Origin: a virus
DNA length: 42,587 bases
IMG/VR virus record: IMGVR_UViG_3300045988_039819
Coordinates: 1 to 42,587 of that record
Reading direction: 5' to 3' (one strand)
Part shown: positions 1 through 42,587 of the stretch, one piece after another
Layout of the letters: the number at the start of each line of letters is the position of its first letter
Numbering within the stretch: the first letter of the stretch is position 1
Notes under the pieces: generated by a model
Told to the model about the DNA's origin: nothing
Databases searched by the model: none
What the model saw: only the letters and a program-made list of their open reading frames with translations
Position numbers and translations under genes: made by a program

Positions 1-119
1 GCTTTTTTTAATCCGTCGTAAAGACTTTTATTGTCAATTTTTGCTTCAACAACAAAAGATCCATCGGCCATCGTGTCACCTCAAATCCACTCTTGCAGCT
101 GTGTATTTTCCGCCTCGGA
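1..119. repeat. Terminal direct repeat, copy 1 (circular-assembly overlap or terminal redundancy)
   Basis: Bases 1-119 (gcttttttta...cgcctcgga) recur exactly at 42469-42587. The repeat contains the tape-measure start codon (42539, equivalent to position 71) and the 3' end of the Gp15-like gene. Confidence 0.9.
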
Positions 120-626
120 ATATTTCTCCTTGATATCCACAAGGCGCTTGTTTTCTCGGTAAAATTCCTGGTCCGCTTTCTCCAGCCTCTTGCCCTTCGC
201 CAGCAAAGAGCGGATACGGACAATCTGAGCGAAGAAGCAGTCTCCGATTTCGTAGTAGGCGGAGATGAAGGTCCACCAGTGGAGATAGGGCACGGACCGG
301 ATCTCCTGCCCCACCACCCGATTGATGGGAGCGGCGATGTACTGAAAATCTTGCTCCCAATCCATCAGCTTAGGGCGCTTGCGGTTGTCTCCCTCGTCCC
401 CGCAGTTGATGAACCAGAGCATCTTCTCCGCCGCTTCCCGCAGCTGTTCCCCGGGGATCGTCAGAAAATCCGGGTAAAAGATGTCCAGCGCCGCCAGCGC
501 CTTCCGTTCATTGTCCAGGTCCGGGTCGCCGAAGACCTCGAAGATATCCAGGATTGCCCGGTAATCGGAGCGAACGGGATAGACGCTCCCTCCGATCTCA
601 ACCTCTGTCGGCAAGGAGTAATTCAT
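81..626 (-). CDS. Tail assembly protein, phage Gp15-like
   Basis: 181 aa, located immediately upstream of the tape measure gene across the wrap point. The sequence style (SDYRAILDIFEVF...DPDL...ALDIFY) matches my memory of the Listeria A118 Gp15 family. Its ATG overlaps the upstream stop as ATGA. Confidence 0.65.
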   Translation of the reverse strand: MNYSLPTEVEIGGSVYPVRSDYRAILDIFEVFGDPDLDNERKALAALDIFYPDFLTIPGEQLREAAEKMLWFINCGDEGDNRKRPKLMDWEQDFQYIAAPINRVVGQEIRSVPYLHWWTFISAYYEIGDCFFAQIVRIRSLLAKGKRLEKADQEFYRENKRLVDIKEKYSEAENTQLQEWI

Positions 627-1042
627 CTATGGTACTTCTGGACGTGCTTCTGGATGCGCTTGTCGGAGAGCGCCGCCTCCCGCTTCACGGAATCGTCAAA
701 CAGGTCGATCACGGCCAGAATGAAGTTCTCCCACACGGGAAGGCCGTCCGCCGAGGCGTACAGGCTCATTTCCCCGAAGATCTTTTCGCAGAGGCCATCC
801 CCGAACAGCCCGTCCAACACGCCCCGCATTTCCTGGTCCAGGGCGTGGAGGCGATCAAGCACCGCCTCAATGTCCTCGGACTCCGTTCCGGATTTGGCCC
901 GTTCCTTCTGCTTGCCCTCCAGGTCCTTCAGGGCGAGGTAAACTTTCCGCAACATCTCCGCATCCGCCGGATTGAGCCGGAGAACGTCTTTTACCCCGTT
1001 GACGGTGTAGCTCTGTACGCCGTTGGCAAAATTGAGTTCCAT
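623..1042 (-). CDS. Tail assembly chaperone-like protein
   Basis: The start is taken at MELNFANG (ATG 1042), preceded by GGAAGGAGGAG. The gene sits between the major tail and Gp15-like genes. Confidence 0.5.
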   Translation of the reverse strand: MELNFANGVQSYTVNGVKDVLRLNPADAEMLRKVYLALKDLEGKQKERAKSGTESEDIEAVLDRLHALDQEMRGVLDGLFGDGLCEKIFGEMSLYASADGLPVWENFILAVIDLFDDSVKREAALSDKRIQKHVQKYHR

Positions 1043-1088
1043 GGTCTCCTCCTTCCAGATGGGGCGGGCAGAGCCCGCCCCGCTGTCA

Positions 1089-1610
1089 TTAAGTGTCCGC
1101 CGTGAAGGTCTTCGTGGTCTTATCGAACGTGCCGGTAACACGTTCGCCGCCATAGGAGACCTTGATGCCAGTTACCGCCTTCTCGCCGCCAGGGCCGCCG
1201 ATAGAGGTCATCAGGACGGTACTGTTCGGATACCGCTCCGCAAATGCCTTCCCGCTGCTGTCCTGCAGGAACAGGTACACGACGAGACAGTCCTGGTTCT
1301 GGAGCTCCGCCATATTCTGCTGGACAATGCAGAGATCCAGCACCCGATTCATCACGGCATCACCGGCAAGCAGGTTCGAATCAGAGAACTCCTGCTCCCT
1401 CTTCGGCTTCTTTGCGCTGTTCCACACCGTGCCGAAAATGTCGGTTTTGCTGTCCTCGGAATAGTCTGCGTCGATGGAGCTGTCCTCGACCGTTCTCCCC
1501 ATAGGCGACCACACAGGCTGCTCCGAAGCGGTCGTGTTGAGATAGGTCACGATCTGTTCACGAAGCGGAGATTCGCCGGTGTTGCCGGCGATGGAATACT
1601 TCTCAGCCAT
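1089..1610 (-). CDS. Major tail protein
   Basis: 173 aa, located after the neck genes and before the chaperones. It is beta-rich and has the size and position typical of a siphovirus major tail protein. Confidence 0.65.
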   Translation of the reverse strand: MAEKYSIAGNTGESPLREQIVTYLNTTASEQPVWSPMGRTVEDSSIDADYSEDSKTDIFGTVWNSAKKPKREQEFSDSNLLAGDAVMNRVLDLCIVQQNMAELQNQDCLVVYLFLQDSSGKAFAERYPNSTVLMTSIGGPGGEKAVTGIKVSYGGERVTGTFDKTTKTFTADT

Positions 1611-2060
1611 TTATACATTCACCTCGTAATTCATTTTCATAAGAATTTGATGGTCCTCGTCGCCGTTCTCGTACATGGCGAAGAGGGACGATCTTGTGGT
1701 AGGCTCAATGCGGATTACCCTGCGGCCCTCTCCGATATCCGGCGGCGTTTCGCTTTCCGCCCAGTCACCAAGAGCGTTTAGGAGTTCATCTGCCTTTAGC
1801 CGCTTGTCGTTGCTGTTGCCGGGCTTTACCCGGTAAATCACCTTGAATTGATACTCCGCTTGGTATCCGCCCAGGATGTACCGCTTGACGATGTACGCCG
1901 CCTGGATAGTGGAGAGCGCCATGCACTCCGTTTCGGCGGGAAGAAACTCAAAACGGATTAAATCAACCGGCTTGTCTGGGAAAGTGTTGAGCCAAACCAA
2001 GAGCTTGCGGGATACCTGGTCTTCTTCTGCTGCCGATACCGCCTTTTTAACCTGTTCCAT
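1611..2060 (-). CDS. Neck / tail-terminator-like protein ('minor capsid' family of A118-like phages)
   Basis: 149 aa, abutting the major tail gene with no gap. The call is based on synteny. Confidence 0.5.
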   Translation of the reverse strand: MEQVKKAVSAAEEDQVSRKLLVWLNTFPDKPVDLIRFEFLPAETECMALSTIQAAYIVKRYILGGYQAEYQFKVIYRVKPGNSNDKRLKADELLNALGDWAESETPPDIGEGRRVIRIEPTTRSSLFAMYENGDEDHQILMKMNYEVNV

Positions 2061-2466
2061 ACTTCTTCACCGCCTTTTCTGCTACACGAAGCCATTTATC
2101 GAGATTCTGGGCTTTGGACGCCTCAAACCAGTGGGATTGCGCTTGCGGATGCATAGTCTTTGTGAAAACCAAATTGCGGTCCGTTGCAACCTTCGTCCCG
2201 CCTTTTGGGGCGTATGTGCTTCCGGTGTTGGGGTCCACCATGACTTTTCCGTTGTACAAAAACCTTGCGTATGGGCCGGGATAGATGATGGCATTGCCAA
2301 CCACCCTAGTTCTCTCCGTCAAGGAGCCTGTAAGCGCCGGGACAAATGGGACGGTGTCCTTTTCAACCTGGACAGCCAAGGCGTGTTCCGCTTTGCCACA
2401 CGCTTGCGCCAGCGTTTCCTTGATGGCGTCCATGCCGTCCATGTAGACGGAAAATTTTACGCCCAT
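2047..2466 (-). CDS. Head-tail joining (neck) protein
   Basis: The start is at MGVKFSVYMDG. The ATG at 2466 overlaps the upstream TAA as TAATG. The call is based on synteny. Confidence 0.5.
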   Translation of the reverse strand: MGVKFSVYMDGMDAIKETLAQACGKAEHALAVQVEKDTVPFVPALTGSLTERTRVVGNAIIYPGPYARFLYNGKVMVDPNTGSTYAPKGGTKVATDRNLVFTKTMHPQAQSHWFEASKAQNLDKWLRVAEKAVKKYGTG

Positions 2467-2915
2467 TATTTGCCTCCAACTTCCCAATGCCGCATGTCGT
2501 CGCTGCCGTAGTCCATTTCGTCGACTTTGGTGACGTTGTAGCAATCATCATGGAATCGCACGACATCCAGATTGTCGGAAACAAATTCGCCCTTCACAAA
2601 AATGGTTTCTTGTCCATTTCCATTATAAGAGAGCGTCCACAAGCCGGATTTATCAGCGGCGGCGTTAAACGCCTGCGGCTTGGAATAAATCTTGGCGGCC
2701 CCTGTCTTCCCATCCACCGCTCCCACAGAGAAGGGGATATAGAGGTTTACGGCATCGGCGCCTTCCAGGCCGCTTTTCCGGACGTTTGCGGCCTTTGAGG
2801 CCTGCAGCATCACGCCCCGAAGGATTGTGATATAGGCCCGCTCGGTTTCTTCCAGCGTAGCCAGGTCGGTTTCCTGGACAATGTTGTAGATCGTTACAGT
2901 GTGGGGAGCGTACAT
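2466..2915 (-). CDS. Head closure / head-tail adaptor-like protein
   Basis: The start is at MYAPHTV (ATG 2915), 6 nt after GGAGGAGG. The TTG two codons upstream lacks an RBS. The call is based on synteny. Confidence 0.5.
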   Translation of the reverse strand: MYAPHTVTIYNIVQETDLATLEETERAYITILRGVMLQASKAANVRKSGLEGADAVNLYIPFSVGAVDGKTGAAKIYSKPQAFNAAADKSGLWTLSYNGNGQETIFVKGEFVSDNLDVVRFHDDCYNVTKVDEMDYGSDDMRHWEVGGK

Positions 2916-3331
2916 CCGCAACCTCCTCCCCGATACAGCAGCCCAGTATGGGCAAGGTACTCATTGCACGTTGCCGCTAGTAGCTTTTTTGCCCCGTCCG
3001 TTACGTTGATTGCGGCCAACGCAGATTCACCGCCGGTCGCCAAAGTGCGAGAATATCCACCTACCGTTTCGCTTTTCGCGTTATCTCCGTTCGCTGCTTC
3101 TACCATTTTTGCAGCGGCAAGCGCCTGTGCCGCTTCGATGACAGCATACTTGTCAATGAGTGCGCAGCAGCACATTTTTACAGCGTCCAAATCAGCGTTA
3201 TTTTTCGCCTTGTTGCGAGTGTAATAATCGAGGAAGGAGCTGGCCCGAACGGATAGCCGGGGAAAATCCTCATCTTTTGCGGCAGTCCCACAATAAGTGC
3301 AGGAGTAATACTCATAGTCGGCGTAAATCAT
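2894..3331 (-). CDS. Head-tail connector (gp6-like) protein
   Basis: 145 aa, directly downstream of the major capsid gene. The N-terminal YADYEYY...FPRLSVRASSFLDYYT resembles connector / DNA-packaging proteins. Confidence 0.5.
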   Translation of the reverse strand: MIYADYEYYSCTYCGTAAKDEDFPRLSVRASSFLDYYTRNKAKNNADLDAVKMCCCALIDKYAVIEAAQALAAAKMVEAANGDNAKSETVGGYSRTLATGGESALAAINVTDGAKKLLAATCNEYLAHTGLLYRGGGCGCTLPTL

Positions 3332-3351
3332 ACGGGGCAGCTCCTTTCAGG

Positions 3352-4566
3352 TCAGGAAACGGTCACGGTGGCAGTGCCGGTCTTACTGCTGTCCTGCTTG
3401 GACTTGGCAGTTACGGTGATGCTGGTGGAAGTCTCGTTGGAGGCCACAGTCAGAACGCCATCCTCGGAAATGGAGGACTTAGCGCCATTCTGGCTCCACT
3501 CAACGTTCTCGCTCACGATGCCATCACCGGCCACAACGGCGGAAAACGCCTTCTTGTCGCCCTTTGCCATAGTTGCGGTAGCGGGAGAAACGGTCACAGT
3601 GGACACGGTGCCCGCCTTGCCATAAACGGAGAAGGGGAAGGGGTTGGTAATGTCGGCGTTGTAAGCGTTGATGGGGTTGGCGATCTCCCAGCCCAGACGC
3701 ATGACGGCACGGAGAGCTACCATGTCGTTCTGCATCAGGTTGTAGGTGATGGCCTTGGTGCTGGGATCCTGGATAACGCCCTCGGTGAAAATCTTGAAGG
3801 TCATATCCTGCCGGATAGCGTAGACCAGCTGGCTCCAGTCGCCAACGATCATCTGAGCCTGGGTGGGGTCAAAGGCGCCATTCATGGGGAAATACATGTC
3901 CATGCCATCAAGGCCGTAGCGGGTGGCGCCCTGCATATCGGACTTAAAGATGGGCTGGCCGGTGGTATCCTTTAGGCCACGCAGCTTGCCACGCATCTGG
4001 ATGGCGGACATGACGCCGTTGGGATTGAAGCCGTCCAGCTCAACCTTGGCGATCAGGCCGTTTTCGCCCATAATGTCGTCAAACACGCTGGTGCCGACGG
4101 GAACGCCGTTACCGGCAGCGATGGCAGCGGGCACAACGCCGGTGCGCCAAGTGCTGGGCTTGTTGGTGCCGAACAGGATAGCGGCGTCGATGACCTTACC
4201 GAAAGCCTCGGTCAAGCGGGGCTTGACCTCTCCCCAGATGTCGTAGTCGGCATCGTCCAGAGCGGCCTCGGGAATGGGCACGATGACGGCGATTTCCTCG
4301 GCGTACAGTTTCTTCTTGTCCCACGCCATCTTCGTGGTCTGCTTGAAAGCCTCGCCAGCGCCGCTGTCGGTAGCCTCGCCGTTCACGAAGTACGCGGAGG
4401 GCAGGGCGTCCAGCACGTTGATGGTCTGGGTCTTGCTGGACATATTCGCCAGTCTACGGCCCATGCGCAGGACGGCAGATTCGGCGATAGCGCCCTGCAT
4501 GATTTCGCGGGTTACGGGTTCCGGGATAAGGCCGGAAAGTGCGTTTCTGTCGATAATATTTGCCAT
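3352..4566 (-). CDS. Major capsid protein (HK97-fold family) with a C-terminal Ig-like (Big_2-type) domain
   Basis: 404 aa, following a scaffold gene. The C-terminal roughly 85 aa (VSPATATMAKGDKKAFSAVV...TVTAKSKQDSSKTGTATVTVS) looks like a bacterial Ig-like decoration domain. Confidence 0.85.
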   Translation of the reverse strand: MANIIDRNALSGLIPEPVTREIMQGAIAESAVLRMGRRLANMSSKTQTINVLDALPSAYFVNGEATDSGAGEAFKQTTKMAWDKKKLYAEEIAVIVPIPEAALDDADYDIWGEVKPRLTEAFGKVIDAAILFGTNKPSTWRTGVVPAAIAAGNGVPVGTSVFDDIMGENGLIAKVELDGFNPNGVMSAIQMRGKLRGLKDTTGQPIFKSDMQGATRYGLDGMDMYFPMNGAFDPTQAQMIVGDWSQLVYAIRQDMTFKIFTEGVIQDPSTKAITYNLMQNDMVALRAVMRLGWEIANPINAYNADITNPFPFSVYGKAGTVSTVTVSPATATMAKGDKKAFSAVVAGDGIVSENVEWSQNGAKSSISEDGVLTVASNETSTSITVTAKSKQDSSKTGTATVTVS

Positions 4567-4584
4567 GTGTTAAATCTTCCTTTC

Positions 4585-5091
4585 TTACTTGAACGCGCCG
4601 CGAATCAGTGAGTTCATCGCAGCATTGACATTGTTCTTTTCGCTGCTGCCGCCAGCGGGGGCAGTCCAATCGAATTTGACCTTCTGCCGGTTTTCTGTGA
4701 GTTTATCCACGGCCTGTTCAAAGGTGGTCTTGTCATCCACCATCTTTTCAGCCTTGAAGGAGATAAACTCCGCTTCCTCGCCGGTCAGCCCCTTGGAAAG
4801 CACATACTTCTCACGCTTGAGCTGCTGAACTTCGGCCTGCGCTGCGGTCAGGGCGGACTTGTTATCCGCAAATTCCTTTTCGCGCTTTTCCTGCCGCTCC
4901 TGCTCGGTCTGCTGGCTGTCTTTCCATGTGCGATACGCGGTCAACTCGTCATCGCTGGGCATACCCTTCATCGCCTTGGCAAGGCGTTTGCCAATCATGG
5001 CGTCCACTTCCTCCTGCGTGAAGGTCTTAGCAGGGGACGGCTCCGGCGAAGGTGCCGGGGTGGGATTCGGATTAGGATTAAGTTCGCTCAT
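4585..5091 (-). CDS. Capsid scaffolding protein
   Basis: The start is at MSELNPNP (ATG 5091), after GGAGG. The protein has a P/N-rich N-terminus followed by a long charged coiled-coil. It lies immediately upstream of the major capsid gene. Confidence 0.7.
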   Translation of the reverse strand: MSELNPNPNPTPAPSPEPSPAKTFTQEEVDAMIGKRLAKAMKGMPSDDELTAYRTWKDSQQTEQERQEKREKEFADNKSALTAAQAEVQQLKREKYVLSKGLTGEEAEFISFKAEKMVDDKTTFEQAVDKLTENRQKVKFDWTAPAGGSSEKNNVNAAMNSLIRGAFK

Positions 5092-5157
5092 TGTAAAATA
5101 CCTCCGTTTATTGTCAGGGCCGTCGCCCTGCGGTTTTACGCCTCTCGGCATGATCGA

Positions 5158-5210
5158 TAAAGCAAAAGAGCCAACCACCGAGAAATCCTCGGTAGCTGGC
5201 TCCTATTGCC
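5158..5210 (-). terminator. Intrinsic terminator between the minor-capsid and scaffold/capsid genes
   Basis: On the minus strand the imperfect hairpin GAGCCAGCTACCGAG-gattt-CTCGGTGGTTGGCTC is followed by TTTTGCTTTAT. Confidence 0.55.
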
Positions 5211-5222
5211 CTTTCCCACGCC

Positions 5223-5357
5223 CTATTGCGCGGAAGTGTATTTGATTGTCTTTTTGACCTCCAAGACGATATACCCTTCGCCTTTTCTACGTATCTCTGC
5301 ATCGTTGCCGCGCTTTAGGATGGCTTGCACGGTTTTGATGGCTTCGTCAAAGTTCAA
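5223..5357 (-). CDS. Small hypothetical protein (44 aa), absent from the ORF track
   Basis: I translated it codon by codon as (M)NFDEAIKTVQAILKRGNDAEIRRKGEGYIVLEVKKTIKYTSAQ*. The TTG start overlaps the minor-capsid TGA as TTGA. AAGGTG lies 6 nt upstream. Confidence 0.45.
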   Translation of the reverse strand: MNFDEAIKTVQAILKRGNDAEIRRKGEGYIVLEVKKTIKYTSAQ

Positions 5358-6526
5358 TATTGCACCTTCGTCCTTTCCCACTGCTCAGGCAGCCCTGCAG
5401 CCTCGCTGAACGCCTTGTATTTCGTGTCCAATCGCCTTAGGCGTGTATTTAATGCCATCGCATCTCCCGTCAATCCTGCGGCCCTATAAGCGGCTTTTTC
5501 GCGCTTTAGCTTGCGGATTGTCCGCTCTACGCGCCGTTGCATCTGCGTTGCCTCGTATGCCGTGTATGTCTTGCCCTCGAAGGTGCATCCGAGGCCATCG
5601 TCGATATGCTCAAGCTGCTCATCGGTGTAAGTGCGTTCTGACACACCCTCAACCCAGACGCTGCGCTTATGGCGGCAGTTTGCGCCCTCAAGCCCATCGA
5701 CCGCGCCAAGCCCGCATACCTCGTAGATATTCTGGTAAATATCCCCGCTACGAACTGAATACACACGGCCTTGCCACGCCTTGTGAGATGACCATGGTGA
5801 CTGCCCCGGCTTATCGCGTGCGCCCGCATGAGCGGAAACCTCGAAATATGGCGTTTCCAGCCATTCGGCGGACTGCTCCGTATACTTTGCGCAAATTTGA
5901 TTTACCGCCGTCATAACTGCGCGGCGGGCGGCTACGTCGATCTGGTCACGGTGTCCGCTCTCATAATCTACGACTTTCAACCCGCTTTGCGCCAACTGAC
6001 GCACCGCCGATTTGATAGCCTGATTGTAGCTGATAGCGCCGCTCTGGATTTGCATTGTGGCATTGTCTAAAGCCCATTGATACGCTTTGGCAGGTGGAAG
6101 CATCGTCCGCCCAGCGTCCACCAGAAACCCCATAGAGCGCGTAAGGTTGCGCATGGTCTGCTTCGTCTGCTCGTATATTGCCCATGTGTCCTCGACGCTC
6201 ACCAGCGTTTCGGGCTGTGTGATATGCGCAAGGTCAATCAATTCGGTGTAATACTTCTGGTTGCGCTCCACAACATCGTCAAGCAGCTCATTCAACTTCG
6301 TTTCACTGATGCCGGAAGTTTTGCGGATCGCTTTCTCAATCTCTTTTAGGTCGATGCCGTGCGACCGCAGCGCCTTGATGTCCTGGACCGTGACCTCGTT
6401 CAGCTCGTCCCGCAGCTTAAGCCGGGAGCATATCTCCGTCAGCAGCGTGTCCTCAAGTCCACGGTACAGTTCTGCCAGTTCTTCCGGCAGCGCATCAAGG
6501 ATTTCCGGCTGAAACGGATATTTCAT
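5354..6526 (-). CDS. Minor capsid / head morphogenesis protein (MuF / SPP1 gp7 / Phage_min_cap2-like)
   Basis: 390 aa in the position expected after the portal. The C-terminal motif is SSHKAWQGRVYSV...GANCRHKRSVWVEGVSE, followed by a coiled-coil tail. Confidence 0.75.
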   Translation of the reverse strand: MKYPFQPEILDALPEELAELYRGLEDTLLTEICSRLKLRDELNEVTVQDIKALRSHGIDLKEIEKAIRKTSGISETKLNELLDDVVERNQKYYTELIDLAHITQPETLVSVEDTWAIYEQTKQTMRNLTRSMGFLVDAGRTMLPPAKAYQWALDNATMQIQSGAISYNQAIKSAVRQLAQSGLKVVDYESGHRDQIDVAARRAVMTAVNQICAKYTEQSAEWLETPYFEVSAHAGARDKPGQSPWSSHKAWQGRVYSVRSGDIYQNIYEVCGLGAVDGLEGANCRHKRSVWVEGVSERTYTDEQLEHIDDGLGCTFEGKTYTAYEATQMQRRVERTIRKLKREKAAYRAAGLTGDAMALNTRLRRLDTKYKAFSEAAGLPEQWERTKVQY

Positions 6527-7142
6527 TTGCTTTCCTCCGTTTCACAATTTCATCGTAATGCGGCTTCACGCGGATCACATTCCAGTCGCATTCCTCCGGT
6601 ACTTTTCCGTAGAATATCACCCATTCCGGTGAAAGACGTTTCATCATTTCTTCGTAACCGCGCAGGAAGAGCCGCTTGCTTTCCTTGTTCTGCTGTGTGC
6701 CTACCGAGCTAACTGCAACTATCCCTCCGACAGGCTCGCCATCAAAGCACCAATCGTAACTATCCTCGTCGCTCCATGAGATTGAGGGATAGACCGTCAT
6801 GCCGTGCATTTGCCAGTATGCCGCCAGCCAGTGCTTGCGATAGTGGTTGTATATCTGCATCGCCAACGGCATATCCGTGTATGTGGAGAAGTCCGGCGCG
6901 CACACCGCCGCAAACTGCGACAGTTGCGGAATGTACTTGTCAGGCGTGTTCCAATATCGAATGAATTGGTAATCGTCCACGAAGAAATGCACAATCTTGC
7001 TTTTCGTGTCTTTCGCGGTGTAATGGTAATTCACGGGGATAAACTCACCTTGTGGGTATGCCTTGACCGGCTCGATCTGCGGAATGTCGTACTTTCCAAC
7101 GCCGGGGAATGTGAACTTGTTGAGATTTTCAAAGTTAATCAT
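6495..7142 (-). CDS. DUF4417-like protein
   Basis: The start is at MINFENL (ATG 7142). The signature KIVHFFVDDYQFIRYWNTP...APDFSTYTDMP...N matches my memory of DUF4417. The function is unknown. Confidence 0.55.
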   Translation of the reverse strand: MINFENLNKFTFPGVGKYDIPQIEPVKAYPQGEFIPVNYHYTAKDTKSKIVHFFVDDYQFIRYWNTPDKYIPQLSQFAAVCAPDFSTYTDMPLAMQIYNHYRKHWLAAYWQMHGMTVYPSISWSDEDSYDWCFDGEPVGGIVAVSSVGTQQNKESKRLFLRGYEEMMKRLSPEWVIFYGKVPEECDWNVIRVKPHYDEIVKRRKANEISVSAGNP

Positions 7143-7151
7143 AAATCCCCC

Positions 7152-7196
7152 AGCAAACAAAAATGCCGCAAGATACATTTCTGTACCTTACGGCAT
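7152..7196 (-). terminator. Intrinsic terminator inside the head module
   Basis: On the minus strand ATGCCGTAAG-14 nt-CTTGCGGCAT forms a 10-bp stem with one mismatch. It is followed by TTTTTGTTTG and lies between ORF 7256..7648 and the DUF4417-like gene. Confidence 0.55.
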
Positions 7197-7255
7197 AGCA
7201 AGCGCCCGGAATCAAACCGGAACTTCCTCAATCAAAGTGTGCTGCCATTACACCA

Positions 7256-7648
7256 CTACTTGCTACGCCGATTATACCATATTTTTTTGACCCGCTCAAC
7301 CATTTTCTTTTCTTCGGTTGTCAGGTTTGCATACTTTTTCGCGCTGTCGTTCTCGCTGTGGATATATCCGTGATGGGTATGTGGGGAAACTTTATCGTGC
7401 GGCCTGTCCAAGTCTATCTGCTTTGTCCTTTTATTTGCCGCATCGTAATATGTAATTGCCTTGATATTGTCGTTTTTGTTTAGCGTCACATAAACGCGCC
7501 CTTTGGTCATTGTTTCCATAGGCGTTTTCTGCGCGCCGTCAACCGCCTTGACAAACTTGATATTGCTTTCCTTGACGAGTGTTTTAAACTCGCTCCCGTA
7601 AGTCTTGCCGCTTACGCTGATACCGCTGCTTGCGCCGCGTCCACCCAT
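7256..7648 (-). CDS. Hypothetical protein starting with MGGRG and carrying the His-cluster PHTHHGYIH
   Basis: The start is at MGGRGASSG. The ATG at 7648 overlaps the upstream TAA as TAATGGGTGG. The protein is 130 aa and beta-rich, and the gene has lower GC than its surroundings. Confidence 0.6.
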   Translation of the reverse strand: MGGRGASSGISVSGKTYGSEFKTLVKESNIKFVKAVDGAQKTPMETMTKGRVYVTLNKNDNIKAITYYDAANKRTKQIDLDRPHDKVSPHTHHGYIHSENDSAKKYANLTTEEKKMVERVKKIWYNRRSK

Positions 7649-8187
7649 TAAACAGGTCTCCATGTACCGCTGCGCTTGTTAGCCCTGCGGTATTTCTTTC
7701 CGTTTACCGTAACTTCTAACGCGCCGGACTTTTGCGCTGTTACAAAGGCATTGGAAAACGCCTTGTTTTCTGCTGCTTTGCGGTTTTTACTGGACTGGTC
7801 ACGCAATTTCCGCATGTAGCTATCCATTTCACCGCGCGCTCTTGCAGCTCTGTCTGCGGCGCTTCCTGTTTTCTGCGCCGTTGTCAGGCGTGCAGGCCCA
7901 CTTGCATAAGGATTGACTGCTCCTGCCGCCGTTTTGAGCGCCGTTGTTGCGAGAGTTGCCATCTGCTTTACGGCGTCTTTCTTTTCAGCGTCCGACAGCG
8001 CAAGCCCATTGATTTCAGCAGCGTTGCGCTCAAATGTGCGCCTGATAATATCGCCCATATCAGTGACAGACGCAGCGTTTGCTCGGTTAATATCCTGCTG
8101 TGACAAAAACCGCGCAAGGCTCATACCGCGCCCACGCCCAAATTCTCCAGCTCCAATGCCGCCACCAGCTCCGCCTCTGCCGCCCAT
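7648..8187 (-). CDS. Hypothetical protein starting with MGGRG (Gly-rich N-terminus, basic helical remainder)
   Basis: The start is at MGGRGGAGGG. The ATG at 8187 overlaps the portal TAA as TAATGGGCGG, with AGGAGG upstream. The protein is 179 aa. Confidence 0.6.
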   Translation of the reverse strand: MGGRGGAGGGIGAGEFGRGRGMSLARFLSQQDINRANAASVTDMGDIIRRTFERNAAEINGLALSDAEKKDAVKQMATLATTALKTAAGAVNPYASGPARLTTAQKTGSAADRAARARGEMDSYMRKLRDQSSKNRKAAENKAFSNAFVTAQKSGALEVTVNGKKYRRANKRSGTWRPV

Positions 8188-14832: not shown

Positions 14833-15116
14833 GCTCCCACAGCGGCGAGAGAGGATGCCGCCTCATCCGTGCAGGCCAAAACCTGGATCGCGCCCGTGAC
14901 CACCATTTCGGAAACCATCACCGTAAATTTGCAGCTCTTGGGAGAGGACGTGCCGTCAACCGCCAGCTGCTCCACAGCGCACGCACCGTCCCAGTACCAC
15001 AGCTTGCGCACGTTGGTCATAGTGACTTCGTCGCCGTTGCGTTCCTTGATCTGCCCGAAGAAAACGCCAGCCTGTGCGCACCGCACAACGTACATCTGAT
15101 TGTTTTTCGCTTCCAT
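14820..15116 (-). CDS. Hypothetical phage protein
   Basis: 98 aa (VVRCAQAGVFFGQIKERNGDEVTMTNVRKLWYWDGA). It recalls a recurrent phage family of unknown function. Confidence 0.6.
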   Translation of the reverse strand: MEAKNNQMYVVRCAQAGVFFGQIKERNGDEVTMTNVRKLWYWDGACAVEQLAVDGTSSPKSCKFTVMVSEMVVTGAIQVLACTDEAASSLAAVGAWKR

Positions 15117-15128
15117 TTTTTGCTCCTC

Positions 15129-15587
15129 CTAAATTTCTTTTATTGTAATTCCATGCACCATCAGCATCAGCTTCCGCTTGATAACAAACAGCCTGTAAGC
15201 GGCGCTCTTGGAATCATCGTAGCCCTTTACATCCTCCACCACCACTTTGCAGCCGTCCCGGTAAACAAAATCGGCAACATAGGTGCAGGGATGTTCCCAG
15301 TTCCCGTCGGCTCTTTTTTGCTTGGGTATCAGCTCAAACGGCACCTGGCAGCGCAAGCCCGTAATCTGGCCCGCTCGTTGCAGCAAATCCAGTTCCCGGA
15401 ACCTTTCCGCCTCCTTCTCGCTGGCAAAATTCCTTACCGTGCCATCCGGCATCCATACGTCTGTCGGCCTGGCGTGGTACTTGTTTGTTTTTTTCTCCCT
15501 GGGCCGCTTCTGCGCTCCCAGCTTTTGCAGCACTTGCCGCTGCGCCCCCGGCCCCAGCCGGGCCAGGTCTGCCGATGTCAGCGCCAT
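15129..15587 (-). CDS. DUF1064-like PD-(D/E)XK nuclease (putative Holliday-junction resolvase)
   Basis: 152 aa. The SEKEAERFRELDLL...YVADFVY...VVEDVKG...Y..K pattern matches my memory of DUF1064. Confidence 0.55.
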   Translation of the reverse strand: MALTSADLARLGPGAQRQVLQKLGAQKRPREKKTNKYHARPTDVWMPDGTVRNFASEKEAERFRELDLLQRAGQITGLRCQVPFELIPKQKRADGNWEHPCTYVADFVYRDGCKVVVEDVKGYDDSKSAAYRLFVIKRKLMLMVHGITIKEI

Positions 15588-15639
15588 CAGCCGTCACCGT
15601 CCTTTTGCTTGCCATGGTTGCAATAGATGTAAGTATCCA

Positions 15640-15915
15640 TCATGTGGCACCGTCCATCCGGGCCCCGCAGTTGGGGCAGTAATTCGAGCAAACTGGCAAC
15701 GTACCTTCGCATTGCGAGCACCGGCAGTAAAATCCGCCATAATCAATCCTTCTCCCATGCACCACCGGCAGTACGTCTGCCGCCGGAAGCTCATTCAGGA
15801 TACCAACGACGGCCACATACGCCTCCTCACCGGTCATAGCCCGCAGCGCCTTCTGCGTCTCGGAGGAGGTGATCTTCCCCATAGCGCCCGCTCTGCGGAT
15901 GTATTCCCCTCTCAT
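15640..15915 (-). CDS. Small zinc-ribbon protein
   Basis: 91 aa with C-terminal CRCSQC...CPNCG. It has an ATGA overlap with the upstream gene. Confidence 0.55.
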   Translation of the reverse strand: MRGEYIRRAGAMGKITSSETQKALRAMTGEEAYVAVVGILNELPAADVLPVVHGRRIDYGGFYCRCSQCEGTLPVCSNYCPNCGARMDGAT

Positions 15916-16319
15916 ACCTGCACCCCCTCCGCCATCAGCTTCCGTTTCCGCCGGTAGTAGGCGTTGTCGGCGGCGGCAAGTCCGGGGTTCGCAAGGCGGC
16001 GTTGCCTGGCGGCTTCCACCCGCTCCTCCCGGTGGGCGGCGTAGTAACGCCGCCCGCGCTCCCGCTCCCTCTCCGGGTCCCGGTTCTGGTCTTTCAAGCG
16101 GCGGCGCTCCTCAGCCTTGCCGTCAAACCAGCCGATATGCTTGTAACTGGCGGCGAAGCAGCCCTCAGAGCAGTAGTAGGTCGTGGCCATCTTCTTCCCG
16201 TCCCGGGGCACCTGCCGCACCCAGGGCGTATCCGCCGTGGTCACGATAGATCTCCCACAGGTGCCGCAGGTACGGAAAAGGGTCGCCCGCTTTTCCGCAT
16301 AAGGCCTCCTGGCGCTCAT
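15912..16319 (-). CDS. Hypothetical Cys-containing, Arg-rich protein
   Basis: 135 aa with CGTCG...YYCSEGC and an R/E-rich helical tail. Confidence 0.55.
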   Translation of the reverse strand: MSARRPYAEKRATLFRTCGTCGRSIVTTADTPWVRQVPRDGKKMATTYYCSEGCFAASYKHIGWFDGKAEERRRLKDQNRDPERERERGRRYYAAHREERVEAARQRRLANPGLAAADNAYYRRKRKLMAEGVQV

Positions 16320-16675
16320 GCCTTCCCCTCCTTTCCGGCCCGCCTGGGGCCGTATGTGATCTCCCGGATCTCTGGATAGCGCTCCCCGAAGGGAATGAGC
16401 GCCTGGTGGTCCCGCAGCAGGTCTAGTAAGAGCCGGTCCAATTTCTCCTGCCAGTAGTCGGCTTCCGTCCCGCCGTCCAGGGCGTCGTGGAACTGGTTGT
16501 AGGTCTTGCCCCAGGCATCCGTCAGCCGCTTGATCCGGTCATAGCCGAAGCCGAACTCCTGGTGGAGCGTCACCTGCAGGGTGTCAAGCATGAGCTGCTG
16601 GGTCACCCGCTCCGCCGCCTGGACCAGCCTCCGCCGGGTCTCCAGCTGCTGGATGAGGTATGCGGATTGCTTCAC
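16316..16675 (-). CDS. Hypothetical protein
   Basis: The preferred start is GTG at 16675, which overlaps the upstream TGA as GTGA and follows GGAGGCAGAAGG. The TTG at 16702 is less likely. Confidence 0.5.
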   Translation of the reverse strand: MKQSAYLIQQLETRRRLVQAAERVTQQLMLDTLQVTLHQEFGFGYDRIKRLTDAWGKTYNQFHDALDGGTEADYWQEKLDRLLLDLLRDHQALIPFGERYPEIREITYGPRRAGKEGKA

Positions 16676-16977
16676 CCTTCTGCCTCCAGCTCTCCGCCGC
16701 AAGCTCCATAACCCACCAGATCGATCCAGTTATCTGCCTTGCCGTGACCCGTGGCGATACGGGCAATCTTGAAAAGGCACATCATGGCCGCCACATCCTC
16801 CGGCAGAATCTGGACTTCCGAGGGCCCGCCGCACCGCGGCTCCAGGCACTTCTCCTGCAGGTAGGTCTCCCAAAACTGCCCGATTACCCCGAAGGACCGT
16901 TCCGGGCTGCCATAGTCCTGCTCCCGGTCGCCGCAAACGCATTTCTGGGCGGCTGCCAAAATTTCTTCTCTGGTCAT
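16672..16977 (-). CDS. DUF6378-like phage protein
   Basis: 101 aa. The GDREQDYGSPERSF...DVAAMMCLFKIARIATGHGKADNWIDLVGYGACGGE pattern is as I remember for this family. Confidence 0.5.
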   Translation of the reverse strand: MTREEILAAAQKCVCGDREQDYGSPERSFGVIGQFWETYLQEKCLEPRCGGPSEVQILPEDVAAMMCLFKIARIATGHGKADNWIDLVGYGACGGELEAEG

Positions 16978-16986
16978 TGTGTCCTC

Positions 16987-17127
16987 CTAACTTGTCTTCC
17001 CGTCCGCAACCACCTGCACCACCCGGACATTCCCAAGCGGTTCCAGCATCATAGCTACGGATTCCTTTGCCGCCATGTAATCGTCTACCCGGTAGACGTC
17101 TACCACCACTCGCACATGGTCAACCAT
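16987..17127 (-). CDS. Small hypothetical protein (46 aa)
   Basis: The start is taken at MVDHVRVVVDVY, overlapping the upstream gene by 8 nt. This is a weak call. Confidence 0.35.
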   Translation of the reverse strand: MVDHVRVVVDVYRVDDYMAAKESVAMMLEPLGNVRVVQVVADGKTS

Positions 17128-17680
17128 CCAGCTCCTCCTTCGAGCCATCCAACCGCAGTGCTGATGCGGCACCGCCAATCATGGCCCGGACATCTGCCGG
17201 GAGAGCGGCCATCTCCCGGTCGGCCTTCTGCCGCACCCGGAAATTCCGCTGGAAGTTGGAGGCCACCACGCTATGTACCGTGTCGCTGTCCATCATGGCC
17301 CATTCCCGCAGCTGGGAGGGAGACCCCACAAAGCGCCGCACGGCCTCCGGCAGCCGCTCAAACTCCCGGCGGCTATCATAGGCGCTGTTGCGGATGGCGG
17401 CAGCCACCAAAGCCCACGCCTCACCCTCGGTCATCTCCTGAGGCGTGGTAATCTGCCGCAGCCGGGCCTTGACTTGCCCGATGGTCGGCGGAAAGCTGGA
17501 CGCCTCCGCCACGATGAGCGCCTTGACGGCAGCCGCCACCAGGGCAACGTCATCCTCCCGGAACATCTCGGCCCAAAGGCTCAAAATCTGCTTGCGCTCC
17601 GCGTCGCTGGACTTGGCGTAGAAGCCAGGATAGGCGGCGTTCAGCACGTTCATGACCATCGAAGTCTCCTGCACTGTCAT
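17120..17680 (-). CDS. Replicative-helicase loader/inhibitor-like protein (SPP1 G39P family)
   Basis: 186 aa. The N-terminal NVLNAAYPGFY...LWAEMFREDD...FPPTIGQVK resembles G39P. The gene lies next to the DnaD-like gene. Confidence 0.55.
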   Translation of the reverse strand: MTVQETSMVMNVLNAAYPGFYAKSSDAERKQILSLWAEMFREDDVALVAAAVKALIVAEASSFPPTIGQVKARLRQITTPQEMTEGEAWALVAAAIRNSAYDSRREFERLPEAVRRFVGSPSQLREWAMMDSDTVHSVVASNFQRNFRVRQKADREMAALPADVRAMIGGAASALRLDGSKEELDG

Positions 17681-18411
17681 GTGGCACCCTCCATTTCCTC
17701 GCAGATATCAGTCCAGCTCTTCCGTTCTTGCCCCCTTTGGCCGTTTCCGCCCCGCTCCCGACGCCGATTATCTAGAGCGTCCCAGTCCGCCAAACACTTG
17801 ACGCCCCGCTGCTGCTTGTCCTGCAGGATGCCCCGGATATAGCTCCAGCGGGTAATGCGCTCGTCCAGGGCGATGTCAAAGGCCCTCCGGCAGCAATCCG
17901 GTCCCATCGCCTCCACAAAACCCGCCAGCTCGTCCAACGATGCCGGGGAGGCTGCGGCGTTGACCCGGTTGAGATAATCCGCCTGGACCATCGCCACGGC
18001 GGAGGAGAACGGAGAAACACCGGCGGCTGCGGCGGGGCTTTTTGTATTACCCCCGCCAGGGGGTAATATTTTTAAACATTCGTTCTCTCCCTCTCCCTCT
18101 CCCTCTCTCTCACTCTCCTCCTCTCTCTCCCCCTCTCCCTCTTTCTCCTTGCGGGTTTGTTCCGGTTTGTTATCGGTTTGTTCCTGATTTGTTTTCCGTT
18201 TGTTCAGTCGGTTTGCGGCTTTGTTCCTACCGCTGTCCAGCGTGGGACGAATCAAAGTGAAAACAGAATTTGGAACTCCGGATAGGCTCGGAACCTCCTC
18301 ATCGAGGGCATAGGCGCAGATGGCGAGGACGGCAACCTTGAAATCCTTCGCGGGCAGGGTACGCAGCGCCTCATAGTAGCTCCGGTACCAGGTGAATTGA
18401 CTTCGCTCCAT
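17677..18411 (-). CDS. Replisome organiser (N-terminal phage replisome-organiser region plus C-terminal DnaD/DnaB_2 domain)
   Basis: The start is at MERSQFTWYRSYYEAL (ATG 18411), after GAGG. An acidic EGEGE linker is followed by a C-terminal ...RWSYIRGILQDKQQRGV region. The gene contains iterons, annotated separately. Confidence 0.7.
   Translation of the reverse strand: MERSQFTWYRSYYEALRTLPAKDFKVAVLAICAYALDEEVPSLSGVPNSVFTLIRPTLDSGRNKAANRLNKRKTNQEQTDNKPEQTRKEKEGEGEREEESEREGEGEGENECLKILPPGGGNTKSPAAAAGVSPFSSAVAMVQADYLNRVNAAASPASLDELAGFVEAMGPDCCRRAFDIALDERITRWSYIRGILQDKQQRGVKCLADWDALDNRRRERGGNGQRGQERKSWTDICEEMEGAT
18083..18150. repeat. 68-bp polypyrimidine/polypurine tract
   Basis: The plus strand is almost pure C/T (ttctctccctctccctctccctctctctcactctcctcctctctctccccctctccctctttctcctt), with a single A. 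It encodes the acidic linker of the replisome organiser. Confidence 0.85.
18154..18225. repeat. Iteron-like array: 7 direct repeats of (G/C)GTTTGTT at about 11-bp spacing (candidate ori)
   Basis: GGTTTGTT occurs at 18154, 18164 and 18175. Variants follow: GATTTGTT at 18186, CGTTTGTT at 18197, GGTTTGCG at 18210 and GCTTTGTT at 18218. Confidence 0.6.
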
Positions 18412-18419
18412 ATCTCGCC

Positions 18420-19088
18420 TCACTCTCTGTGCTGATGCAGAAACAGCACCTTACTCCATCCCTCTTTGGCGTTGGCGGCAAGCCAGGCTTCCGCCTGCTC
18501 CCGGCTCAGGTGGCTCTCCATGCAGCGGCTCTCGTAGGCATACCCGCCTGCCGCCAGCTTCCGGGCCATCCGCTCCTGGATCTCCTCCTCGCCGTAGTTG
18601 GCCTCGATGAGGTAGAGGTCGTAGTCCCTGGCCTCCACACCATCCAGGGAGCCGCAGTCCGTAGCATAGAAGACCGCCTCCCGCTGACCGCCCCGATCCG
18701 CAAAGATATGCCAGGCGCAGTTGGAGACATCGTGGGGAATGGGCTGCATCTCGAATTGAATATTGCGCCAGGTCCCGCCCAGCCGTCCGTATGAGAGCCG
18801 GTAGGCCGTACTTGCCACATCGATCACCCGCTCATGGATGCCCAGGGAACTCAATGGCTGGTGCAGCCAGGGCGGGCAGAGAAAGCGCAGCGCAGGCCGA
18901 AGGAAAGCCAGGCGCTTGATGGTCTCCGGGCGGAAGTGGTCCCCGTGGATGTGGGTCAGGACCACCAGGGAGAGGTCCTGACAGACCTCCTCCAGCGCCC
19001 CGAAGGGCACGCCGCAGTCCAGAAGAATGGTCCCATCCAGAACCACGGCGTTGCCCTGAGACCCGGTTGCGATCACATTACAGGTCAC
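18420..19088 (-). CDS. MBL-fold metallo-hydrolase
   Basis: 222 aa with an HxHxDH motif (LTHIHGDHF). The gene is adjacent to the RecT-like gene. Confidence 0.75.
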   Translation of the reverse strand: MTCNVIATGSQGNAVVLDGTILLDCGVPFGALEEVCQDLSLVVLTHIHGDHFRPETIKRLAFLRPALRFLCPPWLHQPLSSLGIHERVIDVASTAYRLSYGRLGGTWRNIQFEMQPIPHDVSNCAWHIFADRGGQREAVFYATDCGSLDGVEARDYDLYLIEANYGEEEIQERMARKLAAGGYAYESRCMESHLSREQAEAWLAANAKEGWSKVLFLHQHRE

Positions 19089-19950
19089 TCAGGCTCACCT
19101 GCTTCGGAGCGCTGTCGGTCCTGCCGTCATCCGGCGTGCCGACCGTTTCAGCGGGGGTCTCTTCCATCACCTCGCCGGTCTTCTCGTCCACGGCGGGCAG
19201 GTCAAAATACTGCTCCCGGTCCGCCCGGCCATCCTTCAGGGCCGTATAGACCCCCCGCAGTTTCACAATGCTCTGGCTAGTGAAGGCCTCCGCCTTGCAG
19301 CCGATGTACTTTTCCAGGCACTCCAGCGGCACGCCGAAGTCCTCCTGGAACGCCTGGGCCATCTTCCGCACCCGGTCAATCAGAGGCTCCCCGCCGCCCA
19401 GAAGCGTTTTTTCACAGGCGTCAACGGCGGCGTCCACCACGTCCCCAGGGATGATCCCCAGGATGCAGGCACGCATCCGCCGGGCGCCCTGGTTTGCCAC
19501 CATCTCGTAGATGTCCCGAGGATCCGTCAGGGCCTTAGTGCCCTTCTTGGTCTGCCGGACGTGGGGGACTTCAAAAATCTTGGTCTGCCGGACATTGGTC
19601 TCCAGATCCCAGCAGTAGGCCATCACCGTGGAGCGGTTGCCCTTCTGCTCCAGTTCCGTGATGCCGAAGTCCAGGTTGCCCCAGTTCTGGGCCATGACCT
19701 CCGCCAGGCGGATGGAAGGGCCGGTGACGTTCTCCCCGCCGCGGGGATACTCATAGACTGCCCGCTCCGCCAGACTCCTGCGCTTGCAGGCGTTGAGGAT
19801 GCGGTTGTGGCTCTCCACCTCGTTCCGAGGGAAGCGCTTTGCCACCACCATCGCCGCCTGGACCTCCTGGGCCTGCCGGGAGATCATCATTTCCGTACTT
19901 ACCGTCTTCGGGACCATCCCCTCATTGGGGGCATAGTTCTGCTCGTTCAT
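19078..19950 (-). CDS. RecT/Red-beta-type single-strand annealing protein
   Basis: 290 aa. The SIRLAEVMAQNWGNL...MAYCWDLETN region is typical of RecT-like recombinases, and the synteny with DUF1351-like and MBL genes supports the call. Confidence 0.65.
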   Translation of the reverse strand: MNEQNYAPNEGMVPKTVSTEMMISRQAQEVQAAMVVAKRFPRNEVESHNRILNACKRRSLAERAVYEYPRGGENVTGPSIRLAEVMAQNWGNLDFGITELEQKGNRSTVMAYCWDLETNVRQTKIFEVPHVRQTKKGTKALTDPRDIYEMVANQGARRMRACILGIIPGDVVDAAVDACEKTLLGGGEPLIDRVRKMAQAFQEDFGVPLECLEKYIGCKAEAFTSQSIVKLRGVYTALKDGRADREQYFDLPAVDEKTGEVMEETPAETVGTPDDGRTDSAPKQVSLSDL

Positions 19951-19964
19951 GGCAATTCTCCTCT

Positions 19965-20858
19965 TCAGTTGTAGTCGTAGCCGTTGCTGTCCAGGAAACT
20001 CTTCAGGAGCTTCAGCCGCTCCCGGGTGGCCGTCACGGTGAAGGTGCAGGTCAGGATCTCAACAGCCGCCTTCTCCACCCGCTTGGGGACCGGCGTTACC
20101 TCCGGGGTCTCCTGGACGGGCCGGACACAGGCCTCCGCCGCTTCGGCCTTCCGCTGCCGCTCCGCCTCCAACAGCTGGTGCCGCTTGGTCACCAGCTGAA
20201 TGGCGAAGGTCAGGTCCAGGCACTTCTTGTACTCCACGGCGATCTCGTCCCCATGCTCCATGCCGTCGATGGTGGCCATCGCCTGGGCGCAGCCCTCCAC
20301 CATCATCCGCAGCTGCTCCATGAGCTTCTTGGGGGTCTTGGCACGGGCCGAGGCCATGTCCACTTTCACGCCGGTCTGCTCATAGGTCAGGAAATCGACC
20401 CCGTGGGCGGCGCAGAGCTCCCCAAAGTAGTGCCGCAGATACTCCTCACAGTGTTCCTTGATCTCCCGTTCCGTGGCCTCGATCTTCCCCTTCAGGTCGG
20501 CGTCCGCCTGGCGGAAGGGGACCGCCACGCAGTCCCGGTAAACCGCCTCAAAGCGGTCATAGGGCTCCATGATGGCGGCCTTCACTGCCTTCCGCTGGGC
20601 CTCCATCTCCGCAAATTCCTGGTTCAGCTCCGCCCGGACGGTCTTCACCGCCGCCAGGGTCTCCGGAGCGCATACCATGCTCATGGCCTGGCCCGTGCGC
20701 CGCTCCGTGGCCTCCTTCAGGTCCCGCAGCCGCTCCTCAATGACGGGGAGCTGGACCAGCCGGATCAATCCGCTGTCCTGGGCCGTCTCCCGGCAATCGC
20801 AGGTCTCCCCGGCGTCCAGGGACGCCCCGCAGTTCTCACACACCTTCGGTGCTGTCAT
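19965..20858 (-). CDS. DUF1351-like protein with an N-terminal CxxC...CxC cluster
   Basis: The start is at MTAPKVCENCG (ATG 20858), after AGGAGG. It is a long helical protein upstream of recT, as in many Firmicutes siphophages. Confidence 0.5.
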   Translation of the reverse strand: MTAPKVCENCGASLDAGETCDCRETAQDSGLIRLVQLPVIEERLRDLKEATERRTGQAMSMVCAPETLAAVKTVRAELNQEFAEMEAQRKAVKAAIMEPYDRFEAVYRDCVAVPFRQADADLKGKIEATEREIKEHCEEYLRHYFGELCAAHGVDFLTYEQTGVKVDMASARAKTPKKLMEQLRMMVEGCAQAMATIDGMEHGDEIAVEYKKCLDLTFAIQLVTKRHQLLEAERQRKAEAAEACVRPVQETPEVTPVPKRVEKAAVEILTCTFTVTATRERLKLLKSFLDSNGYDYN

Positions 20859-20881
20859 GTCTTTGTCCTCCTGTTTCGTTC

Positions 20882-21055
20882 TCAATCCGCCAGATACCGA
20901 TACTCCCAAACGTCCAGAGTTTCCACACACTTTTCACAGCCAACGACGGCCCCGAATAATCCCCGGTACAGCGTCTCGCACTCCTCGCCGCAGCATGGGC
21001 AGCGGGGATTTTCTTCCGGCTCCGGCGGCTCCAATGGCCGCTCGGGGATATCCAT
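20882..21055 (-). CDS. Small zinc-ribbon protein (57 aa)
   Basis: The start is at MDIPERP, 1 nt after the upstream stop. Motifs CPCCG...GCEKC are present. Confidence 0.45.
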   Translation of the reverse strand: MDIPERPLEPPEPEENPRCPCCGEECETLYRGLFGAVVGCEKCVETLDVWEYRYLAD

Positions 21056-21056
21056 G

Positions 21057-21371
21057 TCAGAAAAGGATCTCACCGGTCACATCCTCGATTCTCCGCCGCA
21101 GGCGGTTCAGCTTGCGGATCTCCTCCTCGGTGGTATCGCCGAAAATGAGGGAAAGCTGGTTGAGCATGATGCCCACGTCGGCCATCTCCTCCCGGATATT
21201 GGTCACAATCGTGGCAGAATCATCGGCCCGGATGTACTTGGTGAGGGCCTTCGTCAGCTCGCTCATCTCCTCGATGGCCACGATGATCTGCATCTCAGAG
21301 CCCCAGGTGTCGATAGCAGCCTCCAGGATCCGGCCTTCCCGCTCCTGGGTCATTTTCATTTCTTCGTTCAT
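21057..21371 (-). CDS. MazG-like nucleotide pyrophosphohydrolase
   Basis: 104 aa. The IEEMSELTKAL...REEMADV EExxE/ExxD motifs are typical of small all-alpha MazG proteins. Confidence 0.6.
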   Translation of the reverse strand: MNEEMKMTQEREGRILEAAIDTWGSEMQIIVAIEEMSELTKALTKYIRADDSATIVTNIREEMADVGIMLNQLSLIFGDTTEEEIRKLNRLRRRIEDVTGEILF

Positions 21372-21414
21372 TGCTTTTCCTCCTTCAAACTTCTCCCCTG
21401 GGCACCCATATGGC

Positions 21415-21564
21415 CTAATACTTGGACATCCCAGGGCGCTTTGTTAGTTTTCTGCGGCTGATGGAGGAGGTCACCGTCCCCACGGTAACGCCCGCCATCC
21501 GGGCCAACTCCTCCATGGAATCCGCCCGCTCGGGAGAGATGGGATCGTTATGCCAGGCGGTCAT
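21415..21564 (-). CDS. Small HTH protein (49 aa), absent from the ORF track
   Basis: The translation is MTAWHNDPISPERADSMEELARMAGVTVGTVTSSISRRKLTKRPGMSKY*. It has an ATGA overlap with the methyltransferase-like gene. Confidence 0.5.
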   Translation of the reverse strand: MTAWHNDPISPERADSMEELARMAGVTVGTVTSSISRRKLTKRPGMSKY

Positions 21565-22223
21565 AGACACCCCCACTGCTCCGCCATAGCTTTGGCAATG
21601 CCGGGGAAGGTCTTGCTCCGGTCCTTTGCGCTGAGTTTTAATCCGTCGAGTTTAGTTCTCGTTGTCCGCCCGTGCCCCGTATCCACCCAACGTGCCTTAG
21701 GCGTTACTACCTGTGTCGGCTCTAACGGCAGCAGATTTTTAAGCCATAAACACGTCCGTTTAGTGTAGGGATGCCCAAACATGTAAGGTTGGATAATCTG
21801 GCTGTACTCCGGCAACTCGCATATGTGCATGGGGGCCGGATTTTTGACGCAAATCATTGGTATATCAGCCCGTAAAATCATCTTGAAAAACTCTGCCGCC
21901 TCACGCATATGGTAATATCTCTCTGCATTGATCCATTTTTGCCCGGATGGATCAATACGAATCAGGCGCATACTTCCAGCGGATGTCAGATAAGTACAAG
22001 GCGGGTGTGCGATCAGCAAGTCCCATTTGCCGACGTTATGCAACCGTCCGTCCATCGTAGACACTTGCCCCCTCTCGATGGCCTTGAGCGCATCACCTAA
22101 GATGTGCCACTCAGGGTGTCCGCCGGAGGGTTCCTGAATGTCGCAGCTATACGCCTCGTGGCCCAGCGACCGGAACGCCTTGCAGACTTCCTGCGATTCC
22201 TCGCAGGCAACTAGAACTTTCAT
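21561..22223 (-). CDS. Orphan DNA cytosine-C5 methyltransferase-like protein
   Basis: 220 aa. The catalytic-type motif is LIAHPPCTYLTSAG. The N-terminus is VLVACEESQEVCKAF instead of a canonical FxGxG. No cognate nuclease gene is present. Confidence 0.55.
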   Translation of the reverse strand: MKVLVACEESQEVCKAFRSLGHEAYSCDIQEPSGGHPEWHILGDALKAIERGQVSTMDGRLHNVGKWDLLIAHPPCTYLTSAGSMRLIRIDPSGQKWINAERYYHMREAAEFFKMILRADIPMICVKNPAPMHICELPEYSQIIQPYMFGHPYTKRTCLWLKNLLPLEPTQVVTPKARWVDTGHGRTTRTKLDGLKLSAKDRSKTFPGIAKAMAEQWGCL

Positions 22224-22315
22224 CCCCGCCCCTCGATCCTGTCGATGAGCCGGAACACCCAGCTCGTGGCCGTCCCGGCCCCGATAATGACCAGCGCCAG
22301 CGTGTATCCATCCAT
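22220..22315 (-). CDS. Micro-ORF (31 aa) encoding a single-TM peptide
   Basis: The translation is MDGYTLALVIIGAGTATSWVFRLIDRIEGRG*. It has a TAATG overlap upstream and an ATGA overlap downstream. Confidence 0.4.
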   Translation of the reverse strand: MDGYTLALVIIGAGTATSWVFRLIDRIEGRG

Positions 22316-22572
22316 TATGCTTGTCCTCCCATCAGCCGGATCGCCTCCGCCTCCGTGAAATGGAGGACTTGGCTAATCCGGAAAAGTTCCCAGGCGCTCC
22401 AACCCTTTTTAAAGCGGTTGCACGTCTGCGTCTCCGACAGGCCGATGGCCTCACCCAGCTCCTTATTGTGGGCTACCTCCTGGCGGGCCATCGCCTCCCG
22501 GATCGTCCGGTTTACCATCTTCCGGTAAGTCTCCGGGTTCCTGGAAAACCGATCTAGCTTTGTCCTCGGCAT
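22315..22572 (-). CDS. HTH regulator (second gene of the early operon)
   Basis: 85 aa with NKELGEAIGLSETQTCNRFKKG, an HTH. Confidence 0.55.
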   Translation of the reverse strand: MPRTKLDRFSRNPETYRKMVNRTIREAMARQEVAHNKELGEAIGLSETQTCNRFKKGWSAWELFRISQVLHFTEAEAIRLMGGQA

Positions 22573-22748
22573 TCCATCAGCTCCTCCACCGATACGCCAT
22601 ACAGCTTCGCCAGCTTCTTGTGGTACTTCCGGGAAATGCCGTTTTTGCCATTTTCCCAGTTAGACACGGCAATGATGGTCACATTGAGCTTCTTTGCGAC
22701 CTCGCTTTGCATTAGGCCCGCCGCAAGCCTAAGCTCCCTTAATGTCAA
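22554..22748 (-). CDS. Cro-like XRE-family HTH repressor
   Basis: 64 aa. The sequence LRLAAGLMQSEVAKKLNVTIIAVSNWENGKN is a textbook XRE HTH. The start is TTG, after GGAGGG. It is the first gene of the leftward operon. Confidence 0.75.
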   Translation of the reverse strand: MTLRELRLAAGLMQSEVAKKLNVTIIAVSNWENGKNGISRKYHKKLAKLYGVSVEELMECRGQS

Positions 22749-22786
22749 GATTTTGTCCCTCCTTCTGCGTTATTAAGAACTTTATC

Positions 22787-22815
22787 TTGACAAACTTAAA
22801 ACGCACCGCTATTAT
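22787..22815 (+). promoter_or_regulatory. Sigma-70-type promoter firing rightward (lysogeny side)
   Basis: TTGACA (22787-22792), a 17-nt spacer, then TATTAT (22810-22815). It is back-to-back with the Cro-like gene. Confidence 0.6.
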
Positions 22816-22950
22816 GTAAGTGTCAGCCAACAAAATATCGGCTATAGGCCCGCAGAACGGAGAAATCCGAGGGGGGCTTGGTTTTTTGTTGCCTTGATTA
22901 AGTTCTGTAAGGCTATTATAGCCGAAGTTTTTCTGGCTGTCAACTGTATA

Positions 22951-22967
22951 GCCAGAAAATTTCTGGC
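22951..22967. promoter_or_regulatory. 17-bp palindromic operator candidate
   Basis: GCCAGAAA-A-TTTCTGGC is a perfect palindrome. An extra TTTCTGGC half-site lies at 22930-22937. Confidence 0.4.
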
Positions 22968-23024
22968 GCAATTGCATACAAAAAAGCGCCCATGCTTTTG
23001 TGCAAAAGTGCGAAAGGTTTGTTT

Positions 23025-24035
23025 ATGGCTGTTACTGTGTATTATGAACGAGGGCAAGTCGTAAAAATTTTGCCTGAACCGGGCGTATCTTACTATGATG
23101 TACGAGAGATCATAAACAAAGCAACTTCAATTGTGTCTGATGGCATTTCCTATGATCTAACGGACAGAAATTCTATTTACTCTATTGCAATTCCAGAGTA
23201 CACATATAAGCACGAAAATAAGCACGCACAAAATTTGGGCGTCACTGGGTATCTGGAATATGTGTTGCGGATGCACGCAGGGTATTTATGGAATATTAAC
23301 GAATATAATCTTTCCTTAATATGTTTGGGGAAAGCTTGCCAGCTCATGCTTTATTCGACAATCGGTTGGCAAAGAAAAGATTATTATAGAATTGTCAACT
23401 ACAATATCAATTTAGGGCGCTTCAAAAAAGCACAAGAATGGAAACAATGGATTAAAAAATATACTCCTAGCCCATTAGATTTAGAAAAAGAAGCATTTGA
23501 AAATTGTTTAGAATCTGCTTCTTTTTTAGATACTGATTTAGTAGAAGTCGATGGCTTCGGTGGCATGTGTTCTGTTTGCGCCAAATATAGAAATAGGATA
23601 TATAGTTTATCCGGAAAAACTTGGAAATTCCCTAAATTTCCATCAGATTTTCATTTCGGTTGCAGTTTAAGAATCTCTCCTTTTGTTGATAAAGTTTCGG
23701 AGCCAGCTTTTACTTGCAAAAATTATGTCTTGCATAGTTGGCGTCCATTTGTTGATGATAGAACTCCGCTTGAGATCGAAAATTACAAAAAAAGATTAGA
23801 GCTTCTGTCGGAATGGGCCGAACCGGAGCCAAATTTAAATCATATTATTTATTATTGGTTTAAGCCAAAGTTTCCAAATGAATTTCCTAAAACGGTTGGC
23901 GCTTTTTCGAGAATGAGAAACGCAAATTCTCCCAGATACCAAAAATTAATGCAAATGGTCGAAAGCGCCGGTTACACAATTCCGCAATCGTTAGAAGAAG
24001 TCATTGAAATTGACGAAAAGAATAACGCAGGATAA
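23025..24035 (+). CDS. AT-rich island gene: hypothetical protein with a helical N-terminal half and a C-terminal Cys/His motif
   Basis: 336 aa from MAVTVYYERG (an alternative ATG lies at 22992). The gene is visibly far more AT-rich than the genome. The motif is GMCSVCAKYRNRIYSLSG...DFHFGCSLRISPFVDKVSE. Confidence 0.6.
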   Translation: MAVTVYYERGQVVKILPEPGVSYYDVREIINKATSIVSDGISYDLTDRNSIYSIAIPEYTYKHENKHAQNLGVTGYLEYVLRMHAGYLWNINEYNLSLICLGKACQLMLYSTIGWQRKDYYRIVNYNINLGRFKKAQEWKQWIKKYTPSPLDLEKEAFENCLESASFLDTDLVEVDGFGGMCSVCAKYRNRIYSLSGKTWKFPKFPSDFHFGCSLRISPFVDKVSEPAFTCKNYVLHSWRPFVDDRTPLEIENYKKRLELLSEWAEPEPNLNHIIYYWFKPKFPNEFPKTVGAFSRMRNANSPRYQKLMQMVESAGYTIPQSLEEVIEIDEKNNAG

Positions 24036-24039
24036 TACT

Positions 24040-24498
24040 ATGCCTAGAAAAAATACTGTAAAAGTAAATTACGAAAACCTTAAAAACGCAATTGACCAGC
24101 ACAAAACATATCGAGGGAACAATACATTATTTTGCTTAGATATGGGGTTTGAGAATCGAACTTCTTGGGTTTCGGACTTAAAAAGAGGAAGAAATCTTCC
24201 CTCCCCCGAAGAAGCCGCCCGCATGTGCATCCTCCTAGAAACTACCCCCGAAGAAATCCTGTTGCACGAAGGCGAGACGGATGAAGAAACGGCCAAATGC
24301 CTGGAGGATATCCAGAGGGTAAAAGAGCTGGTGGCGGAGCTGCGGAAAGAAGAGCCGGTCCTCATAGGCGCCAGCTTGCCAATCACCAGGGAAGCGTGGG
24401 AAGCGGAGGCCGAGAAATGGTCCGACGAGGACCTTCTGAAGGCTATGCGGAAACTCTTGGCGATCCAGGAGGAAAGACGAGAGAAGAATGGAGATTGA
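24040..24498 (+). CDS. Degenerate XRE-like HTH protein with an acidic helical C-terminus
   Basis: The start is at MPRKNTV, 4 nt after the upstream stop. The HTH-like segment is NRTSWVSDLKRGRNLPSPEEAARMCILLETTPEEILL. The AT-rich to GC-rich junction falls inside this gene at about 24200. Confidence 0.5.
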   Translation: MPRKNTVKVNYENLKNAIDQHKTYRGNNTLFCLDMGFENRTSWVSDLKRGRNLPSPEEAARMCILLETTPEEILLHEGETDEETAKCLEDIQRVKELVAELRKEEPVLIGASLPITREAWEAEAEKWSDEDLLKAMRKLLAIQEERREKNGD

Positions 24499-24772
24499 GT
24501 TGACCCGTGCGGCAAAAAAATCTCTGGCGGCACTCTACAAAGAGTACCGCCAGAGGATAAATGCCGGGATGAAAAAGGCCCAGGCCATTTCTTTTGAGAA
24601 TTGTTCCGAAGATATCTTGGAAAGCCGGAATGAGCTGAAGACCGCCGGCCTGGTGAAAGCCGATATTTTGGGCAATATTCAGCTCACGGACAAAGCCATC
24701 ATTTTCATGGAGGGGAAAGCCTGGGACACCATTAAAGGATGGCTTTCATTCGGCGCTCAGTTTATACCCTAA
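24488..24772 (+). CDS. Hypothetical protein
   Basis: 94 aa, overlapping the upstream gene by 11 nt. Confidence 0.5.
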   Translation: MEIELTRAAKKSLAALYKEYRQRINAGMKKAQAISFENCSEDILESRNELKTAGLVKADILGNIQLTDKAIIFMEGKAWDTIKGWLSFGAQFIP

Positions 24773-24967
24773 TTTGTCCTCGACAAAACGGATAAACTCG
24801 TCCCCGGAGAACGCCCTACCGGAATGTACATTCTGGACGCTGAAAGAGACATCGCAGCCATCCGTGTGGAAGGTCAGCTCCTCGCAGCGAAGCGGGAGCC
24901 CGTTCACGATCGCATAGGTTTTATCGCCGTCGGAAGCGATGAGGATTTTAGGGTTGGATAATACCAT
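24746..24967 (-). CDS. Hypothetical small beta-rich protein
   Basis: 73 aa, convergent with the 24488..24772 gene. Confidence 0.45.
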   Translation of the reverse strand: MVLSNPKILIASDGDKTYAIVNGLPLRCEELTFHTDGCDVSFSVQNVHSGRAFSGDEFIRFVEDKLGYKLSAE

Positions 24968-25109
24968 CTTTTTGTAACTCCTTCCATAGTCTGATTTGCT
25001 CTTCCTGCGGTAGTTTCGTTACCGCCAGGATAAATTCCTGTCGCAATGATGGCGCAAGCGCCGAAGATCCCGCACACAGCAATTCCTTCAATTTCCCGCC
25101 TTCTTCCAT
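24948..25109 (-). CDS. Hypothetical small protein (53 aa)
   Basis: The start is taken at MEEGGKLKELL. The upstream part of the tracked ORF runs through hairpins and palindromes. There is no SD sequence, and a promoter-like element ends 3 nt upstream. Confidence 0.35.
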   Translation of the reverse strand: MEEGGKLKELLCAGSSALAPSLRQEFILAVTKLPQEEQIRLWKELQKDGIIQP

Positions 25110-25112
25110 CAG

Positions 25113-25139
25113 TTTATACAATTTGCAATTGCAAGTCAA
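25113..25139 (-). promoter_or_regulatory. Promoter-like element with an embedded perfect palindrome
   Basis: On the minus strand TTGACT is followed by a 15-nt spacer and TATAAA. The spacer contains TTGCAATTGCAA (25123-25134). Confidence 0.4.
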
Positions 25140-25202
25140 CAACAAGATTCCAATGTGTAATACTATATCGATTGGGGAGCCAATCGCAATTGTGTTCTGA
25201 TT

Positions 25203-25236
25203 GGCCCCCCTGCCGCCTGCAACCGGCAGAGGGGCC
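25203..25236. promoter_or_regulatory. GC-rich hairpin (12 positions, 1 mismatch, 10-nt loop)
   Basis: GGCCCCcCTGCC-gcctgcaacc-GGCAGaGGGGCC. Confidence 0.4.
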
Positions 25237-25267
25237 TTATAGCAGATAGCCACCAAACATCAAACCT

Positions 25268-25294
25268 ACCTGCTATGGCTGCATCATAGCAGGT
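25268..25294. promoter_or_regulatory. Perfect 10-bp hairpin with a 7-nt loop
   Basis: ACCTGCTATG-gctgcat-CATAGCAGGT. Confidence 0.4.
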
Positions 25295-25411
25295 AAGCGG
25301 TTGGCAGAGCAAGCCGAGGCAAAGGCAGAATCTCTCCAGTTATTAAGAATTTGGCAAAATTAGGCTTGGCAGCATCTTCCAGAAACCAGGCAAACGAAAG
25401 GAGCGTACCTC

Positions 25412-25819
25412 ATGGAAACCATCCAGGACATTTGCTGGAAGGAGCGAGAAACGCAAAGGAAAACAGCACAAACCATAGCGGACGAATCCGGCATCTCGAT
25501 CTCGACCGTCAACAACTACTTTTCCAGCGCATCCAAGCAGCCATCCGTATACACCGTCGGGCCCATTTGCAAGAGCCTGGGAGTGTCCCTGGACCGGTAT
25601 TTTGAGATCGTGCCGAAAGGCGAGGATTTGACGGAGCGGGAGGAAGCCTTACTTACTCAGCAAGTGTGCCATGAGCAAGACATGAACAAGCTGTTAAACG
25701 AAGCCATTAAGCACAAGAATCGGGTAATCTTTGCTCTGCTGTTGATTTTTGCCCTGGCGCTGGTGTATGGCATCACTCTGGACATGCTGAACCCAAGCAT
25801 GGGCCTTTTCAGAGGATAA
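25412..25819 (+). CDS. XRE-family HTH protein with a C-terminal transmembrane segment
   Basis: 135 aa. The HTH is RKTAQTIADESGISISTVNNYFS, and the C-terminal TM segment is VIFALLLIFALALVYGITL. An AAAGGAG RBS precedes the gene, which lies upstream of int. Confidence 0.6.
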   Translation: METIQDICWKERETQRKTAQTIADESGISISTVNNYFSSASKQPSVYTVGPICKSLGVSLDRYFEIVPKGEDLTEREEALLTQQVCHEQDMNKLLNEAIKHKNRVIFALLLIFALALVYGITLDMLNPSMGLFRG

Positions 25820-25928
25820 AAAGAGGAACCGCCTCCGATACCGAAATACCGGAGGCGGCGATCAGGAAGCGGACGCTGATGCAAAGCAATCCGCTCCTCC
25901 ATTATAGCAAAGTAGGAGGAAAACGCAA

Positions 25929-26954
25929 GTGAAAATTCCGGAGCCAATAAAGCTACCATCAGGGAAATACCGCATCCAGATCATGGTTGACGGGAAACGA
26001 GTTGGAAACACTTTTGATACGGCGGAAGAGGCTCAATTTTGGGCCTCCGGCATCAAAACAAAAATGGTGGAGGCGCAAAAGCCTGTAAGAAGACTTACAG
26101 TTGGGGAAGCTGCCGACCGATACATCGAATCCAGAAGCGAGGTTCTTTCCCCGTCCACTATTGCCGGGTATAAACGCATCCGAAAAAATCTGATGAAGGA
26201 TATTGAGAATATCGTTTTAGCCGATCTCACACAAGAACGGGTGCAGCGCTGGGTAAACAGGCTATCGAGGGAAGGAAAAACGCCGAAGACAATTGCAAAC
26301 GCACACGGATTTTTGAGCCCAATCCTTGCGGAGTATAAGCCGGAAATGGCCTTACGCACAACCATGCCACAAAAAGTAAAAACGGAAATTGAGATACCGT
26401 CCGAGGCCGACGCTGTAGCCATTGCCAACGCATGCAAAGGTACAAAATACGAGCTGCCAATTATGATTGCCATTTGGCTTGGCCTCCGGGCATCCGAGAT
26501 TATTGGCCTGCGCTGGAATGATATTGATGGTGAGTATCTGCAAATCCGAAGGGCCATTGTGGCCGGGGAAAACGGGCCTGTTGAAAAGGGAGTAAAAACG
26601 TATAGCGGCACCAGAAGGGTACACCTTCCGCCCTACCTTTTTGATTTAATCCAGAGGCAGCCGAAGACAAGCGAACACATTGTGAACCTTTCCGGACATG
26701 CGCTATATAGTGGCTTTGTCCGCATCTGCGAGAAGGCCAAAGTCAGGCACTACCGATTCCACGATCTGCGGCACTTTAACGCATCCGTCATGCTGGCGGA
26801 AGGTATCCCGGATAAGTATGGCATAAAGCGGATGGGCCACGCTACCAACAACATGTTAAAAACCACGTACCAACACACTCTTGCCGAAAAAGAAAAGGCG
26901 TTTGATAAAATCATTGACGGGCATTTTGAGGAGTTGTTCGCTCCGAAAGAATAG
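25929..26954 (+). CDS. int: Tyrosine recombinase / phage integrase
   Basis: 341 aa, GTG start after AGGAGG. Catalytic signatures are LGLRASE, HDLRHF and GHATNNMLKTTYQH. Confidence 0.9.
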   Translation: MKIPEPIKLPSGKYRIQIMVDGKRVGNTFDTAEEAQFWASGIKTKMVEAQKPVRRLTVGEAADRYIESRSEVLSPSTIAGYKRIRKNLMKDIENIVLADLTQERVQRWVNRLSREGKTPKTIANAHGFLSPILAEYKPEMALRTTMPQKVKTEIEIPSEADAVAIANACKGTKYELPIMIAIWLGLRASEIIGLRWNDIDGEYLQIRRAIVAGENGPVEKGVKTYSGTRRVHLPPYLFDLIQRQPKTSEHIVNLSGHALYSGFVRICEKAKVRHYRFHDLRHFNASVMLAEGIPDKYGIKRMGHATNNMLKTTYQHTLAEKEKAFDKIIDGHFEELFAPKE

Positions 26955-26960
26955 CCCATT

Positions 26961-27018
26961 TTCGTGTGCAATTTCGTGTGCAATTTTTCCCTTAAAAATT
27001 GATTTTTAATTGCACACG
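26961..27018. repeat. attP arm-type sites (int-proximal arm)
   Basis: TTCGTGTGCAAT occurs twice in tandem (26961-26984), with an inverted copy ATTGCACACG at 27009-27018. Confidence 0.6.
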
Positions 27019-27077
27019 CTAAAATAGACTTGTAAAATTTAAAAGACGCAAGAGCCGCCAAACCCGCATAAAATCAA

Positions 27078-27114
27078 GAAAAACCGGGGAACCATTGAGA
27101 TTCCTCGGTTTTTC
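27078..27114. terminator. Bidirectional intrinsic terminator next to the attP core
   Basis: A run of A residues is followed by CCGGGGAA-9 nt-TTCCTCGG (8 bp, one G:U) and TTTTT. On the minus strand this element directly follows the tRNA 3' fragment. Confidence 0.6.
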
Positions 27115-27117
27115 CTT

Positions 27118-27147
27118 TGGTGGAGGCGAGGGGAGTTGAACCCCTGC
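27118..27147 (-). other. attP core: 3' end of a tRNA gene (T-arm, acceptor 3' strand and CCA)
   Basis: The minus-strand sequence is GCAGGGG-TTCAACT-CCCCT-CGCCTCC-A-CCA. No 5' half is present. The position, about 165 bp downstream of int between the repeated arm sites, is classic for integration into a tRNA gene. Confidence 0.65.
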
Positions 27148-27190
27148 TTAAAACATTTACAAACCGCATAAATTCAACGAAAGAATCGAG

Positions 27191-27213
27191 TTGTGTGCAA
27201 TTTCGTGTGCAAT
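27191..27213. repeat. attP arm-type sites (distal arm)
   Basis: TTGTGTGCAAT followed by TTCGTGTGCAAT, in the same orientation as the 26961-26984 copies. Confidence 0.6.
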
Positions 27214-27222
27214 TTTGCGGAG

Positions 27223-27561
27223 TTAAAGTGCCTGAATCTTCCGCATTACGCTGTTGTAAACCCGCTCGTTTACAATGCGTAACGTATCCATCAGCTCATC
27301 CACAACCGCCCACGCCTTTGCCGGGTTTTTCCCGGCGACGGCCCGAAGAAAATCAGTATCGCCGTACTCCCCCACGTCGGCGCTTACCGCAACGGTAGGC
27401 GCCGCAGAGGAGTACATCACCGGAGCTACTGTGCTTTCGGGCTTTCTTTTGTGCTGGTTTTGGATGATGTAGAGAGCCGCCAGTTTCTCGTAGTTGTTCC
27501 AGCTGGATTCTTCCGTTTCTAGGCGGCTGATCCATAGTCGGAGCTCGTTCTCGTCGATCAT
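27223..27561 (-). CDS. Cargo operon gene 8: hypothetical protein
   Basis: 112 aa and helical (ELRLWISRLETEESSWNNYEKLAALYII...VVDELMDTLRIVNERVYNSVMRKI). Confidence 0.55.
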   Translation of the reverse strand: MIDENELRLWISRLETEESSWNNYEKLAALYIIQNQHKRKPESTVAPVMYSSAAPTVAVSADVGEYGDTDFLRAVAGKNPAKAWAVVDELMDTLRIVNERVYNSVMRKIQAL

Positions 27562-27575
27562 GGGGTTACACCCCC

Positions 27576-27950
27576 TCAGCCCTCCATCAGGGACATTGCC
27601 CGCCGAAGGGCCTCTTTTACCCGCTCGTCGTCGGTTTCCCGCAGCATATCATTGAGCTGCTCCCGCAAATGCTCTGCCCCGCCAGTGCGGCTATACCTAC
27701 CGCGGGAATCCCGATGGCGGCCCCGCCAGGAATCGCCGTGGCCGTAGGTGCCTCGAATATCGGCTTCCCAGTCGCCGGTGCCGGAATAGCCCTCGCTTTC
27801 CATCATCTCGATCTTGTCGATGTTCTTGATGGTGTCCGTCAGCTTGTGCGCAATTTCGAGATCGCCCGCGCCAAGCTCGCCCTTACGTGCCAGCTCGTCG
27901 AGTTCGTCGCACAGCATATTGCGCAGATCATACATTGCTTTCTTGCTCAT
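27576..27950 (-). CDS. Cargo operon gene 7: hypothetical charged protein with an RG/RD-rich centre
   Basis: The start is at MSKKAMYDL, the second ATG, 7 nt after AAAGGAG. The central segment is GHGDSWRGRHRDSRGRYSRTGG. Confidence 0.55.
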   Translation of the reverse strand: MSKKAMYDLRNMLCDELDELARKGELGAGDLEIAHKLTDTIKNIDKIEMMESEGYSGTGDWEADIRGTYGHGDSWRGRHRDSRGRYSRTGGAEHLREQLNDMLRETDDERVKEALRRAMSLMEG

Positions 27951-27963
27951 GTCCATTCTCCTT

Positions 27964-28386
27964 TCACGCGATTCTCTCAACCGTCAGATTCGAGTTGGCG
28001 AAGTTGACGGCCTGAGTGCTGGTGTTTTCCATTGCGACCGTCAGGCAGCAGCCTTTCGGAACGCAAACCTGTGCGGAAACATAAATGTTAAAGTAGTTTT
28101 CTACCGCCGCAGGCGTAACAGTTGCCGTTGCACTGGTCAGCGGCTCTCCGTTGATGGCAAGCGCCGCCGTGATGGCCTCGACCGTGCCTCCGGTTGGAAT
28201 AGCGATGTTGCCGCCAAAGGAGATCCTAAACAGGGCGCGATTTTGATTAGTGAGGCCGCGCAGCGTGACAATGCCTGCGCCCTGGCGATGCACGATACAC
28301 GGCTTGCTATTGACCGCCGTTTCGGTCAACGGAACGTTCTGCCCTGCGGCTACGCTTACAATATTCGCGTTTGTGTACTCTGCCAA
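27964..28386 (-). CDS. Cargo operon gene 6: beta-rich 140-aa protein, possibly a C1q/TNF-like (BclA C-terminal-domain-like) jelly roll
   Basis: The start is TTG at 28386. The sequence alternates in a beta-strand pattern (IVHRQGAGIVTLRG...LFRISFGGNIAIPTGG...ALAINGEPL...CCLTVAMENTS...NLTVERIA). The fold assignment rests on resemblance only. Confidence 0.4.
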   Translation of the reverse strand: MAEYTNANIVSVAAGQNVPLTETAVNSKPCIVHRQGAGIVTLRGLTNQNRALFRISFGGNIAIPTGGTVEAITAALAINGEPLTSATATVTPAAVENYFNIYVSAQVCVPKGCCLTVAMENTSTQAVNFANSNLTVERIA

Positions 28387-28539
28387 AATAATCAGTCCTT
28401 TCTAAAGGGGTCGAAATCGACCCTGTTAAAATACAGCGGCGAGGCAATAGCCCCGCCGCGTTGTCGTAGTATCGGCACGGGGCCGACCATCTCGGTAACG
28501 TCACCGATATGGTGACCGAGAAGCTATGCTATGCAGTTG

Positions 28540-29274
28540 TCAGCAGCCGCATCCCTGATTGCAGCCGCAGCCGCCGTAACCGCTGCCCGCCCACGGGTTA
28601 CAAGTAATGTAGGCAGGCGAAGGGCACGGACGAAGCTGAGAGATCAGATAGTTGTTCTGCGCAGCCTGAGAAGCGGCAAGGCGCAGCTCCTGATTGGCAC
28701 TTTCCAGGTCGCGCATCTTGTTCTGCGTCAGGAAGTCAAGGATAGCGCGGCTATTCTGGTTCTGGTTGTCGATGATGTCACGCGCAGCGGTGTTGACCGT
28801 GTTGCGGGTGTCGCACGCCTGCGTCGCCATATCGTACCGCACCTGGGCAATAGCCGCCCGGTTCTCGCAGCAGCACTCCTGGTTCTGCATCTGCATGGCG
28901 GTGAGCTGCTGCATCAGCGCCGCCTGCTGGTTGCTACGGGACAGCTCGGCCTGTGCAAAGCCGTTTGCCATCGCCATGTTGGTGCCGTTGACAAGCTGCG
29001 CCTGCTGGTAAAATCCGTCGCAAAGGCCCTGATTTACGCTGTCGATCTTGCGCTCGACATTGGCAAAGTCAGAGGTCAGAACATAACCGTCCATCACGCC
29101 GTTGCCGCCGCCACCGAAGCCGAAGCCGTTACCCCAGCCGCCAAACGCGGCGAAAATGAGAAACAGCACGATCCACCACGCGCCATCGCCGCCCCAGCCG
29201 AAGCCGCTACCGTTGCCAGTGTTGGCAGGAGCCACAGGCATAGTCAGCATGGTGCCGTCAGAGGAAAGAGACAT
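28540..29274 (-). CDS. Cargo operon gene 5: Gly-rich, single-TM, Q/N-rich coiled-coil protein with a Cys-rich C-terminus
   Basis: 244 aa. It has GNGSGFGWGGDGAWWIVLFLIFAAFGGWGNGFGFGGGGNG, a central ECCCEN, and a C-terminal PCPSPAYITCNPWAGSGYGGCGCNQGCGC. Confidence 0.65.
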   Translation of the reverse strand: MSLSSDGTMLTMPVAPANTGNGSGFGWGGDGAWWIVLFLIFAAFGGWGNGFGFGGGGNGVMDGYVLTSDFANVERKIDSVNQGLCDGFYQQAQLVNGTNMAMANGFAQAELSRSNQQAALMQQLTAMQMQNQECCCENRAAIAQVRYDMATQACDTRNTVNTAARDIIDNQNQNSRAILDFLTQNKMRDLESANQELRLAASQAAQNNYLISQLRPCPSPAYITCNPWAGSGYGGCGCNQGCGC

Positions 29275-29327
29275 AGTATCACTCCTTTTGAAAAAATGTT
29301 TATATCAAACCGTGGCCACGATTTTGA

Positions 29328-29549
29328 TTACTTGAAAAGCCCCTGAAATTGGTTCGCCATTGACTGTATCTTGTTCAACTGGTCTTGTGAGATTTTGCCG
29401 CTTTGCAGCATCTTCTCCACTTCCGCTTTTGGGTCGCCTTTAAAACTTGCCTTGAACTGCTTGAACTGCTGTAACAGCTGGGGAAAGCCGCCCATCGACC
29501 CCGGCATCTGTCCGCCGCCCAACGCATTGAAAAACGGATTGTTACTCAT
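29328..29549 (-). CDS. Cargo operon gene 4: small Q/K-rich protein
   Basis: 73 aa (GGFPQLLQQFKQFKASFKGDPKAEVEKMLQSGKISQDQLNKIQSMANQFQGLFK). Confidence 0.55.
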   Translation of the reverse strand: MSNNPFFNALGGGQMPGSMGGFPQLLQQFKQFKASFKGDPKAEVEKMLQSGKISQDQLNKIQSMANQFQGLFK

Positions 29550-29976
29550 CGTCTTCGTCCTCCTCCACCTTGCGTTTCTTCTTGCCCTTTATTTCGCCCA
29601 CAAGTGCCGCCAGACGGTCGAACTCCTCGCGGGTGACAAATTCCACGCTTTTCCCCTGCGGCGCTGTACGGGGCGTTTCTGCGCGTTCTACGAGGTCGTA
29701 AATCTTGAGCGTCGGCTTGCCGCTTGCATCCGCTTGCTTGAGATACACAGCCGGAGCGGTGGAATCCCACAGCGCCACAGCAGAGTTGGGAGCGATGAGA
29801 TAGCCTCTTGCCTCCTGCTCGCCGCTTACCCACTGCACGCCGCCCTGCGCCACCGGATTCTGCGGAACGGGCTGCGGAATCTGCGGCTGCATCATCTGCT
29901 GCTGCCGCATCTGCATGAGGTTATCGGGCATCGGTTGAGGATAATACGGGTTTTGGTAGTAAGGATTAAATGCCAT
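29542..29976 (-). CDS. Cargo operon gene 3: protein with a Q/P/Y-rich N-terminus, a beta core and a Lys/acidic tail
   Basis: The start is at MAFNPYYQNPYYPQPMPDNLMQMRQQQMMQPQIPQPVPQNP (ATG 29976), after GGAGG. The tail is KGKKKRKVEEDEDDE. Confidence 0.6.
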   Translation of the reverse strand: MAFNPYYQNPYYPQPMPDNLMQMRQQQMMQPQIPQPVPQNPVAQGGVQWVSGEQEARGYLIAPNSAVALWDSTAPAVYLKQADASGKPTLKIYDLVERAETPRTAPQGKSVEFVTREEFDRLAALVGEIKGKKKRKVEEDEDDE

Positions 29977-29978
29977 GT

Positions 29979-30362
29979 CTATGCCTCCGTTTCTTTTTCC
30001 CAGTAGTACAGCGGCACTTCGCCGCCAGAATTCCACGAATCAAAAATCACACCATCCTGTACGCATACCACATGCCCGGATAGCGCCAAAATGTATGTGC
30101 CTACCGGTTTTTCCGTTGCAAAATCCGCCACCGTGAAGCAATCCGGGCATGTATCGGGGACGATATGCCGCCGGTAACCCAGCTTGCGGAGGTAAGCGCC
30201 CCAGCAAGCGTTTGCATTTGGAAGATCGCCGTCCAAGTACCCCTGGATGCAAAGCGCCAAATACACTTCGCCCCAGTCCTTTCCGGTTGCCTTGCAGATC
30301 GCCCGAACGGTGCAATCGGAAACATTGCGCCCGTTGGGGTTTGGGTTAAAGTAGCTATACAT
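29979..30362 (-). CDS. Cargo operon gene 2: putative papain-fold Cys-His-Asp protein (peptidase or transglutaminase-like)
   Basis: 127 aa. The residues N-terminal SDCTVRAI (Cys), later SGHVVCV (His) and DSWNSG (Asp) are ordered as in papain-like catalytic triads. Confidence 0.45.
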   Translation of the reverse strand: MYSYFNPNPNGRNVSDCTVRAICKATGKDWGEVYLALCIQGYLDGDLPNANACWGAYLRKLGYRRHIVPDTCPDCFTVADFATEKPVGTYILALSGHVVCVQDGVIFDSWNSGGEVPLYYWEKETEA

Positions 30363-30498
30363 GATCCGCCCTAGCGCTATGCATCAGCTCAATGGTTTTT
30401 ACGTACTGCGCCAGCCCGTCCAGATCGTTGGCGTAAGCAATAATGATGTCCCAGGCCATGCGATCCGTGAAGCCGCAGGCAATAAGGCGATCAAACAT
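30355..30498 (-). CDS. Cargo operon gene 1: micro-ORF (47 aa), absent from the ORF track
   Basis: The translation is MFDRLIACGFTDRMAWDIIIAYANDLDGLAQYVKTIELMHSARADHV*. The RBS is GGAAGGTGG. The ORF overlaps the next gene's start by 8 nt. Confidence 0.45.
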   Translation of the reverse strand: MFDRLIACGFTDRMAWDIIIAYANDLDGLAQYVKTIELMHSARADHV

Positions 30499-30527
30499 TT
30501 AACCACCTTCCTTCTTCCCTTATGGTA

Positions 30528-30555
30528 CAAAAAATTCGGGCAGTCAAACTGCCCG
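30528..30555 (-). terminator. Hairpin plus T-run on the minus strand, upstream of the cargo operon
   Basis: On the minus strand CGGGCAG-tttga-CTGCCCG is followed by AATTTTTTGT. Confidence 0.45.
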
Positions 30556-30575
30556 GATTCTGCCTGGATTCTGCC
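30555..30575. repeat. Tandem 11-nt direct repeat (GGATTCTGCC twice)
   Basis: GGATTCTGCCtGGATTCTGCC, lying between two hairpins in the divergent control region. Confidence 0.6.
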
Positions 30576-30634
30576 GTTGTCAAAGCGCACAAAAACCGCC
30601 GCCGGTTTTGTGCAGCTCTACAAACCTCAAAAAA

Positions 30635-30655
30635 TACCCCAAATTGGGGTATAAT
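30635..30655. promoter_or_regulatory. Hairpin TACCCCA-aat-TGGGGTA overlapping a plus-strand TATAAT box
   Basis: On the minus strand the hairpin is followed by TTTTTTGAGG, which is terminator-like. On the plus strand TATAAT (30650-30655) lies 44 nt upstream of the ATG at 30699. No good -35 element is present. Confidence 0.4.
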
Positions 30656-30698
30656 AATAAATGTAATCAAGAGGGGCAAAGCCCAGGAAGATAAAAAG

Positions 30699-30890
30699 AT
30701 GAAGAACACTATGTGGTATGCGGTTATGCGGGACAACGACGATACTGATTGGGGCACCGGCAGCAACAACATGGACGAGGCCATCGAGATGGCCAAGAAG
30801 TACCGCGCCGACGGGTACGAGGACGCTTACATCGCCGTGATCGACGACGGAGACGATCCTACTTGCGTGGACGAGATCCGGGATTTTTGA
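30699..30890 (+). CDS. Small acidic hypothetical protein
   Basis: 63 aa: MKNTMWYAVMRDNDDTDWGTGSNNMDEAIEMAKKYRADGYEDAYIAVIDDGDDPTCVDEIRDF. The RBS is AGGAAG. This type recurs on Firmicutes mobile elements, as far as I remember. Confidence 0.55.
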   Translation: MKNTMWYAVMRDNDDTDWGTGSNNMDEAIEMAKKYRADGYEDAYIAVIDDGDDPTCVDEIRDF

Positions 30891-30903
30891 GGAGAAAAGC
30901 GAC

Positions 30904-31155
30904 ATGTATTTTTGGCGATATGTCAATTTTGATACCGATGAGCAGGACAACTGCTGCGGCGTTTGCGATAGCATCGATTTGGCTCGCAACTGGGCCAAAA
31001 AGACTTGGGAGCGGCAATCCGCCAAGAGATCTTGTCGTGTGGAACTCTGCGAGATCGATACTCAGCTACACTCTACAGATTTGGCATATGCCTTACACAA
31101 CACCGACAGCAAGATCTCTATGCTCGCACAGGTTATAGAGAGATGGGAGCGATGA
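30904..31155 (+). CDS. Hypothetical Cys-containing protein
   Basis: 83 aa with a CCGVCD cluster. Confidence 0.5.
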   Translation: MYFWRYVNFDTDEQDNCCGVCDSIDLARNWAKKTWERQSAKRSCRVELCEIDTQLHSTDLAYALHNTDSKISMLAQVIERWER

Positions 31156-31502
31156 TGGACGATAAATTCAGTGCGCTTTTCAGCGCCGCGCTAAAGACGG
31201 ATGATCGGGATGAGTATATCTCCGATTGGGCGCTTTCCTCCGAATAGGAAGATGCCGCGGATGCTGAGGTCCCCGATCAGAGGATCAGCGCCCTCGGTGC
31301 CCTCTGGGATGTGGCCCACGCCAGTATCCGGGAAATCCGGGCCTATACCGGCCTCACCCGCACAAACTTTGCCCTCCGCTACCTGATCCCGTACCGCTCC
31401 GTGGAGAATTGGGAGCGGGGCGACAGCCAGTGCCCGGATTACGTCCGTCTCCTGCTGGCTCAGGTCACTGGCTTCTATCGCCGCCCGGGAGAAAGCCAAT
31501 AA
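31152..31502 (+). pseudogene. HTH protein gene interrupted by a single in-frame TAG (31245-31247)
   Basis: I read the frame codon by codon. MMDDKFSALFSAALKTDDRDEYISDWALSSE-TAG-EDAADAEVPDQRISALGALWDVAHASIREIRAYTGLTRTNFALRYLIPYRSVENWERGDSQCPDYVRLL... is a single frame. The tracked downstream ORF begins at a GTG (31311) with no RBS. Confidence 0.5.
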
Positions 31503-31503
31503 A

Positions 31504-31536
31504 AGGAGGCCGTGCCCAAATTGGACACGGCCTCCT
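31504..31536. terminator. Bidirectional intrinsic terminator between convergent genes
   Basis: AGGAGGCCGTG-11 nt-CACGGCCTCCT forms an 11-bp stem. On the minus strand it is followed by TTTTATT. Confidence 0.65.
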
Positions 31537-31537
31537 C

Positions 31538-31774
31538 TTATCCCCTGATGTCGTCCGCCAGGTGGGCGTAGGCCCTCCGGCGGAGCTTGTAGAGCCCATC
31601 CACGCTGAGGTTGAGCCGGGCGGCAGTCTGCAGGCAGCTGCGGCCCAGGACGTCCACCTCAACGATGCAGGTCTCCTCGTCCGGCGGCAAGCCCGCCGCA
31701 CGGACCGCCTCCGTGGCCCGGCGTGGGGCCATGCCGGAGAGCAGCGCTCTGATCTCCCGGTGCTGTGCGTCCAT
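31538..31774 (-). CDS. Small sigma-70 region-4-like HTH protein
   Basis: 78 aa. LQTAARLNLSVDGLYKLRRRAYAHL resembles a region-4 / LuxR-type HTH. It is the last gene after the endolysin. Confidence 0.5.
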   Translation of the reverse strand: MDAQHREIRALLSGMAPRRATEAVRAAGLPPDEETCIVEVDVLGRSCLQTAARLNLSVDGLYKLRRRAYAHLADDIRG

Positions 31775-31849
31775 TTACTCGCCGGACTTGCAGGACACGG
31801 CGCGGCCGTGCGGATGTCGCCATCATCTGGCTTGCCTCCTCTCAAATTG

Positions 31850-32863
31850 TTAGCCCGTCCAGTCGGCGCGGGCCTCGCGAATGTCGATGTGGGTAAAGCC
31901 CTGCTTGGCGTAGATGCCCACGCCGCCCCAGTCAGGCATGATCTCCCGGGCGTAGGCGGCCACCTGGGCCGGGGTCTTGCCGCGGACCACGATGTCCGCC
32001 GCCGTGCCGTAGCAGTGCTGGGACTGCGACGCGCCGCCGACCTTGGTATTGTACTGCGGCGTCCGGTAGGCACTGGAGATGGTCACTGGGGCCCCAAAGT
32101 GGCTCCGGATGCTCTGCAGCACCATCACCAGCCGGGGCGCCACCAGGACGGCGTCGCTCCCGTCGCCGCAGGCGAACTCGGAAACCTTGAAATTGGTGGA
32201 CAGCCTCTTGCCGCCGTCCTGGGCCTTGCTGTATGCGTTGATCTCTACCATAGGCTTGCCTCCCTCCGGCTCGTTATCGTTGAGGTATACCAGGATATAG
32301 TGCTGCACCCTCCGGGAGCTTGTGATCCGCTGGCCCTGGAAGTCGCACTGGCTGCTGCCGCCGCTGTCCAGCATCACGGCACTGGTCCAGCCTGCCCGGG
32401 CCAGATCGTTTCGCAGTCCCTCCGGCGTCCGGGCGGCACCGCTGCCGTCTCGGGAGCAGTAGAGGGCCAGCCGGTCGCCCTTGATGCCGATGGCGCTCCG
32501 CCCCCGCTTGCCGCCCTGGCCGGGGTCATAGGTGAGCTTGGCCAAGGCCTTGCCGCTGACAATAAGCGGCGTGCAGGCGATGTAGTTGCGGGCGCTGTCA
32601 GGCAGCGCGTCCATGCGGATGTCCGGCCCCTGGTCCCAGGCGTAGCCCGCCACGGTGTAGGCGGGAGACGCCAGGACCTTGCCGTCCGCCTTGAGATGGC
32701 AGTTGACGGCCAGGGTGCGCATGTTGTAGAGGGTCCCGTTGAGGCCGTAGTCCGCCCCCGTCTCCCGCATGATCTGGGTCAACGTCCTTCGCCGGGTGTT
32801 GACGTACACCTGGATGCGCCCGATCCGGGAGAGCGGCACGGTGACGGCGCTAGGGTTACTCAT
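31850..32863 (-). CDS. Endolysin: N-terminal phosphodiester-glycosidase (NAGPA/DUF2233)-like domain plus C-terminal peptidase M15 domain
   Basis: 337 aa. The N-terminal half carries RSAIGIKGDRLALYC and AVMLDSGGSSQ. The C-terminal half carries SAYRTPQYNTKVGGASQSQHCYGTAADI...FTHIDIR, the zinc D-Ala-D-Ala peptidase signature. It overlaps the holin gene. Confidence 0.75.
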   Translation of the reverse strand: MSNPSAVTVPLSRIGRIQVYVNTRRRTLTQIMRETGADYGLNGTLYNMRTLAVNCHLKADGKVLASPAYTVAGYAWDQGPDIRMDALPDSARNYIACTPLIVSGKALAKLTYDPGQGGKRGRSAIGIKGDRLALYCSRDGSGAARTPEGLRNDLARAGWTSAVMLDSGGSSQCDFQGQRITSSRRVQHYILVYLNDNEPEGGKPMVEINAYSKAQDGGKRLSTNFKVSEFACGDGSDAVLVAPRLVMVLQSIRSHFGAPVTISSAYRTPQYNTKVGGASQSQHCYGTAADIVVRGKTPAQVAAYAREIMPDWGGVGIYAKQGFTHIDIREARADWTG

Positions 32864-33122
32864 TGAGCTGCCTCATGGCCTGGTTGGCGCCGGTGGCGGC
32901 GAGGCCGGAGACGATGCCGATGGCCGCCGCCGTAATGTAGTCGGTGGCGGGGAAATCCGGCATGATGTACATGGCGGCGATGCCGAGGCCCAGGCCGCAG
33001 ACGCCGCAGATGATGGGGATCCACTTGCTGTTGATGGCGCTGGCCTTGACGGCCTGCCCGATCAGCAGGCAGATGACGGTGATGGCCGCCACCCCCGTGA
33101 TGCCCAGAGTGTTGATATCCAT
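32856..33122 (-). CDS. Holin
   Basis: 88 aa with three hydrophobic segments and a polar C-terminus. It lies immediately upstream of the endolysin and overlaps it. Confidence 0.7.
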   Translation of the reverse strand: MDINTLGITGVAAITVICLLIGQAVKASAINSKWIPIICGVCGLGLGIAAMYIMPDFPATDYITAAAIGIVSGLAATGANQAMRQLNE

Positions 33123-33160
33123 ACTGTGCTCCTTTCCGCGGGGGTCTCCCCCGCTTACGA

Positions 33161-33559
33161 TTACTCCGTCTCCTCCGTCCAGCCGTACTGACCGGGCTCC
33201 CAGATGTTGCCGTCGATGTCCGAGGTCCAGGTCTTGCCGTTGTGCCGCACCCGGTCCCCCTTACTGTAGGCGTTGGTGCTGTCCGGCTGTACCCAGTCCG
33301 GCACGGTGTCCGGGTCCGGGATCAGCACCCGGGCGAAGAGCGACGGTGCCGCCTCCGGCGTCCAGCTCTCCTGGCTGCTGTGGGCCTGCAGCACCCGGTA
33401 GAGAGTGCCGTTATACCGCACCCGGGTGCCCACGGCGTAGTCCACGCCGGAGCGCCAGGATGGATAAAGGACAGGAACGGACAAGGCCTGTTCATCCGTT
33501 GCCGATTCTCTCAATGTCACCAGTGCCGCAAGGATAGCTTCCGCTTCTGCTCTTGTCAT
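33161..33559 (-). CDS. Protein with two CBM5/12-type carbohydrate-binding repeats
   Basis: YAVGTRVRYNGTLYRVLQAHSSQESWTPEAAPSLF and YSKGDRVRHNGKTWTSDIDGNIWEPG both match the chitin-binding type-3 pattern. Confidence 0.6.
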   Translation of the reverse strand: MTRAEAEAILAALVTLRESATDEQALSVPVLYPSWRSGVDYAVGTRVRYNGTLYRVLQAHSSQESWTPEAAPSLFARVLIPDPDTVPDWVQPDSTNAYSKGDRVRHNGKTWTSDIDGNIWEPGQYGWTEETE

Positions 33560-33853
33560 TTACAACACCCCCTCAAGCATGGAAAGGAACTCGTCACCGC
33601 TGACAGGCTGTTCAGCCGCTTCACCCTCTGCGGCAATGCGCTTATTCACACGCCGCTGGATTTCCTCTTGCCAGTCAGTGGGTACATCGTCAATGGTGAT
33701 TTCGCCGCTGTAAAGCTGATTGACAAGGGCGGCTTTTTCACGGATTTCCGAGAGCAGAGCGTTGTACTCGGCTTCGGTGATTTCCGTGCCGCCGTAGCCT
33801 GTGCCGATGGCAACAATGGTATCGTTTTCGTTGTATTGTGCGTAATATCTCAT
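33560..33853 (-). CDS. Hypothetical tail-fibre-associated protein
   Basis: 97 aa, abutting its neighbours. Confidence 0.5.
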   Translation of the reverse strand: MRYYAQYNENDTIVAIGTGYGGTEITEAEYNALLSEIREKAALVNQLYSGEITIDDVPTDWQEEIQRRVNKRIAAEGEAAEQPVSGDEFLSMLEGVL

Positions 33854-34341
33854 AGTTCAATCCTAAACCATATATATGTTTTGCCTGCTAACATTTTTGT
33901 TGCGCTATCGTATTGGATTTTAAATGATGTATCATCTTCGTAACCATTGTAATCTATCGTTTGTGATATGCTTGAAAGTACAGAAAACCGCTTACTACTA
34001 TTTACATATACACCACTTCCTCTACGGGCGCTTATCAACGCTCCGATATTATCCGAAGGAGCGGATGCATTAGCTGCAAGAAAGACAAATGGCTGAGAAC
34101 TAAAGCCAACACTATCGTGAGAAATTGTAATTTCAGAAGTCGGCGTTTCGCTAAATGTTATTTCTCCAGAAATAAATTTTTTGCCACTTATCGTACCACC
34201 ACCCGCCTCAATGCTCTCGATCAGAGGCGCCATGCCGTCCAGCAGGGTGGCGTCCGGCACGGTGACGCCCTTGCCCTCGATGGCGGCTTTGATGGCCGCC
34301 TTCGCGCTCTCGATCCTGGTCACATCGCTTGCAATGCTCAT
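33850..34341 (-). CDS. Tail fibre tip / receptor-binding protein candidate (mosaic)
   Basis: 163 aa. The N-terminal roughly 48 aa are GC-rich. From about 34205 down to 33850 the DNA is sharply AT-rich. Confidence 0.5.
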   Translation of the reverse strand: MSIASDVTRIESAKAAIKAAIEGKGVTVPDATLLDGMAPLIESIEAGGGTISGKKFISGEITFSETPTSEITISHDSVGFSSQPFVFLAANASAPSDNIGALISARRGSGVYVNSSKRFSVLSSISQTIDYNGYEDDTSFKIQYDSATKMLAGKTYIWFRIEL

Positions 34342-34353
34342 GCTGTCCCCTCC

Positions 34354-35475
34354 TCAGATCGCCGCCAGCTGCGCCGCCAGACCCTGCATAGCGGCAAGAT
34401 CGGCGTAGAAGTCTGCCTGTGTGCCAGTGTAGCCCCCGGCCTGGGCCGCCGCATAGGCGCTCTGCCCCGCCGGTCCCGTGGGTCCCTGGGGTCCGGTCTC
34501 TCCCTGCGGGCCAGTTCCGCCCTGGGGGCCAGTCTCACCCTGGGGGCCTTGGGGTCCGGTCTCACCCTGCGGCCCCCTGGGTCCGGTCTCACCAGTGGCG
34601 CCTGTGTCACCCTTGGGGCCCTGGGGGCCGGTCAGGGCAGCCAGCTGCTCTGGCGTGAAGTCCGCATAGGTGAAACTGTCGCCCCTCTCTCCCTGGGGTC
34701 CTCGGGGTCCCTGGGGCCCGGTGTCACCCGTCTCGCCTTTCGGTCCCTGCGGGCCCGTCTCTCCCTGCGGGCCGGTCTCGCCCTGCAGACCTCTGGGGCC
34801 GGTGTCGCCGGTGGCGCCCTTGGGGCCGGCGGGTCCCTGAGGCCCCGTCTCACCCTTGGGGCCAGTGGGTCCCGTGGGGCCGGTCGCGCCCTGGGGTCCG
34901 GTGGCTGCCACGCCGCTGTCCGAGTAGGTCCCGGTCTGGGCGTCCCAGGTGTACCAGTTGCCGTTGTCCCCGATCTTGCCGGGATGGGAAGAGACCTCCT
35001 GCGCCGTCGCCGCAGCATCCTCCGCCGCCTTGGCGGCGTCCTCTGCGGCTTTTTGCGCCTCCTGGGCGTCCTTGGCGCCCTGCTGGGCCGCTGCGGCGTC
35101 CTTGCCCGCCTGGTCCAGCCAGCCCTGCTGCACCTCGCCGGGGTCCCCGCAGGCGCAGAGGGAAGGTGCCACCAGCGTCCGCCAAGTCTGGGACTTGGCC
35201 AGCGTGTCCCCCACGTAGTAGGAGAGCTGCACGTTGCCCCAGCCGGGCTTGTCCACGTCGGCACTCCGCAGCACCCAGACCGCCGTGTCCTCGTCCTGCG
35301 TCACGCCGCAGGGATAGGGCTCCGCGTCCCCCGCCCGCTTGGCGCAGAGGCTCACGGCGCCGTCGCCGTAAGCCGCCCGCCAGGCCCGGAGATCGAAGAC
35401 CACCTGCCGGGCTACATTCTCACCCTTGCGCCCCAGCGCCAGGTGGACGCCGGGATGGGCATAGATACTCTGCAT
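34354..35475 (-). CDS. Collagen-like repeat tail fibre protein
   Basis: The start is at MQSIYAHPG (ATG 35475), after AAGGAGG. Two long G-X-Y blocks ([28 protein letters not shown]...) are present. Confidence 0.75.
34450..34905. repeat. Coding G-X-Y (collagen-like) triplet repeats, two blocks
   Basis: Repeated ggtcc/ggGcc...ctc/cac units encode Gly-X-Y. Confidence 0.8.
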
Positions 35476-35485
35476 CGCCGCCTCC

Positions 35486-35782
35486 TTACCGCAGCACCCT
35501 GCGGCCCTTGACGGCGTACCAGTCGCCCTTGAGGCAGACAAAGGCGGGCATCTCGCCGCAGTCGCAGTCCACCAGCTCATCGTCCCGGACCTGCACGGGG
35601 TCCAGGGTGCCGGTGCCGGTGTCCAGCAGACCCCAGCCCGCCTCGATCATCTCGGGCGTCAGCTTGGGGCGCTCCGGGTCCACCATGACGGGATGGCCCA
35701 GCTCCCGCAGCTTGGCGTTGCACTCCTCCAGGGTGATGCCGCCCTGGGCGTAGGCGTTGATGGTCTCAGTAACCTTGCTCAT
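35486..35782 (-). CDS. Hypothetical protein
   Basis: 98 aa within the tail fibre cluster. Confidence 0.5.
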
Positions 35783-35797
35783 GCTCTCGCTCCTCTC

Positions 35798-36094
35798 TCA
35801 CATCCCGCCGCTGATGAGCCAGGCGGCGAAGGCCCCCACCAGAGCCGCCAGCAGCGTGCTCACGATGCTGTCCCAGCGCTTGCCGGGCCGGGCCGCCAGG
35901 CCCTTGACGTCCTCCTTGATCTCCGCCAGGTCCTGCTTGACATGCCCCTGCTCGTTGGCCAGCTCCCGCACGGAGGAGGTCAGCTCCAGCAGGGCTTTCT
36001 GGTCTGCCTCCAGCTTCTTGATCCGCCCCTCGTTGCGCCGGGACCGGTCATCTACCTCCTGCAACCGCCGCACATACTCAGTCTCGTTATCCAT
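35798..36094 (-). CDS. XhlA-like protein (coiled coil plus C-terminal TM segment)
   Basis: 98 aa. A long coiled coil (RIKKLEADQKALLELTSSVRELANEQGHVKQDLAEIKEDVKGL) is followed by WDSIVSTLLAALVGAFAAWLISGG. Confidence 0.55.
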   Translation of the reverse strand: MDNETEYVRRLQEVDDRSRRNEGRIKKLEADQKALLELTSSVRELANEQGHVKQDLAEIKEDVKGLAARPGKRWDSIVSTLLAALVGAFAAWLISGGM

Positions 36095-36111
36095 GGGTCA
36101 CCTCCTCAAAA

Positions 36112-36876
36112 TTATCGGATCCGCTCGATGCGGACGCATCCCGCGCCGCCGGACCCCGCACCCAGCCAGCCGGTATAGTAGGCGTCGTTGCGGACTGCGG
36201 TCGGCTTGCCGCCTCCTCCGCCGTAGCCGCCTCCGCCTCCGGCCCCGGCGTAGTAGCCCGTGGTACTGCCAACATAATACAGACTGCCGCCGGCTCCGCT
36301 GCCGGCCCCGCGGCTGCCGGTCCTGCCGTTGCTGGTATGTGTGTTGCCGGACTCGGACAGCGCATATCCGCCATCGCCTCCGTCCCCGCCGAAGAGGCCC
36401 GCCCCTCCGGCTGCACTTACCGCCTCGTCGTTCCGCAGGCCTGCCGCTCCGCCGACGGAGCGGAAACTGGCGTCATAGATGCCGTCCGGCGGCGTGACGT
36501 CCGGAGTGTCGGTCCCGTTGCTAGGAAATGCCACCACGCCAGAGCCGGTAACGGACCCCGCCGTCTTGCCGCTGCCTCTGGCGGCGGAGATCAAAGCGCT
36601 CCCGCCGTAAGAGAGTGTGCTGGCCATATCCGAAATGGTAGCAGTCAGCACCGCTCCCGCCGGGAGATACTTGTCCAGATATCCGCCGCCGCCTGCACCT
36701 CCGGGAGCAGGGGTGGAGAGCGGAGCGGAATCATCTCCGTATCCGCCGGCGCCATGCCCGATGGCGATAATGCGGTACCATCCGGCATAGGGGACGGTAT
36801 AGGTGCCGCTCTCCGTCAGGAGCGCCAGTACCGGGCGGAACTGGGCGGACACGCCGCCCACACTGAGCTGTCCCAT
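36112..36876 (-). CDS. Glycine-rich-domain tail fibre-like protein
   Basis: 254 aa. GTYTVPYAGWYRIIAIGHGAGGYG is followed by multiple GGxGG runs and a C-terminal GAGCVRIERI. Confidence 0.55.
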   Translation of the reverse strand: MGQLSVGGVSAQFRPVLALLTESGTYTVPYAGWYRIIAIGHGAGGYGDDSAPLSTPAPGGAGGGGYLDKYLPAGAVLTATISDMASTLSYGGSALISAARGSGKTAGSVTGSGVVAFPSNGTDTPDVTPPDGIYDASFRSVGGAAGLRNDEAVSAAGGAGLFGGDGGDGGYALSESGNTHTSNGRTGSRGAGSGAGGSLYYVGSTTGYYAGAGGGGGYGGGGGKPTAVRNDAYYTGWLGAGSGGAGCVRIERIR

Positions 36877-36880
36877 CCTC

Positions 36881-42587: not shown

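Follow-up and report, generated by a model that had tools for sequence, protein, structure and literature searches.

The three genes that separate the portal gene from the MuF gene in a viral sequence of 42,587 nt (IMGVR_UViG_3300045988_039819, here called the window) are one copy of a widespread, previously undescribed mobile phage module. In this module the gene for a DUF4417 protein is accompanied by genes for small basic proteins that share the N-terminal leader MGGRG, and the commonest of these cargo proteins, ORF B, forms a fixed pair with a tRNA-like small RNA. We regard it as close to certain that the module and its linkages are real. The leader is probably a functional tag tied to DUF4417, and the cargo may be delivered with the virion, which we hold to be less likely than not.

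Results

Organization of the locus

The head module of the window is SPP1-like, with TerS, TerL, portal (SPP1 Gp6-like), MuF/gp7-like, scaffold and major capsid proteins, in an order that is broken only by the DUF4417/leader-gene module. All genes of the locus are carried by the minus strand and follow each other in the order portal, ORF A, ORF B, DUF4417 and MuF/minor capsid protein 2 (Table 1). A preliminary description of this DNA had noted the three genes as extra, which is borne out by phage A25, where the portal gene runs straight into the gene of the minor head protein. ORF A and ORF B both open with MGGRG at TAATG overlaps (8189-8185 and 7650-7646), again as described, and in the first of these the ATG of ORF A overlaps the TAA stop of the portal gene. 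At the other end of the module the 3' end of the DUF4417 gene and the start of the MuF gene share an overlap of 32 nt. A start of the DUF4417 gene at 7178 was considered and discarded, as homologues fix the ATG at 7142 (MINFENL...), downstream of the terminator. The region had also been characterized as a lower-GC insertion; this holds for ORF B (0.466), the small RNA (0.465) and DUF4417 (0.494) but not for ORF A, whose value of 0.543 compares with 0.517 for the portal gene. The MuF protein of the window lacks a C-terminal effector domain, PF06152 being its sole match.

The DNA pattern of the leader occurs twice in the window, where 0.14 occurrences are expected, and two of 100 shuffles also reach two. 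Taken alone, this chance test is modest, whereas the conservation of the leader across protein families is overwhelming.

Table 1. Features of the portal-MuF interval, in window coordinates.
Feature	Position	Strand	Remarks
Portal gene	8187..9617	-	PF05133 7e-17; phrog_533 3e-115
ORF A	7648..8187	-	179 aa, pI 11.0; MGGRGGAGGG... leader; unannotated family
MGGRG leader codons of ORF A	8173..8187	-	
ORF B	7256..7648	-	130 aa, pI 9.9; MGGRGASSG...; phrog_9479
MGGRG leader codons of ORF B	7634..7648	-	
Small-RNA sigma-70-type promoter	7271..7299	-	TTGAGC, 17 nt, TGgTATAAT
tRNA-like small RNA gene, Rfam SpF41/F41 type	7153..7266	-	
Small-RNA intrinsic terminator hairpin	7163..7196	-	followed by U-tract 7162-7153
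DUF4417 gene	6495..7142	-	215 aa, pI 6.1; PF14386 1e-58
MuF / minor capsid protein 2 gene	5354..6526	-	PF06152 8e-85, residues 6-373 of 390

A common leader on many protein families beside DUF4417

Across the approximately 280 loci compared, of which those from IMG/VR are not independent because many come from one large data set, DUF4417 is flanked by one to four co-directional genes for small, very basic proteins of about 80-300 amino acids. These proteins share a leader with the consensus MGGRG(G/A/S)(S/A/G)(G/S)G, behind which stand about 49 unrelated families. Within the leader, codon usage for Gly and Arg varies freely, demonstrating that the motif is conserved at the protein level. The isoelectric point exceeds 9 in 44 of the 49 leader families, and 22 of them have polybasic C-terminal tails; the portal, MCP, MuF and DUF4417 proteins, in contrast, are acidic.

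Sampling by ORF B shows DUF4417 adjoining it at all 83 loci except one (L023), which ends just beyond ORF B, and the ORF B-DUF4417 unit occupies one of two places, ahead of terS or between portal and MuF. When loci were instead sampled by the leader DNA, approximately 106 of 118 matches open ORFs of at least 85 codons, and DUF4417 is found in the stored flank at 93 of 109 loci, ORF B at only 26. Sampling by DUF4417 alone, with one genome per species (80 loci), gave 107 leader matches on the DUF4417 strand, all but one of which (106) open ORFs of at least 60 codons, and none on the opposite strand. A leader gene is located within 120 nt of DUF4417 in 63 of these 80 loci and within 1.5 kb in 70. 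The ten loci without an exact MGGRG gene within 1.5 kb include two truncated contigs and three in which the ORF B start does not read M-G-G-R-G. Judged from these linkages, the partner of the leader is DUF4417 and not MuF. As a general point, adjacent co-directional genes can share a leader that is not recognised by the product of their neighbour, which speaks against the idea of a tag.

In most phages the module lies upstream of terS, and it is present in prophages of many Clostridia. The virulent phage A25 carries it as well, within the morphogenesis operon or at its head. In A25-type phages the module is the last part of an operon that precedes terS, and the terminator of the small RNA closes it; this operon-end position could mean early or middle rather than late expression, which speaks against the mechanism favoured below. 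The slot behind the portal gene is occupied in sister phages by at least eight unrelated MGGRG proteins, and the ORF A gene is optional among them.

A Pfam scan of ten leader families revealed three with effector or toxin folds that score above Pfam's own threshold, namely ADPrib_exo_Tox (4e-32 and 3e-9) and the papain-fold toxin Gln_amidase (1e-16). Three further families show by eye a JAB-like HxHx7SxxD motif, with a weak hint of RadC (E 0.059). In cultured phages, the ADP-ribosyltransferase (ART) cargo has its nearest relatives in MuF-ART fusion proteins. In most cargo families the proteins look non-enzymatic: they are small and basic, with a helical or disordered make-up.

ORF A and ORF B

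The ORF A family comprises 86 homologous clusters with conserved core motifs; in its leader G2 and R4 are invariant, while G3 and G5 are present in at least 90% of the sequences. ORF A has no match in Pfam, PHROG, PADLOC, NCBIfam or PDB. ORF B corresponds to phrog_9479 over its full length (E 5e-51, protein 1-130, profile 1-133 of 136) and belongs to a large family with more than 1650 clusters at 90% identity and 460 at 50%. Its His cluster PHTHHGYIH, pointed out in the preliminary description, is indeed invariant throughout the family, where the alignments show H84, P89-H-T-H-H93, H97 and E99 as the conserved positions. The AF2 model of ORF B (pLDDT 72) has a disordered leader and yields no PDB fold match. 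Basic cargo and a leader disordered in the model are features that speak for a tag.

The two proteins had been suspected of being unfused versions of head-packaged, injected effectors. This remains plausible in spirit, given the conserved motif, its approximately 49 families and the ART and Gln_amidase cargo, but profile searches of Pfam for polyvalent-protein and toxin domains give no match of ORF A or ORF B to toxin families or to the LPD and PBECR families; Ntox24, with E 0.049, does not reach the threshold. PADLOC detects nothing for ORF A or ORF B and returns DUF4417 only at E 0.022, above the 0.01 level. Both are stand-alone small proteins, without the architecture of MuF toxins or of multi-effector polyvalent proteins. 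One locus (L084) encodes an ORF A-type body with an ORF B-type leader, adjoining an ORF B without its 5' end.

A tRNA-like RNA gene at the 3' end of ORF B

An intrinsic terminator had been noticed behind ORF B. Its hairpin and U-tract are present, but they end a tRNA-like RNA gene that had been overlooked (Table 1). The RNA consists of an acceptor stem, an unpaired D region, a short central hairpin, a T arm and its own terminator, with a fold z-score of -5.8. The final three codons of ORF B are shared with the RNA gene, whose promoter is embedded in the ORF B codons for ...MVERV...IWYN. Most distinct loci retain the same -35 element, spacing and extended -10 element, placed 6-8 nt ahead of the RNA 5' end.

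The window copy aligns with Rfam family RF02435 over the full-length model (1-105) but, at 42 bits (E 1e-5), falls short of the gathering score of 52. At the same position, the 3' end of the ORF B homologue, the copies of A25 (99.6 bits), DO134P1 (71.8 bits) and Jekyll (53.5 bits) exceed the Rfam threshold. This is further supported by a purpose-built RNA model, which finds a match at the 3' end of ORF B in 80 of 84 sources and nowhere else; in these 80 sources the matches lie within about 90 nt of the ORF B stop, with two exceptions. The model gives the window copy 80.5 bits, the window being among its training sequences. Compensatory changes are seen at 24 of 27 pairs, and 91% of the alignment cells are paired, compared with about 45% in slid controls. 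The RNA is found only together with ORF B.

Identity as an ordinary tRNA was rejected. The window copy reaches 25 bits with the Rfam tRNA model RF00005 (threshold 29), ARAGORN at default settings makes no tRNA call at the RNA, and covariation favours a short hairpin with a 4-nt loop instead of a 7-nt anticodon loop. Only a relaxed ARAGORN run returns a fold resembling tRNA-Gln(UUG), in which the anticodon stem is mismatched.

DUF4417 and its predicted fold

The assignment of the third gene to DUF4417 is confirmed by a match of 198 bits to PF14386 (cut-off 28.9) over profile positions 4-179 of 183. The window protein matches the C-terminal half of phrog_940 (ParB-DUF4417, 'nuclease'), and ParB_N-DUF4417 fusions are represented by two of the loci (L049 and L072) and by phrog_940. 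The family has many invariant polar residues. An AF2 model of DUF4417 is of medium quality (pLDDT 68), and the best match of this model outside its own family in a Foldseek search of BFVD is a phage queuine tRNA-ribosyltransferase (E 2e-4, probability 1.0, TM 0.49). Five further models of phage queuine tRNA-ribosyltransferases are among the top 32 fold matches (E up to 2e-2), and the matches in the PDB are weak TIM barrels. An alignment of the DUF4417 profile with 9g DpdA by hhalign is not significant (probability 0.1%), and no genes of 7-deazaguanine synthesis were seen among the window ORFs read. The modelled resemblance of DUF4417 to the TGT/DpdA fold is weak.

Discussion

Function of the module

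We favour, with about even confidence, an explanation in which the mobile module sends its cargo with the phage DNA or capsid and the leader is the tag handled by DUF4417. The leader would serve as a common address or processing tag on all cargo, and DUF4417, an enzyme-like protein and possibly a distant TGT/DpdA-type barrel, would recognise or modify it. ParB_N, a DNA-binding/NTPase domain, is often fused to DUF4417. Diverse cargoes, including a particle of ORF B and its RNA, could thus be handled alike through the leader, and their destination would be the phage DNA and capsid, so that they enter the next host with the genome. In a highly speculative version, which we consider very improbable, DUF4417 would be a TGT/DpdA-like base exchanger that uses a protein side chain as nucleophile and tethers the cargo covalently to the genome. 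Arg4 of the leader (or the amino terminus of Gly2) would be joined to C1' of a phage-DNA nucleotide in an N-glycosidic link like that of arginine ADP-ribosylation, with ParB_N positioning the enzyme on the DNA and, for ORF B, the tRNA-like RNA as target. The terminase would package the tethered cargo, which would be injected with the DNA.

Alternatively, the cargo might act unpackaged in the producing cell, in host take-over, anti-defence or superinfection exclusion, with DUF4417 modifying or regulating it via the N-terminus, for example by activating or capping it. This explanation, which we hold to be possible but somewhat unlikely, accounts for the linkage to DUF4417 equally well, and the invariant polar residues are as expected of an enzyme. 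The A25-type module closes an operon before terS, and the expression of F41, the RF02435 RNA, in Streptococcus pneumoniae TIGR4 together with its effect on fitness in mice suggests a function in the lysogen or cell (PMC3395615, PMC12323649). However, toxin-type cargo (ART, deamidase) made there would need immunity proteins. Strong basicity, polybasic tails and, in the window lineage, the tight coupling to portal and MuF genes better fit proteins associated with DNA or capsid.

That a mere RGG motif should be fixed at residues 2-5 in about 49 unrelated families, always beside DUF4417, is not to be expected, and this argues against DUF4417 being a lone nucleic-acid modifier, for instance a new DpdA/TGT-like transglycosylase protecting phage DNA. 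The MGGRG proteins would then be co-located nucleic-acid-binding accessories whose RGG-like leader DUF4417 ignores. For such a role speak the fold matches to phage queuine tRNA-ribosyltransferases (E 2e-4 to 2e-2) and TIM barrels, the basic cargo, the tRNA-like RNA nearby, and the finding that ParB_N fusions in phages involve either DNA methyltransferases or DUF4417 (bioRxiv 10.1101/2025.10.10.680097). The hhalign result and the lack of 7-deazaguanine synthesis genes among the window ORFs read weigh against it as well, and we consider it unlikely.

The preliminary description had offered another origin, in which fission of MuF-effector fusions gave rise to ORF A and ORF B and GGRG is a linker or processing site left over from the old fusion point. 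Placement of the genes between portal and MuF fits this origin, as do the leader-tagged ARTs with MuF-fused relatives in cultured phages and a protein type (L045/L063/L078) with an internal GGRGSGSG after a 75-aa N-terminal domain. A fusion relic is nevertheless not supported. The 150 best-scoring of the 460 ORF B clusters comprise stand-alone proteins and, as the only longer forms, fusions to ParB_N, with no MuF fusion in this set. In the two MuF-ART fusions that were read, Javan308 gp37 and Cicada gp5, the junctions are free of GGRG, and none occurs inside MuF proteins among the ORFs of at least 150 codons in 84 sequences. As the module mostly lies upstream of terS, far from MuF, and the leader tracks DUF4417 rather than MuF or portal, we judge fission to be quite unlikely.

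Least probable is a prophage toxin-antidote or abortive-infection defence in which DUF4417 neutralises leader-tagged toxins through the leader until a trigger frees them: toxin-type cargo domains, a single conserved partner of many variable proteins and the presence in prophages of many Clostridia would agree with it, but PADLOC gives no call at its 0.01 level, most cargo looks non-enzymatic, A25 is virulent and has the module in or at the head of its morphogenesis operon, and ORF B is paired with an RNA and not with a toxin fold.

Should the leader prove to be an address tag that depends on DUF4417, the unannotated small genes beside DUF4417, which number in the thousands, would become one class, that of interchangeable delivered or co-processed effectors of gut Clostridia and Streptococcus phages. 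DUF4417, until now without a proposed function, would have its first testable role. Engineering would also profit from such a short, portable tag, which could load proteins onto phage DNA or into capsids.

Comparison with known systems

The internal proteins of phage T4 (IPI, IPII, IPIII and Alt) carry an N-terminal capsid-targeting sequence that routes any cargo into the prohead, and they are injected along with the DNA. Like these, the leader-tagged proteins are small, basic and polymorphic cargo with an N-terminal leader of about ten residues, encoded with head genes. The T4-type leader is unrelated in sequence to MGGRG. The proteins described here further differ in that their constant partner is DUF4417 and that in many phages the leader genes lie upstream of terS. 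Of the proteins encoded between portal and MCP none matches a protease family, and the head module lacks a prohead protease gene.

MuF polymorphic toxins (Jamet et al. 2017, PMC5576092) and polyvalent proteins (Iyer et al. 2017, PMC5512222) likewise carry variable effector domains; their genes adjoin portal and MuF, and they are believed to accompany the DNA. Effector types (ART, papain-fold, JAB/RadC, ParB-like) and an occurrence in temperate Firmicutes phages are common to these systems and the module, and the ART cargo has MuF-fused relatives. Unlike in MuF toxins, the effectors here are separate small proteins with an N-terminal MGGRG and not C-terminal domains of MuF, and unlike polyvalent proteins, ORF A and ORF B have no LPD or PBECR match.

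With DpdA and TGT (Hutinet et al. 2019, PMC6884629; Cui et al. 2023, PMC10516641) DUF4417 shares the best matches of its model after its own family, the phage queuine tRNA-ribosyltransferases. The subfamilies DpdA3 and DpdA4 (= DUF6610) were likewise found by fold match (PMC6884629; PMC10516641). DUF4417, with about 200 aa, is much shorter than DpdA/TGT and is not part of DpdA1-4. A survey of ParB_N, which has the ParB-CTPase fold, lists DUF4417 among the domains most often fused to it in phages and prophages (bioRxiv 10.1101/2025.10.10.680097), compared with which the window DUF4417 is a lone domain. That survey mentions no function of DUF4417 and neither leader-tagged neighbours nor an RNA.

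The small RNA belongs to the same family as F41/SpF41 (RF02435; Mann et al. 2012, PMC3395615; Hoer et al. 2020, PMC7196914), with the same tRNA-like body and terminator. F41 is an expressed RNA of 103 nt that pulls down RNase Z; this binding and its trimming by Cbf1 are as expected of a tRNA-like RNA with a terminator (PMC3395615; PMC7196914). In S. pneumoniae TIGR4 it is expressed from a strain-specific region in normal growth and its loss alters fitness in mice (PMC3395615, PMC12323649); among pneumococci it is rare (4 of 385 strains) and linked to virulence (PMC12323649). Whereas the literature describes a rare pneumococcal sRNA, the RNA here is spread over phages of Clostridia and is always joined to the 3' end of a phrog_9479 gene, which contains its promoter. 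The pneumococcal 'virulence sRNA' F41 thus appears as the RNA half of a phage protein-RNA pair.

Genes between the portal and MuF genes of the window

The head-module genes of the window, including the two small MGGRG-starting genes ORF A and ORF B, are arranged as listed in the table. The two TAATG overlaps and the two MGGRG starts have exactly the positions given in the preliminary description, and the His cluster PHTHHGYIH of ORF B is present. The three genes between portal and MuF, which had been described as additional, are indeed extra, since in phage A25 no gene separates the portal gene from the minor head protein gene. The proposal of a low-GC insertion is true of ORF B (0.466), the small RNA (0.465) and DUF4417 (0.494) but not of ORF A (0.543; portal 0.517), the window mean being 0.564. 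The DUF4417 gene starts at ATG 7142 (MINFENL, as in its homologues) with GGGGGA ahead of the start, and the ORF from 7178 is overlong. The 57-aa ORF matches no family.

Head-module features of the window in gene order
Feature	Coordinates	Strand	Remarks
TerS	11389-11018	-	first of the head-module genes
TerL	11025-9784	-	after TerS
57-aa ORF	9614-9787	-	between TerL and portal; start/stop codons overlap; low GC (~0.44)
Portal	9617-8187	-	PF05133
ORF A, 179 aa	8187-7648	-	MGGRG start
ORF B, 130 aa	7648-7256	-	MGGRG start; phrog_9479
Small RNA gene	7266-7153	-	between ORF B and DUF4417
DUF4417	7142-6495	-	PF14386, E 1e-58
MuF/minor capsid protein 2	6526-5354	-	PF06152
Scaffold		-	after MuF, by gene order
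Major capsid protein	3352-4566	-	after scaffold

At the C-terminus of the major capsid protein, an extension of about 100 aa is Ig-like in look, its sole match being a weak one to I-set (E 0.03). Upstream of the terS region lie two adjacent tRNA genes (12091-12238, minus strand; Rfam tRNA 48.7 and 36.7 bits), of which ARAGORN reports the second only, as a tRNA-?(Leu|Leu) whose anticodon loop is abnormal, being one base short. A 247-aa ORF (14089-14832, minus strand) coincides with a GC spike (0.66-0.69 at 14401-15000); its N-terminal half consists of low-complexity (G-S-G-D-G-Y)n repeats, and its C-terminal domain is globular.

The MGGRG leader accompanies DUF4417

Phage loci were sampled in three separate ways, by ORF B, by the DNA of the MGGRG leader alone and by DUF4417 alone. 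When sampled by ORF B, DUF4417 adjoins in all 83 loci save L023, which stops just beyond ORF B. Two layouts are seen: DUF4417, ORF B, RNA and TerS follow one another in Streptococcus phages, DO134P1, Jekyll and many others, while in the lineage of the window the module sits between portal and MuF. The post-portal slot of sister phages holds at least eight unrelated MGGRG-starting proteins, or is empty. Sampling by leader DNA gave 118 matches, about 106 of which begin ORFs of at least 85 aa; DUF4417 is found in the stored flank of 93 of the 109 loci and ORF B in just 26, the commonest layout being portal, ORF A, DUF4417 and MuF without ORF B. For the DUF4417 sample one genome was taken per species, with hosts among Oscillospiraceae, Lachnospiraceae, Ruminococcus and others. 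Here 107 leader matches lie on the DUF4417 strand and none on the opposite one, and 106 of the 107 begin ORFs of at least 60 aa. A leader gene lies within 120 nt of DUF4417 in 63 of 80 loci and within 1.5 kb in 70, with one to four leader genes per DUF4417 locus. Judged by gene neighbourhood, DUF4417 is the companion of the leader, and MuF and portal are not. Gene order across these samples shows DUF4417 and the leader-tagged basic proteins (termed cargo here) as a mobile module, in which ORF B and the small RNA form a fixed pair.

Different Gly and Arg codons are used freely within the leader, and the constraint is therefore on the peptide, M-G-G-R-G-[GAS]-[SAG]-[GS]-G. The same variation rules out a nucleotide-level signal, and a secretion signal is ruled out by the lack of a hydrophobic stretch. 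Literature searches with 'MGGRG' returned no relevant paper, and we found no published account of the leader or of its link to DUF4417.

ORF B and ORF A families

ORF B matches phrog_9479 over its full length; apart from this, family searches with ORF A and ORF B (Pfam, PHROG, PADLOC, NCBIfam, PDB sequences) returned nothing. At 90% identity the relatives of ORF B fall into more than 1650 clusters, and at 50% into 460; nearly all of them have a length of about 130 aa and match from residue 1, with M1, G3, R4, G5, H84, P89-H-T-H-H93, Y95, H97 and E99 invariant or nearly so. An AF2 model (pLDDT 72) combines a small β sheet with a helix at the C-terminus and leaves the leader disordered, and Foldseek finds no match to it in the PDB at E < 0.4. 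GenBank annotates A25 gp23 (locus L001, 6001-6411) from MSDKGD, which is too short: the gene truly begins 27 nt further upstream at the conserved MGGRGASSG, where it overlaps the 3' end of DUF4417. Homologues of ORF A form 86 clusters, in which G2 and R4 are invariant, G3 and G5 nearly so, and core motifs conserved. ORF A carries no annotation in any database searched, and tblastn against cultured phages returned a single unannotated faecal contig.

A tRNA-like RNA at the 3' end of ORF B

The intrinsic terminator placed after ORF B in the preliminary description exists as a hairpin with a U-tract (7196-7163), and it closes a tRNA-like RNA gene that had been missed. The Rfam SpF41_sRNA model covers the gap between ORF B and DUF4417 over its full length with 42 bits (E 1e-5), short of the family threshold of 52; the Rfam tRNA model gives 25 bits against a threshold of 29. 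The RNA folds more stably than shuffled sequences (z = -5.8) and is preceded by a sigma-70-type promoter (7299-7271; TTGAGC, 17 nt, extended -10 TGgTATAAT). This promoter is conserved and is encoded within the codons of the conserved ORF B C-terminus (MVERV...IWYN), 6-8 nt 5' of the RNA start. Copies in A25 (99.6 bits), Dorea phage DO134P1 (71.8 bits) and Roseburia phage Jekyll (53.5 bits) exceed the Rfam threshold, each at the 3' end of an ORF B homologue.

A covariance model trained on seven copies places the RNA at the 3' end of ORF B in 80 of 84 sources and has no other hit in 966 kb; the RNA lies within about 90 nt of the ORF B stop in all but two of these, where it is about 260 nt downstream. 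In the alignment 91% of cells are paired versus about 45% in slid controls, and 24 of the 27 pairs of the model have changes on both sides. The structure starts with an acceptor stem and an unpaired D region, has a short hairpin with a loop of 4 nt at its centre, and continues through a T arm into the terminator. The RNA is tRNA-like and is not a tRNA. A true tRNA-Gln was considered and rejected: scores are below thresholds, ARAGORN finds none by default and a poor tRNA-Gln(UUG) in a relaxed run, and covariation supports the 4-nt loop. When loci are sampled by leader DNA, the RNA is restricted to those with ORF B (17 of 100). Tandem double copies follow ORF B in L035 (6387-6570) and L036 (4160-4343), and also in L047, L052, L061, L003 and L042.

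This RNA is known from S. pneumoniae TIGR4 as F41/srn277, an expressed 103-nt RNA present in 4 of 385 pneumococcal strains. Its deletion lowers virulence, and both RNase Z and the exonuclease Cbf1 are recovered in its pull-downs (PMC3395615, PMC12323649, PMC7196914). These three papers do not link F41 to a phage protein, and we found no published account of its phage origin and protein partner.

Cargo families and recombinant forms

Without the leader, the cargo falls into about 49 unrelated families, mostly lacking a Pfam match. Two are ADP-ribosyltransferases (ART; PF03496, 4e-32 and 3e-9) and a third matches weakly; one is a papain-fold glutamine deamidase toxin (PF15644, 1e-16) and one is DUF6883. 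A JAB-like HxHx7SxxD motif is visible by eye in three families. The pI exceeds 9 in 44 of the 49, with a median of 9.9, and polybasic C-terminal tails occur in 22; portal, capsid, MuF and DUF4417 are acidic.

L084 (2888-4528) and L085 encode, in order, DUF4417, a protein of ORF A type behind an MGGRGASSG leader of ORF B type, an ORF B starting at METMT, the RNA and TerS. This ORF B lacks the leader and the first 43 residues, and many database relatives of ORF B also begin METMT. Such layouts suggest cassette exchange at or near the leader. ParB_N is joined directly to the ORF B core in the database proteins P0215 and P0258 and in L072 (4402-5454), and these forms probably arose by deletion in an arrangement of ParB_N-DUF4417 and ORF B. 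In the reverse case the leader is joined to the DUF4417 C-terminus (P0206, L115). Directly after the RNA, three loci (L045 6554-7360, L063 6561-7370, L078 6555-7358) encode a 268-aa protein with a 75-aa N-terminal domain, GGRGSGSG at residue 76 and a JAB-like HNHPx7SxxD domain, the sole case seen of a leader away from the N-terminus.

It had been proposed that GGRG may be a linker or processing motif left over from an earlier fusion of the small proteins to MuF. No MuF-fused relative of ORF B occurs among the best 150 of 460 clusters, GGRG is absent from the MuF-ART junctions of two fusions, and it is found inside no MuF protein in 84 sequences; in the long ORFs of these sequences, internal GGRG is confined to a TerL, two unrelated ORFs and the 268-aa protein. 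A paper on MuF toxins (PMC5576092) does not discuss linkers and describes no GGRG-type linker. For the sequences compared, the fusion-relic idea does not hold. The other part of the proposal, that the cargo are unfused, delivered effectors, may still apply and is supported indirectly: the range of cargo types overlaps with that of MuF toxins and polyvalent proteins, and in cultured phages the ART cargo has its nearest relatives in MuF-ART fusions.

The DUF4417 protein

Invariant polar residues of DUF4417 include H52, D57, R62, D84, S86, R102 and Q111. The protein is often fused to ParB_N, as seen in our loci and as reported elsewhere (bioRxiv 10.1101/2025.10.10.680097). In the four papers found to mention DUF4417 (PF14386), its function is neither tested nor assigned. 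Phmmer finds no match in the PDB, and Foldseek with an AF2 model of medium quality (pLDDT 68) yields weak TIM-barrel matches at most. Among predicted viral structures, the best match of this model outside the family is to phage 'queuine tRNA-ribosyltransferases' (E 2e-4, TM 0.49) of the DpdA/TGT kind, with several more in the top 32. By hhalign, the DUF4417 profile has no significant match to DpdA of phage 9g. A TGT-like fold is a tentative lead that may well prove wrong.

Possible role of the module

We propose that the leader acts as a common tag that would be bound or modified by DUF4417. The likeliest purpose would be to couple a variety of cargo, an ORF B-RNA particle among it, to the DNA or the capsid, so that it could be delivered along with the genome. 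Delivery is favoured by the basic nature of the cargo, the toxin-type domains in some of it, the ParB_N fusions of DUF4417, and the tight coupling of the genes to portal and MuF in the lineage of the window. It is disfavoured by A25-type phages, where the module ends the operon ahead of terS, and by the expression of F41 in a growing lysogen-like strain. As a rival, the cargo may be intracellular effectors under DUF4417 regulation. DUF4417 might otherwise be a DNA modifier that works independently, and a role of the module in toxin-antidote defence is a further alternative. Polymorphic phage effectors with a common trafficking element are already known as a general idea, and delivery of leader-tagged cargo with the genome would resemble that of T4 internal proteins or MuF-fused toxins.

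Follow-up and report, generated by a model that had tools for sequence, protein, structure and literature searches.

A widespread phage cassette with a probable dedicated regulator beside the lysis genes, and its possible role as a late-lytic stalk-and-knob module

The window analyzed here, a 42,587-nucleotide stretch of the IMG/VR virus record IMGVR_UViG_3300045988_039819, contains a minus-strand cassette of eight genes, P1-P8, and a ninth gene of the same unit, s78, which was overlooked in the preliminary description of this DNA (Table 1). The cassette is tentatively read as a late-lytic, swappable module that builds a stalk-and-knob assembly from the proteins P5 and P6; we give this reading a probability of about 0.35. 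The wiring of the unit apparently points to the lytic cycle and not to remodelling of the spore coat in lysogens.

Table 1. Cassette genes, regulator, and control and flanking elements, with positions in the window
Feature	Position	Strand	Description
s78	31538..31774	-	78 aa, sigma-70 region-4-like HTH protein
Strong hairpin + T-run	31498..31542	.	directly after s78; -36.9 kcal/mol, z -7.9
Three 11-bp direct repeats	30543..30575	-	helically phased; GGCAGAATCCA / GGCAGAATCCG / GGCAGTTTGAC
Hairpin + T-run	30529..30556	-	within repeat 3 and spacer; terminator-like, -17.6 kcal/mol, z -4.8
-10 hexamer TACCAT	30522..30527	-	family consensus TAYNAT; P1 ATG 23 nt downstream
P1	30355..30498	-	47-aa helical micro-protein; stop overlaps P2 start; optional member
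P2	29979..30362	-	127 aa; accessory member
P3	29542..29976	-	144 aa; core member
P4	29328..29549	-	73-aa Q/K-rich helical protein, NPF..GG N-terminus; core member
P5	28540..29274	-	244 aa; core member
GC-rich hairpin + U-run	28436..28459	-	P5-P6 spacer; terminator-like, -23.3 kcal/mol, z -4.9
P6	27964..28386	-	140 aa, TTG start, stand-alone TNF/C1q/BclA_C-fold jelly roll; core member
P7	27576..27956	-	~126 aa, helical ends, R/S/Y/G/D-rich centre; accessory member
P8	27223..27561	-	112-aa helical protein; accessory member
tmRNA 3'-end fragment	27118..27188	-	Rfam tmRNA E 4.9e-6, 22 bits, under gathering score
Hairpin + U-run	27078..27114	-	cassette transcript end; -22.8 kcal/mol, z -4.4

The preliminary description had proposed a tightly packed minus-strand operon of eight genes, and an ORF check of the window found all of them (8/8) in this arrangement. 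The coordinates were retained except for two starts. The start of P3 is most likely the ATG of MAFNPYY, 3 nt past the P2 stop, and not an upstream GTG; for P7, the likeliest start is MDMSKK. The P1/P2 and P3/P4 pairs overlap, and the remaining gaps are 3-53 nt, with the sole exception of a structured 153-nt spacer between P5 and P6. All eight ORFs are real genes under purifying selection. Conservation within the module is strongest for P6, with dN/dS against relatives of 0.01-0.06; the remaining genes lie at 0.06-0.45. In the neighbourhood comparison that had been suggested earlier, the eight genes were found to travel together, with order and strand kept in 53/53 gut loci, 52/54 rumen loci, and 7/7 exact-match contigs; the gut, rumen, and genome counts given here took in loci with room for the whole cassette. 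The module is very widespread among phages of gut and rumen Clostridia.

The initial impression that none of the products is a standard virion, lysis, replication, or defence protein was confirmed. P1-P8 had no match in Pfam, NCBIfam, or PADLOC, and PADLOC gave zero defence matches for all nine proteins, s78 included. Matches in PHROGs were to families of unknown function only: phrog_3754 for P2, phrog_21718 for P3 (E 4e-32), phrog_22984 for P4 (E 4e-24), phrog_16490 for P5 (E 6e-40), and phrog_28802 for P7 (E 7e-12). No signal peptide was found in any cassette product, which makes a role in the vegetative envelope unlikely.

A near-identical phage (L202) has the same s78 and promoter ahead of different cargo, P3'-P4'-P5'-BclA_C protein-DUF7841, in which the protein in the P6 slot (P6') matches Pfam BclA_C (PF18573) with E 1.5e-6. 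The core is therefore formed by the regulator and P3-P4-P5-P6, and P1, P2, P7, and P8 are accessories. P3 and P4 both have versions in the alternative cassette, and P4 and P5 swap together between lineages. ORFs homologous to P1 precede P2 in most lineages, including that of the phage Ceridwen, and are missing from four (L027, L082, L114, and L115) and from the alternative cassette. P7, also missing there, was found in 53/53 gut and 53/54 rumen loci, and P8 in 52/53 gut, 25/54 rumen, and 7/17 genome loci.

The s78 gene is located directly after the endolysin gene (31850-32863) and closes the lysis operon. In all backbones inspected, a small region-4-like gene on the strand of the lysin gene lies 2-75 nt past it. 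The s78 product scores under the threshold of every family: Pfam Sigma70_r4_2 covers residues 28-72 with E 7.4e-5, under the gathering score, and NCBIfam gives only weak sigma matches. Among the gut loci that carry the cassette, 52/53 have s78, and other phages recovered with the lysin query lack both.

The control region assigned to the cassette in the preliminary description (30499-30698) is real and was refined into a -10 hexamer, repeats, and a hairpin. By-eye alignment of 15 lineages gave the consensus TAYNAT (T1 in 14/15, A2 in 15/15, A5 in 13/15, and T6 in 15/15 lineages), and the ribosome-binding site, GGAAGGTGG, comes after the hexamer. The cassette -10 is sigmaA-type; no conserved sigmaE, sigmaK, sigmaG, or sigmaF pattern was found in the cassette promoters of the aligned lineages. 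A -35 element is missing, and the phased repeats take its place. A search of the window found two 11-nt repeat copies 11 nt apart, and within the window the tandem GGCAGAATCC occurs in the cassette promoter only. Across lineages, the recognition helix of s78 co-varies with the promoter repeats, with one helix type per repeat type regardless of whether genes are inserted between regulator and promoter. In related lineages the arrangement is kept, but the repeats differ in sequence, in step with the s78 helix type. A second regulator class goes with a repeat type of its own, and identical repeats precede the different cargo of L202. These sequence comparisons suggest that the three repeats are probably s78 binding sites and that s78 is probably a dedicated activator of the cassette. 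Physical linkage could partly account for the co-variation. The hairpin with a T-run just upstream of the -10, which has equivalents in many lineages, looks like a read-through insulator.

A comparison can be drawn with small sigma-region-4/HTH phage transcription activators and with GerE and other stand-alone HTH regulators: s78 is likewise a stand-alone region-4-type HTH protein, and it is paired with a -35-less promoter that has phased upstream repeats. It differs in that its gene follows the endolysin gene, instead of lying ahead of the late operon, and that it appears to control one cassette only.

P6 had been likened to C1q/BclA-type jelly rolls, and structure prediction agrees. The AF2 model is all-beta (pLDDT 91.3), and its best Foldseek match in the PDB is BxpB (8d02, E 3.5e-7, TM 0.74), followed by ExsFA (7r1m), F-BclA, BclA-CTD, and then TNF ligands. 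The model superposes on BxpB 8d02, ExsFA 7r1m/9h3d, F-BclA 9h38, and BclA 1wck with E 3.5e-7 to 2e-5 and TM ~0.7, at identities of 10-14%, and BxpB is, like P6, a stand-alone protein of ~140 aa. The P6 of the window had no sequence match in Pfam or PDB. Its matches in BFVD are stand-alone phage proteins of ~135 aa (TM 0.8-0.9), some of them named BclA protein. Homologues of P6 form 7603 clusters at 90% identity, and identical P6 occurs in phages whose tail and lysis modules are unrelated, which argues against direct attachment to a particular virion. In contrast to the Bacillus exosporium proteins, P6 is phage-encoded, in one case by a phage from a non-sporulating host, and its cassette has no collagen-like stalk, exosporium leader, or sporulation-type promoter.

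P5 accompanies P6 in every locus with room for it (17/17 genome, 53/53 gut, and 54/54 rumen loci). Alignments show a conserved N-terminal MPVAP peptide and a Gly/Trp-flanked hydrophobic segment, then a helical, Q/N-rich region in which CCC is invariant, the Pro-rich motif RPxPxPAY, and a Cys-rich tail. The earlier picture of a Gly-rich Q/N protein ending in GCGCNQGCGC thus stands; the protein has 11 Cys, and its single hydrophobic segment is borderline (Kyte-Doolittle 19-residue mean 1.68). A profile search gave at least 8000 homologues, with a functional name in 0/120 of the matches listed. Both ends of P5 are conserved and Pro-rich; Pro-rich leader peptides are also the ligands of ExsF (PMC12357932).

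Viral fibres often have the BclA_C/TNF fold. The structural neighbours of P6 include, in BFVD, fibritin neck whiskers, heads of C1q/collagen fibres, and tail fibres and, in the PDB, the spike knob of phi812 and a short-fibre domain of A-1(L). PRD1 P5 is a viral stalk-plus-knob fibre with a TNF/C1q-type head, and viral fibres with such heads also include the collagen-like C1q fibres of giant viruses and phage tail-fibre tips. With helical P5 ahead of the knob P6, the pair looks like a stalk-plus-knob fibre split in two. Unlike in these fibres, stalk and knob are here encoded by separate genes, P5 carries a hydrophobic segment and Cys clusters, and the cassette lies after the lysis genes under its own predicted activator, outside the tail operon.

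P2 had been noted for Cys, His, and Asp in papain-fold order, and both homologue conservation and the AF2 topology bear this out. D16 does not vary across 61 diverse homologues, and C17, H97, and D108 hardly do; the model (pLDDT 95.9) places the Cys at the N-terminus of a helix and the His and Asp on adjacent strands. No sequence match was found in Pfam or PDB and no significant match with Foldseek, where the best E was 0.11 and several of the weak matches were papain-like (Josephin-2, Tae4, TssM, and FMDV Lpro). P2 is thus predicted to be a small Cys-His-Asp enzyme of papain-like topology and protease, amidase, or transglutaminase type. It shares the order and placement of Cys, His, and Asp with clan CA peptidases, amidases, and transglutaminases, and some GenBank records name its homologues 'putative peptidase'; at 127 aa it is smaller than known members. 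P3 has, as first described, a disordered P/Q/Y-rich N-terminus and a charged KGKKKRK-acidic tail, with a conserved small beta domain (W49..D71..K80.D83.SG.P) and a helix between them, and had no match in PDB or Pfam. P4 is indeed Q/K-rich.

In the preferred reading, s78 would be made as the final gene of the holin-endolysin transcript, as judged from gene order, co-occurrence, and co-variation. It would bind the three phased repeats standing in for the -35, host RNA polymerase would then use the TAYNAT -10, and the hairpin and T-run within the repeat array would stop read-through. With an s78-dependent promoter and read-through blocked, the cassette would fire only after s78 had built up, as the latent period ends. 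Gene order is the one basis for this late timing, and a promoter inside the 3' end of the lysin gene is possible. The products, having no signal peptides, would assemble in the cytoplasm, with P6 as a BclA_C/TNF-fold knob, presumably trimeric, and P5 as a long helical stalk or anchor that is rich in Q/N and contains Cys. The Pro-rich terminal peptides of P5 could bind P6 in the way that the exosporium leader peptide docks on ExsF. P3 and P4 would be small adaptors or helpers, P2 an optional processing or cross-linking enzyme, and P1, P7, and P8 optional accessories. More speculatively, the assembly might be released at lysis together with the progeny, whether attached to virions or unattached, and act as a binding or specificity determinant, which would explain the alternative core versions in near-identical phages. 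Several features tell against this reading: a hydrophobic segment like that of P5 is unusual in virion proteins, the module is located outside the structural operon, and variability is usually highest in receptor-binding knobs, yet P6 is the member that varies least.

Less probably, the products form no structure and are intracellular effectors of host takeover, anti-defence, superinfection exclusion, or lysis-timing control. The P2 family is also found by itself in GBK2, Tsamsa/Kirov-type, and Lak phages, and its members in GBK2 and Tsamsa/Kirov-like phages lie in early or host-takeover-type regions with the rest of the module missing. Effectors would also fit the lack of signal peptides, the membrane-like segment of P5 beside the lysis genes, and the mosaic gene swaps and alternative cores, as are common in defence and counter-defence loci. 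However, PADLOC matched 0/9 proteins, a late lysis-coupled activator is ill-suited to early-acting takeover or anti-defence genes, the extreme purifying selection on P6 (dN/dS 0.01-0.06) is unlike that of typical arms-race genes, and a TNF/BclA_C knob with long low-complexity partners looks structural. For the exclusion system offered earlier as an alternative, no positive evidence was found in the cassette.

An extracellular factor freed by lysis, as from Shiga-toxin or colicin loci, is rather unlikely. Such a factor, aimed at other bacteria, cell debris (receptor masking), or the animal host, would need no secretion signal and would have a dedicated activator, as is predicted here beside the lysis genes; TNF/C1q folds typically serve as binding modules outside the cell, and the cassette is very common in gut and rumen phages. 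Yet it is carried by thousands of phage lineages, unlike sporadic toxin cargo, with no evident immunity gene and no similarity to toxin, bacteriocin, or immunity families in Pfam or NCBIfam, and disulfide-dependent extracellular chemistry seems doubtful in the anoxic gut.

The preliminary description suggested, speculatively, cargo expressed in the lysogen that could remodel the spore surface or envelope. The cultured phage Ceridwen carries the full module in colinear order, and its host genus, Butyrivibrio, is not known to sporulate. Ceridwen, whose host is Butyrivibrio fibrisolvens, was observed in the lytic cycle only and was judged virulent by its authors (PMC7372960). Deposition of prophage-supplied exosporium- or coat-like blocks (BxpB/BclA-like P6, Cys-rich P5, Q/K-rich substrates, and transglutaminase- or protease-like P2) on the host spore in the mother-cell cytoplasm would accord with the top structural matches of P6 and the BclA_C match of P6', with Cys-, Gly-, Q/K-, and R/S/Y-rich products that, like coat and exosporium proteins, lack signal peptides, with the adjoining attP, with hosts among Oscillospiraceae and other Clostridia, and with a chromosomal remnant (L090: P5 fragment, P6, and P7) amid host genes. 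It is nevertheless the least probable reading, given the sigmaA-type -10 with activator repeats in place of a sporulation sigma pattern, the activator tied to the lysis operon, the module in Ceridwen and in contigs binned with Bacilli and Anaeroplasmatales MAGs, the frequency of the P6 fold in viral fibres, and the missing collagen-like stalk and leader motif.

The two terminators proposed to flank the cassette (27078-27114 and 31504-31536) both fold strongly. The hairpin after s78, which none of 200 shuffles equalled in stability (0/200), is the terminator separating the lysis/s78 transcript from converging plus-strand genes. Between s78 and the cassette sits an inserted set of plus-strand genes (30699-31502). 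The tmRNA fragment is the probable attP core: it adjoins the downstream terminator, which was probably copied along with the tmRNA 3' end, the integrase gene lies nearby (25929-26954, plus strand), and many prophage-type IMG/VR contigs stop ~850 nt beyond P6, at the position of the fragment. In its location between lysis genes and att, its own promoter, and its flanking terminators, the cassette resembles lysogenic-conversion morons. It differs from them in being conserved and colinear in hundreds of phages, not sporadic, in its predicted dependence on a lysis-linked activator, and in its presence in an apparently virulent phage. The hairpin between P5 and P6 is kept among close relatives only, P5 and P6 abutting without it in Ceridwen, and could be an internal attenuator or stabiliser.

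The genome in the window carries genes for terminase, portal, scaffold, capsid, tape measure, collagen-like fibre, endolysin, and integrase, which together represent a complete siphophage, and the cassette is thus additional to the standard siphophage functions. All eight minus-strand ORFs listed in the preliminary description, herein referred to as P1–P8 in transcription order, were recovered at their stated coordinates in an ORF listing over positions 26000-32500, and the composition of their products had been described accurately. The two hairpins named there as flanking terminators (-36.9 kcal/mol, z -7.9, on the lysis side; -22.8 kcal/mol, z -4.4, on the integrase side) are far more stable than shuffled sequence. 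With promoter, terminators, and attP documented, the cassette is a transcription unit of its own, placed like a moron between att and the lysis genes. Pairwise dN/dS was below 0.5 for every cassette gene and only 0.01-0.06 for P6.

Features of the cassette and of other regions of the window
Feature	Position	Strand	Size	Remark
tRNA-like gene	12164-12238	minus		ARAGORN; anticodon not assigned
Terminator hairpin, integrase side	27078-27114
tmRNA 3'-end fragment	27118-27188	minus		between P8 and integrase
P8	27223-27561	minus	112 aa
P7	27576-27956	minus	~126 aa	start revised
P6	27964-28386	minus	140 aa	TTG start
P5-P6 spacer	28387-28539	minus		four successive hairpins, one terminator-like (28436-28459)
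P5	28540-29274	minus	244 aa
P4	29328-29549	minus	73 aa
P3	29542-29976	minus	144 aa	start revised
P2	29979-30362	minus	127 aa
P1	30355-30498	minus	47 aa
-10 element	30522-30527			TACCAT
Direct repeats	30543-30575		three of ~11 bp	GGCAGAATCCA, GGCAGAATCCG, GGCAGTTTGAC
Inserted region	30634-31502			between s78 and cassette promoter
Perfect palindrome	30634-30652		19 bp	ATACCCCAAATTGGGGTAT; start of insert
Inserted genes	30699-30890, 30904-31155, 31311-31502	plus
Terminator hairpin, lysis side	31498-31542
s78	31538-31774		78 aa
ORF overlapping s78 start	31659-31826	minus	55 aa	strong RBS (GAGAGGAGG)
CBM5/12 protein	33161-33559	minus	132 aa	two carbohydrate-binding repeats (E 2.5e-20)
Tail fibre	34354-35580	minus	408 aa	collagen repeats

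No standard or known-defence family was found among the eight proteins, as the preliminary description had stated. Searches of Pfam and NCBIfam gave no usable match above noise for any cassette protein, and PADLOC gave none at E<=0.1 for nine proteins, namely P1–P8 and s78, the sigma-70 region-4-like protein encoded directly after the endolysin. Six cassette proteins were assigned by PHROGs, all to unknown-function families. PDB sequence-profile searches for P6, P2, and P3 gave nothing significant, and no sequence in the P2 or P3 alignment gave a match when all were scanned against Pfam. P3, P4, P7, and P8 contain conserved motifs, and relatives of known function were not detected for these four. 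An Rfam search over 26900-31900 gave no riboswitch or leader for either structured spacer, the tmRNA fragment being the sole match. The gene families of the cassette are already catalogued, as unknowns, and no description of the module was found in the literature searched. As far as this literature shows, the definition of the unit, the regulator-operator pair, the division into core and accessory genes, the alternative versions, and the fold assignments are new.

Homologues of P6 form at least 7600 clusters at 90% identity (7603 counted), and few unannotated gene blocks are as common as this module in the phages of Clostridia from gut and rumen. The loci compared came from IMG/VR, GTDB genomes, exact-match contigs, and a rumen clade for which Ceridwen, a cultured Butyrivibrio phage with the same module, served as seed; per-family profile HMMs were then run on each locus with room for the whole cassette. 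In the gut set, P2–P7 were found in 53 of 53 loci, and P8 and s78 in 52 each. In the rumen clade, P5 was found in all 54 loci, and P2, P3, and P7 in 53 each. The genes travel together, with same-order blocks in 53/53 gut and 52/54 rumen loci. The genome set is more diverse; P5 and P6 co-occur in all 17 of its loci and P2–P4 in 12. Ceridwen has P2–P8 in the same order as the window, at 26-48% identity, as well as a P1-like ORF.

Identities are discordant between loci for P4-P5, P2-P3, P6, and P7-P8, revealing exchange of blocks. In two loci of the rumen clade (L150 and L153) the usual order is reversed, with P5-P6 upstream of P2-P3-P4; thus, P5-P6 as a pair and P2-P4 as a block are able to rearrange independently of each other. 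A 120-kb Oscillospiraceae MAG contig (CAKUMO010000002.1, positions 6600-8820 of locus L090) contains a C-terminal fragment of P5, an intact P6 (84% identical), and P7, surrounded by host genes for a CobW-like GTPase, an aminotransferase, and a nucleosidase; a tyrosine recombinase is encoded at a distance of 4 kb. The piece is what remains of a prophage or else a part of the module that was kept. Many independent assemblies (L010, L012, L040, L047, L059, L060, L065, L080, and GenBank MT835513.1) end within P5 or directly behind it, at a frequency above that expected of 0.8 kb in a genome of 42 kb, and P4-P5 are the most divergent genes among otherwise near-identical phages. Both observations suggest strain-level microdiversity at P4-P5. 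The contig breaks had raised the idea of P5 as a hypervariable target of a diversity-generating retroelement (DGR). With reverse transcriptases considered among the ORFs scanned against PHROGs, this idea was dropped, since the breaks occur at scattered positions and P4-P5 are exchanged jointly, which fits strain microdiversity rather than a DGR.

Upstream regions were compared for about 30 non-redundant lineages. A -10 element TAYNAT was found in every one, about 23 nt ahead of the first start codon, and a -35 element in none. Three direct repeats of roughly 11 bp lie directly upstream of the -10 element, and in the window such tandem repeats are found at this site only; the third repeat is often overlapped by a hairpin and T-run. 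The repeat sequence varies by lineage, in step with the recognition helix encoded by the small gene behind the endolysin gene, which in the window is s78 (Pfam Sigma70_r4_2, 22.7 bits, below the cut-off of 25.7; E 7.4e-5). The helices SVDGLYKLRRRAY, SVDGLAKLRRRAY, SPEAVNRCRRRAY, the xVKKYR types, and SPETVKRCRRRAY occur with the repeat types GGCAGAATCC, GGGCAnnnnGC, TGACCAAA, CACTTT, and GACCTTT, respectively. A second class of region-4-like regulators (L114, L115, L007) pairs with TGATGCACA/TGAGGCACA repeats, and in Ceridwen a region-4-like gene of its own occurs along with ATTGCACNTAA repeats. The correspondence is perfect across at least six types and independent of genes inserted between regulator and promoter; regulator and repeats are physically linked, and this linkage could contribute to the co-variation. 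The regulator starts 2-75 nt after the lysin gene on the same strand, and nothing resembling a promoter was noticed in the gap of the window, which is 75 nt long. From these sequence patterns we infer that s78 is a dedicated activator of the cassette made with the lysis genes, which would place the cassette in a very-late class. The wiring to a predicted activator gene behind the lysin gene speaks against lysogen expression that does not depend on lytic genes.

A 55-aa ORF starts between the endolysin and s78 genes and overlaps the s78 start in a different frame; the RBS of the s78 ATG is weak, and in relatives the N-terminus of s78 is longer in frame (MSALQAPAHSM...). The s78 start given here is tentative, and the overlap may serve a coupling mechanism. 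The plus-strand genes inserted between s78 and the cassette promoter include one for a phrog_955-like HTH protein. Relatives have different palindromes (TACGCTAATATTAGCGTA), and the equivalent insert of L114 has a consensus TTGACT-17-TATAAT promoter overlapping TACGCTCATTGAGCGTA. The insert looks like a separate, self-regulated moron.

Loci with an alternative cassette were found using the endolysin as query. In L202, L205, L206, and L208, the lysin is 92-95% and s78 96-100% identical to those of the window, and the cargo is different; it is also different in L212, with s78 97% and the lysin just 57% identical. The promoter of L202 is that of the window, repeats included. Its cargo consists of P3' (phrog_21718), P4' (phrog_22984), P5' (phrog_16490), a 133-aa BclA_C-like protein, P6' (Pfam PF18573, E 1.5e-6 and 28.6 bits, below the cut-off of 38), and a DUF7841 protein, followed by the integrase; P1, P2, P7, and P8 are all missing. 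The DUF7841 gene (L202 14159-14656, plus strand; Pfam E 4e-21) follows the BclA_C-like gene, at the site otherwise held by P7/P8. Since this cargo shares regulator and promoter with the window, the core of the module is defined as the regulator, the promoter, and P3-P4-P5-BclA_C-like protein. In phages with more distant lysins, s78 and the cassette are jointly missing. The module is therefore accessory to the phage backbone and has at least two interchangeable forms. What was a row of hypothetical proteins is now a defined unit with regulator, operator and promoter, four-gene core, accessories, and two interchangeable core versions, two of its members (P6 and P2) having gained fold assignments.

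The C1q/BclA-type jelly roll foreseen for P6 was confirmed by an AF2 model (pLDDT 91.3) with a compact ten-strand TNF-like fold. Foldseek gave 167 PDB matches at E<=1e-3, with Bacillus exosporium proteins ranked first: BxpB (8d02, E 3.5e-7, TM 0.74/0.70), followed by ExsFA, ExsF with anchor peptide, F-BclA, and BclA-CTD, and then by TNF ligands and by knobs of phage spikes or fibres. The nearest BFVD models are stand-alone proteins of ~135 aa (TM 0.8-0.9) from sipho-, podo-, and myophages of the gut, 'BclA protein' being the name given to some, and next C1q/collagen fibre heads and fibritin whiskers. P6 of the window gave no match to Pfam BclA_C (PF18573) at E<=1. Elsewhere its gene starts with ATG. 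The hairpins of the P5-P6 spacer are kept in close relatives and missing from Ceridwen and other lineages; they may act as an attenuator or stabilise the P6 mRNA.

P2 is modeled with papain-like topology (pLDDT 95.9), Cys, His, and Asp following in that order on a helix-plus-strands scaffold as in clan CA. Among 61 diverse homologues (34-57% identity), D16 is invariant and C17, H97, and D108 nearly so, which upholds the papain-fold order read from the sequence. No significant structural neighbour was found by Foldseek (best E 0.11); papain-like matches to Josephin-2, Tae4, TssM, and FMDV Lpro are weak (E 0.4-3). Relatives of P2 occur alone in the GBK2 early region, Tsamsa/Kirov-type Bacillus phages, and Lak megaphages, so P2 can exist apart from the module. 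In P5, the N-terminal peptide MPVAP is conserved, as is a helical domain; the protein also has a hydrophobic stretch flanked by Gly/Trp, an invariant CCC, the motif RPxPxPAY, and a tail rich in Cys.

Our preferred, still tentative reading (probability about 0.35) is a late-lytic module in which P5 and P6 would assemble in the cytoplasm into a stalk-and-knob complex, then released with the progeny. P3 and P4 would be helpers and P2 an optional processing or cross-linking enzyme. Leader peptides of the exosporium dock on ExsF (PMC12357932); by analogy, the conserved Pro-rich termini of P5 might dock on the presumed P6 trimer. Attachment to the virion is disfavoured on three counts: unrelated backbones share an identical P6, P5 contains a hydrophobic segment, and P6 is extremely conserved.

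That the products are intracellular effectors is rather unlikely, and an extracellular factor released by lysis is less likely still. The preliminary description proposed cargo expressed in the lysogen that remodels the spore or envelope surface. The resemblances in fold and composition are real. However, BclA and BxpB combine a collagen-like stalk and an N-terminal leader on the partner, whereas the cassette proteins have no GXY repeats and no NCBIfam match, collagen repeats in the window being confined to the tail fibre. The exosporium system is expressed from sigmaE/sigmaK in the mother cell of a spore former, whereas the cassette promoter is TAYNAT with activator repeats, and its probable activator is lysis-linked. 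Butyrivibrio is non-sporulating. Ceridwen, which infects it, was observed lytically only and judged virulent (PMC7372960). Moreover, the BclA_C/TNF fold is widely used in viral fibres. Conversion of the spore surface is therefore improbable. Beyond the P5 stop, CATAGCATA matches a sigmaK -10 element; as a sporulation promoter it was rejected, since it lacks a -35 AC at 16-17 nt and is followed by a terminator, and it is also missing from lineages without the P5-P6 spacer.

More doubtful again is a set that self-assembles at the end of infection, covering or surrounding progeny particles with an occlusion matrix, a fibre nap, or a coat like an exosporium. Its trimer would resemble BclA/ExsF, the stalk would be rich in Cys and the partners in Q/K/Y, and the enzyme would be of papain or transglutaminase type, with the dedicated activator as switch and possibly Cys or Gln-Lys bonds as cross-links. 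If so, a spore-like layer would protect the phages of strict anaerobes, or make them adhesive, as they pass from host to host; phage structures of this class would be new and comparable to the very-late occlusion proteins of baculoviruses. Decoration of virions with a particular capsid or tail is weakened because identical P6 occurs in backbones with differing tail and lysis genes, and a defence system has no support from PADLOC. Either a stalk-and-knob or a coat-like assembly released at lysis would, if real, add a new structural or ecological layer to siphophage biology and place the BclA/ExsF design in use outside spores. Ceridwen and its host are both cultured, so the predictions are directly testable.

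The collagen-repeat tail fibre, encoded upstream of the lysis genes near the CBM5/12 gene, and the BxpB-like P6 form a curious echo of the BclA-BxpB pair; this pairing is not kept in other backbones with the same P6. Between the integrase gene and P8, the tmRNA 3'-end fragment matches Rfam RF00023 at E 4.9e-6, short of the gathering score, and suggests integration into the host ssrA, with the phage supplying a replacement 3' end and terminator. Many prophage-type IMG/VR contigs terminate near this fragment.
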